A stretch of 55,989 nucleotides of DNA, filler included, from Platydemus manokwari (lineage: Eukaryota): the NCBI GenBank assembly GCA_037951405.1. It is 6 parts of 6 records of this genome, joined end to end, with 100 filler letters (N's around TTAATTAATTAA, not from the genome) between each part and the next. Parts side by side here need not be neighbours in the genome. Positions count along the whole stretch, not along the records: positions 19,043 to 28,500 come from JBBMOY011247208.1; 5 more parts are not named here. One strand, given 5' to 3'. The position numbers were made by a program, and so were the translations under genes. Below the pieces are notes generated by a model. That model saw only the letters and a program-made list of their open reading frames with translations, had not been told where the DNA came from and ran no database searches. Numbering within the stretch: position 1 is the first letter of the stretch; the number at the start of each line of letters is the position of its first letter. Positions 1 to 55,989 of the stretch are shown in pieces.

Positions 1-13300: not shown

Positions 13301-16300
13301 TGGATTTATTTAGAGATTGTGTATTTGGGTCTGATAAAATTTCGAAATGATTTCCTATGTCTTTCAGATTTATTTTCATTTTTATTTCGGAAAATAATGT
13401 TCAATAAATCATCATCGATTTTGGATAGGCTTTAGTTAGTCAGATTTAAAAGTACATGGTTTTAGATATGTCTGAGATTATAATTAATCATTATTATTGT
13501 TCTTTATTTATTTATTGAAAATATTTTGTAATATTTTTACAATTTTCAAAAAAGTAGATAATTGCGTTTCAAAAAGTGGCGATGTCTAAAAATGTTCAGC
13601 GTTTATCCTGACCATTAATTCAGTCTTGTTTGTATTCAGTATGTCTAATAACACCAATGTTTTAACAAATTTCTATAATCGTTATATCTATTTAAAACAG
13701 ATATTGTCTTTCAGTATTTTCCTTTTAATAATAATTTTTAAATCCAAGATATAAAATGTAATATTCGTCTTGATAAACAATAGTTGAATATTTTATTAGG
13801 TTTTCGTAATCTCAATATTTTAAAAGCAATAAAATAAAGAAATATATAAAATTTTTAATATATAAACTTAAATTTAATAAATAAATAAATAGTAATTACT
13901 TTTTGATAAATAAGATTGAATGTTCCAATAAATATTTCATTTGATTATAAAAAAAATAGAGTTGTTTGATCGATCGCAAGATCATAATGAAAATTTAAAA
14001 CAAAACACACCGAAATGGAAGCAATAATAGTAAATTACTCTCACATTTCTGATCACAACTCACATTTTTCAAACACGGCTTTCTTATTGCATTTAAAATT
14101 CTAAGGTGCAAAGCTAAACATTTGCCTTGTTTATTTTTAAAAAGGTATCAATCTATTTTATTAATTTTGAAGAAACGTTCCAGTCATCTCATTTCAATTT
14201 AAAGCAATGAGCATTTTTCTATTGTTTTAACTTTAGATACACGACTAGTACTGGCCATAAAGTCTTACAAAATTTAAGCAGGGATATATTCTTTGTTCTC
14301 AATTTTATTTTTGACAGAGGTGCTTGTCTGATAGACACGTTCTATAATTTTTATGTTAAGGAATCTGAGTTTAATCAGTGGCATTAAATATTATCTTCTA
14401 GGTTTTAAATTTTATTTCAATTAATCATATGTATTTTCTTGTTCTGCATTGCATTACTTTGTATTTTATATTTAAAATATTATTTTTGATGATTATCAAC
14501 CAATGATTTATCTACATCACCAATCTTATCTTTTGGATCCCAGCTAAGTTAAAGGTTTAAAATATAAATAGACGAGTCATTCAATATAGTTTTACAAACT
14601 GTAAGGTTGTCCTTAAAATATTTAGAACGTTTTATATATAATACATGGTTTTCAATCTGACCCCAATTAAAACAATATTAGAGCAGTGATTTATTTAAGA
14701 AAGGGCAAATAAATGCAAATGAGGATAACAATTTGAAATAACACAAAAAGTTGTTTTTCAAGATCCAGTCTCCCACGAAAGTGGGTTACGGCGAATCAAA
14801 AAGAAAACAGAGAAGATGGATAAGGAAGAATATTTATTTGACTAGGATAAATATAATTATTAGGAAATATAAATAGTAATCCGATATTATTGTATAAAAA
14901 TATAAAAACGAATTACGATAAAGAAACTGTCTTGTTCTGCACAGTTGTGATGAAAAGATTATTTAATAAAGCTCTACAATGCTACACAATTAAACTTACT
15001 TATTTATCTATTTTAACTATTACTTAAAAATGCCAAATAATCATAAATCAATGTTAAAAAATAAAATGGTAAGAAACATCAGCAAATAATGATTAATTAA
15101 TTATCCAATAGAAATTTTTAATAAATTTTAATTCAAGTGTCTGCTATAGAAAAACATCAAATGACGTATGGAAAAGATGAAAAGAAAATTGCAAAAACAC
15201 TTGTGTTAAATACATTAAAATTCTAAGTAATTTCCATCAAATAACAATCCCACTGTAATAGTGGATAATAGAACAAAGAAGAATATTATAACATAGATCC
15301 TTTTAGCAAAAAAGAAATTACTTGAACACAAATTTTAAATTTCATTCGCACTTGTGCATGAAATTATATATTTAAAAATTTAAGACATAAAAAAGTGCAC
15401 CAATTTGGAATGCATTAAAAAAATCTAAAGGAAAAGGTCGTTTTATACGATTCATAAAAATGTGTGGTATGCAAAAATTTCAAAGCAATAGATAGCCCAA
15501 GTAGTGAGAGGACAGCAATAAAGTGGTTACCATTAAACGAAAATATGGTAACCAAATGGACGATATCAACATAATTGGAAATTAATACGACGATACTGGA
15601 CTTGCGGTCAACGCGGACAGAACAGAATTTAATGCAACAACGTACACTACAATAACCGGTGTAAAAATGACTATTCTCAATATCAATGTATAGTATACAA
15701 CCAAGTCAGCATTATATTCACCAGAAGAAATGATAACACTGCATTAAAACGACGACTGATGAGAACCACAATCGAAAGGATAATTTTATTAAAATTTAAT
15801 ACGCTACAGGCTTATCTACATAAAATCTCTAATTATTCTACCTTCTTTATGTCATTTTTGAATTTCTTTTATATCTTCTTAATGAATCTTTTGCATATAT
15901 TGTCAATATTTACCTCCTTCTTTACTGATTTTAATTTGTATATCAATACCTTAATAAAAATTGCGAATATCAAGTCAATCTGATCCATTACATAATCTAA
16001 AATAAAAACATAAATTTCGAGAGATTTTTATTTTTTGAATTCATAAATTCTTCAGTCCATTTGCATTACTTTCACAAGTCCTTCTTGGTATATTGCAGTG
16101 GATTTCAACCTGTTACTGGAAAATCAATCCCACAGAAACATTCCTGTGGCTCGAGAAACCACTGTACAATAATTTAATTGTTTTATGCAGAAATAATATT
16201 TTTATTCATGATTTATCAATGATAATTCAATATTATAAATAATTATTAATCAATATTTAATAATCATCACATCAATTAATAAATAATTCATAATTAATGA

Positions 16301-18942
16301 TTATCTGTTTTGTTCGAATATAAAATCAATGAAATGTGTTTTGAATATTGAATTTGATTTGAAATATATTATATATTTTATTCAACAAATATCGATCTGC
16401 ACAAGTATTAATTAATTGATGATTTTATAAAGTGAAAAATCATGTTTTGGTTGTCATCAAATTATTTATCAATATTATCAATAATGATGGCAGTTATATT
16501 TTGTTACAATTATATTTTATATCGAGAACAATAAGCTATAATGGAATCAAATTTCGAATACACCAGGTGAATATCGTTTAGTTTACTTTTCAAAGGGGAT
16601 AATCAAATAATTTATAAGATAATAAAATCGTTTGTATCGATAACTCTTAAGTGGGAAATACTGCAAAACCGTTCTAAATTATCGTTTATTCATTAATCAA
16701 ATCAATACATTTATCATTACTTAAAAATAAACATTTATCGAACATTAAATATATTCCATTTAATTATATTTGTTTAATCAAAATAAAATCATTTTTGTTT
16801 TGTAAGTAATATAATATAGTAAAATATATCTATTTCAGATATGAGATGGAAATGATAAACTCCAATCACAGTAAACACAATTTTTTAATTCCTGAATTGA
16901 TAAATATTAAAAAAAAATTATTTGTAGGATTAATAACCTCAATGTACAAAATAAAATACTCAACGAGTCGTAAGTGTTATTTGTGATATGCTATTATTGA
17001 TTTATTAATGCCTTTGTATAAAAAATGAATTTGTTTTCAATTTTCTGTATAAAACAATTTATGTGGTCTTTATTTATCGCCATCTTCGTTAGATATTAGC
17101 ACAACGATAATCCATATGATTTAAATATATCGATTTTTACATCATTGTTAATGATTTTCCCTTCTGTCATAAATGCTCCATTAAATATTGAAATCACAAC
17201 CAAAATAATTGTTGTGTCTAGTAGAGGCTTGAACGGTGATATATTTTTGAGAATGTCTTGATAGTATCGATTATGACGTGAATATTCTTGAATATGTTGA
17301 CACGAATATTTTATAGAAATATTTTATCGATTCATATGAGCGATAATTAAAGATGAATATTAAATGGAACCATATAAATATTCCCAAATCAAAAGTTGAT
17401 AACTTGTTGCAGCTCTGGTAATCTGTAAAATGAGTGTAATTTCGACATGGAAACAAATGAGCCATTCATTCTAATAATTATATTGTGATCTGTTGACTCA
17501 AATATCAATATGATGAATTCAATAATATTAATGTATTCAATTGCTAGAGTAGTTGGGGTATTCCTTCAATTATCAAGGCTCATATTTATGATTGGATTGT
17601 TTCGAATATATTTTAGAAATTCCCATCTCCAATTTTGAATTTATTTACATTTATTATGTAAACATTGTTTGTTATTGTAATAAATAATTCGATTTTTTAA
17701 GATTTGTCAATATCGGGTCACGGTAAATATTGTTTGTTTGATTGTTAACATTCTTAGAAAGATAAATTTTTTAAAGTTTTTCATTTTTGGATCTGGACAG
17801 ACAGAAATCGAAAGAAAAGTGAGACATATTTTCATCATTTATTATTGATTTAACAATGATTTCATTCTATTTTATAACAAATATTGATCTCTCTCATTTC
17901 ACATTTTATCATTTATATTTTATTGATATTTATATCTTGAAACTAAAAATGTTATGGGACAACAGCTATAAATAAATATTGAGTCGATACTCCAAATATG
18001 ATTTTATCTTTTTTCTAGTCATTATTTCACATTAATATTTTCAATTTATTATTTATATTTCCAACTAAATCGATAAGATATCGGTTTGATTATTTTGATT
18101 ATATTTATACTTGGATTATCGTGACTATATTATTTATATCACTTAATAATATGTGCTGTATTTGAAAATATTCCATCTAAATTCGCTAATAATTTGTTTT
18201 TAATATATTTGAGTTTTAACTGGAAAGTGGCTAACTGTTTTGTGTGAAAGGCTTCTCTTATAGAGCTTAGATAATCTTTAAAACTAATAAGTTATTACTT
18301 TTAATTTTAAATTAATCACTTATTCTGTATAATTTGTATTATTATATGAATTATATGTTTATATATGGTTGGGATAGATCTTCTATATTTTTGTTTCATA
18401 ACTAATATTTATCAGATATATGCAGTGATGAGGAAACAAATCCTGTCTCTATATATTCTTGAGTGTTGTTTTTTGTGGATAATTTTCATTTGAAAATTTT
18501 TTCTTTGTTTTTTACAACTGCTCACTATTTATTTGTTTAAATAACAAAAAATTATTTTTTATTCTTTAAATCCGTTATGATAATTGAGTTAGTTCTTTTA
18601 TTTTATCTTTTATTTTTCCAATATCTCATAATATATGTAGGAGTGTTCATGGAGGTAACGAATTTTATCACGAAATGTCTGATAAAGGTAGGTCCTTATT
18701 ATTTATATAGATTATATCACGATTAATCAATAATATTTTTGATATCTGTTGTAGGAGATTTAAACCTACTAATATAATTGATTATAAATAATATAAATTG
18801 ATCAAATATTTTAAAATTGATTTTAAATTTATGGCTTAATTTTATCAATAAAATTTTATAACAATTCAATATTTAACACAAAAATCATTAGACAAGTCTA
18901 TAAATATAATTAAATATAATTAAATATATTAATTGATTAAGA

Positions 18943-19042
18943 NNNNNNNNNNNNNNNNNNNNNNNNNNNNNNNNNNNNNNNNNNNNTTAATTAATTAANN
19001 NNNNNNNNNNNNNNNNNNNNNNNNNNNNNNNNNNNNNNNNNN
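18943..19042. other. Artificial assembly spacer
   Basis: Same N-TTAATTAATTAA-N linker. Confidence 0.98.
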
Positions 19043-19299
19043 AATTTTGTTTTGTTTGTGTTTTGTTTTTTTTGTTTAGCGAAAAAACCGGAAAGGAATT
19101 ACCGACACACCTGGTATATTGAATAAAACAATGAAATACATTTGAAAATACAGTCGGAATTGTTTTTTTTTCATTTATTTATTCTTCGTCTACTATTTTT
19201 AAATATATTGATAATTTTTGCTTCCACCAAAAAATAGCTATTGTTTTTGTTCATGACTGAAATTGTAAGTTGGTTTATAATGGTTCACTTAATTAAAAG

Positions 19300-20320
19300 A
19301 TTATCTAAATTGATCGCATTCACTTTTAACTTTAATAGGTGCGAATCTTTAAAGAACTAAAAAAACTTTTTAAACTTCAAAATCGGAATTGTGAAGTCAG
19401 GATAATATAAGCTAAATATAAATGAATAGCAATAAGTTATAAGCTGTAATAAGTTTCATTAGATAATGTTCTAATTAGCAATAACATTTTAAATATCTTG
19501 AAAATTTGGATAATTTGTTGTTTATATTCATGATGATTATATCCAATTTTATCAATTCGAATAAAATCAGAAAATACGTTTTATCTTTATTTGTTAATGT
19601 ACAGCTTCAATTTGTATGTTTTTAATTGAATGAAAATCTTTGATGGTAAAAAACAAGTGTATAGTTTGTTGCGGATGTAATAATGTGGAAAATAAGAGAA
19701 CGAATCAGTAATTAGATAATGTACTTATGTTAATGGATATTTAAATTGGTTAAATAAATCGTATTTGAGTATTTCTCAATTAAATAGCTACAGAAATTTG
19801 AAAGTTAAGCATTTATAAGGTCCTTTTCAGTATTAAGATGATCAATATTTAGATCAAGTGGTAAGATTAAACTCTAGAAAAGCTACAAAGCATGAAATTT
19901 CTGTATCAGATTCTGAAAATATTAAATATCTAAATGTAATTGAGAAGATAGACACTTTATCTAAGAAAATTGTCAAATCTTTAATTATTTCTGCTGGAAT
20001 CCATTTTTTATTGTAAATATAGGAGTCAGTGTTAGACCACTACAAATATCCTTATTTAAAATTGGAGTTGGAGTCAAGTAAGTTTTTAACACCTTCAAAC
20101 TCCTGATGTATTGACCTATCCTACTGACATAAATCTATAATTTTATTTGTAATTTTGGGAATCAAAACATTGGATAGAAATTGAGCACACTCCGCATTTA
20201 CGAGCCATCGTCTGTAAATGTCACGACAGAGTATATTTCCAGTAGAAGCTAGAGGAAAACTGTGGTTTGTTGGTATTGACACTATGAAGGTGCCGATTAG
20301 CACTTGTAATTTAGTTAATA
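19300..20320 (-). mobile_element. Possible hAT transposase relic
   Basis: FP..STGNI, TFTDDGS*M, IQCF and C-terminal LAYIILT...KSFFSSLKI occur in hAT order (HTG.NI, VTDNA.NM, CxxH, ER.FS dimerisation domain). Confidence 0.38.
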
Positions 20321-20629
20321 AATATTTGTATCAAACTTAATTTCATTTCCCAACACATCAAGTTATTAAAATAATCTTACAATTAGAGTTTTATCAAAAA
20401 CATTTTCATAGTTTTATACTAGCATTAAACATAATTATCAAAATAAAATAATAATTTAAACATGAATTATAAATAACAATATGGGTTTTATATCAAATCA
20501 AATTAAAATGGAACAATTGGTTTAATAATAATTCAATCTCATAAGATAAATGCTTTCTAACTTTATATGCATTGTTACTACCTGTTATGTAAAAATTCAT
20601 TCACCGAAATTTTAAAATTAGCTATAAAA

Positions 20630-21650
20630 TCTTTTTTATTGAGGTTTTTGAATTAATATGGTTTCTGATTACATCGTTAGCAGTTTCAAAAACTAGCCCA
20701 ACACAGATTCGTTCAACTTGTGCGCTATAAACCATTAAGAAAATGGATTGATCAAAACAATTTATTGCATCCATTACAAAAAAGCCTTGGCCCAACAGCC
20801 GGATGAATTGAACAAAACCTAACTCTAAAAATGATTCAAGAGTGATATCGTGATAAAAAGTAAACAAATCTCCGCATTGGCTTTCTTGACATTAAAGAAG
20901 CTTTTATTTTCTTAAGTATCGATGCTATGTTAGCAGTCCTAAAAAGAATGTGTGTGTCTAAAAAAGCCACTACAATAATTAACGCTATATACGCAAACTT
21001 TAGTACTTCCTTATATAGCAAATGCATCGCAAATCTGATAAACATAAAAAGAGACGTACAGCAAAGATGCCCAAATTAATTCCTTTTATTTAATATTGCA
21101 ATTAATCTACTAATAATTAAAATGGACTTTTGTCCGAGTAAATTATTAGTACAAGAAAATCACAAAATCTCATGTCTAGCAAATGCCGATGACATTGTAA
21201 TAGTTGATTAGAATGGAAATGGATTTCAATAACAAATAGACAGTGCATGCTTGCTCAGGAAACAAATAGGATTCAAGTTCAAGCCATCTAAATGCGCTCA
21301 CCTATTAAATAAAGGCTTAAACAAAAGACATGCTAAAGACTTTACTATGTACGGAATGACTAAATCAGAACTATCAATAAAATGCAATTATTGATATTTT
21401 GGAGTTAACTTTTCGCTGAAACATTACAGCTCAATAGAGAGTATTTGTACCACCGAGTCGATCTAAACGGAAAAATTAGAGAAAAGTATTATTTTATTTT
21501 GGTAGAAATTAGATACGTGTAATGTCTTTATTCATAGCAAGACTACATTCTTTGTCAAGAACTACTATGTATCATTTAGAAAAAATGAATCAATCATCTA
21601 TAAGTTTTATTTTATAAGGCCATACAGATGCCTTTCAAACGTTAAGAATG
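20630..21650 (+). mobile_element. Non-LTR retrotransposon RT relic (R2/NeSL/Utopia-like)
   Basis: KWIDQNNLLHPLQK, GFLDIKEAF, IKRDVQQRCP..LLFNIAI, ISCLANADDIV and IGFKFKPSKCA occur in RT domain order, interrupted by stops. Confidence 0.8.
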
Positions 21651-22630
21651 TTATTGTTAATCATTCAAGATATTTCATCAATCCAAGAAAACGAAAAATT
21701 CAAAAGTATAGTAGCGAAAAATAATTAATTCACATTATTCTGATTTAAAATTAAATTTTTAATAAAATACTTTCACTTGAAATATACGAAAAATAGCTAA
21801 GACCTCATTTCTTAACTTAAGCCATTATTTGTAACGAATCATTTGATTGAGAGTGAAAGAATGAAAAACTTATCTGTAACAAAGTTCGGCCTCATTTGAA
21901 AATATTCCAGTGATCGTAATATAAGTACAAATGCATGGTAATAATGGTGAAAAAATCAATTTCCTCTATTTGGCGTTTATGAAAAAAATGTTTTAAAACA
22001 GATTAAATTCGTTCCTGGGCTTTCACGTCTAATTTACAAGAAATGTGACTAAATTGATTAGAATAACAAAGGTTATCTTTAACTTATCGGAAATTAGCTT
22101 TCATTAATAATTTGAGCGGTCTCTCAACAAAATGAAGACAAATCATACATAATTATAATTAAACCATTGAAAAGGTTTCTTAATGCTTTCTATTCATGAG
22201 TTTCGGAAAGGATATCAAATCCACCACTGCATGATTTTTTTCTTACAGTTTTTTCAAATCAATCTGGTCAGCAATTTAAGACTAGTCTCGAAATCGAAAA
22301 ATATACCATCTGCGATTGCTCGCGTCTACAGAAAATGACTCAATTTGCGGACAATATGATATCATCAATGTACAATCCAAAAATCAACAAAACCTGTACG
22401 ATAGTACTTCTATTAATGTGTTACTAGCTTATCAAGATGCACCAATTATGAAACCACCATATAAATCCATTTGTCTAAATATATTGAATTTGCTTCACAA
22501 TAATAATGTCGTTGTCTTAATTATGTTGTTGTTATTGGTTGTGTTTCAGCAACTATATTTACTCTTCTTTTGTTGAACCAGCAACATTTCATATTGAATT
22601 GAAATTAAGCGAAATTCAGAATAATCCTAA

Positions 22631-25600
22631 ATGATTGCTCTGGAAGATGTAAACTACTTTATGATGATTTTATTTTTTATTATTTATTAATAAAATTCTA
22701 GAAAGGGGTTGAGAAACCGTCTGAGAAACATAAAAAGAATAAGAAGAAAGGAGAGAAGGACGAAAATCATCTGAAAAAAGAAATAGAGACTGACGATCAC
22801 ATAATTAGTTTAGAAGAACTATATATCAAACTGCAAACAGATCCAGATTCAGGTTTAACTCCGGATGAAGTGGAGTTGGCTTTATTGTTTCTTATTAATT
22901 GGTTTAAAATTTTACACAGAATTCGATTAGCACGAGATGGTATAAATGCGTTGACTCAAGTTAAAGGTACTCCAGAAATAGTGAAATTCATTAAAACCCT
23001 TGTGGGAGGTTTTTCTATTCTGCTATGGGTAGGTTCGATACTCTGCTTTATTGCTTATGGAATTCAAGCCGGAACTACTATAGATGCTCCAAAAGATAAT
23101 GTAATTGATTACTTCATATAGAAACAGTCATTAATGTTAAATAAAGTTGTATTTGGGAGTCGTTTTGGCATTCGTTGTCATATTTACTGGTTGCTTTTGT
23201 TACTATCAAGATTCAAAATCTTCTCAAATTATGAAATCATTCGGTAAAATGGTTCCTCAAGTATGTATTTATTAATTTCATTAAAATCACCCAATTTAAT
23301 CCTATTCTTTATGGCTGTTGTTAGTCTTGTCTTTTTAGAAAGCAATTGCTTGTCGTGGAGGAGTTTTACAAGAGGTCACTACCGAATCTTTGGTGAAAGG
23401 GGATATTGTGGAAATAAAGTTTGGTGATCGAGTACCTGCAGATGTACGAATGATAAAATCTAGTGGATTCAAAGTAGATGCATTACGTGTTTTATAAAAT
23501 GAAATAATGTCGAGAAAAGGTTGATAATTCAGCATTGACCGGTGAATCAGAACCACAAGCAAGAAATACGGAATGTTCTAGCAACAACATATTGGAAACA
23601 TCAAACATTGCCTTTTTCTCAACTAATGCCGTGGAAGGTAGAAAATATTTTGAATATCTTTAATGTTTTATTGAATATCTTCCATTCAGGTACATGCAGA
23701 GCCATTGTGATAAATACCGGGGATCATACCGTGATGGGTCGCATTGCTAATCTCACCAGCACCTTAACAATGGGAAAAACACCGATTGGCAAAGAAATTG
23801 AACACTTCATTCATATAATCAGCGCAATTGGTGTATCTCTTGGAATAATATTTTTTATAATTGCCTTTGCTATGGGATCGAAATGGTTAGAAGCGGTTTT
23901 ATTTCTGATTGGTGTAATTGTTGCAAATGTTCCTGAAGGCATGCTGGCAACTGTTACTGTGAGTCATAACTTGATGTTATCATCTATAAAATATTTTTCA
24001 AATCTTAATAGTACAAAACTATTTTTGAAACAAAAACTGTTGACGTGATATAATAAATATTATAAATTATAATATTCATCATATTCGATTAATATAATAG
24101 CATATCATTATAATTTAAAGGTTATGTTGACCTTAACTGCTAAGAAAATGGCAAGAAAAAATTGCTTGGTCAAAAACTTAGAAGCCGTTGAAACTCTTGG
24201 ATCCACCAGCATTATATGTTCGGACAAAACTGGAACACTAACTCAAAACGTAATGACTGTAGCTCACACTTGGTACGATAATAAAATCAATGACTGTCCG
24301 ACTTCAGAAAACCAAATGGGTTAGTAACAAAAATATCGAATTCATTAAAATCCCTACTTCACTGAAGGTTTGACCAACAAACAAAACAATGCAACTTGGG
24401 ATGTCTTAGTGCGAGTGGCTGTGTTGTGCAATCGAGCACAGTTCAAAGCAGGAGAAGAAGAAAAAGTTATATGGAAAAGAGAATGCACTGGTGATGCATC
24501 TGAGTCAGCTTTATTGAAATATGGTGAACTGTCCAAAGGTGGAATAACGAAGTATCGTGAAGAAAATCATAAAATAATCGAAATTCCATTTAATTCAACA
24601 AACAAATATCAAGTATATTTTCCCATAAAAAAAAATTGTTCTCATAGTTCTGTAGGTTTCAATACATGAAACCAATGATGGTGATCCTCGATATTTGCTA
24701 GTGATGAAAGGTGCTCCAGAGAGAATTCTGGAACGATGCTCTGTTATTCTAATAGATGGTCAAGAAATCGAAATTGATGATCACTGGATAAATGAATTTA
24801 ATCATGCATACATTGAGATGGGTGGAATGGGAGAACGGGTCCTAGGGTTCTGTGATTATCGGCTAGATGAAAAGGAATTTCCAAGGTTTATACATTGATA
24901 ATTCTCGAAAAATATTGCTATATATATACATATATTAATTGCATTATCTTCAGGGGTTACCCTTTCAATGCAGAAGAAATTAACTTTCCAATAAAAGGCT
25001 TTCGATTTGTTGGATTAATTTCAATGATAGATCCTCCTCGACCAACAGTACCGGATGCTGTTGCAAAATGTCGTTGCGCTGGAATAAAAGTCATTATGGT
25101 AACAGGAGACCATCCAATTACTGCTAAAGCGATATCGAGATCAGTAGGGATAATAAGTATGGATAATAAGACGGTGGAAGATATCGCTCTTGAAAGAGGA
25201 GTTTTACCAGCAGATGTTAGATTTTTTAAAAATTTTCAATACATGTATACTCCTAACAGATAAATCCGAGAGAAGCTAAAGCCTGTGTGATTCATGGATC
25301 AGATTTAAAGGAACTAACTCCTGACCAATTAGATGAAATTTTAAAATATCACGATGAAATTGTATTTGCAAGAACAAGTCCGCAGCAAAAATTACAAATT
25401 GTTGAGGGATGTCAAAGACAAGGAGCTATAGTTGCTGTAACTGGAGACGGTGTCAATGACAGTCCTGCATTGAAAAAAGCTGATATCGGTAGGTATTTAT
25501 ATTTTCTTTTCTTGAATATTCCAAAATCGTTGGGAGAATTATTGATTAAAAATAAATACTGTTTTTCAAGCAATCTGGAGAAGTAAATTATTTTGTAGTT

Positions 25601-27491
25601 TCTGATTTCAGGAATTGCAATGGGAATTGCGGGAAGTGATGTTAGTAAACAAGCTGCTGATATGATCTTACTGGATGATAACTTTGCATCAATTGTTATT
25701 GGGATTGAACAAGGACGAAAAATATTTGATAATTTGAAGAAATCGATAATTTACATTCTTGTAAAAACAATTCCCGAAATTGTCCCATTTCTTGCCTATA
25801 CGTTGGTGAATATACCCTTAGCTCTTGGTACCATTACAATTCTCTGTATTGATTTGGGAACTGATATGGTAATTTGATTTTTAATGATTTAGTTTCACGA
25901 GACTCAATGGCATATTATATGTAACTTCAAAAACAAAATTTAAAATACCTTTTATTTGTGTTTAGTATTTTTATTTGAATAATTTACTTTTATCGTATTT
26001 TCAGTTATTATTTTTGTTTCCATTTTCGAAAGTAGCTTTTAAATATTAATAAATTATGCGGCAATTTTAAATTTGACTACTTTCATTATAATTAATTTTC
26101 GCTCATCAGATAATTTTATATATAATTGCTATGTTTGATTTATTCGTATAATTCAGTTAAAATCTCATTTTTGAAGATGTCTAATAGTGACAAAACATAG
26201 TTTTAAATCAAAGTTCCCATCCTAATCACAACACTACTATAAGATTATTTGAGTTTTTAAATTTGGATTTTTTAATTATAAATTGATTTTGTCGACTCCA
26301 GACATGTTTGATAATGCCATTGCTTATTTTATAAAATAATTGCAAAAATTGAGAATATCTCTCAATTTGCTTCTAATGTTAAAAAGGGGTCCTCGCTAAT
26401 TTTCAATAAATTGCAATTCGGCCTACTTTTCCATTGTTTCAAATAATCAAATTTTATGAGATTTTGAAGTTAATTAATTATTGATTTCAAACAACTAAAA
26501 TTGTTATTAAGTATTTTAATAAAAAATTCAAAATGTTTTTAAAGAATATAATTAAATAAACTATATCTAATTTTGCAATACACTCACCAAATTAAAAATT
26601 TTATTTTAGGACCTTTTTTAACTTTATTGTTATAATTTGAAATATCAAGTCGTTTCTCATTTCCAATTGTATTCTCTTATCACCAACGCATAAATACACA
26701 AATACGATGAATTTATGTAGATTTTATTTCCAAGAAATATATTTAATTTCCCAGAAATTTATTTAGATGCCAGCAATAGCGCTAGCTTACGAGGGAGCCG
26801 AATCAAATATAATGAGGCGAAAACCTAGAAACCCTGTTAAAGATAATCTGGTAACTACGAAACTTATCTCCTTGACACATGGTCAACTAGGCATAATACA
26901 AGCTACTGGCTCATTTTTTGCATATTTCGTTATCATGGCTGAAGAAGGTTTCTTGCCACTTCGATTAATCGGCATACGTTCGGATTGGGACAGTACAGGA
27001 ATAAATGATCTCAAAGATTCTTATGGACAAGAATGGGTAAGCAAAATATAATATTTACAAATATAATATATAACTTATAGACCTATAAACAAAGAAAGAC
27101 GTTAGAAACCACTTGTTACAGTGCATACTTTGTCTCGGTAATGATACAACAGTGGTTTAACATAATGCTCGTCAAAACTCGAAGAAACTCACTCTTTCAA
27201 CAAGGAATGTGGAATCACCAACTTACTTTCTCCATGTTTTTCGAAACAGGATTGGCGATTTTTATAATCTATTGTCCAGGAGTAAATGAAGTATTAAAGT
27301 TGTCACCTCTAAGGTAAAATTAAGGAAGTCATAAAGTATCGTAAAAATTGATTATCACAATTGTTTGTAGATTCTCGTGGTGGTTTATAGCGATTCCTTT
27401 TGGATTTTATCTTTTGATCTTTGATGAAATGCGTAAAATTATTTTACGTCGAAACAAGAAATCAATTTGGTTGGCTAGAGAAAATCCATAA
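22631..27491 (+). CDS. P2C-type (Na,K/H,K family) ATPase alpha subunit, 16 exons, ~1017 aa, atypical ion-binding sites
   Basis: Hand-spliced on GT-AG introns. Exons: 22631-22648, 22702-22874, 22920-23100, 23147-23260, 23339-23473, 23520-23637, 23690-23958, 24121-24319, 24368-24612, 24656-24885, 24954-25215, 25260-25488, 25612-25868, 26767-27036, 27081-27313, 27371-27491. Total 3054 nt, in frame, ending in TAA. Motifs: [73 protein letters not shown]. Exon 1 (18 nt) is the least certain. Confidence 0.97.
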
Positions 27492-27749
27492 TTGTGACTG
27501 TCATTATAAACGTTTAATAATCTGATGTTATAATTTTTAGACTATCATAATAATTACATTTGTTTTGTTTATTTAATTCTTTATTTTCTTAGTTTTTTAT
27601 TTATTATTTTCATTATTATTAGCAAGTTACATATTTAAAAAAGTAAGATGACAAAACAAGGCAACATCATGTCATAACTTTATTAATAAAAAATTCTGAA
27701 TATTTAAACAAATATCTCTAATATTATCTTACTTCCCTCTCACATTCTT

Positions 27750-28110
27750 TTTAACGTTTTTCTCAACTTCTCGTTTCGACAGTATTGAATTGTTAAATCC
27801 TTCTTTATTGATGATTACTGCTGATTTTATGCCTAACAAATTTAATAAAGCTGGGATGTGGCCTGCCTATCTTAGCCCATTGGTGTTACGTTAATCTTGT
27901 GAGTACATTTCATTCCCTTGATCATTCTCCTTACGATATTGGAAATCAAAATTAAATCCTGAAAATTTTTCAAACCATAAGGAGAACAAATCGGATTTTT
28001 GGTTTTCTCGAGTATATCGATGCTTTGTGATCAACGGCAGTTGCAAACTTTTACCAAGTAAATAATGCTTAAAATTGATGAGTTTAAGGGTCAATGGTTA
28101 TTTTATTTTA
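27750..28110 (-). mobile_element. Ty3/gypsy pol relic (RNase H C-terminus into integrase)
   Basis: FKHYLLGK...LWFEKFSGFNFDFQYRKENDQGN matches FRHYL.G..F / RW...L..F.F.I.YR.G..N. Confidence 0.7.
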
Positions 28111-28500
28111 TAAGGATTTTAACTCGTTTTATCAATATCCGAAACTAATAAGTTCTCTGAGTCCTTATGGCCCACAAGTAATCACTAAACCTCGACTGAC
28201 TCTAATCCATGTATGAAGACGATAAAGTGATGAGGAGATTTTGATGATGATAAAATTTACAGAAATGATTGTGAAACCTAATGTCACTTATCGATTCAAT
28301 ATTACAACAACCTTGTGTTTTATTATATGTTTATTACTATAACAGTAAATACAATTATACACCTAATAAAAATAATTCAAATACTAATATGCACTTAATA
28401 AAAATTAGATTTTAGAACTACATTTTGGATCTTCCAGCAAATGCCGGGCATAACAGGAACAATTGATCTTCTGCACCAGACGATCTTCTTGAGTGCGTCG

Positions 28501-28600
28501 NNNNNNNNNNNNNNNNNNNNNNNNNNNNNNNNNNNNNNNNNNNNTTAATTAATTAANNNNNNNNNNNNNNNNNNNNNNNNNNNNNNNNNNNNNNNNNNNN
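28501..28600. other. Artificial assembly spacer
   Basis: Same linker. Confidence 0.98.
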
Positions 28601-28619
28601 CAAATTATCCTCAAATTAT

Positions 28620-29300
28620 CAAAAAATCATGAAAAACTCATAAAATTCCCTTGATGTTGATGAAAAAAGGCTTATAAATCCGTAAAAAAGCGTTGTACTA
28701 ATACCATATATCTGTGAAATTTCATTGGGTTCGATAATAAGCTAAAATAATATAATTCCATCCATAGATAACCAACTGACTTGTCATAATCTATATATTC
28801 GACTTGTTCCTCACATTGAGGTTGTAATTCAGCTTATTTCTATAAAAAGATGTTTTCGAAATACTTTCAAGGTTGACTTTCGTCAGTGAAATTCAAAACA
28901 AATATGGATTTTGCAACAATTAAAACATGTCATGATCCTTTTAGCTCTAAAGCACAGAGAATAGTGTAAGACAGTTTTTGACATTTTTTCCCTTAGTTTA
29001 TTTTATTGGCAATGTTAATAATAATAGATTTGATCAAACTGTCATGTGCCGTCTGAACAATCTTGGTTAACGATTTCATTTTTTTAAAATTTAAAATCAT
29101 TAATGTGCTCAATGATTTAACTTAGTATAATTTTTGTTAAGAATCTCATCTTTAGGTTAAGATTTAAGAATTGGGTCATCTATATTTGGATGAAAGAGTT
29201 GGAATTATTGATAAAAGATCTCTTTTGTTCTTAATACTCGAATATTGTGAAATCCAAACACCATCATTTAGTAAATTTGCTTATTTATTTTAAAGGGGGA
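28620..29300 (-). mobile_element. Possible MULE transposase relic
   Basis: CSDGT followed downstream by YIDYDKS, resembling MULE DGT and DFE motifs; weak. Confidence 0.28.
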
Positions 29301-30173
29301 ATTAAAATGATTTATACGAATGGATCGATAATTCAAGAATTATTTTCTATGAATTGTATTCTACGATTGAATTTTGATCTTCATTTTCATTTTTTTGTGA
29401 GTGGCGTGTTTGGATTTAATTACTAATTTCTAGAATCAGACTTCAATATAAACATTAGCATTGTAGTGAAATCTTTAATCAACTTTTTTCATTTTTCACA
29501 ATATTTCGAGCTTATGATTTATTTTTAATTAATTTTAATTATATCAATTGTAATTGTTATTAATAGGCATTTATTTTACCACAATTCTTTAATCGAGATA
29601 TTATACAATATATTTTAATTATTTTGTGAATTTTTATTGAAATGCTGTTGTAACAAAGAGCGGTTTTTTATTTCCCAGTCAAATTTTTGAAGATTTATTA
29701 AAATTTCAAAGAATTAATACATTTGAATTAATCTATAAAAAGACAAGGGAAAAATATAAATCCCAACTACTGTTAATAAAATTTATTTGATTGTCAACAG
29801 CTAAATCTGATTGAAGCCATGCATTAGTGTTTGGAGATTGTGTGGTGTGTGTGTGTAAAAGTTGATTTCCAAGCAGAACCAATAATATTACCATAATCGA
29901 AAAGAAATACGTAATAAATTTTAAAAAATCATTGGTTTTCTATTTATTCGAAATAATATTAAATCGACATTTTTTATTTTATTTGTCTAATAAAAAGCAA
30001 TATCAAGTTAATATCACAAAATATTATTCTTCGGATTTGATTTTCTCAAGCAACCTATCAGAATCAAAACAAAAAATTTTCTGTCAAAACCAAACAAAAT
30101 TAATTTCACAATATCCAGAAATTTTTCAGGTCATTTATTTGAAGTTTTCATAATCTTATTTAATTTCTAAATC

Positions 30174-31298
30174 ATGAATTTCAAACTGAAATTGGATTCC
30201 GTTGACTTCTATAATACCACTTTGACAAATGCATCGTTCTATGATTCGAAAAATCATCTGAGCATCGTATTCAGTATCATTATTCAAATAAACTGTTCCA
30301 TCAGTGCTTCAATAACAATTCTATTAATTGCCGTTAGTATCAGAAAAGGAGTAATAGGACCAAGCACCAAATTATATATAATAGCAATATCGATACTTGA
30401 TTTGGTTGCGATTTTAATTTTATTGTTTTTGAAATTAGATCTACATTATTCCTTTCCGAACCGAGAATTTTTATTAGTGACTACTATAATAATTGAAATC
30501 CTTGACATTATATTGTTTTCATCAAATTGGATCACGACATTATTAGGTTTGGAACGATGTATAGCTGTTCGACATCCATTTTTCGCTAAAAGAATTAATA
30601 ACCAATATCGTTACATTAGCGTGGCAATTGTCATTGTAACGGCCATAATTCTGAGATCACCAGGTATTTTAATGTCAACGTGGATCGAAAGTGAAAATTT
30701 CAATCGAACTTTCTTCAATCATCAAGTGGGCACTTATTCTAGAACTCAATACAACATGTTGATTGTTAAAAATATTCAAAATTGGTTAGTAGATTTCTTA
30801 ACATTTCTCGTCGTACCATTTTCCATTATGTGTTGGGTAAGCATTGTATTGCTGAGAGCTATTAGATCATCTAAAAGATTTATGGAAAATAGAATATCAA
30901 GTGCAATGAAAAATTTCCACCAAAAAAATGAACAGAAAATTACAATATTCCTTTGCGTGGTTTTATTGAATTTTCTTGTATTCCAAGGTCCACTGGCTGT
31001 TTACACAGCAATGTCATCGATCGGTCTATCGAAGTACTCGGCCTTTAGCCAATATCAATACATATTGCGACCAACTTGCGTTTTCATATATTCGATTAAG
31101 AACGAAGCGAATTTTGCTCTATATCTTTATCATAACTATCAATTTCGGAACAATTTGTACCAAATCCTTGATTATAGATCAACTCGTCGATTGAGAGTGT
31201 CGGAAACCAATTCAGTGATCAATAGAACAAGTTGTGTTTCAAAAACTGTCACTTATCCCATGCGAACATCTATGATTAATATTGTACCACAAATATGA
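30174..31298 (+). CDS. Intronless rhodopsin-like (class A) 7TM GPCR, peptide-receptor/Srw-like
   Basis: 374-aa ORF with seven hydrophobic segments, N-terminal N-glycosylation sequons (NTT, NAS), TM2 ISILD, TM3 LERCIAVRHPF, TM5 VP, TM6 FQGP, TM7 NFALY and helix 8 FR. Confidence 0.93.
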   Translation: MNFKLKLDSVDFYNTTLTNASFYDSKNHLSIVFSIIIQINCSISASITILLIAVSIRKGVIGPSTKLYIIAISILDLVAILILLFLKLDLHYSFPNREFLLVTTIIIEILDIILFSSNWITTLLGLERCIAVRHPFFAKRINNQYRYISVAIVIVTAIILRSPGILMSTWIESENFNRTFFNHQVGTYSRTQYNMLIVKNIQNWLVDFLTFLVVPFSIMCWVSIVLLRAIRSSKRFMENRISSAMKNFHQKNEQKITIFLCVVLLNFLVFQGPLAVYTAMSSIGLSKYSAFSQYQYILRPTCVFIYSIKNEANFALYLYHNYQFRNNLYQILDYRSTRRLRVSETNSVINRTSCVSKTVTYPMRTSMINIVPQI

Positions 31299-32109
31299 GA
31301 AAATATTATTATTATATTCAATTGTTATTAGATAGTTTCATTATGTTAATACATATATTGATTTTTTAAAGTAATACAATAAATTCTATTGAAATTCTGG
31401 CTTTTCATTACAAATAAATGTTTAAAATCAAATCTTCAACGGATTTAAAATTTAATTTATCATTAAATCTCAAATAAATCTGTATAAAATCTTCGGGAAA
31501 TTAGTTTTAATATAGATATCCTTATCTGAATTTTTAATAAAAAGAGAATTTCTAAATTTTTTCCGTTATAGATTTCTAATCAAAAACAAAAATTAGAAAT
31601 TCCAGTAATGAATGTTAATATTGGAAAATCATTTTTTTTTCTATCAAATACTTTTGACATTGAGCACTTTTCTGTGGAGCTAATTTAAAAATGATTAATT
31701 AAAATGGAGTAATTTAGAAAAACAACAAAGAAGGTTGAAGAATTTGGATACAACAGTGGAGATGGTTTTATTGGAAAGCAATTTGATCTGAAAATCAAAC
31801 GAATGAAATGGTAAATTTAATAGTAATTAATATCGAAATGCAAAACTATATTGGATGGGAAAATATTTATGATTTGATAATGAAATCCTGTTGATAAAGA
31901 TAATTTATGAATTTAAAAGATTGTGATTTTATTTTCACTGTCATTTTGTTTTGTTGTAATTTATATTATTTGATTAAAATAAAATATATTTTATAAATTC
32001 AAAAGAATATGAATATGATTACTGTTATGTATTGACTAACAATAAAATCTACAAAAATCACAAGTTCACTTCGTCAATAGATACAATCCAAATCATATCA
32101 TCACATAAT

Positions 32110-32410
32110 AATAAATTATCACTCAAAGCTGGATCCGTACCCAAAATTCGAATACAGAACAGAAGACATTCAAGAACGAAAAGAATAAATTTTACAGACC
32201 AAAAAGACTAACAAATCCACATGGGATCCAGCTTCTTTTATAAACCTATTGTGTGTGTTCATTTGATGTCCCGACGCTTCGACTTTTCATTTGTTGAATT
32301 TGTTTGTACATGAATATGTTAGTAATTTTTCTTACATCTCTAGTGTCAAGGGTGGATATCGGTGTTTATTGCCATTTGTTGGTATGTGCCAGTCGATTAT
32401 TAACTTCTAA
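32110..32410 (+). repeat. Dispersed direct repeat, copy at 37345-37665 (probable Penelope 3' end)
   Basis: Shared ACCTAT..GTGTGT...TTGATGTC and TGCCATTTGT.GGTATGTGCC.GTCGATT...CTTCTAA. Confidence 0.8.
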
Positions 32411-34499
32411 CTATCTCGAATAAATAATAAATTATCATTTTATTTTTCTAAATATTTTAATTGAAAATAAATTCTTGTTAGATTAGTATTTTAGGAACAT
32501 TCTTCGATTTACAATCTACAAGAATCTTATTCGATTTAATAGTGATAACTTCATAATTAATTACATGAAACAACAAAAATATTGAGTAGTTCACAAAAAC
32601 AGTCAAAATGTCACGGGAACCATGGAAATAACTCATCAAGGTTGACGCACATATTTAATATCAAGTGCTTCCTACATTTCGATCCATGGATTTAAAACGG
32701 TAATCATTTGGTTCACATCAACATCAGGAAACATCCATTGAGATACACCTGTACCACAATGAATACATGGAAATACGTTAACAGACCAACGTGTGAACAC
32801 CCCTATAGAATGAAAAGTAAACACTTGAGACATCAAGTGAACACTCATGATAAGAATACGAAAGGAAATTTAGGAATGCATACGCCAATGTTATTCGGTA
32901 ACTGTTATCTGTCGTGAAATTTATGCGATATTCTAGCATTTAGTCTTTATAGTTGTTATCTTTTTCGCTGTCTAATTTTCGGATACCTATCAATTGTGTT
33001 TTATTATTGATTTGACTACTATGAATTTGATGTCAAATTGTTTGATGATTTTATTTTCTTTGTAATATCGTGATCGCTAATTATAATTTTGACATTCAAC
33101 ACCAAGTCGATATTAATTTTGGATGTTCATAATACTCCAAATAACTACACAGTCATCAGTAATAACCAAAACTGTGGATCGGTCAACTTTCGATGCTGAT
33201 AGTTTGAAATTATCCGAAATCTTAATCAGATCAGTTCCTTCACCCATGACGCAGGTAGTAAATTTTATTGGTCAAAAGAGTACAAAGTAAATAAATTTAA
33301 ATTAATGTATTCAAAATCGAATTTGAATTATTGTCTTGCCTATTCTTCCTAAATCGTTCAATAATTTATAAAATGAAGCTTATTATTTAACCGAAAATTT
33401 TCAGAATGAAATTTTTGTTGAAAAATGTGTTTTTATATAAATTCAATATTGTGATGTATGACAAAAATTGGTAAAATATCTATTAAAAAACAACACTCAA
33501 AATGTGAATACACGCATACTGATAAATAGAATTTGATCTTCAATGGGTGCACACCAACAACAGGCAACAAACATCGAAATACTCCAATGACACGGTGATA
33601 TAAGAAAATCTGTCAGTAGACTAGTCCTCAGGAGAGTCTAACGGATGACAACCAAAAGTACAAGTCTATAAAACTGCAAGAATCTCGAGGGCAACTTTTA
33701 GTCTTTTATGGCATGTAATTTCTGTCGTTATTTCTATCTTTTTTATGTTGATTCCAAGGTGATGTTTGACTATTGGAAATGTTATTTTTCTGAATAACTT
33801 TGATTTCCGATTTTTGAGCGCTGCACAATGAGGATTTCGATGAATTTTTACGAGCTTTTATTTTGTAATTATATATTTGAATGATTCAACTCTAGTATTT
33901 AATATAACAATACTCTTATTCAATATACACAGAATCTTGTAACTCAAATGTCAGTGATCTCAACAACACAATTTGTAATTTCACAGTTTCATTGGATAAA
34001 TCAATTACTTATTAGTCAGTGTTATGTTAAAACCTTTCCATCTGCAACTTTTCAGTTATAACAGTTTCGGAAATACTCTTTTATATCAGGTTTGGGGATA
34101 TAAATTGATTGATTTTCGACTAAAATCAATGAAAAAGAGGACCAATTCGAAAATATTATAAAATATTTTATAGAAATTATAAAAGTACTGTGTAAGAAAA
34201 ACAAATTGGAGTATTTAAATGACAAATATTCGGAAATAAATATTTGAAAAATTAATTTTATTCGACTTGTTTAAATGATGTTACTATTTATGTCAAAAAC
34301 TTGGAAAATATGAATATTTTAAGTTAAAGAAACTTTCAGTGTTTCTATTTAGACCAAAATTTTAAATAGAATTTAAGTTGTTGTTCATTTAATGATAACC
34401 GAGTTCAATAATTGATTGTTTCTCACAAATTAACGGATGGGAATATTATTTGTTTTGATTGTTATAATTGTTAATTATTTATTATAAATTAATTAAACT

Positions 34500-35085
34500 T
34501 ACCCATATTTCTAACTCAATAATCTTTATTCTTAAAAGCACCATGAACCTTCTTAGTTCAAAAGGCATTAACACATTACTAGAATTTCTACCAGAATTTA
34601 AAAAAATGAGCCTCTATAAAATATTTCTATAAAATAGTATAAACAATCTCGACAAGTTTTCAACTTTGTAATTCGAGGTAAAACTTATACCTCCAATATC
34701 ACTGACGACCCCTCACTACCGTATTCATACCAACCTTCTTTACATGACGATAATTAAAAGCATACAAACCAGTTATCCTCGGAATCATCAAAGAAACTAA
34801 TATCCCACCAGGAAAAGAAGTCCAAATAAATTCCAAAACTTTTTTCTCAACAAAATTTTTAAAAACATAACAACTGAGCAAATAAAACAACACGAAAGAA
34901 AAAACAAAAAACACCAACAACAATAGCCATAGCATAATTATGAATGACATCTAAATTAAAACCAGTATAAGTATGAGAAACAACCATTCCAATTGTACCT
35001 AAAAATCTCCAATAACTATCAAGTGTCCTAACAGAACTAAATAAACTAATAAAATTATCAAAAAATCTATTCTGAAGTCCATCTA
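34500..35085 (-). pseudogene. cox2: Nuclear mitochondrial insertion (NUMT): 5' half of cox2
   Basis: The minus strand reads LDVIHNYAMAIVVGVF, then after a frameshift in a T-run VLEFIWTSFP..LMIP(AGG)ITGLY and V(AGG)GRQ(TGA)YW(AGG)YKF. This matches cox2 EXIWT and G[HR]QWYWSY with TGA=Trp and AGG=Ser. T/G-rich strand skew, frameshifts, and no CuA domain. Confidence 0.88.
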
Positions 35086-36379
35086 TGAAACAAAATAATA
35101 CACAATATTACATTTTCATATATTGATTTCTATGGATTGATTTCCATCACTAATTAATTATAAAAAATATATTTTCATTAATTTTTAAAATTGACTCTCC
35201 ACATGCCCAGGAACTTGCAATAATAATTATAATATGATTATTACAATAACCTGCTGGGTAATTGCTGATAAATCATTACAAATTTCCGATGATAATGTAT
35301 GTAATTTATGAATATATTCTGTACAAAATTTTCTGGTTATTTTTCAAAAAAAATTGTATTGATTTGTGTGTCTAATATTGTCAAATTTTAGATTTTTTGT
35401 TTAAATTTTCATAAGTTTAGTAATAAATTTTAGATATTCATTTATTTTTTTTTAAACGTCTCTGTCACAATAGCAGCAGAACAATGAAATTTTCGATTAA
35501 AATGATTAAAATTTTTAATTAAATGCCAATTTTTAAAATTTAAATCGATTTTTAACATAAGCCAATTGTTTTAATCAATAGATATTGGAAAATAAATTGA
35601 TATTATCAAACACAAACACTAAGACTAAAGCAGTTAGAAACAGTATTTTTTCTGATATTTTACAATACAAATTGATACAAAACATCAAATATTACAAATA
35701 TTTCGAATTTCATTTGCTGCGATATAAAATCCATTCAATTTAATTGCTTATAATTAATGGCATTTAAAAATTGGCCATTGTACTGGACGCTTTAAATAAT
35801 TATTTCGCCAATATTCATTTAAATACAATCGGTCCATTATCAAAGCGAAGAACAAATACGGAAGCCAATAGTTTACCATTGAAATTACTATATCCTGGAA
35901 TTATCTTTTGTATTATTAAATGATGATAATCAAGTGGAATATATAATCTTTGGGCATGTTTTGATGGTTTCCTTGTGATATCAAACCAAATAAAACGTCA
36001 ATAAATTTTTAACGCTATTAACATGTTTGTATTTGGAAGATTTGTATTTGAGATTTTTGAGATTATCAGTTATTTATTAGTTAAGTGAATTATCAACACT
36101 GGTCACCAGTTTTTCCATTTCAGTGATTTACAGCATTGTTAGCTAAAGTGATAAAAGGCGATATGATACGAAAGCGAGTTAGTCGTTATGCGTGCATTGT
36201 CATTGTATCAAGGACTATTGAATTAAATTATTAAATAAAAACGTAAAGGAAATTACATGACAAGAATATATAATGGAAGGCATCTAAAGTTGTCGATTAA
36301 TATTAATAAATCTGTAATAGCAGGGAAATGAATTGACGAGAAAATGTGTGTACCTATTATAATCAAATTACTGTCTTAT

Positions 36380-37867
36380 TTAAAATTAATCTATACGAGA
36401 AGTTTAAACTGTTGCAATACTAAAAATTATTGCTAAAGAAGAATGTAAATTCTCGATCAATATGGGCATTAGTTTATGTCTCCACTTTATTCTTCTGGTA
36501 AAGAAGTCGAATGGTCTTCGGTAAAATCCGTGTATTGCTGTTATAAGAATTATGATGTTTAAAAATGTATTCTTTCCACTTATTCGAATATATTTGGTTT
36601 TTTGGTGTATATTTTTCGACATAATAAAATTTTTATCAATATCTTAACAATGAAAGATGATCTTATAAAGCAATTTCGAGTGTCTTTAATTGAATGATGT
36701 AATTTTACGGATGAATGGTGAGCTTTTTATATCTATAAGCTGATTGATATTTTTCTCAGTTTATATATATATTTGTATGTCTTTATTCAATTCTTTATCA
36801 ATTTTGATATTTTGTTATTTGTTTTTACATTTATTATGCTCCCCGTTTATGTTTTGTAATCAATTATAATTCGTTTATGATCATTCCATTTCCAAACATT
36901 AATTAAAACATTAAAAACAAAATACCGATGATACTTTAACGGGAAAACGGTACTTGAAAAACAAAACATTAAAGAATAATAATTTTCACAGCATATCAAA
37001 GATATTTATTTATTGAGAAGCATTAATTGTTAGTATTACTAATAATCTGCTCTATCATTTAAGGATTGTTTTCACCAGGATTTATTTATGGCGAATTATT
37101 GAAGCTGTTGGGTTGTAGACTGTCTGTTGACATGTAATTGGAGAACAATAAATGTTTAATGGTTGAAAATGCGAGTTTTTATTTCGGAGGTCATGGTAAT
37201 GATGACTGACATTTTGTGGAATGTTAGATACAAATGTTGTTTGTCTAAGTACTTTTTGAAAACGCACATATATATATTGGATATTAATTAGACCTGAACA
37301 TTATATATCTCAACAACTACAATTAAATCTCTTTATAATCAAAAATAATTTATCACAAAAAGTGGGAACGGCACCCAAGTTAAACACAAAATAGATAGTA
37401 ATCAAAAAGACTGGTTACTGAAAATCATACAAAGTTAAGATTAGTATTAAAGTTATCAATCAAACAACATTGGCAGTTACTCATGGAGCTCAACCTCTTT
37501 ATAGACCTATCAGGTGTGTCTGCTTGATGTCATGGATCTTCGTTTATTATTTGATGAATTTATTCTTGGATCGGTCTTCATCAATTTTTCTCGTATCTCT
37601 TATTGACAGATATTTGAATTTACTGCCATTTGTAGGTATGTGCCTGTCGATTCTCAGCTTCTAATTATGGACTAATAGTAAAACTTATCTGATTGGCTGA
37701 CGGCAGAAGTGCTTATCGGATCTGTATGTCGACCCTTTTTATGGTTATTTTCTTATCTCCTTTAAAATATTTGGGTGTTTGTATTCTACCCATTATATTA
37801 GGTTGTCCCATATGAAATGTCCGATTTTCATGCACATATTTGAAGAAGCATAACTCATAAGAAAATA
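36380..37867 (-). mobile_element. Penelope-like element relics (RT C-terminal pieces and GIY-YIG-like endonuclease piece)
   Basis: NTFLNIII..GFYRRP (~36510-36580) and QTVYNPT (~37105-37130) resemble FLD...T.VYRKPT. YELC...FHMGQP..GR (~37780-37860) resembles GIY-YIG Y.I.C..YIGQT.R. Confidence 0.45.
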
Positions 37868-37967
37868 NNNNNNNNNNNNNNNNNNNNNNNNNNNNNNNNN
37901 NNNNNNNNNNNTTAATTAATTAANNNNNNNNNNNNNNNNNNNNNNNNNNNNNNNNNNNNNNNNNNNN
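37868..37967. other. Artificial assembly spacer
   Basis: Same linker. Confidence 0.98.
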
Positions 37968-40900
37968 GTTAATATATGACCTTACAATTAATAAATGATA
38001 ACAATTAAATTTATTCATTGAAATACAAATTTTAACTCATTTTTATAAAAGCCGGAATCATACTAATACACCTAATAATATTGGAAATATTAATCTTAAA
38101 TAATATTATTTTTTTTAAACAAGCACTAAAGAAAAAATTCTTCATAAAAATATTTACAAATAACATAATCTGATAATAAAGAGTCATAAACATATCCATG
38201 TAATTTTCTAAAAGCGTCATCATTAAACATAATATTCTATTTTAAGGTTACAACAGTAACTTCCGACCTTGCTATGGCTATCTTAAATAGATCACGTTTA
38301 AAATGTAGGTAAAGGCATGGTATCAAGTAAATAAACAAATAACCCTAAATACATTTTAGGAAAAAATTAATCTATAACAGTACAACAACAGAAATGAAAA
38401 GGACATAAATAAACTGAAAAATAGTAGAAATCGCACATTCAGAATATCACTTATTTTTGGAACTCAAATATCTACTTCGAAATCAGTATCAACGACGTAT
38501 TCAGTAATTTTTTAAAATTTAATTTTTTGACATTAGTTACAAGTGGATTACCATTAATTAATAATTAACCAGAATACTTGATATATTTCTATATTTTATC
38601 TCTTTCAACCAACTTTTTCTTTCATAGTTCGATGGCATTGTTGAGTACAACCATTTGAAAAATAATAATTAAAAATTAAAAAAAAATAATTAAATCATCA
38701 AATTTTTATGAATCAATCTGAATTGTAAGCTTGTCCATAAATAGAACTATAATCAATAAAATCTAAAAATAAAATACAATAAGTAGAAAAGATATAGACT
38801 AAAATCTAATTATATTAATAGCAAAAATTAATATATAAAAAGGGTATAAATAACAACTAAACATATAACTAAAACACAAAGCACAAAAAATAATAAAAAA
38901 TCATTCAATATAAATAGGAATAATAGTGATAAGAAGATTTCCTGAAGATTAGTCATACTACTACTAATTGATATTGTATTCATATTACTATTAAAGCTTA
39001 CTAATTGGAACGTTCGAAATTGCTAGAAGCAATTTATCCAATTGATCCCAACAATCATCTTATATAAATATTCTAACAAATTGTTAAAAGTGGAGAGGAA
39101 AAAAGTAGTTGAATAGCTTGTTTTCAATAACCGAGTGTACTAATAACCTTTAAAAGGAAACATTGTACCTGCGTACAATCGTTACCAGATTGTCTATTGA
39201 TTGCCACATTAACATTTCTTGATCAATAACCTTCATAAGTTGTAATTTACTTTAAAGTATGTTCTAAAAAGTCAATATTATTGGAATCGATTATTACATA
39301 CCTATATTGTAACAAAGAATATTCTAATATGAACCAGTTCACTGGTAATTAATTTTAATACCAAACCTAACTACCGATAAAATCAACTGAGGACTCTTAC
39401 GGCACGGCCACAGTAAATTTCTAATATTTATCAATTTTATCAAAATGGAACCACATATTAGAACTGTTACTAAACATTTTGGTTACTTGCCTTAACTTCT
39501 GATAAAATTTTATTTTATTGTAGCGTATCATCATTTGAATTTGATTGTATTGTATCATAGCAGTAATACCTTATTTAAATCGATATAATTATTTTATTAT
39601 TAATCTATAATTTAATCGCATATCTGTTCATAATTACATACACTTTTTGCAGTCAGGTGTACTAAGTAACTATTATTTAAAAAAACGATAGAGTTCAATT
39701 AATTGATAAGGTTGTAACTGTCATTTATATCTCAAATAATTTTCAACTTATTTTGATACACGTTTTAACAAATTCATAGCCTTGATAAACCCAAAATTTT
39801 GGTGAGCCCAACATGACACAAATGCTCTAGGTTATATATTTCAGGCGATTGTTCCCAACAAAAATCTAGGCATCGAGAACATTCAATTACTAACTTCTTA
39901 AATCAATCATTTGGCATCGGGATCAAAATGACAAGAATAATACAATATTAAGGAAGCGATAAAGTAGAAAGCTTAATTAATTAATTCAATTCAGATATAA
40001 TTCTAGACACTAAATAAACCCACAGAAGAATATACAATATAAAGAAATTATATAAAGATATTTACGGCAATCAATAGAGAATTTTGCAGAGGTTTCCCGA
40101 CAGATAACTCAATCTTAAAACAGATATTAAATTTTCATTTTTACTTAAAATTATCATTTAATTAATGCGCTTAGCACTTAAGTTAGCCTAGATGGTACCA
40201 ACAGTCTTTAATAGGTGACATGTTTTTGTTGTTTTTTCTTGTTGTATAACTATTAACAGTTTTATCTCTCATAAATCATTGGTTTTATTTATCGTTTTCT
40301 TTCTGATGAGCTTTAAACAAAGTTTTATTTACTTTTTGGTAAATTTTACGTTTTTAAAAATAAGGTTACTATTTTTAGTAATTAAAATTCTCACCATTCA
40401 AAAAATCAGTCATCAAGGCAAAACATTTTGTAGTAAGATACACGATACCTCTTCAAAGAAAATCTTAGCATTTCAACGAAATTCAATTAGCAAATTTAAT
40501 AATCGTTAATTATGGAAATTAAGATTTCGGAAACCATATTATCCCAGAATTCTTTACAGAAGCCCTCGAGCATTTTATCTGGTAAAGTATCTTCTAGGAA
40601 TCTCCTCTCAAGTGAAATTTTTATCTGTTTAATAAATTGCGCTGTTTAATAAATTTATATAAATGTTATTGGTTGTACGACTAACCCAACCCGTCGATCT
40701 TTCCTATCGGTTGAGTAATTAGAGGCCTCGTTGATTCTTTGTTTTATATAGAAAATAAGATCAACCAAACACTAATTAAAAAGCCTGTATTTTGAACAAT
40801 ATTTTATTATTTTTATCTTGATTAATTTTGGATTCAACTTGCAGACATAAGTTTTCGTCTTATTATTGTTTACTTTATTTGTAGTGTTATTTATATCTCA

Positions 40901-42169
40901 AATATTTTAATCGTTACTATCCCTCTATTAATACTCATTCAAAACAAACAGATTAAAAAACACACACACACACGTAGATAAAATTCAACACTGAAAAAGT
41001 TTCTCAAATTACGATACTTCATTCATTTGGCTTATTAGTTTATATGTTATGAAATCTATTATTCTTGAATGTTCGTGTCAGGTTAGTAAGCAAGTACATT
41101 TCTATTAGATACAAAGTTTGGAATCGATAAATTTAAAAACTTAACTTGGATAAAATTTCCAATAATATTGTAATTTCTTAATCCATTACTGGTGAGATTG
41201 AAACTTTATTTGTGGAGAGAAATAGAAACGATTAAATTTGTGGCCTGTGATATAATTTTGATACTTGGGAAACATTTGTGGCGATAATCTAGGGCAATAT
41301 TTATAATTAAAATAAATTCATTTTATTTCAAGAATTTTATTAACGAGAAATAGTTGTATATTAAAAGGATTAATAAACATTGCTGTTCTGCGTTGTCGAA
41401 CAATTCTAATGAAAAAAGATTTTTTCACTCTGGTTAATTAATAAAATGCGGATAAAATATTGTCCGCAAATACATTAAAATATCTTAATCCACACTTAGT
41501 CAAATATCAAACAAATTTTCGAATAAAAATTATGACGAATAAAAAACTATATCAAAAAACATGTACGCGGTATATTTACAAACAAAGTCAGCTTGTTATG
41601 TATTATATATTGACACATCCTTGCAGAATGTATCATCATAAAAATATATCTGAGTTATTCAAGTGACTAACGTCCTTACAAATATAAAACGTTTATTTAT
41701 TTATGCGATATATGATAGTTATCAAGATCATTGAATAATGATGTCAATAGATAACAAATTCAAATTTTAAAAATATTCATCTATATTTCAATATTTATCA
41801 ATAATTTATAACATTGAAATTAAAATTGAAAAGATATTAAACGGTATATATCGTTTCCAAGTAGTAGAAGTTTTTGTTTTAGAGTCTAAAATTGAATTTC
41901 TAAGAAAAATATCAACTACAAATTCTTATTATTTTGAAAAATTAATGGAAACAACTGCGATTGGACGATAAGTAACATACAAAGCTTCATAATTAATGCC
42001 CATTACAAGGAATGGTCATAATTCTAATTGTAAGTAAATAGATTTTTAAGACCAATGTTACAGGCAAGCTTATAATGGAATTTTGGCTTGAGCCAAGATC
42101 TAATTATATCACGGTATCTATCTGAGATTTGTAAGTTATTGGGACTAATAATATTAAGATTTTAGATAT

Positions 42170-43330
42170 GTTGAAAATCGAAAGATGACGGAAATTCTTC
42201 AGTGTCATTCAAGGAATATGCCAGAGAGTAACCCGGTTTCCAATAATGTCCATCACAGAAACTGTTGATATTCCTAAATTTTCAGAACTACAGACTGGTG
42301 GATAAAAATATGATCGATCGATATCAATAAAACAGAAATCATTGCCTTACTCGATGTTGTAACCCCTCAAAGAAAAGAAATATGTGGATCTACATATAAT
42401 AACTAGAAGTGCAGAGTTCAGAGATGAAAAAAGGCAAAACACAATATCTGGTAAATAAAACAACATGTAGGATTCAAAGATCATAAATGGAAAACGTGAT
42501 ACGGGTCGCCAGTACTGCAACATGGATCGCAATTGTATATAGAGCGCACTTGAAAGAAGGATAAAACCTTAAAATATCAATTATAACAGAAGGACTCACA
42601 AACATGACCTTCAGACCAGGACCAACAGAATTGAAGCAAAGAATGCCATTTATACGGGAACCACTTCCACAGCAAGAAATACACGAAAATTACTGTTAAT
42701 CGATGCAGAGTTCAGGGTGAAAAACTTGGAAAGTACAAGATCACCAGTGGCAATTGTAAACTATTTTGGAAACATAAACGTAACTCCAAGGACTCGAGTG
42801 ATTGAATTTGGAGAGCGGTCTCATGGCATAGATAAGCAGCTTTTCAGAAACCAAGAAGATAAGTACAAATCCGACGAATACAAGAATTAGTGAAGAGTAA
42901 AATTTTAGTTAGCCATGACCTCCAAATGGAATTGAAATATCTCGCATCAGCATTAGCAGCAAAAAATGCAAAAAGGAGCAAGGAAAAAAACCTAAAAATC
43001 AACACCGGTGAGAAAACCCAGAAAATCCAACAAGAAAGCCCTATGAAATCTATTTGAAGAACATCAATATCAAGACATCCACGAATACGATACTGCTTCA
43101 ATTCACGATGACTTTCCGTTAATTAATACGGAGAATATTAATTCAATAACCCAAACATTAATTGAAGATTCCGAGGAAACCACAAAGAAAGTGTGGATGC
43201 CAGGATTAGAAAAAAAATCATAAACAGAAGGAGTGCCTGAAACAAGTACCAAGTAAGTACCACGAGAAAATGAAGAACCGAAAATGAGCTTGAGACAATT
43301 AAAGTTCAGATATCAGATTTCTGTACGAAA
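42170..43330 (+). mobile_element. Internally deleted Ty3/gypsy relic
   Basis: Fragments in pol order: INGKRDTG (protease-like), VNYFG (RT thumb), LVKSKILVSHDLQMEL..AS (connection/RNase H start) and QESP (integrase C-terminal-like). Confidence 0.5.
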
Positions 43331-43599
43331 AGCCTAATCATAAAGAAATAACGATAAGAGGATTTTATTTTTAAAACACCACAAAGAACTCCAAGATAAA
43401 AACAAAGTTATTAATAACATTCAAAGAAAACGATAATTAAATAAATTTCCTTTTAATAAATCGTCGTTTACTTCAAAAAATGATAAAAATATTAACGATA
43501 ATTAAATAAAGTAAAGTAAAATTACTCGTCAGGGTAAAAAATAAATCACTATTTTAAGGGGCATGGTAAAATATATGAATTACACTTAATACCAATATC

Positions 43600-43970
43600 T
43601 ATCGTTATTACCACTTAATTTATCATTTCTACTACATATTATTATTGCTATTATTAATAATAGTAAACAATAATATGTTAAACATGATTTGGTATCACAC
43701 AAATCATTACTATTATTATCATTAGTATTACTTTTCATACTATTATTATAAGGTGGATAGAATCATTATCGATTTTATTATCATTACATCATCACCGGTG
43801 TCAATGTTACTTATGCTGGTAATGTCATTATTTTTACCAAGGATCGTTAAGAATTATTCATAAGATCATTATTTATTATTATCATAATTATTCTTATTAC
43901 AGCTTTTATCATAGTTATCATTATTATTAGTATTTATTATCGTCATCATTAATATTATTGTCATTAAAAT
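43600..43970. repeat. Degenerate ATT/ATC low-complexity tract
   Basis: Period-3 ATT/ATC/ACT variants throughout. Confidence 0.7.
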
Positions 43971-44830
43971 TATCGAAATAAAATGGTAAAATAAATAAAA
44001 AAATGTATAAACATAAAAATTAATTTTAAAAAAGAAACAGAAAGTAAATTCCAGTTAATTCCATGGTCAAGTAGCTGATGTAGAAAATGCCCAACGAATG
44101 TCGGATACGCTTATTGACCATATGAAACAGAAATGGTTTGGATGTATAAAACAAGTTTCCAGTGACAATACAAAATAGTGTTATATTTACTTTTTATAAA
44201 ACATGCTTTTCTCTAAAAAATATTTATTTTCAATAAAAATTTCCACACAGGCTTTCCAGAGTTCATTGTGTTAGTACCAAGATTATATTTGTGAGCAATT
44301 TTCTGATTTTCCACTTGTTTTTATACTATTTTCTTAGGTGGGTTTGTAAAATCATTTTCTTTTTCTACTCTGGTAATTTTATTTATTTCAATTTGATTAT
44401 TCATCATAAATCACACATTTTTATTAGATTAAATTTTTAATTTTCGTCCAGACTATGAATAATATTTTTCATTTCTTAAGTTCATTAAATTTTGTTTCTT
44501 CTCACATTCAGAATGAGACTTTCAACAAGTTAAATAAATTTTTGAACTAATAATTTTTGATGGAAACAAATGGCTCTTTTACTATTTTTACTAAAAAAAC
44601 ATTTTTTCATGAAATCTAAGAAAAGCATGCATAAAATTAAAGTATAGAATTACCTCATAAGCGAAAATTCATAATAATGAAATTAGGTCAAATGACTCTT
44701 TCATTAATTTAAGTCCATCTTTTGATGGCCTCTTTAAATATTTTGCATTTAGGTCTCAAAAAATAAAACGCCGATAACATACAATACTTAATTCGATTAT
44801 ATTTCCAAAATATTATTTGATTTTATCATA

Positions 44831-45263
44831 CTAGTCATTAATTTCTTCCATAGCTATTGAGTAGCCGCTCGAGTCACCATTATAAAGACATGCTAAAAGA
44901 AATACCACTACTTTTGCACAAAAGTAAAGGATTCCACTAAATAACATAAAATTAGCCCAATTTTCCGTTTGGTGGATGTGTTTATTTAGTTCATCAATGA
45001 TTTTTTCTTCAAGAATTTGAGCTTTAACAAAACTTGCTTTCCTGACGTACTGATAATTAATTATAAAACTTTATTTTCAAATTTTATATGAAAAGAAGGT
45101 TACTCACTATCTCCGAACCCAAAACATCTGTGAATTCCACAAATTCGTTGGCCCCTTCTAAACAGGTTTCTATAGCAATTTCATTATAATCATCTCCAAA
45201 AGCGGGGGTGATGTTATTAAATTGCACAAGAGTCATAACTGCTGCCTGCGTTTTTGGAGACAT
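44831..45263 (-). CDS. Putative two-exon small protein with one C-terminal hydrophobic helix (124 aa; may be the 3' part of a longer gene or pseudogene)
   Basis: Exon 45263-45108 (ATG; an acceptor TTTTACAG also opens this frame at 45294), a 58-nt GTGAGT...ATCAG intron at 45107-45050, and exon 45049-44831 open to TAG. Product MSPKTQAAV...SEI/YVRKASF...WANFMLFSGILYFCAKVVVFLLACLY...EEIND. No family recognised. Confidence 0.5.
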
Positions 45264-46784
45264 GTCAGATATATCTCCGTTTGTTCGAGCTAATCTGTAA
45301 AACATGAATAAAGTATACTTAAAGTTTGTTTCTATCTGCACTCATAATTTCATCTTAATTCATCAACAAAGAAACGCACATAATAGTTTTTAGATAGGAT
45401 TTCTTATAAATAACTCATTAGTATTCTTATCCTCAATATTGGAATAAACTCTTTTATCATCACCGTCTTTTTTCAAATTCAAAATTAAATATTGATCCAA
45501 TAAATTTCAAGGTGAGTAGCGGAGAATTAATTAAATTTAATAATTGATCTTCAGGTAACACTTTGAAGAAGGCTCAGAGCAAGAAATATTGTAATCTCAA
45601 ATAAAAATTGGAATTAAATCATTTGTCTTTAAAATTTATTTCTGAATTATTAATGTTCAATTAATTGAAATACTTATTGAAATCTAGAAAAAATATATTT
45701 TAATAATTAACAAAATATTAAATAACTTTTACTCCGTCAGTTCTACTGACGATAAAATACAATCGAAAAAATGAATAACGTTATCGAAGATAATTAAGAA
45801 AAAGAAAGTTGGATCAAATTCAAAGATGGGTTTTGGTTTTTTATCTGTTCAGAAATGAAAAATTTAGAATTATTAATAAATAATTGATTCCAAAATTAGT
45901 TACTCTCATTTCAAACGAATATTCTAACATTATTCATTTTAATTTTTTTCTGAAAAAATAGCACTAAAATCACCAGATGGTGTTCATTCGAATAATTCTT
46001 TTTGATAATAATGGGCATTAACGGATACATAATGTTTTAGATCTTCAATTATTTTTATTTTTAGTACTGGGATTTGAAGTTCATTGAGTTATTCTGCATT
46101 TTGACAAATCACATTATGAATCACAGCTGAGTCAGATGGAAAACGATAATTGGAAAAAGGGACATAGCCACACAACAGCACAGACATAGGGGTTGGCCAA
46201 TCCTACCTATACAAAAACCAATAAGTCCAACAGAAACATGAGAAAGTACAGATCAAATCAAAACGTGATATAAACATTTCATAAAAATTACATACGGATC
46301 TCGAGTATAAATACCGATGTAAAGATAGCCAACTGTTAGTTGGAAGCCAAGTTTTGATTGCGATTTTTGAGACATTGTATTGAATTTTAGAGTCATACTG
46401 AGTAGTACGTAAGCCAATTGAAAACAAAGTTTTGATTTTATTTTTGTATTATTTTGTGAGTCGTACTGATTAATACGTGAGTTAGAACGTCCGCTTATAA
46501 CCTTCGATTTTTGGAGTCATCAATATTTGGTCATTCAGAATTGAACTCCAACAACTTGAATTATTTAATTTAATAAATGAGCAATTTTCAAAATCTTTTA
46601 AAGGATTTTTTGGCTTAAGTTAAGAAAAAGGGTTCTTTGACCCAATTTTAAAGTAATGACTTTTCGTGAGTTTTTTTGTATTAAAATTTATTTGTAATGA
46701 TTTTTTTATGAAATTTTTACATAAAATTCAATTTTAGATTTATAACCAAAATTGAACTCTAACAATCAAAAACCATGTATTCGA

Positions 46785-46884
46785 NNNNNNNNNNNNNNNN
46801 NNNNNNNNNNNNNNNNNNNNNNNNNNNNTTAATTAATTAANNNNNNNNNNNNNNNNNNNNNNNNNNNNNNNNNNNNNNNNNNNN
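46785..46884. other. Artificial assembly spacer
   Basis: Same linker. Confidence 0.98.
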
Positions 46885-46959
46885 GTGATCAACCACTTTG
46901 TTTTGATTTTTGGAGTCGGATTAGAATAGAGATTGTTGCGCTCTACACTCGGTAGACCC

Positions 46960-47021
<62 letters not shown>
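46960..47021. repeat. (AAT)n microsatellite
   Basis: Perfect AAT run; it explains the poly-Leu ORF. Confidence 0.99.
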
Positions 47022-47023
<2 letters not shown>

Positions 47024-47664
47024 TATCATATGTTTCGTTCCTATATTGAAATAACTGTCATGAAAATTTAGAGGTCAATCAATTACTAAATTAAAATTCT
47101 CGACAGGATGCTACATATCAACTCTCTTAGCAATTCTATAGGAATCTATTAAATATTTAAAAATAAAATTCTTTGTATTGCAATAAATTTAATAATTATA
47201 ACAGTAATTTAATATTAATTTTAAAGATTGGTTAGTGTGGACCTATTCAATTTCAATCACAAGACAATGTTAAACGACTATGAGAGCTGTTTTTTTATTG
47301 AAAAGAATTTTTATAAAACATGAAAATATCTCGAAATAGCCCTATTTTTTTAAGGTTGATCAATCTGCTGGAGTTTGAGGACTGTTACCAATCTGAAGAG
47401 GGTCCATTAAAGATAATAATCTGATAATTATCGTGTATTGATGTTTAATAGTATAAATATAAAATATTGATTTATAAAAGTGCCGGTCAAGTCCATGTAA
47501 ATTATTATTATTAAAGAAAAATTGTGGTATATTTTATTTTCATTATATGAGCAACACAAATCCATATCCATATCAATCATTAATTATCGCAGAGATTAAA
47601 TTTAATCATCAAAAATTTCTTTCCTATAACAAGTTCACATAAATAAAGGTACATAATAAACATA

Positions 47665-48690
47665 CAGGGAGTCCATTATATAAATAATTGAGTAAGGTAA
47701 GAACGATCAAATATTGATCCGAATACTTTTAAACAGAAATATGATAATATATTATCATAAGCCGTTCTCCCTGACTCCATATACTCCATTAAACGATTGA
47801 GATGATGGAAAATCGACAATAAGATTAAATTACTATCTTAAGGTCATTTAAAAATCACGAAATCTAGATAGTATTAATGGGACATTTTATAATAAAAATA
47901 AAATGAAGTTTTAGACCTCAAAAATAACAAAATCAATCGCAAATCAATTCCTTCTTTAATTGAAAGATTTGAATCAACTGGACGTGATTACGAATAAGTA
48001 TATGCCAAACCCGTGATGATAACGAGAATAAATTTGGTACAGTTGTTAATGCTGCGAATGAAATAAATGGCACTTTTTACAAAGGAAAAGCATTTAAAGA
48101 TCTTATGACTTCGAAATCTTCTATTTATTACACTCTTACTTGGATCTCAAAAGGTAACCCTATATTTGTTTGGAAAGCCTGATCTGCGACTGAGCTTTTA
48201 TGAAGATTTCATCGATTTTCTCTGGCCAGATTCTCAACTCATGGAGAAAATTATTTAACCACATTGATCAGTTCATTATCACAGTTTTATCTTTTAAGAA
48301 AAGAAAAACTGCTTTGGTGAACATTTCAGTTCTACGCTACACATGATTTGCTCAGGACAGCTTTGAACGATGAAAATTATCTCTATTAATTTCAAAACGT
48401 GCTACCGGGAATTGAATGACAATGATAAATGCTCATGCAGGATGAAGATGCAACTCATGTCTACCGACCCGTCATCAGCTATAAGATTCATAACGCTATG
48501 TTATTTCTTTCTTTTGTCTTTTGTGAAAAAGTGATAGATCAGAGTCACCCTCAAATCTTAAAATGAACTTGAAAATAGAATTTGCAACTCACTGCAAGAT
48601 ATTGATGAAGAACTATGTAGAGTTGTCAAGAAGTTAATTTGTTCTCATTATAATGAAAATAGCGGACATTTTGAAAATAAAATTTGTAAG
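47665..48690 (+). mobile_element. Tc1/mariner-superfamily transposase relic (maT/DD37D-like)
   Basis: TA|CAGGGAGTCCA terminus-like motif at 47665. HTH NRKSIPSLIERFESTG, LDLKR*PY, MQDEDATH, ITLCYFFLLSFVK and C-terminal NSGHFE. Right TIR not found. Confidence 0.7.
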
Positions 48691-51108
48691 TTGAAATCTT
48701 TATTAAATGATGCTTCGGAATTTCGTTGTAAATAGACGAGCTGGAAAAAGCTATTTAAAAATAATTTATAAGTAAAACACATGCAATGAGAACAAAGTCA
48801 ACTAAATATTATTGATGAAAAATAAATAAAATTTGTAATAGATAATGAATTAATTTGAGTTTAGCTGTGAAAAAAAAATTACTGCCTAACATTACAAATA
48901 ATACTGAAATGAAATTATAATTAAAAATTACTTAGAGACAGGATTTAGTAAATACGGATTAATTTGCTGATTACTAGCAAATAGAAAATCCGTTTTAGAT
49001 AAATATAAATCGACTCTAGCATAAAGGAATTATTCTAAATAAATAACTCTCAGATTTATCAAATTACGAACTACTTTGGTGCGCAATAGAGAAAACATAA
49101 ACGGTAAAGTGTTTATTTTTTAAATTGCAAGTGGAAAATTATTCATTAGAAGAGGAAAAAAATAGTTATGAAACTAGTACTACTTGATAGAGATAATTAT
49201 GTGCCGCTATCTCAATTTTGTCCCAAGGATTCGTCTTATTTTTGACCTTAGTTAATTATTTAATCCTTGTCATTTAACTAAATATTATCTACCAAAAATT
49301 AATCAGAAATATACTAGCTGACAGAACGTCGAATTTTTTATTTCTGATGTTTGAGAGTTAGAGATTAAGGTCAATTTTAAGTGCATAGGTAGAAGCTAAA
49401 GACAAATAAAATTTCAACTAATCCCTCGGATTTTTCAAGACAATATATGAACAAGTTATTAAAGGTCGATTATATTTCAAGGACCATACAAGGTTAATGC
49501 GGATAGTTAAACTGATAGGAACTATTGGATTCTTTTGTATATTTGGATTTGGTGTTATTTGGTTGCACTTTATTTCCTACTAATGTGCTCGTTGATTCCA
49601 ATCGGACTCCAAACGATTGGTTACGTTGGATGGAAGTAGTTTATATTGTAAATAGTAATATAATAACTGAATAACGATCACGCACTGAAATAATGTATAA
49701 TTTTGAATCAAAATAATACAAAGAATTGATTACAATTAGTTAATATGTTTGTTAACAAATAACTGGCGAAGCGTGGCTTGCTTAACCAGAGGGCAAGAAT
49801 CACGATACGGGTGAACCGTACAATGAAATAAAACCTATTAAAAAGATGGGAGAAAAACGAAGAGTTATTTTAGTTGATACCGAATCTATCGACACGGTAT
49901 AGAAAGAATACTCAAATATTTCGGTCTTTACCTAATTGATCAACTGTTCGTCTGATGGCGGAGAGTTTCTATGCGCTGATTTCGGTAGCTAAATTCTCTG
50001 ACAGTAGTTGCGTTCGGTGCTGACACTGTTCGTAGTGATTACTGTTCTAGTAATTTTATGGCGACTAGTAAATTTATGGCCAAGTTTTATGTCACTTTTT
50101 TGTCCAATTTTACTGAATTACTGTCTGCTTATATATCAAATCTCGCTGTGTTATCACCCAATCATAATTTTTCTATATTTAGTATGATGTAATTCTATTT
50201 ATAGTTTGTTTATTTATCTTGCTATCTTTGTATTTCATAAATTCCATTTTTGATTATGTGTCTATTTTAGGAATTACGTCATTACTATTTTAGGACTTTG
50301 GTCTATTTTTGTAATTTTAATTATGTGGATTCGGATCCTAATAATATGTAGCTTTTAGAAGTTGGATTTATTTTTTCGCTGTAGTGAATTGTGGCGGTTC
50401 ACCAGTGACCAGTGCTGTTATTTATAGTCGGCTGATCGTGCTTATTTTTCTCACGTAAATAAATCGGTGATTTCTCGCATAATTCTAGTTAATTTATTTA
50501 AATTGATTATATTCTCATGATCCATTCCGCACATTTAATCTATTTAATTAACTATTTTGTTTTTCTCGTGATTTCTTTATTTAATCGTTCACTTTTCCCA
50601 TGCTTATTTCTAATTAACCTAATTTACTTTATTTTGCACTTTCATATTTTTATTATTCTTTATTTACTTATTTTATTCACTTTTTAGCTTCGTTTTTTAC
50701 ATTATTTTATTTTATTATTAATATTATTATTATTAATATTATTACCAATTCGTTTTGTCGACATTATTCTCCACCTCTACCTTTCTCGTCCGCATGCACA
50801 ATCTTATAAAATTACACAATAAAAATTGTTTAATAAAATGATAAAAAATTATTCACAATAGTAAAAATTACACCACCAATTGTTTATTGTTGATATCAAA
50901 ACTATTACAAGCAATTCAATAATATCAAGAATCAATTGATAGTTATATAATAGCACGAATCAGTTTTGATGAAGCAATAATGCTGATTGTTCTTCTCGGA
51001 AGCAATAGTGCCGGATTGTTTTCCTTGAGCGTTATTCTTCTGATCCGTCTATAATCAAATTTCCTATAATGTTATGTAAGCTATGGTTGGGCTTAAAATG
51101 TATATGTG

Positions 51109-51175
51109 CAGTAATCAGGTTATGTGTTATATGTACTATGTTTATGTACAGTAATCAGGTTATGTGTTATATGTA
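51109..51175 (+). repeat. Exact 27-nt duplication, period 40
   Basis: CAGTAATCAGGTTATGTGTTATATGTA at 51109 and 51149. Confidence 0.95.
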
Positions 51176-52599
51176 TTGTATTATTTTACATGTTCTTTAA
51201 TGTTGTGGGAGGTGCACCCAACAAAAGTTATCAAATATCACGTACCTCGCCTGAGCGATTAACAGGTAAATCCGCGTAACGGACGAAGCTAATTAGTTTT
51301 GCACAAAAAGGGATATGTTAGTTATCGATAAATAAAATAAAATATTATCATAAAATTAATTAATTTTTAACTTCCAAAGAGTAAGCGTGTACAAGAAAGG
51401 TGATTACTGGGAATGACAACTATAAAACTCTTACTGTTGTTTAAATCCACGGAGTAAATAACTAAGTCCTACTAGAACCATGATTTGCAAATTCTTCTCA
51501 ATTTCAATTATCAAAAACGAATAATTATAATTCTCAATGAATCGTTCTGAACGGCGATTGTGACAAAATATTAACTTCGCCCGTCTGATATTCCGAATGA
51601 TAGTTGCGGGTATAAATTGTGTATAATGATTGTGAATAGTAGTTGTGATTAGTAATTGTGTTGTGATCAAATCTAACGACCGTATTTATAGGTACTGTTC
51701 TGCTGCCGGCATATGTTCATGTCTCAATTAATGGTTTTCCATTTGTTATATTTCCACACTTATAACTTAATTAATTATTTTTTATCTGACCTAACTGATT
51801 TATATTTTTCTTATTTTTGTACTTTCCTTAGGCTTTATATTTTTCTTATTTATTTTAGTTTATTTATTTATTCCATTTAATTTAGTTGTTTTGTTATTTA
51901 TTTATTTATTTATTCTAATTGGTTAATTTTAATCTATTGCCTATTCCGTTTGATTTAATGGCCCTATTTATTTATATGTTTAACTTTTCATGATTATTAA
52001 TATATTTTATTTCATTATTTTGTCGGAACACATCTCCCATTCTGCTCTCCTCTCCATCCTGATACACAAATCACACACACATGTTAAATGTTTTTTTTCT
52101 GACACTTATATCAGACAATTGTGTTAAAGGATCTCATAAAATATAAAATAAATGGATAATTGTTTTTTCAATTCGAAACACGACCAATCAAAGATTATTA
52201 TTTACACTCAATGCAAATACACAGATGACAGATAATTGTCTATATTGTTTGTGCCATCACTAGGAGGCTGATTGTTAAACTGATAGGTATCCATTCACCG
52301 CATCGGCCTCTTTAGTGGGTATCCGACGTCCTCAGGCACGGCTCCTTTGACCAGTAATCCACAATCAAGGTGTACTTAATGCTTTAAAGTTGTTTGATAG
52401 AGTTATATACAGCTTAGTGTAAATGTATATCAATATTTTTCTTCGGGACAGGTATATGTACAAAAATGTTGTTGGGCTACATGTCAAAATATTTTTTGAT
52501 GTATATAAAATGCTGTGTAAAAATGTTTTTCAGGGTGGGGGGTACTCAACAAATTGAATTTAATTTTTAATTTAATTAATTTATCAATTTTAGAATGAT

Positions 52600-53100
52600 C
52601 ACAATAGCTTATATATTGGGTTGTTATTTTCCTGTAATTGTCAACGAAATTTAAGATGATGATATCAAGGATTTTAGTAATTTCGAGATTTCCTTATCAT
52701 TGGATTAAATTAATTGAGAAAATCAGAAGGCAAATATTAACAATTATAACAATAAATTCATTATTTGAGATTATTGATTGCATTACAGGGATATTTGCAC
52801 TTAATGAAATCATTCTAATGATATGGAGAGTGATGATTTCATTATAATAATGCGATTAGCTTACGAAAATAATTCTGCAAATTTAACGAGTTCAGTAGCG
52901 ATAGATCCCCAATGAGAACTGCTGCAAATCCGAAGATCGTTTACTTAATTTTCACAAAATGGTATTTGTTAACAATAAGGTACCGTTTATGGTCTGTTAA
53001 TATCGGAAATAGATGAATGGGTTTTTAAAAATATTTTTATTAACTCCTTTTTGGCCATAATCCATGAGAACATTATTGGAGAATGATTTACATGAATACA
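52600..53100 (-). mobile_element. Possible gypsy RNase H relic
   Basis: FPILTDHKR at ~52983-53010 matches F.I.TDHK.L. Confidence 0.35.
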
Positions 53101-53499
53101 GACCCCCTGCTTTATTATCACTACATTGACATGAATATTATCGAATAATAAAGGTCATAATGATAATTATTATTCACTTGTTGCCTCGGTTGAAACTGGA
53201 ACATTTTCATGATTTGATTTTCTTATGTATTGACGTGTCATTGTTACACACTGGAATCAATTATTTATGAGCTCATTATATTGAGTTCGAGGTCCAATCA
53301 ATTTTATTATTATGATAATTATTACTATTTTCACTATTTTTGAACAAAGACTGAGACTTATAAGTACTCCGAATTTCTGAAGACCCTCAGGTTGCAAATT
53401 AGCTTAACTTTTGTTGCTTATTCGTCTCGATGACTACTAATCCTCTTATGGAGACGGGATGAGCGGCACTGTTTAATTTACACTTGCTTATAAAATATT

Positions 53500-55900
53500 G
53501 ATTATTTAATCTTATGTCATGCAGTTGACGAAATTACGCCTTTCATTAAAAGTAATATCAAAGAAACCTCAATAAAATTAGCTAAAGGAATCACATCTCA
53601 GAATCATAAACTGTCTAAAGTATCCGTTGACGGATAGCAGGAGTTAATTCTAGAAATAAACAATATCTATACTGTATTAGACAAGCTCTAGACTAAAGAA
53701 GGGATAGTGATGCGCAAATATTGATTTCGGAATTAGTGCATGATAGACTGATATAATCTTGAATATAATTATTCGAATAATTGATTCTTCAATCCTTCCT
53801 TCGGCAATTTGCAGCCAAATCAAGAATGTAGCAGTTACCATACAACAATATATAAAATAGTCATACCATAATGATCATGATACAATAAATATACAACTTA
53901 AGTAGATTAAATATCACAACTTATCAGCGACATATATATTTGAAAAGCGAAAACAATAGGTATAATCTAATAAACGTTAAAATAATTGATGAGGATAGAA
54001 AATTAACTAGTTATACACTTACAGGTGGGGATCAGCCAGAATCTAAAATTCAAAGAGATCCATGTGAAACCTCTGTAATAATAACAAGCTATGCAATGAC
54101 AGATGCATTTGGTATCATTTACAAACGAACTAGACATCAAATAAACGATACTCTAAAATGTGAAGGGCGCACTTTGAGATTTACTAGTACTATAACTCTA
54201 CCACAAAACATTCCAACAAGTATCGCAATAGAAAAGCAAATAATGGGGAAATTTCCTCTACAATTTTCGTTAAACATTAAAATTCTAATCAACCAGAAAA
54301 AAGGTAAACCCAAAATTGTATATTTGATTATTAACCGCCAACGATCAAAACACGAAGATAAAAACGAAATGTTTCCGAATACATTAAGGAAACCACTACA
54401 ATCTCAAATCTCCATTACATACCACAGTGGTTCCTTTATTTATTACATTGTCTAGCTTTGATGAAACTATCTTTCTTTCCTTGTATCATGCATTGGAGAT
54501 TACTAATGGCGATGACAGATTATTAAAAAGAAGAATTTAACTCATCACAGTACCGGTCACTTTAATTATGGGATCTGGTCTCGAAGACTCTCCAGCCGAG
54601 GAAAAATATATTAGCCTCCATCTCGATTACACTTATCTTGATATTGAAGAGGATCTCTTAAAACGTTATTCTTTCATAAGAAAAAATCAATCAAAAAATG
54701 AAATCCGAAGATCTAAACGTGTCTTTGAGACTAGAATTATCGAAACAATAAAAATTACGGGCAGCTAAGATACCAACAAAATGATATGTGCTGCTACTAT
54801 CTTGAATTATAGCGGAAACATTACAATTGCTCCAACGTACTACACTTGCCACCGGAGAAATCAGATTTGGGTCAATTTACCAAAATGTTCTCATTGATGT
54901 TTTAATAAACAAGCATTTAAGAGGTACATTATTATCTTGTTAGACTGAAAACTGATTATAGGGCTTAAGGTTGTTGAATCATTGAAAGTCCTTAACTTTC
55001 CTACTAATAGAATTCTTGGAACAGGAGATATTAGTTATACTAGCTTCGATCAAGCCATCAAGAGATTAAAAACACAAAGAGAAATTATTCCGCATCAATC
55101 TTCCAAAAAGATCAACTACTTGTCAAAAATCATATGATATCTTAAAACCATGGAATATTGATGGCTAGACCATCCAATACTTTCAAAATATCCTCAGAAG
55201 AAGAGACCAACTGTTCAATCAGGACGAAAATGATATCAAATATTTCAGAAACAAACGTGAGCTAAAATCAGAAGAAAAAGGTGAATCCGAGGATGAATGC
55301 ATGTTTATCGTGGATGATAACAAACAATAAGAAGATTCAAATTACCCAATACTGTCGACAGTAATAGCGCCCGAGGTATTATTCAATAATTAACAATGGC
55401 TATTAACAGGCAGGAGACCAATTATTGCAAGTATACGAGAACCCTTTAATAAACAATTGGACCAAGTTACCTTAACCAGTGCAACGGTAATCTAAGTCAT
55501 ACAGTGCGTGTAAAAGATATTAAGAAAAAACTAACCAAATCATTGCATGAATTTTGAGATTTATTCGAATGCATTGATATGATTAAATCAAATTTGGAAT
55601 TATCATTTGATCAAGTTGTCATCAGAATTAATGCTTGACTATTGATTGTTTCGTGTAATGACCATTAACATTATCAGACAATTTCGATATATCTGAATTA
55701 ACAAAAATAAACAAACTTGAATTCGAGATTAGATTAATCATTGGATACACGGTTTAACCGAATTTTCTCTCCTCGATTAGAGATGGTTTCATCATGGATT
55801 ATTGATAATATATTTTTGATCTTCCTCCATGCTAATTGCGTTCCCTGAAAGAGATATTATTAATCAGAAACATAATTAATCAGAAAATTAACCTTCTTGA
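53500..55900 (+). mobile_element. Possible decayed LTR-retrotransposon internal region including the 171-aa ORF 53940-54455
   Basis: A-rich + strand, broken ORFs without splice structure, and weak protease-like (RDPCETSVIIT) and RNase H-like (CNDH) fragments. Confidence 0.3.
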
Positions 55901-55989
55901 AATCGAACAATATTGATTCTAAATATGTTTCACCTTTGTTCCCTATTAGTAATTTATTTTTCATTTTTAAAACTTATTATAAAATGTTT

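What the first reader, a model, noticed from the sequence alone, without database searches (positions are those of the whole stretch)
22631..27491. Intact Na,K-ATPase-like pump with rewired ion sites: candidate independently evolved invertebrate H,K-like ATPase
Seen: the reading frame and all catalytic motifs are intact, and the M4 (NVPEG) and M6 (IDLGTD) carboxylates are canonical. Three separate regions that build the Na+-specific sites are changed together: M5 YILVKTIPE (canonical YTLTSNIPE), M8 QWFN (canonical QWAD) and the C-terminus WLARENP* (canonical WVEKETYY*). Known: S775, N776, T774, D926 and the terminal tyrosines (pig/sheep alpha1 numbering) form or stabilise Na+ sites I and III, and H,K-ATPases carry Lys at the 775 position. 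Inference: this paralog is not a 3Na:2K pump but an electroneutral or reduced-stoichiometry H(Na),K pump. If the host is a planarian, it is a candidate for the pharmacologically defined H,K-ATPase activity implicated in membrane-voltage control of regeneration.
Basis: partly seen in the sequence, partly recalled or inferred. Interest (0 to 1): 0.9.

Follow-up and report, generated by a model that had tools for sequence, protein, structure and literature searches.

The report
Rewired sodium-pump paralog, conserved subfamily
This is an intact gene for a relative of the animal sodium-potassium pump in which the pockets that hold the first and third sodium ions have been rebuilt; the same rebuild is kept in related genes of other organisms, so it probably moves fewer ions per cycle than the normal pump.

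Summary
Window 22631-27491 (+) holds a 16-exon, all GT-AG gene for a 1017-aa P2C (Na,K/H,K-type) ATPase alpha subunit. Catalytic motifs are intact, and so are the M4, M5 (Glu779) and M6 carboxylates.

Three regions differ from canonical pumps:
- M5 reads YILVKTIPE (S775K, N776T, T772I, T774V).
- M8 reads QWFN (A925F, D926N).
- The C-terminus is WLARENP*, with no Tyr-Tyr.

New here: these changes are not errors or decay.
- Contigs of a run of this species cover every exon with no differences.
- Four other contigs from two other samples carry the same K775/T776, QWFN and a Tyr-less tail wherever those regions are covered.
- Exon structure is identical, synonymous sites are saturated and dN is 0.05-0.27.
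- In a C-terminal tree the four contigs covering exons 14-16 form one clade (100/99), with two sub-lineages.

Every exon tested scores higher against Na,K-ATPase than against vertebrate H,K-ATPases. The Lys is therefore convergent, not inherited.

Best reading: a beta-dependent pump with Lys filling site I and site III disabled, so roughly one cation (Na+ or H+) out per K+ in. This is inferred, not shown.

Host organism and expression are unknown, so the planarian link cannot be judged.

The parts
22631..27491 (+). Whole gene, start codon to stop codon: a P2C ATPase alpha-subunit paralog of 1017 aa. Exons: 22631-22648, 22702-22874, 22920-23100, 23147-23260, 23339-23473, 23520-23637, 23690-23958, 24121-24319, 24368-24612, 24656-24885, 24954-25215, 25260-25488, 25612-25868, 26767-27036, 27081-27313, 27371-27491.
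   Evidence: One search gives the model: all introns GT-AG and the frame open throughout. In one search, ten exons hit TIGR01106 collinearly. One search finds 65% identity with one gap to full-length canonical P0256.
22631..22648 (+). Putative first coding exon (MIALED). This is the least certain part of the model.
   Evidence: ATG, GTAAAC donor and an open frame into exon 2. There is no RNA support.
23926..23940 (+). M4 NVPEG. Asn324 and Glu327 equivalents are canonical.
24223..24237 (+). DKTGT phosphorylation motif, intact.
25752..25778 (+). M5 YILVKTIPE. Compared with canonical YTLTSNIPE it carries T772I, T774V, S775K and N776T. Tyr771, Pro778 and Glu779 are kept.
   Evidence: The same Lys-Thr pair is present in L001, L008 and L012.
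25848..25865 (+). M6 IDLGTD. [quoted passage not shown]
27150..27161 (+). M8 QWFN. Gln923 and Trp924 are kept; A925F and D926N are changed. Nearby changes are V922Q and C930V.
   Evidence: All four clade members read QQWFN.
27468..27491 (+). C-terminus WLARENP plus stop. It is one residue shorter than canonical W-x-E-x-ETYY and has no terminal tyrosines.
   Evidence: L010 ends identically; L008 ends REAA and L011 ends REHV.
27019..27036 (+). SYGQEW in the M7-M8 ectodomain loop (canonical SYGQQW). This is the region that binds the beta subunit; that role is stated from my own knowledge of the family.
   Evidence: alignment. Conserved in all clade members.
25869..26766 (+). Intron 13, 898 nt. 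All other introns are 43-162 nt. It carries a very high-copy repeat at about 26100-26650.
   Evidence: One search gives intron sizes. One search gives word depth of about 1.8-2.1e5 there, against 13 elsewhere.

Best explanation
The locus encodes a functional, selectively maintained alpha subunit of the Na,K/H,K (P2C) ATPase family. It belongs to a distinct subfamily, here called the KT/FN type, which arose by duplication from a canonical invertebrate Na,K-ATPase.

Shown: the ATP-hydrolysis machinery, the site-II ligands (M4 backbone region, Glu327, Glu779, Asp804, Asp808) and the beta-binding loop are intact. The M5 face, the M8 face and the C-terminal tail that build sites I and III are replaced as a conserved set: A770I, T772I/N, T774V/I, S775K, N776T, V922Q, A925F, D926N, C930V and no Tyr-Tyr.

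Inferred mechanism: the Lys775 amino group occupies site I as a tethered cation, as in H,K-ATPases. Site III can no longer hold Na+. Each cycle therefore exports about one cation (Na+ or H+) through site II and imports one K+, giving electroneutral or at least reduced-stoichiometry transport. Sequence alone cannot say which ion leaves the cell.
For: - Intact 16-exon model.
- All ten exons tested match TIGR01106 collinearly, and the summed bits of about 1149 exceed the 946 cutoff as a rough sum.
- 65% identity with one gap to a full-length canonical pump.
- Substitutions confirmed against solved structures and in a reads-based assembly.
- Conservation: L001 exon 13 is 95% identical in protein with pS 0.80 and dN 0.045, and the M5 motif is identical despite 6 synonymous changes in 9 codons.
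- L010, L008 and L011 have identical exon lengths (270/233/121 nt) and intact frames. All keep QQWFN and Tyr-less tails. pS is 0.74-0.86 and dN 0.09-0.27.
- L008 and L012 keep Lys-Thr in M5.
- The four contigs covering exons 14-16 form a clade at 100/99, with a stem branch of 0.48 against 0.13 for the sister P0256.
- Published function: Lys at this position blocks site I in H,K-ATPases (PMC10756188) and is the critical residue for electroneutrality of the non-gastric pump (PMC9463140). Gln923 and Asp926 coordinate Na+ at site III (PMC9463140). D923N reduces Na+ affinity (PMC6384024). The two C-terminal tyrosines stabilise occluded states (Vedovato and Gadsby 2010, seen only as a reference title).
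Against: - No transport, expression or protein data exist.
- Only one of the four residues that switch non-gastric H,K-ATPase to Na,K-ATPase is H,K-like here.
- Artemia alpha2KK shows that a Lys in M5 can leave a Na+-dependent, still electrogenic 2Na:1K pump.
- N776T also weakens a site-II ligand, so K+ binding itself could be altered.
- The relatives are short contigs from unnamed organisms, and no single relative covers M4 through the C-terminus.
- No full-length structural model could be made.
Confidence: 0.6

Rival explanations
1. It is a reduced-stoichiometry but still Na+-dependent, electrogenic Na pump (for example 2Na:1K), working like Artemia alpha2KK rather than like an H,K-ATPase.
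For: The overall sequence is Na,K-like in every exon tested. Asn324, Trp924, Pro778 and Asp804 are Na,K-type. Alpha2KK proves that a Lys in M5 is compatible with Na+ transport.
Against: The Lys sits at the H,K position (775), not at alpha2KK's 776, and Asn324 is not Lys. Site III is hit additionally by D926N, A925F and loss of the tyrosines, so a second Na+ site is hard to place.
Confidence: 0.15
2. It is a K+-independent pump. The M5 lysine acts as a built-in counter-ion that triggers dephosphorylation, so the protein is a Na+- or H+-ATPase with no counter-transport.
For: A positively charged M5 residue is proposed to play this role in several other P-type families (PMC10654040). N776T removes a K+ ligand shared by sites I and II.
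Against: H,K-ATPases with the same Lys still bind and need K+ at site II. All site-II carboxylates are retained.
Confidence: 0.1
3. It is still an ordinary 3Na:2K sodium pump and the substitutions are tolerated.
For: Catalytic core, Tyr771, Glu327, Glu779, Asp804, Asp808 and Gln923 are all present.
Against: None of 181 canonical fragments carries Lys775 or Thr776. D926N alone lowers Na+ affinity in ATP1A3. A positive charge at 775 occupies site I in H,K-ATPases.
Confidence: 0.07
4. It is a decaying or non-pumping copy (relaxed selection, or a scaffold or receptor role only), or an assembly artefact.
For: There is no RNA evidence. The stem branch of the clade is long.
Against: Sixteen exons are open with correct splice sites. 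There are zero differences in reads-based contigs. Synonymous sites are saturated while dN is 0.05-0.27 across at least three lineages, and the changed residues themselves are invariant.
Confidence: 0.05

Closest known systems
Canonical Na,K-ATPase alpha subunit (ATP1A family; solved examples 3wgu, 2zxe, 8d3u)
   Same: Best match in every exon tested (bits 105-131 in the larger exons). 65% identity to canonical P0256 over 979 residues. Same catalytic motifs, M4/M6 carboxylates, Tyr771, Gln923, Trp924, RRNS and SYGQ loop.
   Different: S775K, N776T, T772I, T774V, A770I, V922Q, A925F, D926N, C930V, and a tail one residue shorter with no Tyr-Tyr.
Vertebrate non-gastric H,K-ATPase (ATP12A; 7x20-7x24)
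   Same: Lys at the Ser775-equivalent position together with Asp at the 804-equivalent. ATP12A is a 1H+:1K+ electroneutral pump whose Lys is the critical residue for electroneutrality.
   Different: Lower similarity than Na,K-ATPase in all five exons (for example 94 against 105-109 bits, and 39-46 against 84). Here position 778 is Pro (not Ala), 924 is Trp (not Ile) and 930 is Val (not Arg). ATP12A keeps Asn795 and Asp945, whereas this protein has Thr and Asn.
Gastric H,K-ATPase (ATP4A; 5ylu, 6jxh)
   Same: Lys at the 775-equivalent (YTLTKNIPE).
   Different: Among the lowest similarity of the three P2C groups (lowest in exons 7 and 14; level with ATP12A in exons 13, 15 and 16). ATP4A has IELCTD in M6 and QIAD...IRKTRR in M8; this protein has IDLGTD and QWFN...VKTRR.
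Artemia Na,K-ATPase alpha2KK (8k1l)
   Same: A natural invertebrate Na-pump paralog with a Lys inserted into the M5 ion-site region, with proven reduced stoichiometry of 2Na:1K.
   Different: Alpha2KK's lysines replace Asn324 and Asn776. Here Asn324 is kept, the Lys is one position earlier (775) and position 776 is Thr. On top of that, site III (D926N) and the C-terminal tyrosines are changed.
Human ATP1A3 D923N (rapid-onset dystonia-parkinsonism / alternating hemiplegia)
   Same: The same Asp-to-Asn change at the M8 site-III aspartate. It reduces Na+ affinity.
   Different: There it is a pathogenic single change in a canonical pump. Here it is a fixed, conserved state within a co-adapted set of substitutions.

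Membership tests
P2C ATPase alpha subunit (Na,K/H,K type; NCBIfam TIGR01106) | Full-length collinear match to the family profile above its cutoff | tested here: met
   Ten exons each hit TIGR01106 best, at profile positions 46-957 in order. The bits sum to about 1149 against a cutoff of 946. This is a rough sum of pieces, because the joined protein could not be submitted.
P2C ATPase alpha subunit (Na,K/H,K type; NCBIfam TIGR01106) | P-type catalytic motifs ([26 protein letters not shown]) | tested here: met
   All are present in the translated model.
P2C ATPase alpha subunit (Na,K/H,K type; NCBIfam TIGR01106) | Obligatory beta subunit and the SYGQ loop that binds it | tested here: inconclusive
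   The SYGQEW loop is present and conserved. No beta-subunit gene lies in the piece and no complex was tested.
Canonical 3Na:2K Na,K-ATPase | Ser775 and Asn776 in M5 (site I/II ligands) | tested here: not met
   Lys and Thr instead. None of 181 canonical fragments has them.
Canonical 3Na:2K Na,K-ATPase | Asp926 in M8 (site III) | tested here: not met
   Asn in all four clade members.
Canonical 3Na:2K Na,K-ATPase | C-terminal ...ETYY | tested here: not met
   The protein ends ...ARENP, one residue shorter and with no Tyr.
Canonical 3Na:2K Na,K-ATPase | Electrogenic 3Na:2K transport | not testable with these tools
   This needs heterologous expression and electrophysiology.
Vertebrate H,K-ATPases (ATP4A / ATP12A) | Lys at the Ser775-equivalent position | tested here: met
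   AAA codon at 25764-25766. H,K-ATPases have the Lys there.
Vertebrate H,K-ATPases (ATP4A / ATP12A) | Closer in sequence to H,K-ATPases than to Na,K-ATPases (shared descent) | tested here: not met
   Na,K-ATPase chains outscore ATP12A and ATP4A chains in exons 7, 13, 14, 15 and 16.
Vertebrate H,K-ATPases (ATP4A / ATP12A) | Ile at the 924-equivalent and Arg at the 930-equivalent in M8 | tested here: not met
   Trp and Val here. Requirement taken from PMC9463140.
Vertebrate H,K-ATPases (ATP4A / ATP12A) | H+ export, K+ import, electroneutral | not testable with these tools
   Functional assay needed.
Artemia alpha2KK-type Na pump | Lys at both the Asn324 and Asn776 equivalents | tested here: not met
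   Asn324 is kept. Position 776 is Thr and the Lys is at 775.

The most novel reading that the evidence does not exclude
An invertebrate lineage independently evolved its own clade of electroneutral K+-exchanging proton (or 1Na:1K) pumps from a Na,K-ATPase. It reached the H,K-ATPase solution (Lys in site I) by convergence and went further than vertebrates by also deleting the site-III aspartate and the C-terminal tyrosines. The clade then duplicated. If the hosts are flatworms, these genes would be the molecular candidates for the SCH28080-sensitive 'H,K-ATPase' activity used in regeneration bioelectricity studies.
Probability: 0.3. Interest if true: 0.8.

Novelty: new variant of a known kind. 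Interest (0 to 1): 0.6.

Why it matters
Ion selectivity and stoichiometry of P2C pumps have been dissected mostly by mutagenesis and in two natural cases: the vertebrate H,K-ATPases and Artemia alpha2KK.

This subfamily is a third natural experiment. It is a conserved, duplicated set of pumps combining three things:
- the H,K-type lysine;
- a natural version of the human disease change D923N;
- loss of the C-terminal tyrosines.

All of this sits on an otherwise Na,K-type background. Expressing it would test directly how many of these changes are needed to remove sites I and III, and whether H+ selectivity follows.

Invertebrates are generally thought to have no ATP4A/ATP12A orthologs (my own knowledge, not tested here), yet 'H,K-ATPase' pharmacology is widely used in planarians and sea urchins. 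A convergent clade would give that work a concrete gene to test, but only if the host turns out to be relevant.

Tried and rejected
1. The search of protein representatives with exon 13 returned mostly fragments, and none of the best 150 had the M5 variant.

2. Supplying the joined protein by aligning exon pieces to full-length scaffolds failed. MAFFT scattered the pieces (A1 and A2). So no full-length database search, no named flatworm paralogs, no ATP1A/ATP4A/ATP12A phylogeny and no structure prediction of the whole protein could be done.

3. The search for homologous proteins with exon 15 found no candidate.

4. An exact look-up of the window's own exon-13 ORF was not on record.

5. The RNA search found no RNA holder, only one run of unknown type kept as contigs. 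Expression and splicing are therefore untested.

6. A metagenome scan for K-at-775 M5 patterns gave only four vertebrate ATP4A-like contigs, L003-L006. These are probably host DNA and could be human. After the one tblastn that revealed what they are, I did not save, compare or search them further. Two protein fragments of the same kind (P0136, P0142) were also left out of all trees.

8. Beane et al. 2011 and 2013 are not held, so I could not check which gene 'Smed-H,K-ATPase' is.

9. Run and sample accessions are not mentioned in any held paper. Cluster look-ups gave no taxon names for the relatives. The ESM Atlas gave no useful taxa. The host remains unidentified.

10. Rfam found nothing in the piece. 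Pfam found nothing convincing in the 3.6 kb upstream or downstream of the gene.

11. Rejected readings:
- Sequencing error.
- Pseudogene.
- Ortholog of vertebrate H,K-ATPases.
Full report
**What is in the sequence**

The piece is AT-rich, at 24-36% GC. Between 22631 and 27491 on the + strand, open-frame segments in all three frames line up as pieces of a P-type ATPase. Joining them at GT..AG sites gives 16 exons, a 3054-nt CDS and a 1017-aa protein with no frame break. Fourteen introns are 43-162 nt and one is 898 nt. Exon GC is 37% and intron GC 22%.

Ten exons each match NCBIfam TIGR01106 (Na,H/K antiporter P-type ATPase alpha subunit) best. They do so collinearly, from profile position 46 to 957, with summed bits of about 1149 against a cutoff of 946. 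The joined protein is 65% identical, with a single gap, to a full-length canonical pump, P0256. The first six-codon exon is the only part resting on weak evidence.

Alignment to solved Na,K-ATPases fixes the numbering and the canonical states:
- M4 [15 protein letters not shown] against the window's [15 protein letters not shown]
- M5 KSIAYTLTSNIPEITPFL against [18 protein letters not shown]
- M6 CIDLGTDM, identical
- M8 VVVQWADLIICKTRRNS against [17 protein letters not shown]
- tail RRNPGGWVEKE plus three residues against [14 protein letters not shown]; canonical relatives end ETYY

So S775K, N776T, T772I, T774V, A925F and D926N are present and the two tyrosines are lost. Tyr771, Pro778, Glu779, Asp804, Asp808, Gln923, Trp924, Asn324, Glu327 and the RRNS site are kept.

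Contigs of a public run of the same species cover all exons at about 13x with no differing letter. That run may be the assembly's own source, so this rules out an assembly slip rather than giving fully independent support.

**Relatives: the main new result**

A fragment-level search with exon 13 found P0151. It is 95% identical and carries the same YILVKTIPE. Two more fragments, P0165 and P0168, read YNFIKTIPE and YNFVKTIPE. A search with exon 14 found P0259 (86%) and P0262.

Their contigs are:
- L001 and L012, from ENA assembly ERZ27256860
- L008, L010 and L011, from Logan run SRR33002330

L008 spans exons 13-16 and shows YNFIKTIPE, IDIGTD, QQWFN and a tail ending ...SWFSREAA*. L010 spans exons 14-16 with QQWFN and the identical tail ...[11 protein letters not shown]011 has QQWFN and ...KDIWLVREHV*.

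All have the same exon lengths (270, 233 and 121 nt) and GT-AG borders. Synonymous sites are saturated (pS 0.74-0.86), while dN is 0.045 for exon 13 against L001 and 0.09-0.27 for exons 14-16. The M5 motif itself is unchanged across six synonymous differences in nine codons.

In a maximum-likelihood tree of the C-terminal 207 residues, the four sequences form one clade (100/99). It splits into type A (window plus L010, 99/98) and type B (L008 plus L011, 90/91). The stem branch is 0.48, against 0.13 for the canonical sister P0256. That tree has no H,K-ATPase row and few named taxa.

Positions fixed in the clade and absent or rare (under 5%) in canonical sequences cluster on M5 (A770I, T772I/N, T774V/I, S775K, N776T) and M8 (V922Q, A925F, D926N, C930V). 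A few lie elsewhere: E757Q, D823N, A846T, Y847H. None of 181 canonical M5-M6 fragments carries Lys775 or Thr776.

The three regions were therefore changed once, early, and have been held together since, through at least one duplication or speciation series. Whether the three contigs of SRR33002330 are paralogs of one genome or three species in one sample cannot be told.

**Relation to H,K-ATPases**

In all five exons compared with solved structures, Na,K-ATPase chains score highest and both H,K-ATPases lower:

| Exon | Na,K-ATPase bits | ATP12A bits | ATP4A bits |
|---|---|---|---|
| 7 | 105-109 | 92-94 | 80-84 |
| 13 | 131 | 109-113 | 112 |
| 14 | 120-123 | 94 | 85 |
| 15 | 84 | 39-46 | 45 |
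| 16 | 27-34 | 19-20 | 20-23 |

[quoted passage not shown] Only the first position is H,K-like here. H,K-ATPases keep the site-III Gln and Asp, whereas this clade has lost the Asp. The Lys is thus convergent, and the protein is not a member of the vertebrate H,K-ATPase families.

**How it probably works (inference)**

Published work gives these points:
- Lys at the 775-equivalent physically blocks site I in H,K-ATPases, so that one K+ binds at site II (PMC10756188).
- The Lys is the critical residue for electroneutrality of the non-gastric pump. Replacing it with Ser restores a second K+ (PMC9463140).
- Gln923 and Asp926 coordinate Na+ at site III.
- D923N of ATP1A3 reduces Na+ affinity.
- The two C-terminal tyrosines stabilise occluded states (reference title seen).

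Introducing a positive charge at Ser775 of a Na,K-ATPase was reported to abolish electrogenicity. I know this from memory of Burnay et al. 2003, seen here only as a cited title.

Together with the intact site-II ligands, catalytic core and beta-binding loop, the most economical reading has three parts. The pump is beta-dependent. Site I is filled by the tethered Lys. Site III is non-functional. It would then exchange about one cation for one K+.

[quoted passage not shown] Artemia alpha2KK, with its Lys one position later, is still Na+-dependent at 2Na:1K, which leans the other way.

My estimates are:
- about 0.9 that this is a functional divergent P2C alpha subunit;
- about 0.75 that it is not a 3Na:2K pump;
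- about 0.45 that it is electroneutral 1:1;
- about 0.2-0.25 that the exported ion is H+.

**What remains open**

The host is unidentified. Only one public run holds the stretch and none is RNA. That argues against a heavily sequenced model planarian and leaves expression untested.

Planarian genes are already called H,K-ATPase or atp12a in the literature and have RNAi phenotypes. I could not check whether those genes carry these substitutions, because the primary papers are not held.

No literature hit described a pump subfamily with this combination. That is weak evidence of novelty.

**Handling note**

Four metagenome contigs found by a pattern scan (L003-L006) are vertebrate gastric H,K-ATPase fragments, probably host DNA and possibly human. 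They were recognised in one comparison and then left aside.

**Verdict**

The functional interpretation is plausible, convergent with rather than related to H,K-ATPases, and unproven. The planarian link cannot be judged.

Noticed in passing
window 26100-26650 (inside intron 13, 25869-26766): A very high-copy interspersed repeat. Summed contig word depth is about 1.8-2.1e5, against 13 for the flanking single-copy exons, with many variant copies and joints. It explains why this intron is 898 nt while the others are 43-162 nt. No clear terminal repeats and no Rfam hit.
   Followed up: partly
L002 (ENA GROS21-1 METAG scaffold_78635) and L009 (Logan SRR32665178): A second non-canonical M5 type, YTLTHTIPE (His775, Thr776), in intron-poor genes. 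L009 is 62-81% and L002 63-76% identical to the window protein. Neither contig reaches M8 or the C-terminus, so it is unknown whether site III is also changed.
   Followed up: partly
P0081 / P0258 (Didymodactylos carnosus, bdelloid rotifer; NCBI CAF1043580.1): An annotated rotifer protein combines YTLSSKIPE (N776K, as in Artemia alpha2KK), M8 VQWTV (Asp926 replaced by Val) and a tail without Tyr-Tyr. It looks like another, independent case of a Lys in M5 travelling with loss of site-III features.
   Followed up: partly
P0032, P0070, P0139, P0202, P0243, P0246, P0026, P0034, P0163, P0248, P0045, P0211, P0145: Alpha2KK-like M5 motifs with Lys at 776 (YTLTSKIPE, YTMTSKVPE, YTLSSKVPE, YTMTSKIPE, YILASKMPE) recur in about 13 of 258 environmental or assembly fragments fetched. 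The Artemia-type substitution may be far more widespread than the brine shrimp.
   Followed up: no
P0149 (Logan, 635 aa): A divergent P2C-like protein with M8 AQWAN (Asp926 to Asn) and a tail ending RRTLY. It sits on a long branch in the tree.
   Followed up: no
L003-L006 (metagenome contigs): Vertebrate gastric H,K-ATPase (ATP4A-like) gene fragments inside metagenome assemblies. They are most likely host DNA and possibly human, and were not analysed further.
   Followed up: no
window 19043-22600 and 27500-28500: No convincing coding sequence, RNA family or Pfam domain lies in the 3.6 kb upstream or the 1 kb downstream of the gene. Only short AT-rich ORFs are present.
   Followed up: partly

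What the first reader, a model, noticed from the sequence alone, without database searches (positions are those of the whole stretch)
25740..25800. M5 Lys at the Ser775 position (H,K-ATPase hallmark) plus N776T, T774V and T772I
Seen: AAA at 25764-25766 within an ungapped match, [16 protein letters not shown] versus NLKKSIAYTLTSNIPE. Known: the equivalent lysine in gastric (K791) and non-gastric H,K pumps acts as a built-in cation occupying site I. Artemia alpha2KK puts Lys one residue later (N776) and also at N324, which here stays Asn. Inference: a distinct route to a built-in cation, with a single K+ occluded.
Basis: partly seen in the sequence, partly recalled or inferred. Interest (0 to 1): 0.8.

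Follow-up and report, generated by a model that had tools for sequence, protein, structure and literature searches.

The report
Sodium-pump paralogue with built-in lysine
An intact, evolutionarily conserved sodium-pump-like gene of an unidentified small-intron invertebrate carries a lysine where sodium pumps bind a potassium ion and has also lost the third sodium site, so it probably works like a proton/potassium pump that arose independently of the vertebrate ones.

Summary
AAA at 25764-25766 encodes Lys at the pig alpha1 Ser775 position, which is Lys791 in the gastric H,K-ATPase. The alignment to solved pumps is ungapped, and T772I, T774V and N776T are also present.

The codon lies in exon 13 of an intact gene on the + strand. 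I found 15 coding exons at 22702-27491 and a probable first exon at 22631-22648. All introns are GT-AG and most are 43-78 nt. The catalytic motifs and the beta-subunit motif are all present.

The Lys is not a one-off. Five metagenome or SRA contigs form a well-supported clade with the window. Wherever the exon is present, they share K775, T776, Y847H, V922Q, A925F, D926N, E953F and loss of the C-terminal Tyr-Tyr. Synonymous sites are saturated.

So site I holds a tethered cation, and the Na+-specific site III is disabled by a route different from the H,K-ATPases. Site II is intact. My best reading is a convergent, electroneutral pump that exchanges one H+ or Na+ for one K+.

Transport, expression, structure and the organism remain untested or unknown. 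I rate it a new variant of a known kind, interest about 0.6.

The parts
22631..22648 (+). Probable first coding exon (MIALED), followed by a 53-nt GT-AG intron
   Evidence: This is the only ATG-plus-donor candidate at an intron distance typical of the gene. It is inferred, with no RNA support.
22702..27491 (+). Fifteen coding exons of a P2C ATPase alpha subunit (1011 aa plus stop): 22702-22874, 22920-23100, 23147-23260, 23339-23473, 23520-23637, 23690-23958, 24121-24319, 24368-24612, 24656-24885, 24954-25215, 25260-25488, 25612-25868, 26767-27036, 27081-27313, 27371-27491
   Evidence: The spliced frame is open and every intron is GT-AG, with lengths of 43-162 nt plus one of 898 nt. Pfam finds Cation_ATPase_N, E1-E2_ATPase, Cation_ATPase, Hydrolase and Cation_ATPase_C on the exons. 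PDB alignments confirm the exons.
25612..25868 (+). Exon 13, encoding M5 and M6
   Evidence: Ungapped 85-aa alignment to Na,K-ATPase alpha chains, E about 1e-37. There is no second copy of this exon in the piece.
25755..25769 (+). M5 codons I772, L773, V774, K775 and T776 (canonical T-L-T-S-N)
   Evidence: K and T are fixed in the clade, and positions 772 and 774 never carry a hydroxyl in clade members.
25764..25766 (+). AAA = Lys at the Ser775 position (gastric H,K-ATPase Lys791, non-gastric Lys794)
   Evidence: Codons in the relatives are AAA, AAA and AAG.
25776..25865 (+). Retained acidic ligands E779 (25776-78), D804 (25851-53) and D808 (25863-65)
23926..23937 (+). M4 NVPE: N324 and E327 retained
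   Evidence: Ungapped alignment to 2zxe; coordinates.
24223..24237 (+). DKTGT phosphorylation motif
26878..26880 (+). CAT = His at the Tyr847 position (M7), within the clade signature LTHGQ
   Evidence: Ungapped alignment; pig numbering 810-899 for query 1-90. Fixed in 4 of 4 clade sequences.
27147..27161 (+). M8 QQWFN: V922Q, Q923, W924, A925F and D926N (AAC at 27159-61)
   Evidence: Ungapped alignment to alpha3 897-973; N falls on alpha3 D923. Fixed in 4 of 4 clade sequences, as AAC or AAT.
27468..27491 (+). C-terminus ...WLARENP then stop: the canonical ...ETYY is absent and the tail is one residue shorter
   Evidence: Alignment to alpha3 ends at E1010, and two non-Tyr residues follow. L002 ends ...WFSREAA then stop. 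L005 ends ...WLARENP, and in L006 the aligned part ends ...WLVREH.
27019..27030 (+). SYGQ motif of the M7-M8 loop (beta-subunit contact)
   Evidence: The role of the motif is from established knowledge of Na,K-ATPase.

Best explanation
The Lys codon belongs to an intact, selectively maintained gene for a divergent Na,K-ATPase-type (P2C) alpha subunit. I call its lineage the KT clade. It arose from a canonical animal sodium pump, not from the vertebrate H,K-ATPases.

Shown here: the gene structure, the catalytic motifs, the alignment positions, the clade, and the conservation of the changed residues.

Inferred: the epsilon-amino group of Lys775 sits in cation site I as a tethered cation, paired with Asp804, Asp808 or Glu779, as Lys791 and Lys794 do in the gastric and non-gastric H,K-ATPases. 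N776T makes room for it. The Na+-specific site III is inactivated by D926N, with support from T774V/I, Y847H, V922Q, A925F, E953F and loss of the C-terminal Tyr-Tyr cap. Only site II (M4 carbonyls, E327, E779, D804) stays canonical.

The predicted cycle exports one cation (H+ or Na+) and imports one K+ per ATP. It would be electroneutral and able to work against a steeper gradient than a 3:2 pump.
For: The gene is intact, with 15-16 GT-AG exons, and DKTGT, TGES, TGDGVND and SYGQ are present. Pfam domains cover the exons.

Alignments to solved pumps are ungapped. They place K on S775/K791, N on D926 (alpha3 D923) and H on Y847, and show that the tail lacks YY.

The clade has 100/100 support on the M5-M10 tree and 86/86 on the exon 9-13 tree. 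It is nested with beetle, pseudoscorpion and rotifer pumps, and the algal and protist pumps lie outside.

K775, T776, H847, Q922, F925, N926, F953 and the missing YY are fixed in every member that covers the site, with synonymous codon variation. Third codon positions differ at 48-57% while amino-acid identity is 71-95%.

From the literature: Lys791 with Glu820 sterically excludes K+ from site I and gives one K+ per cycle (PMC6706254). Non-gastric Lys794 is a tethered cation, and neutralising Asp945 (NKA D926) abolishes site III. Alpha3 D923N lowers Na+ affinity more than 100-fold without changing K+ affinity. The C-terminal tyrosines cap the network that reaches site III. The authors predict that strict H+ selectivity needs loss of both site I and site III (PMC9463140).
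Against: There is no functional, structural or expression evidence. No RNA run holds the sequence, and no model could be built.

The salt-bridge partner is Asp804, not the longer Glu820 of the gastric pump, so the Lys geometry may differ. In alpha2KK a neighbouring Lys goes towards site II, and a TM4 Lys points away from the cavity (PMC10756188).

Trp924, Gln923, Tyr771 and Glu954 of the site III network are retained, so some Na+ interaction may persist.

Only the C-terminal third of the relatives was recovered. Exon 13 and exon 15 lie on the same molecule only in the window and in L002.
Confidence: 0.6

Rival explanations
1. It is a working Na+/K+ pump with only partly reduced stoichiometry, for example 2Na+:1K+ as in Artemia alpha2KK. 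The Lys replaces one ion, but Na+ is still the exported species and transport remains electrogenic.
For: Every exon scores higher against Na,K-ATPases than against H,K-ATPases: 131 vs 113/112 bits, 84 vs 46/45, and 123 vs 94/85. W924, Q923, Y771, E954, P778 and N324 are canonical. Alpha2KK shows that a Lys-bearing pump can stay Na+-dependent.
Against: D926N alone lowers Na+ affinity at site III more than 100-fold in alpha3. The clade also lacks the C-terminal YY and the T774 hydroxyl. With site I occupied and site III disabled, only one site is left for Na+.
Confidence: 0.2
2. The protein has lost coupled ion pumping. It serves as a scaffold, receptor or regulator, or as an uncoupled or leaky ATPase, and the Lys simply satisfies the counter-ion requirement so that dephosphorylation needs no K+.
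For: Built-in counter-ions that allow spontaneous dephosphorylation are described for other P-type subfamilies (PMC10654040). In a canonical background, S772R and D923N of ATP1A3 are disease variants (PMC4026576). There are many second-shell changes.
Against: All catalytic motifs, site II ligands and the beta-subunit motif are conserved under strong purifying selection. This fits a working pump better than a scaffold.
Confidence: 0.12
3. It is a pseudogene, an assembly error or a chance substitution with no meaning.
For: No RNA evidence was available. Intron 13 carries a very high-copy repeat.
Against: The 1011-codon frame is open across 15 exons with canonical splice sites. Independent contigs of run X1 agree over the codon. 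The same residues are fixed in five contigs from two other data sets, with saturated synonymous divergence.
Confidence: 0.03

Closest known systems
Non-gastric H,K-ATPase alpha (ATP12A), Lys794
   Same: Lys at the Ser775 position together with Asp at the D804 position and Asn at the N324 position. Site III is made unavailable by neutralising the D926-equivalent carboxylate. ATP12A's transport is electroneutral 1H+:1K+ (PMC9463140).
   Different: The window is not an orthologue, since every exon scores higher against Na,K-ATPases. ATP12A neutralises Asp945 through Arg949 and lacks Trp (it has Ile943) and Pro (it has Ala797). The window keeps P778 and W924, has V930, and replaces the Asp itself (D926N). 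The window also has N776T and Y847H and lacks the C-terminal YY.
Gastric H,K-ATPase alpha (ATP4A), Lys791
   Same: Lys at the same M5 position. In ATP4A it blocks site I and leaves a single K+ at site II (PMC6706254).
   Different: The gastric pump pairs the Lys with Glu820 and has Tyr340 and Glu936. The window keeps Asp804 and Asn324 and has Met at position 920. The D942-R946 salt bridge is replaced by D926N.
Artemia/Daphnia Na,K-ATPase alpha2KK
   Same: An invertebrate sodium-pump paralogue with a tethered Lys in M5 and reduced stoichiometry (PMC10756188).
   Different: The alpha2KK lysines are at N776 and N324. The window has Thr at 776 and Asn at 324, with its Lys one residue earlier. As far as I recall (not checked here), alpha2KK keeps D926 and remains a Na+ pump.
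Human ATP1A3 variants S772R and D923N; engineered NKA C930R
   Same: These put a positive charge at the same M5 position and neutralise the same M8 aspartate. C930R makes the Na,K pump electroneutral.
   Different: These are single changes in a canonical background, pathogenic or engineered. In the window the changes are combined with compensating substitutions and kept by selection.
Other uncharacterised P2C variants seen in the searches
   Same: Lys or His at or next to the same M5 position: YTFTKNLVE fragments (P0111 and relatives), THT (P0154/L004), YILSHAAPE with D926N (P0149), and the bdelloid rotifer Didymodactylos carnosus N776K paralogue with D926 replaced (P0081).
   Different: They have different residue combinations. 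P0149 and P0081 fall outside the KT clade on the tree, the place of THT/L004 is unresolved, and the P0111-type fragments were not placed. None carries the K-T pair with QQWFN.

Membership tests
P2C P-type ATPase alpha subunit (Na,K/H,K type) | DKTGT phosphorylation site, TGES, TGDGVND and the Pfam domain set | tested here: met
   The motifs are present in the spliced model. Pfam finds Cation_ATPase_N, E1-E2_ATPase, Cation_ATPase, Hydrolase and Cation_ATPase_C.
P2C P-type ATPase alpha subunit (Na,K/H,K type) | The closest solved relatives are Na,K/H,K alpha chains over M3-M10 | tested here: met
   E from 1e-38 to 1e-21 against Na,K alpha chains. SERCA and SPCA score far lower.
P2C P-type ATPase alpha subunit (Na,K/H,K type) | SYGQ beta-subunit contact motif in the M7-M8 loop | tested here: met
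   DSYGQEW at 27016-27036.
Canonical 3Na+/2K+ Na,K-ATPase | Site I ligands Ser775 and Asn776 | tested here: not met
   They are Lys and Thr.
Canonical 3Na+/2K+ Na,K-ATPase | Site III: Asp926, with Thr774, Tyr771, Gln923 and the Trp924/Glu954 network | tested here: not met
   D926N and T774V are present. Y771, Q923, W924 and E954 are retained.
Canonical 3Na+/2K+ Na,K-ATPase | C-terminal Tyr-Tyr | tested here: not met
   The protein ends ...WLARENP. The YY is also absent in L002 and L005, and L006 shows no YY in the part aligned.
Canonical 3Na+/2K+ Na,K-ATPase | Site II ligands Glu327, Glu779 and Asp804 | tested here: met
Vertebrate H,K-ATPases (ATP4A, ATP12A) | Lys at the Ser775-equivalent position | tested here: met
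Vertebrate H,K-ATPases (ATP4A, ATP12A) | Orthology with ATP4A or ATP12A | tested here: not met
   Every exon scores higher against Na,K than against H,K chains. The clade nests among invertebrate Na,K pumps. No vertebrate H,K sequence was in the tree, so this rests on the scores.
Vertebrate H,K-ATPases (ATP4A, ATP12A) | Gastric Glu820, Tyr340 and Glu936; non-gastric Ala797, Ile943 and Arg949 | tested here: not met
   The window has D804, N324, M920, P778, W924 and V930. The residue equivalences come from PMC6706254 and PMC9463140.
Vertebrate H,K-ATPases (ATP4A, ATP12A) | Electroneutral 1H+:1K+ transport | not testable with these tools
   This needs expression and electrophysiology.
Branchiopod alpha2KK pumps | Lys at N324 and at N776 | tested here: not met
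   The window has Asn at 324 and Thr at 776.

The most novel reading that the evidence does not exclude
An invertebrate lineage independently converted a sodium pump into an electroneutral H+/K+ (or 1Na+/1K+) pump. It did so with a tethered Lys at Ser775 plus direct neutralisation of Asp926. This would be a natural test of the published prediction that proton selectivity needs loss of both site I and site III. It would also be a candidate molecular basis for H,K-ATPase-like activities reported in invertebrates.
Probability: 0.3. Interest if true: 0.8.

Novelty: new variant of a known kind. Interest (0 to 1): 0.62.

Why it matters
Tethered-lysine P2C pumps are known from vertebrate H,K-ATPases and from brine-shrimp alpha2KK. 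This clade reaches a similar binding-site logic from a sodium-pump ancestor with a different set of substitutions (S775K + N776T + Y847H + D926N, and no C-terminal YY).

It therefore offers a natural, selection-tested combination for asking which residues set ion number and H+/Na+ selectivity. Young et al. 2022 left exactly this question open.

In a canonical pump, a positive charge at this M5 position (S772R) and the same D-to-N change (D923N) are human disease variants of ATP1A3. The compensating changes here could show how a pump tolerates them.

If the pump is H+/K+, it would also give invertebrate physiology a candidate gene for SCH28080-type H,K-ATPase effects, which are described in planarians and sea urchins in PMC4895326. 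No link to those animals is shown here.

Tried and rejected
- **Expression.** Only one DNA run, with coded names, holds the stretch, and no RNA run does. Splicing and expression are therefore unverified.
- **Full-length relatives.** The spliced protein has no reference. I tried to build a full-length query by aligning the exon pieces onto a scaffold protein, but MAFFT scattered the pieces, so I abandoned it. All homology searches were then exon-sized and found fragments only.
- **Representative search.** With exon 13 as query, none of the 150 best hits carried the K-T motif.
- **Exon searches.** Exon 15 found no candidate at all. Exon 14 found 12.
- **DNA pattern.** A degenerate pattern for FDNLKKxxxYxxxKTIPE found nothing in JGI metagenome contigs.
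- **ESM Atlas.** The search gave no useful taxonomy.
- **Non-coding and upstream checks.** Rfam and tRNA scans of the piece were empty. Pfam on the upstream ORFs gave only sub-threshold noise, so the RT-like motif at 21080-21208 is unsupported.
- **Organism.** It was not identified. The D. carnosus (bdelloid rotifer) paralogue and a canonical gene on L008 have different intron structures, so neither helped. Accession numbers of the metagenomes were not found in the literature.
- **Literature.** Searches found no description of a K-T or QQWFN pump. Beane et al. 2011 is not held.
- **dN/dS.** It could not be computed as a ratio because dS is saturated. I give raw codon-position differences instead.
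- **THT variant.** The relation of L004 to the clade is unresolved.
- **Vertebrate-like fragments.** P0136 and P0142 look like vertebrate gastric H,K-ATPase and are of unknown origin. P0136 was printed once, for inspection only. I left both out of every comparison, tree and further search.
- **Structure.** No prediction was run, because the spliced protein would have had to be typed in.

Full report
**Observation**

The + strand at 25731-25778 encodes [16 protein letters not shown], and AAA at 25764-25766 is the Lys. The exon (window:25614-25868) aligns without gaps over all 85 residues to solved alpha chains. These are pig alpha1 3b8e 707-791, human alpha3 722-806, gastric H,K-ATPase 5ylu 742-825 and Artemia alpha2KK 8k1l 707-791.

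Query residue 51 therefore falls on alpha1 Ser775 and alpha3 Ser772. It falls on chain index 792 of the gastric pump, which is the literature's Lys791 once the initiator Met is removed. It lies one residue before alpha2KK Lys758.

The M4 motif is VANVPEG, so N324 and E327 are canonical. The contigs of the only public run that holds this DNA are identical over 22696-26115. That run may be the source of the assembly.

**Gene**

The codon lies in exon 13 of a gene on the + strand. Fifteen coding exons between 22702 and 27491 join into an open frame of 1011 codons. Every intron is GT-AG. The intron lengths are 45, 46, 78, 46, 52, 162, 48, 43, 68, 44, 123, 898, 44 and 57 nt.

A first exon at 22631-22648 (MIALED, followed by a 53-nt intron) is the only plausible start. 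It is an inference.

The Pfam domains of a cation P-type ATPase are found on the exons. DKTGT, TGESEP, TGDGVND and the SYGQ loop are present. The piece holds no second copy of exon 13 that could serve as a mutually exclusive exon. No RNA run holds the sequence, so splicing and expression are unverified.

**Further departures from a sodium pump**

All of these were read from ungapped PDB alignments:
- M8 reads [11 protein letters not shown] against VVVQWADLIIC. This gives V922Q, A925F and D926N, with N falling on alpha3 D923.
- M7 reads LISLTHGQ against LISMAYGQ, which is Y847H.
- M9 reads FFETG against FEETA, which is E953F with E954 kept.
- The C-terminus is ...[14 protein letters not shown], against ...RRNPGGWVEKETYY in alpha3. 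It lacks the terminal Tyr-Tyr and its tail is one residue shorter.

Y771, P778, E779, D804, D808, Q923, W924 and E954 are retained.

**Relatives**

A representative search with exon 13 returned no K-T motif among its 150 best hits. The word search at 90% clustering found exon-sized fragments that do carry it:
- P0151 (95% identical, [11 protein letters not shown])
- P0233 (VIYNFIKTIPE)
- P0238 (IIYNFVKTIPE)

Exon 14 found P0246 (86%) and P0250. Their contigs come from ENA assembly ERZ27256860 (L001, L003) and from run SRR33002330 (L002, L005, L006).

L002 carries exons 13-16 on one contig and has K775, T776, QQWFN, LTHGQ and the ending ...WFSREAA-stop. L005 and L006 carry exons 14-16 with LTHGQ and QQWFN. 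L005 ends ...WLARENP, and in L006 the aligned part ends ...WLVREH.

Every member that covers a site has K775, T776, H847, Q922, F925, N926 and F953. No member has a hydroxyl residue at 772 or 774. Codons vary synonymously at these sites: AAA/AAG, ACA/ACT/ACC, CAT/CAC and AAC/AAT.

Third codon positions differ at 48-57%, while amino-acid identity is 71-95%. Synonymous distance is beyond correction. This indicates strong purifying selection on the unusual residues.

On an M5-M10 maximum-likelihood tree the four sequences form one group with 100/100 support and a long stem. The group splits into two subclades, window + L005 and L002 + L006. It lies inside a 99/97 group that holds a beetle, a pseudoscorpion and a bdelloid-rotifer pump and a canonical sequence. 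Algal and protist pumps lie outside. A second tree on exons 9-13 keeps the K-T sequences together at 86/86.

Every exon scores higher against Na,K-ATPases than against H,K-ATPases. The Lys is therefore convergent with the vertebrate H,K pumps.

**Mechanism (inferred)**

In the gastric pump, Lys791 with its partner Glu820 fills the space of site I, and a single K+ binds at site II (PMC6706254). In the non-gastric pump, Lys794 is a tethered cation. Its D804-equivalent is still Asp, as in the window. Site III is unavailable there because Asp945 (NKA D926) is neutralised by Arg949 and Trp924 is replaced by Ile.

Alpha3 D923N lowers Na+ affinity more than 100-fold without affecting K+. NKA C930R makes the sodium pump electroneutral. 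The C-terminal tyrosines cap the hydrogen-bond network that reaches site III. The authors predict that strict H+ selectivity needs simultaneous loss of site I, through the tethered Lys, and of site III (PMC9463140).

The KT clade has both losses, reached differently. P778, W924 and V930 stay sodium-pump-like.

I therefore expect one exported cation (H+ or Na+) and one imported K+ per cycle, which would be electroneutral. Which ion is exported cannot be decided from sequence. The roles I give to N776T, Y847H, V922Q, A925F and E953F (making room for the Lys and repacking around it) are guesses.

**Rivals**

- A 2Na+:1K+ electrogenic pump of the alpha2KK kind. D926N and the lost YY argue against it.
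- A non-pumping or uncoupled protein. The conserved catalytic core and site II argue against it.
- A pseudogene or assembly error. The open frame, the agreeing contigs and the clade contradict it.

**Comparison and novelty**

[quoted passage not shown] In descent the gene is a sodium-pump paralogue. It fails the defining features of a canonical 3:2 pump, of ATP4A and ATP12A, and of alpha2KK (see the membership table).

Other uncharacterised variants turned up at the same spot. These are YTFTKNLVE fragments, a THT variant (L004), YILSHAAPE with D926N (P0149), and a Didymodactylos carnosus N776K paralogue that has also lost D926 (P0081). A charged or titratable residue in M5 often travels with loss of D926. 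So the theme recurs, and this is a new variant of a known kind, not a new kind.

Literature searches found no description of the K-T/QQWFN combination.

**Limits**

- The organism is unknown. The piece is about 30% GC, and the modal intron length is about 45 nt.
- Only the C-terminal third of the relatives was recovered.
- No structure prediction was possible, because the spliced protein has no reference to hand to the fold tool.
- Two fragments that look like vertebrate gastric H,K-ATPase (P0136, P0142) were left out of all comparisons.

Noticed in passing
window 26107-26607 (inside intron 13, 25869-26766): In run X1 this roughly 500-nt stretch has summed contig depth of about 2e5, against about 13 for the flanking exons. 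There are many variant contigs and joints. It is therefore a very high-copy dispersed repeat, and it explains why this intron is 898 nt when the others are 43-162 nt. No clear terminal inverted repeats were found.
   Followed up: partly
L004 (ENA ERZ19571839), 1084-1716: A related metagenomic pump has His at the Ser775 position and Thr at Asn776 (LYTLTHTIPE), with fewer introns. Its relation to the K-T clade is unresolved, and its M8 is not on the contig.
   Followed up: partly
P0081 / L007 (Didymodactylos carnosus, GCA_905249995.1): A bdelloid-rotifer paralogue has Lys at Asn776 (YTLSSKIPE, the alpha2KK type). Its M8 reads QWTV, where canonical pumps read QWAD, so D926 is lost. The predicted tail has no YY, though the gene model may be imperfect.
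   Followed up: partly
P0111, P0119, P0120, P0128 (fragments; P0111 on an 18-kb contig): Another lineage has Lys at the Ser775 position in the context YTFTKNLVELLP, with Val in place of Pro778, and GTDIVPSI after M6. The origin is unknown. This may be a further independent tethered-Lys pump.
   Followed up: no
P0149 (635 aa, Logan): A divergent pump has His at the Ser775 position (YILSHAAPE) together with D926N (QWAN). Across several lineages, a charged or titratable M5 residue co-occurs with loss of D926.
   Followed up: no
L002, L005, L006 (all from SRR33002330): One sequencing run holds three different members of the K-T clade, from two subclades. Either one organism has several paralogues or the sample holds several related species.
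   Followed up: no
window 19043-22600 and 27600-28500: No gene, tRNA or Rfam family was found. A short motif reminiscent of reverse transcriptase (NADDIVIVD, 21080-21208) got no Pfam support.
   Followed up: partly

Follow-up and report, generated by a model that had tools for sequence, protein, structure and literature searches.

The third sodium site of the Na,K-ATPase is built from two carbonyls (Y771 and T774) and two side chains (Q923 and D926) (PMC5026471). Both H,K pumps keep the equivalents of Gln923 and Asp926, but there the aspartate is neutralised by a salt bridge with an arginine at the C930 position (Arg949), while site I is destroyed by K794, a tethered cation that takes the place of Ser775 (PMC9463140, Young et al. 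2022). In the same work, C930R turned the Na,K pump electroneutral, and D923N of alpha3, the equivalent of D926N, lowered Na+ affinity more than 100-fold with K+ affinity unchanged. Trp924 and Pro778 were necessary for building site III in an H,K background, and the structure of the engineered SPWC-ngHKA showed a water-filled cavity leading to the M8 aspartate and capped by the C-terminal tyrosines; Young et al. predicted strict H+ selectivity to depend on simultaneous destruction of sites I and III (PMC9463140). When YY or KETYY is deleted, the affinity for Na+ falls and inward leak currents arise (PMC2894553, PMC2812498), and D926N mutants are still activated by Na+ when its concentration is high (PMC5026471). 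Stoichiometry is also affected, C930R leading to 2Na:2K and the Artemia lysines to 2Na:1K, and the enzyme is trapped in an E1-like state when Ser775 is exchanged for a bulky neutral residue (PMC10812997). 

We compared with these systems a gene of the assembly GCA_037951405.1 (Platydemus manokwari), lying in a window of 55,989 nucleotides (filler included) that joins six parts of this genome. The part concerned, positions 19043-28500 (JBBMOY011247208.1), is AT-rich (23-36% G+C, about 30%; introns of 43-57 nt occur) and holds a multi-exon gene for the alpha subunit of a P-type IIC ATPase on the plus strand, the last two exons of which carry the finding described here. Its features are as follows.

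22633..27491, plus strand: entire gene for an alpha subunit of the P2C (Na,K/H,K) family, some 16 exons, introns mostly 43-160 nt and one of 898 nt
22633-22650, plus strand: putative first exon (ATG)
23690..23958, plus strand: exon M3-M4, gap-free to pig alpha1 residues 246-334, with VANVPEG, N324 and E327 (GAA, 23935-37)
25612..25868, plus strand: exon M5-M6, gap-free to alpha1 residues 724-810, E 7e-39
26767..27036, plus strand: exon 14, end of M6, M7 and M7-M8 loop, found by tblastn and matching Cation_ATPase_C at 3e-11; Q854 kept
27081..27313, plus strand: exon 15, M8-M9, with Q923, W924, F925, N926, V930, R933 and E954
27314..27370, plus strand: intron 15, 57 nt, GT...AG, phase 2
27371..27491, plus strand: exon 16, M10 and cytoplasmic tail, TAA stop at 27489-91, without terminal Tyr-Tyr
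27685..27690, plus strand: first AATAAA 3' of the stop, a possible poly(A) signal

With an ordinary full-length pump from a metatranscriptome contig (L006) as the tblastn guide, residues 16-1003 of the guide were matched in order over 22765-27482, in exons free of stops and frameshifts. Inspection of the sequence showed canonical splice sites, and at the last junction the donor GT of exon 15 (27314-15) splits an Arg codon AG|A between exons 15 and 16. Translation of the exons yielded DKTGT, TGES and TGDGVND, the C-terminal membrane domain is Pfam Cation_ATPase_C (PF00689), and the beta-subunit interaction motif SYGQ occurs as DSYGQEW at the end of exon 14, in the M7-M8 loop. The top PDB matches of the exons were all Na,K or H,K alpha chains. 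By its motifs, its PF00689 domain and SYGQ, the gene is thus assigned to P-type ATPase subfamily IIC.

Some details of the surrounding sequence were also recorded. The 45-nt intron at 22875-22919 (GTTGGC...ACAG) is in frame and stop-free, so that a naive ORF reads a 15-residue insertion there; splicing it out restores canonical spacing. At the end of M6, the junction 25866-25868 / 26767-26769 reads ...GTDM|MPAIALAYE, with Met for the usual Val810, and DMMPAI is likewise found in an ordinary pump on contig L003. Upstream of the gene (19043-22600), no convincing gene was found; a SecY-like Pfam match on the minus strand at 20839-21075 was below threshold (18.8 bits, with the cut-off at 32.2; E 0.001). 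The final 70 nt of the piece (28430-28500) are clearly richer in G+C than the DNA around them and may belong to the next gene, as the beginning of an exon truncated by the edge of the piece. Rfam on the piece and Pfam on the flanking ORFs gave nothing usable.

We then examined M8 and the C-terminal tail. In a phmmer search of PDB chains, 78 of the 78 residues of exon 15 aligned without gaps to Na,K-ATPase alpha1/alpha3 (E about 1e-23), covering residues 900-977 of the pig enzyme (3wgu). In this register, W924 (27153-55) is kept, position 925, canonically Ala, is Phe, D926 is replaced by Asn (AAC, 27159-61) and C930 by Val (GTC, 27171-73), and Q923, R933 and E954 are retained; it is the register in which an earlier note on this DNA had read the exon, with the same residues at 924, 926 and 930. 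The last exon aligned to M10 and the tail of alpha3/alpha1 as far as ...GWVEKE, where the canonical W-V-E-K-E-T-Y-Y becomes W-L-A-R-E-N-P-stop, one residue shorter and devoid of tyrosine. The translation of exon 16 thus confirmed the tyrosine-free RENP ending given in the same note, whose wording, a "loss of KETYY", was slightly overstated: T-Y-Y is indeed lost, with N-P instead, while K-E is retained as R-E. Two classical Na,K features, Asp926 and the C-terminal aromatic pair (..TYY), are therefore absent here, and two others, Trp924 and Pro778, which belong to the site III scaffold, are present.

The M5-M6 exon is altered as well. Compared with the canonical YTLTSNIPEI, M5 shows T772I, T774V, S775K (25764-66) and N776T (25767-69), and Y771, P778, E779, D804 and D808 are kept. 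Ser775 and Asn776, which in classical pumps are ligands of sites I/III and I/II, respectively, are thus Lys and Thr, and the site II ligands N324, E327, E779, D804 and D808 are all intact. Judged from these residues, the changes in M8 and the tail are one part of a more extensive rebuilding of sites I and III, from which site II has been spared.

We next searched for relatives by means of word searches with ORF-sized pieces, which led to gene-caller fragments in public assemblies, and examined the contigs. Four related loci from two other samples carry the signature over whatever part each contig covers.

L001, Logan SRR33002330: exon 15 87% identical, reading QQWFNILVVKTRRN; tail identical (SIWLARENP-stop); M5 off the contig
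L004, Logan SRR33002330: more divergent paralog, reading QQWFNLLVVKTRRN; tail DIWLVREHV-stop; M5 off the contig
L010, Logan SRR33002330: exon 15 reading QQWFNLLMVKTRRN; tail GSWFSREAA-stop; M5 IKTIPE (K775, T776)
L009, ENA ERZ27256860: exon 15 and tail off the contig; M5 LVKTIPE

L010 is the only contig with the whole signature (M5, M8 and tail). L001 and L004 show no variation at the key residues of exon 15, L010 has the same ones, and the position of intron 15 is common to L001, where the phase is also the same, and L004. A survey of relatives' C-termini, which the earlier note had suggested, showed that L001, L004 and L010 all lack YY and share the pattern W-[LF]-x-R-E-x-x-stop. Between the window and L001, exons 14-16 (621 nt) gave a pN of 0.089 and a pS of 0.75 (saturated), and the identity of introns and 3'UTR was at background, near random. 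A pN this far below a saturated pS, together with background-level introns and 3'UTR, indicates that the unusual residues are fixed and constrained in a small paralog clade: the signature residues are maintained by strong purifying selection. SRR33002330 itself contains at least three distinct genes of the K775/N926/no-YY clade, L004 and L010 being closer to each other than to L001, so that either the family is multi-copy in the organism sampled there or the sample is a mix of species.

Residues at the same pocket positions were also observed outside this clade. A P2C fragment on another contig (L011:1369-1722, ENA ERZ19571839, protein P0169) has His at the Ser775 position, a titratable residue where the clade has Lys, together with Thr776 (TLTHTIPELIPFLAY); its M8 and tail are off the contig. 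Lys at the Asn776 position was seen in P0179, P0196, P0026 and P0115 (TSKVPEV, TSKVSEV, SSKIPEL), environmental or assembly fragments, as in one of the two lysines of Artemia alpha2KK. Pocket lysines thus seem to recur in nature.

As to the ancestry of the gene, all exons scored markedly higher with Na,K than with H,K chains: exon 15 scored 85 bits against Na,K chains and 47 against H,K chains, and the M5-M6 exon 135 bits against Na,K and 115-116 against H,K. On a poorly resolved exon-15 tree (78 columns), the window, L001, L004 and L010 formed a clade (SH-aLRT 86), placed with weak support within the Na,K-type representatives and separate from P0076 and P0078, the two that resemble ATP12A. 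P0078 aligns to ATP12A chains and reads IQQLADLVIRKTRRNS; the sequence of a solved ATP12A chain is IQQIADLIIRKTRRNS, with Ile, Asp and Arg at 924, 926 and 930, respectively. With P0078 included, residue 924 of the H,K pumps is Ile or Leu. These chains and PMC9463140 agree with what the earlier note had stated of vertebrate H,K pumps, namely that D926 is conserved and that Arg replaces C930. P0012, which this tree places as the closest outgroup of the clade, has Val926, Ser930 and a tail ...SWIENETYY, after which its gene call runs on for 19 residues. Convergence with the H,K pumps, meaning an origin from a Na,K-type pump apart from the vertebrate ones, is supported by these sequence comparisons.

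Wider searches added little to the clade. The profile search with exon 15 was made in a library collapsed at 50% identity and consisting almost solely of fragments, and its 150 representatives included no close relative of the exon, although positions 926 and 930 were diverse among them; some of the representatives (for example P0001-P0003 and P0032), used solely as rows of the tabulation and the tree, resemble Na,K-ATPase fragments of mammals and may be human. A word search with the 58-aa exon-15 ORF gave no candidates, and exact look-up of the 94-aa ORF of the window and of P0012 returned no record for either. Scanning JGI metagenomes with the patterns QQWFN and FQ[QS]GMWN retrieved just three ordinary QWAD...TYY pumps, suggesting that the clade is absent or rare there, and the ESM Atlas returned generic Cation_ATPase_C clusters. 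The literature search found no described invertebrate Lys775 or H,K-like clade. The C. elegans CATP proteins were considered as members of the clade and rejected, being far more divergent.

Asn926 was also encountered in the divergent P2C fragments P0050, P0051, P0064, P0084, P0086, P0090, P0095 and P0130 among the 150 representatives, so that D926N as such is not unique. Where the tail was complete, an aromatic pair (YY, YW, YF or FW) was present in 27 of the 30 representatives with Asp926 and in 2 of the 7 with Asn926; its loss (3/30 versus 5/7) gave a nominal Fisher p of 0.002. On the best tree, which is poorly supported, the state changes about 7 times, with one independent pair on supported branches. 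We regard the association between Asn926 and tail loss as a lead and make no claim from it.

Set beside the described pumps, the gene combines features of several. Like ATP12A and ATP4A, it has a Lys at the Ser775 position, a neutralised charge at the M8 Asp position, the site II ligands, the beta-subunit motif and a predicted net pocket charge of -3. Unlike them, it has Asn926, Val930, Trp924, Thr776 and Pro778 and no YY, where the H,K pumps have Asp926 with Arg930, Ile924 and Asn776, and ATP12A has Ala778. With canonical Na,K alpha subunits it shares the overall sequence, the intron position GQEW|TY, W924, Q923, E954, R933, K766 and the spacing of Q111/N122 in the ouabain site. Single substitutions found here mimic the studied mutants D926N (alpha3 D923N), C930R and delta-YY/delta-KETYY, each of which is by itself deleterious or pathogenic in the canonical Na,K enzyme, whereas here the changes are natural, occur together (S775K, N776T, T774V, D926N, C930V and tail loss) and have become fixed throughout a clade. 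Artemia alpha2KK (PDB 8k1l) is likewise a natural invertebrate alpha paralog with a lysine introduced into the pocket, and its stoichiometry is reduced; however, alpha2KK carries N324K and N776K, while this gene has N324, K775, T776 and N926, and the stretch of alpha2KK equivalent to exon 15 scored 73 bits against this gene, like ordinary Na,K pumps.

It is well grounded in the residues that the M8 aspartate is neutralised directly, by Asn, with Val930, Trp924 and no YY cap, and that this would be another route to the same electrostatic end state as in the H,K pumps. The convergent loss of site III by a different molecular route, as the earlier note had it, agrees with the Na,K-type scores and the exon-15 tree; the functional loss of site III is itself what we infer from mutants, in which, as that note had also stated, D926N and YY deletion cut Na+ affinity (PMC9463140, PMC2894553, PMC2812498), the deletions with an inward leak. 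Drawing on published Na,K and H,K work, we propose that the ammonium group of Lys775, as a tethered cation, would fill site I or block it and that Asn926 would take away the negative charge needed by Na+ at site III, an effect that the Asp-Arg salt bridge has in H,K pumps. With site III dead, the YY plug over the C-terminal water/proton path to 926, where a titratable carboxylate is now missing, would no longer be needed and may have been lost for this reason. By our reckoning, four carboxylates and one Lys would give the pocket a net charge of -3, the value that five carboxylates, one Lys and one Arg would give the H,K pumps. The cycle would then run through essentially site II alone, with one H+ (or one Na+) exported per K+ imported.

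[quoted passage not shown] The narrower version, in which S775K, Asn926 and loss of the YY cap make it a Na+-independent electroneutral pump for H+/K+ or another one-for-one cation pair, arisen from a Na,K-ATPase in an invertebrate lineage and independently of the vertebrate ones, is put forward tentatively. The H,K pumps show nothing equivalent to N776T, and K775 in a Na,K background might have other consequences, as bulky neutral substitutions at Ser775 do (PMC10812997).

It is also possible, as a minority reading, that the protein is still a Na+/K+ pump of low Na+ affinity and reduced stoichiometry (for instance, 1-2 Na+ per K+), analogous to the alpha2KK of brine shrimp, and that it would pump against steep gradients instead of exchanging H+ for K+. 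Its overall sequence is of the Na,K type, and W924, P778, Q923, E954 and Y771 are kept; since W924 and P778 imply that part of the site III scaffold persists, we keep this reading open. Natural pumps with pocket lysines go on transporting Na+, at 2Na:1K, and C930R pumps do so at 2Na:2K (PMC10812997, PMC10756188). D926N mutants, Na+-activated at high Na+ (PMC5026471), pump Na+ at low affinity, and Na+ transport may thus persist here too. Nevertheless, the lysine is at 775, as in H,K pumps, rather than at 324 and 776 as in alpha2KK, N776, a ligand of sites I/II, is replaced as well, and the loss of site I (through Lys) together with site III is predicted to give H+ selectivity (Young et al., PMC9463140). 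That several ion ligands are altered together could alternatively mean that the ion sites have decayed and that this alpha-like protein no longer pumps or is regulatory, serving as a receptor, a scaffold or a partner of the beta subunit; for nematode CATP-1, functions independent of pumping have been suggested (cited in PMC11631496). We consider this improbable, since nothing is missing from DKTGT, TGES, TGDGVND or the site II ligands, pN is far under pS in the transmembrane exons, and the changed positions are themselves invariant across paralogs: decay would not fix identical residues in every paralog.

An artefact, whether through pseudogenisation, faulty assembly or an overlooked alternative last exon restoring ...TYY, appears very improbable. 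A YY-stop search in 4.6 kb of flanking DNA found a sole motif, TAT-TAT-TAG in TTTTTTATTTATTATTTTCATTATTATTAG (FFIYYFHYY-stop, 27596-27622), which lies 104 nt past the stop and follows a possible ...TTAG acceptor, and no conserved downstream YY exon. FFIYYFHYY is, however, unlike any pump tail and lies in AT-rich, low-complexity DNA, and it has no counterpart 156-246 nt downstream of the stop in L001, L004 and L010; we therefore judged it a chance occurrence and rejected it as an alternative exon. In addition, M10 and the tail form one exon both here and in the ordinary pump on L003, and W-L-x-R-E recurs as a conserved tail at three further loci, so an alternative exon supplying YY is unlikely. 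The gene is open throughout, and constraint together with recurrence in related loci led us to set aside pseudogene, sequencing error and mis-assembly.

The gene adds a natural variant to a well-known family of pumps and is relevant to the ion selectivity of P-type ATPases, since the determinants of Na+/H+ selectivity in P2C pumps have so far come from mutated vertebrate enzymes. A natural, selectively maintained clade that combines Lys775, direct neutralisation of site III and the absence of YY would provide a ready test of what Young et al. (2022) proposed, and likewise of the idea that the C-terminal tyrosines serve site III. If the narrower, Na+-independent reading is true, H,K-type pumps would have evolved at least twice, and the Asp-Arg bridge with Ile924 would be one of several solutions. 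To our knowledge, invertebrates have no ATP4A/ATP12A orthologues, and the clade may provide a molecular candidate for the H,K-ATPase-like activities of these animals.
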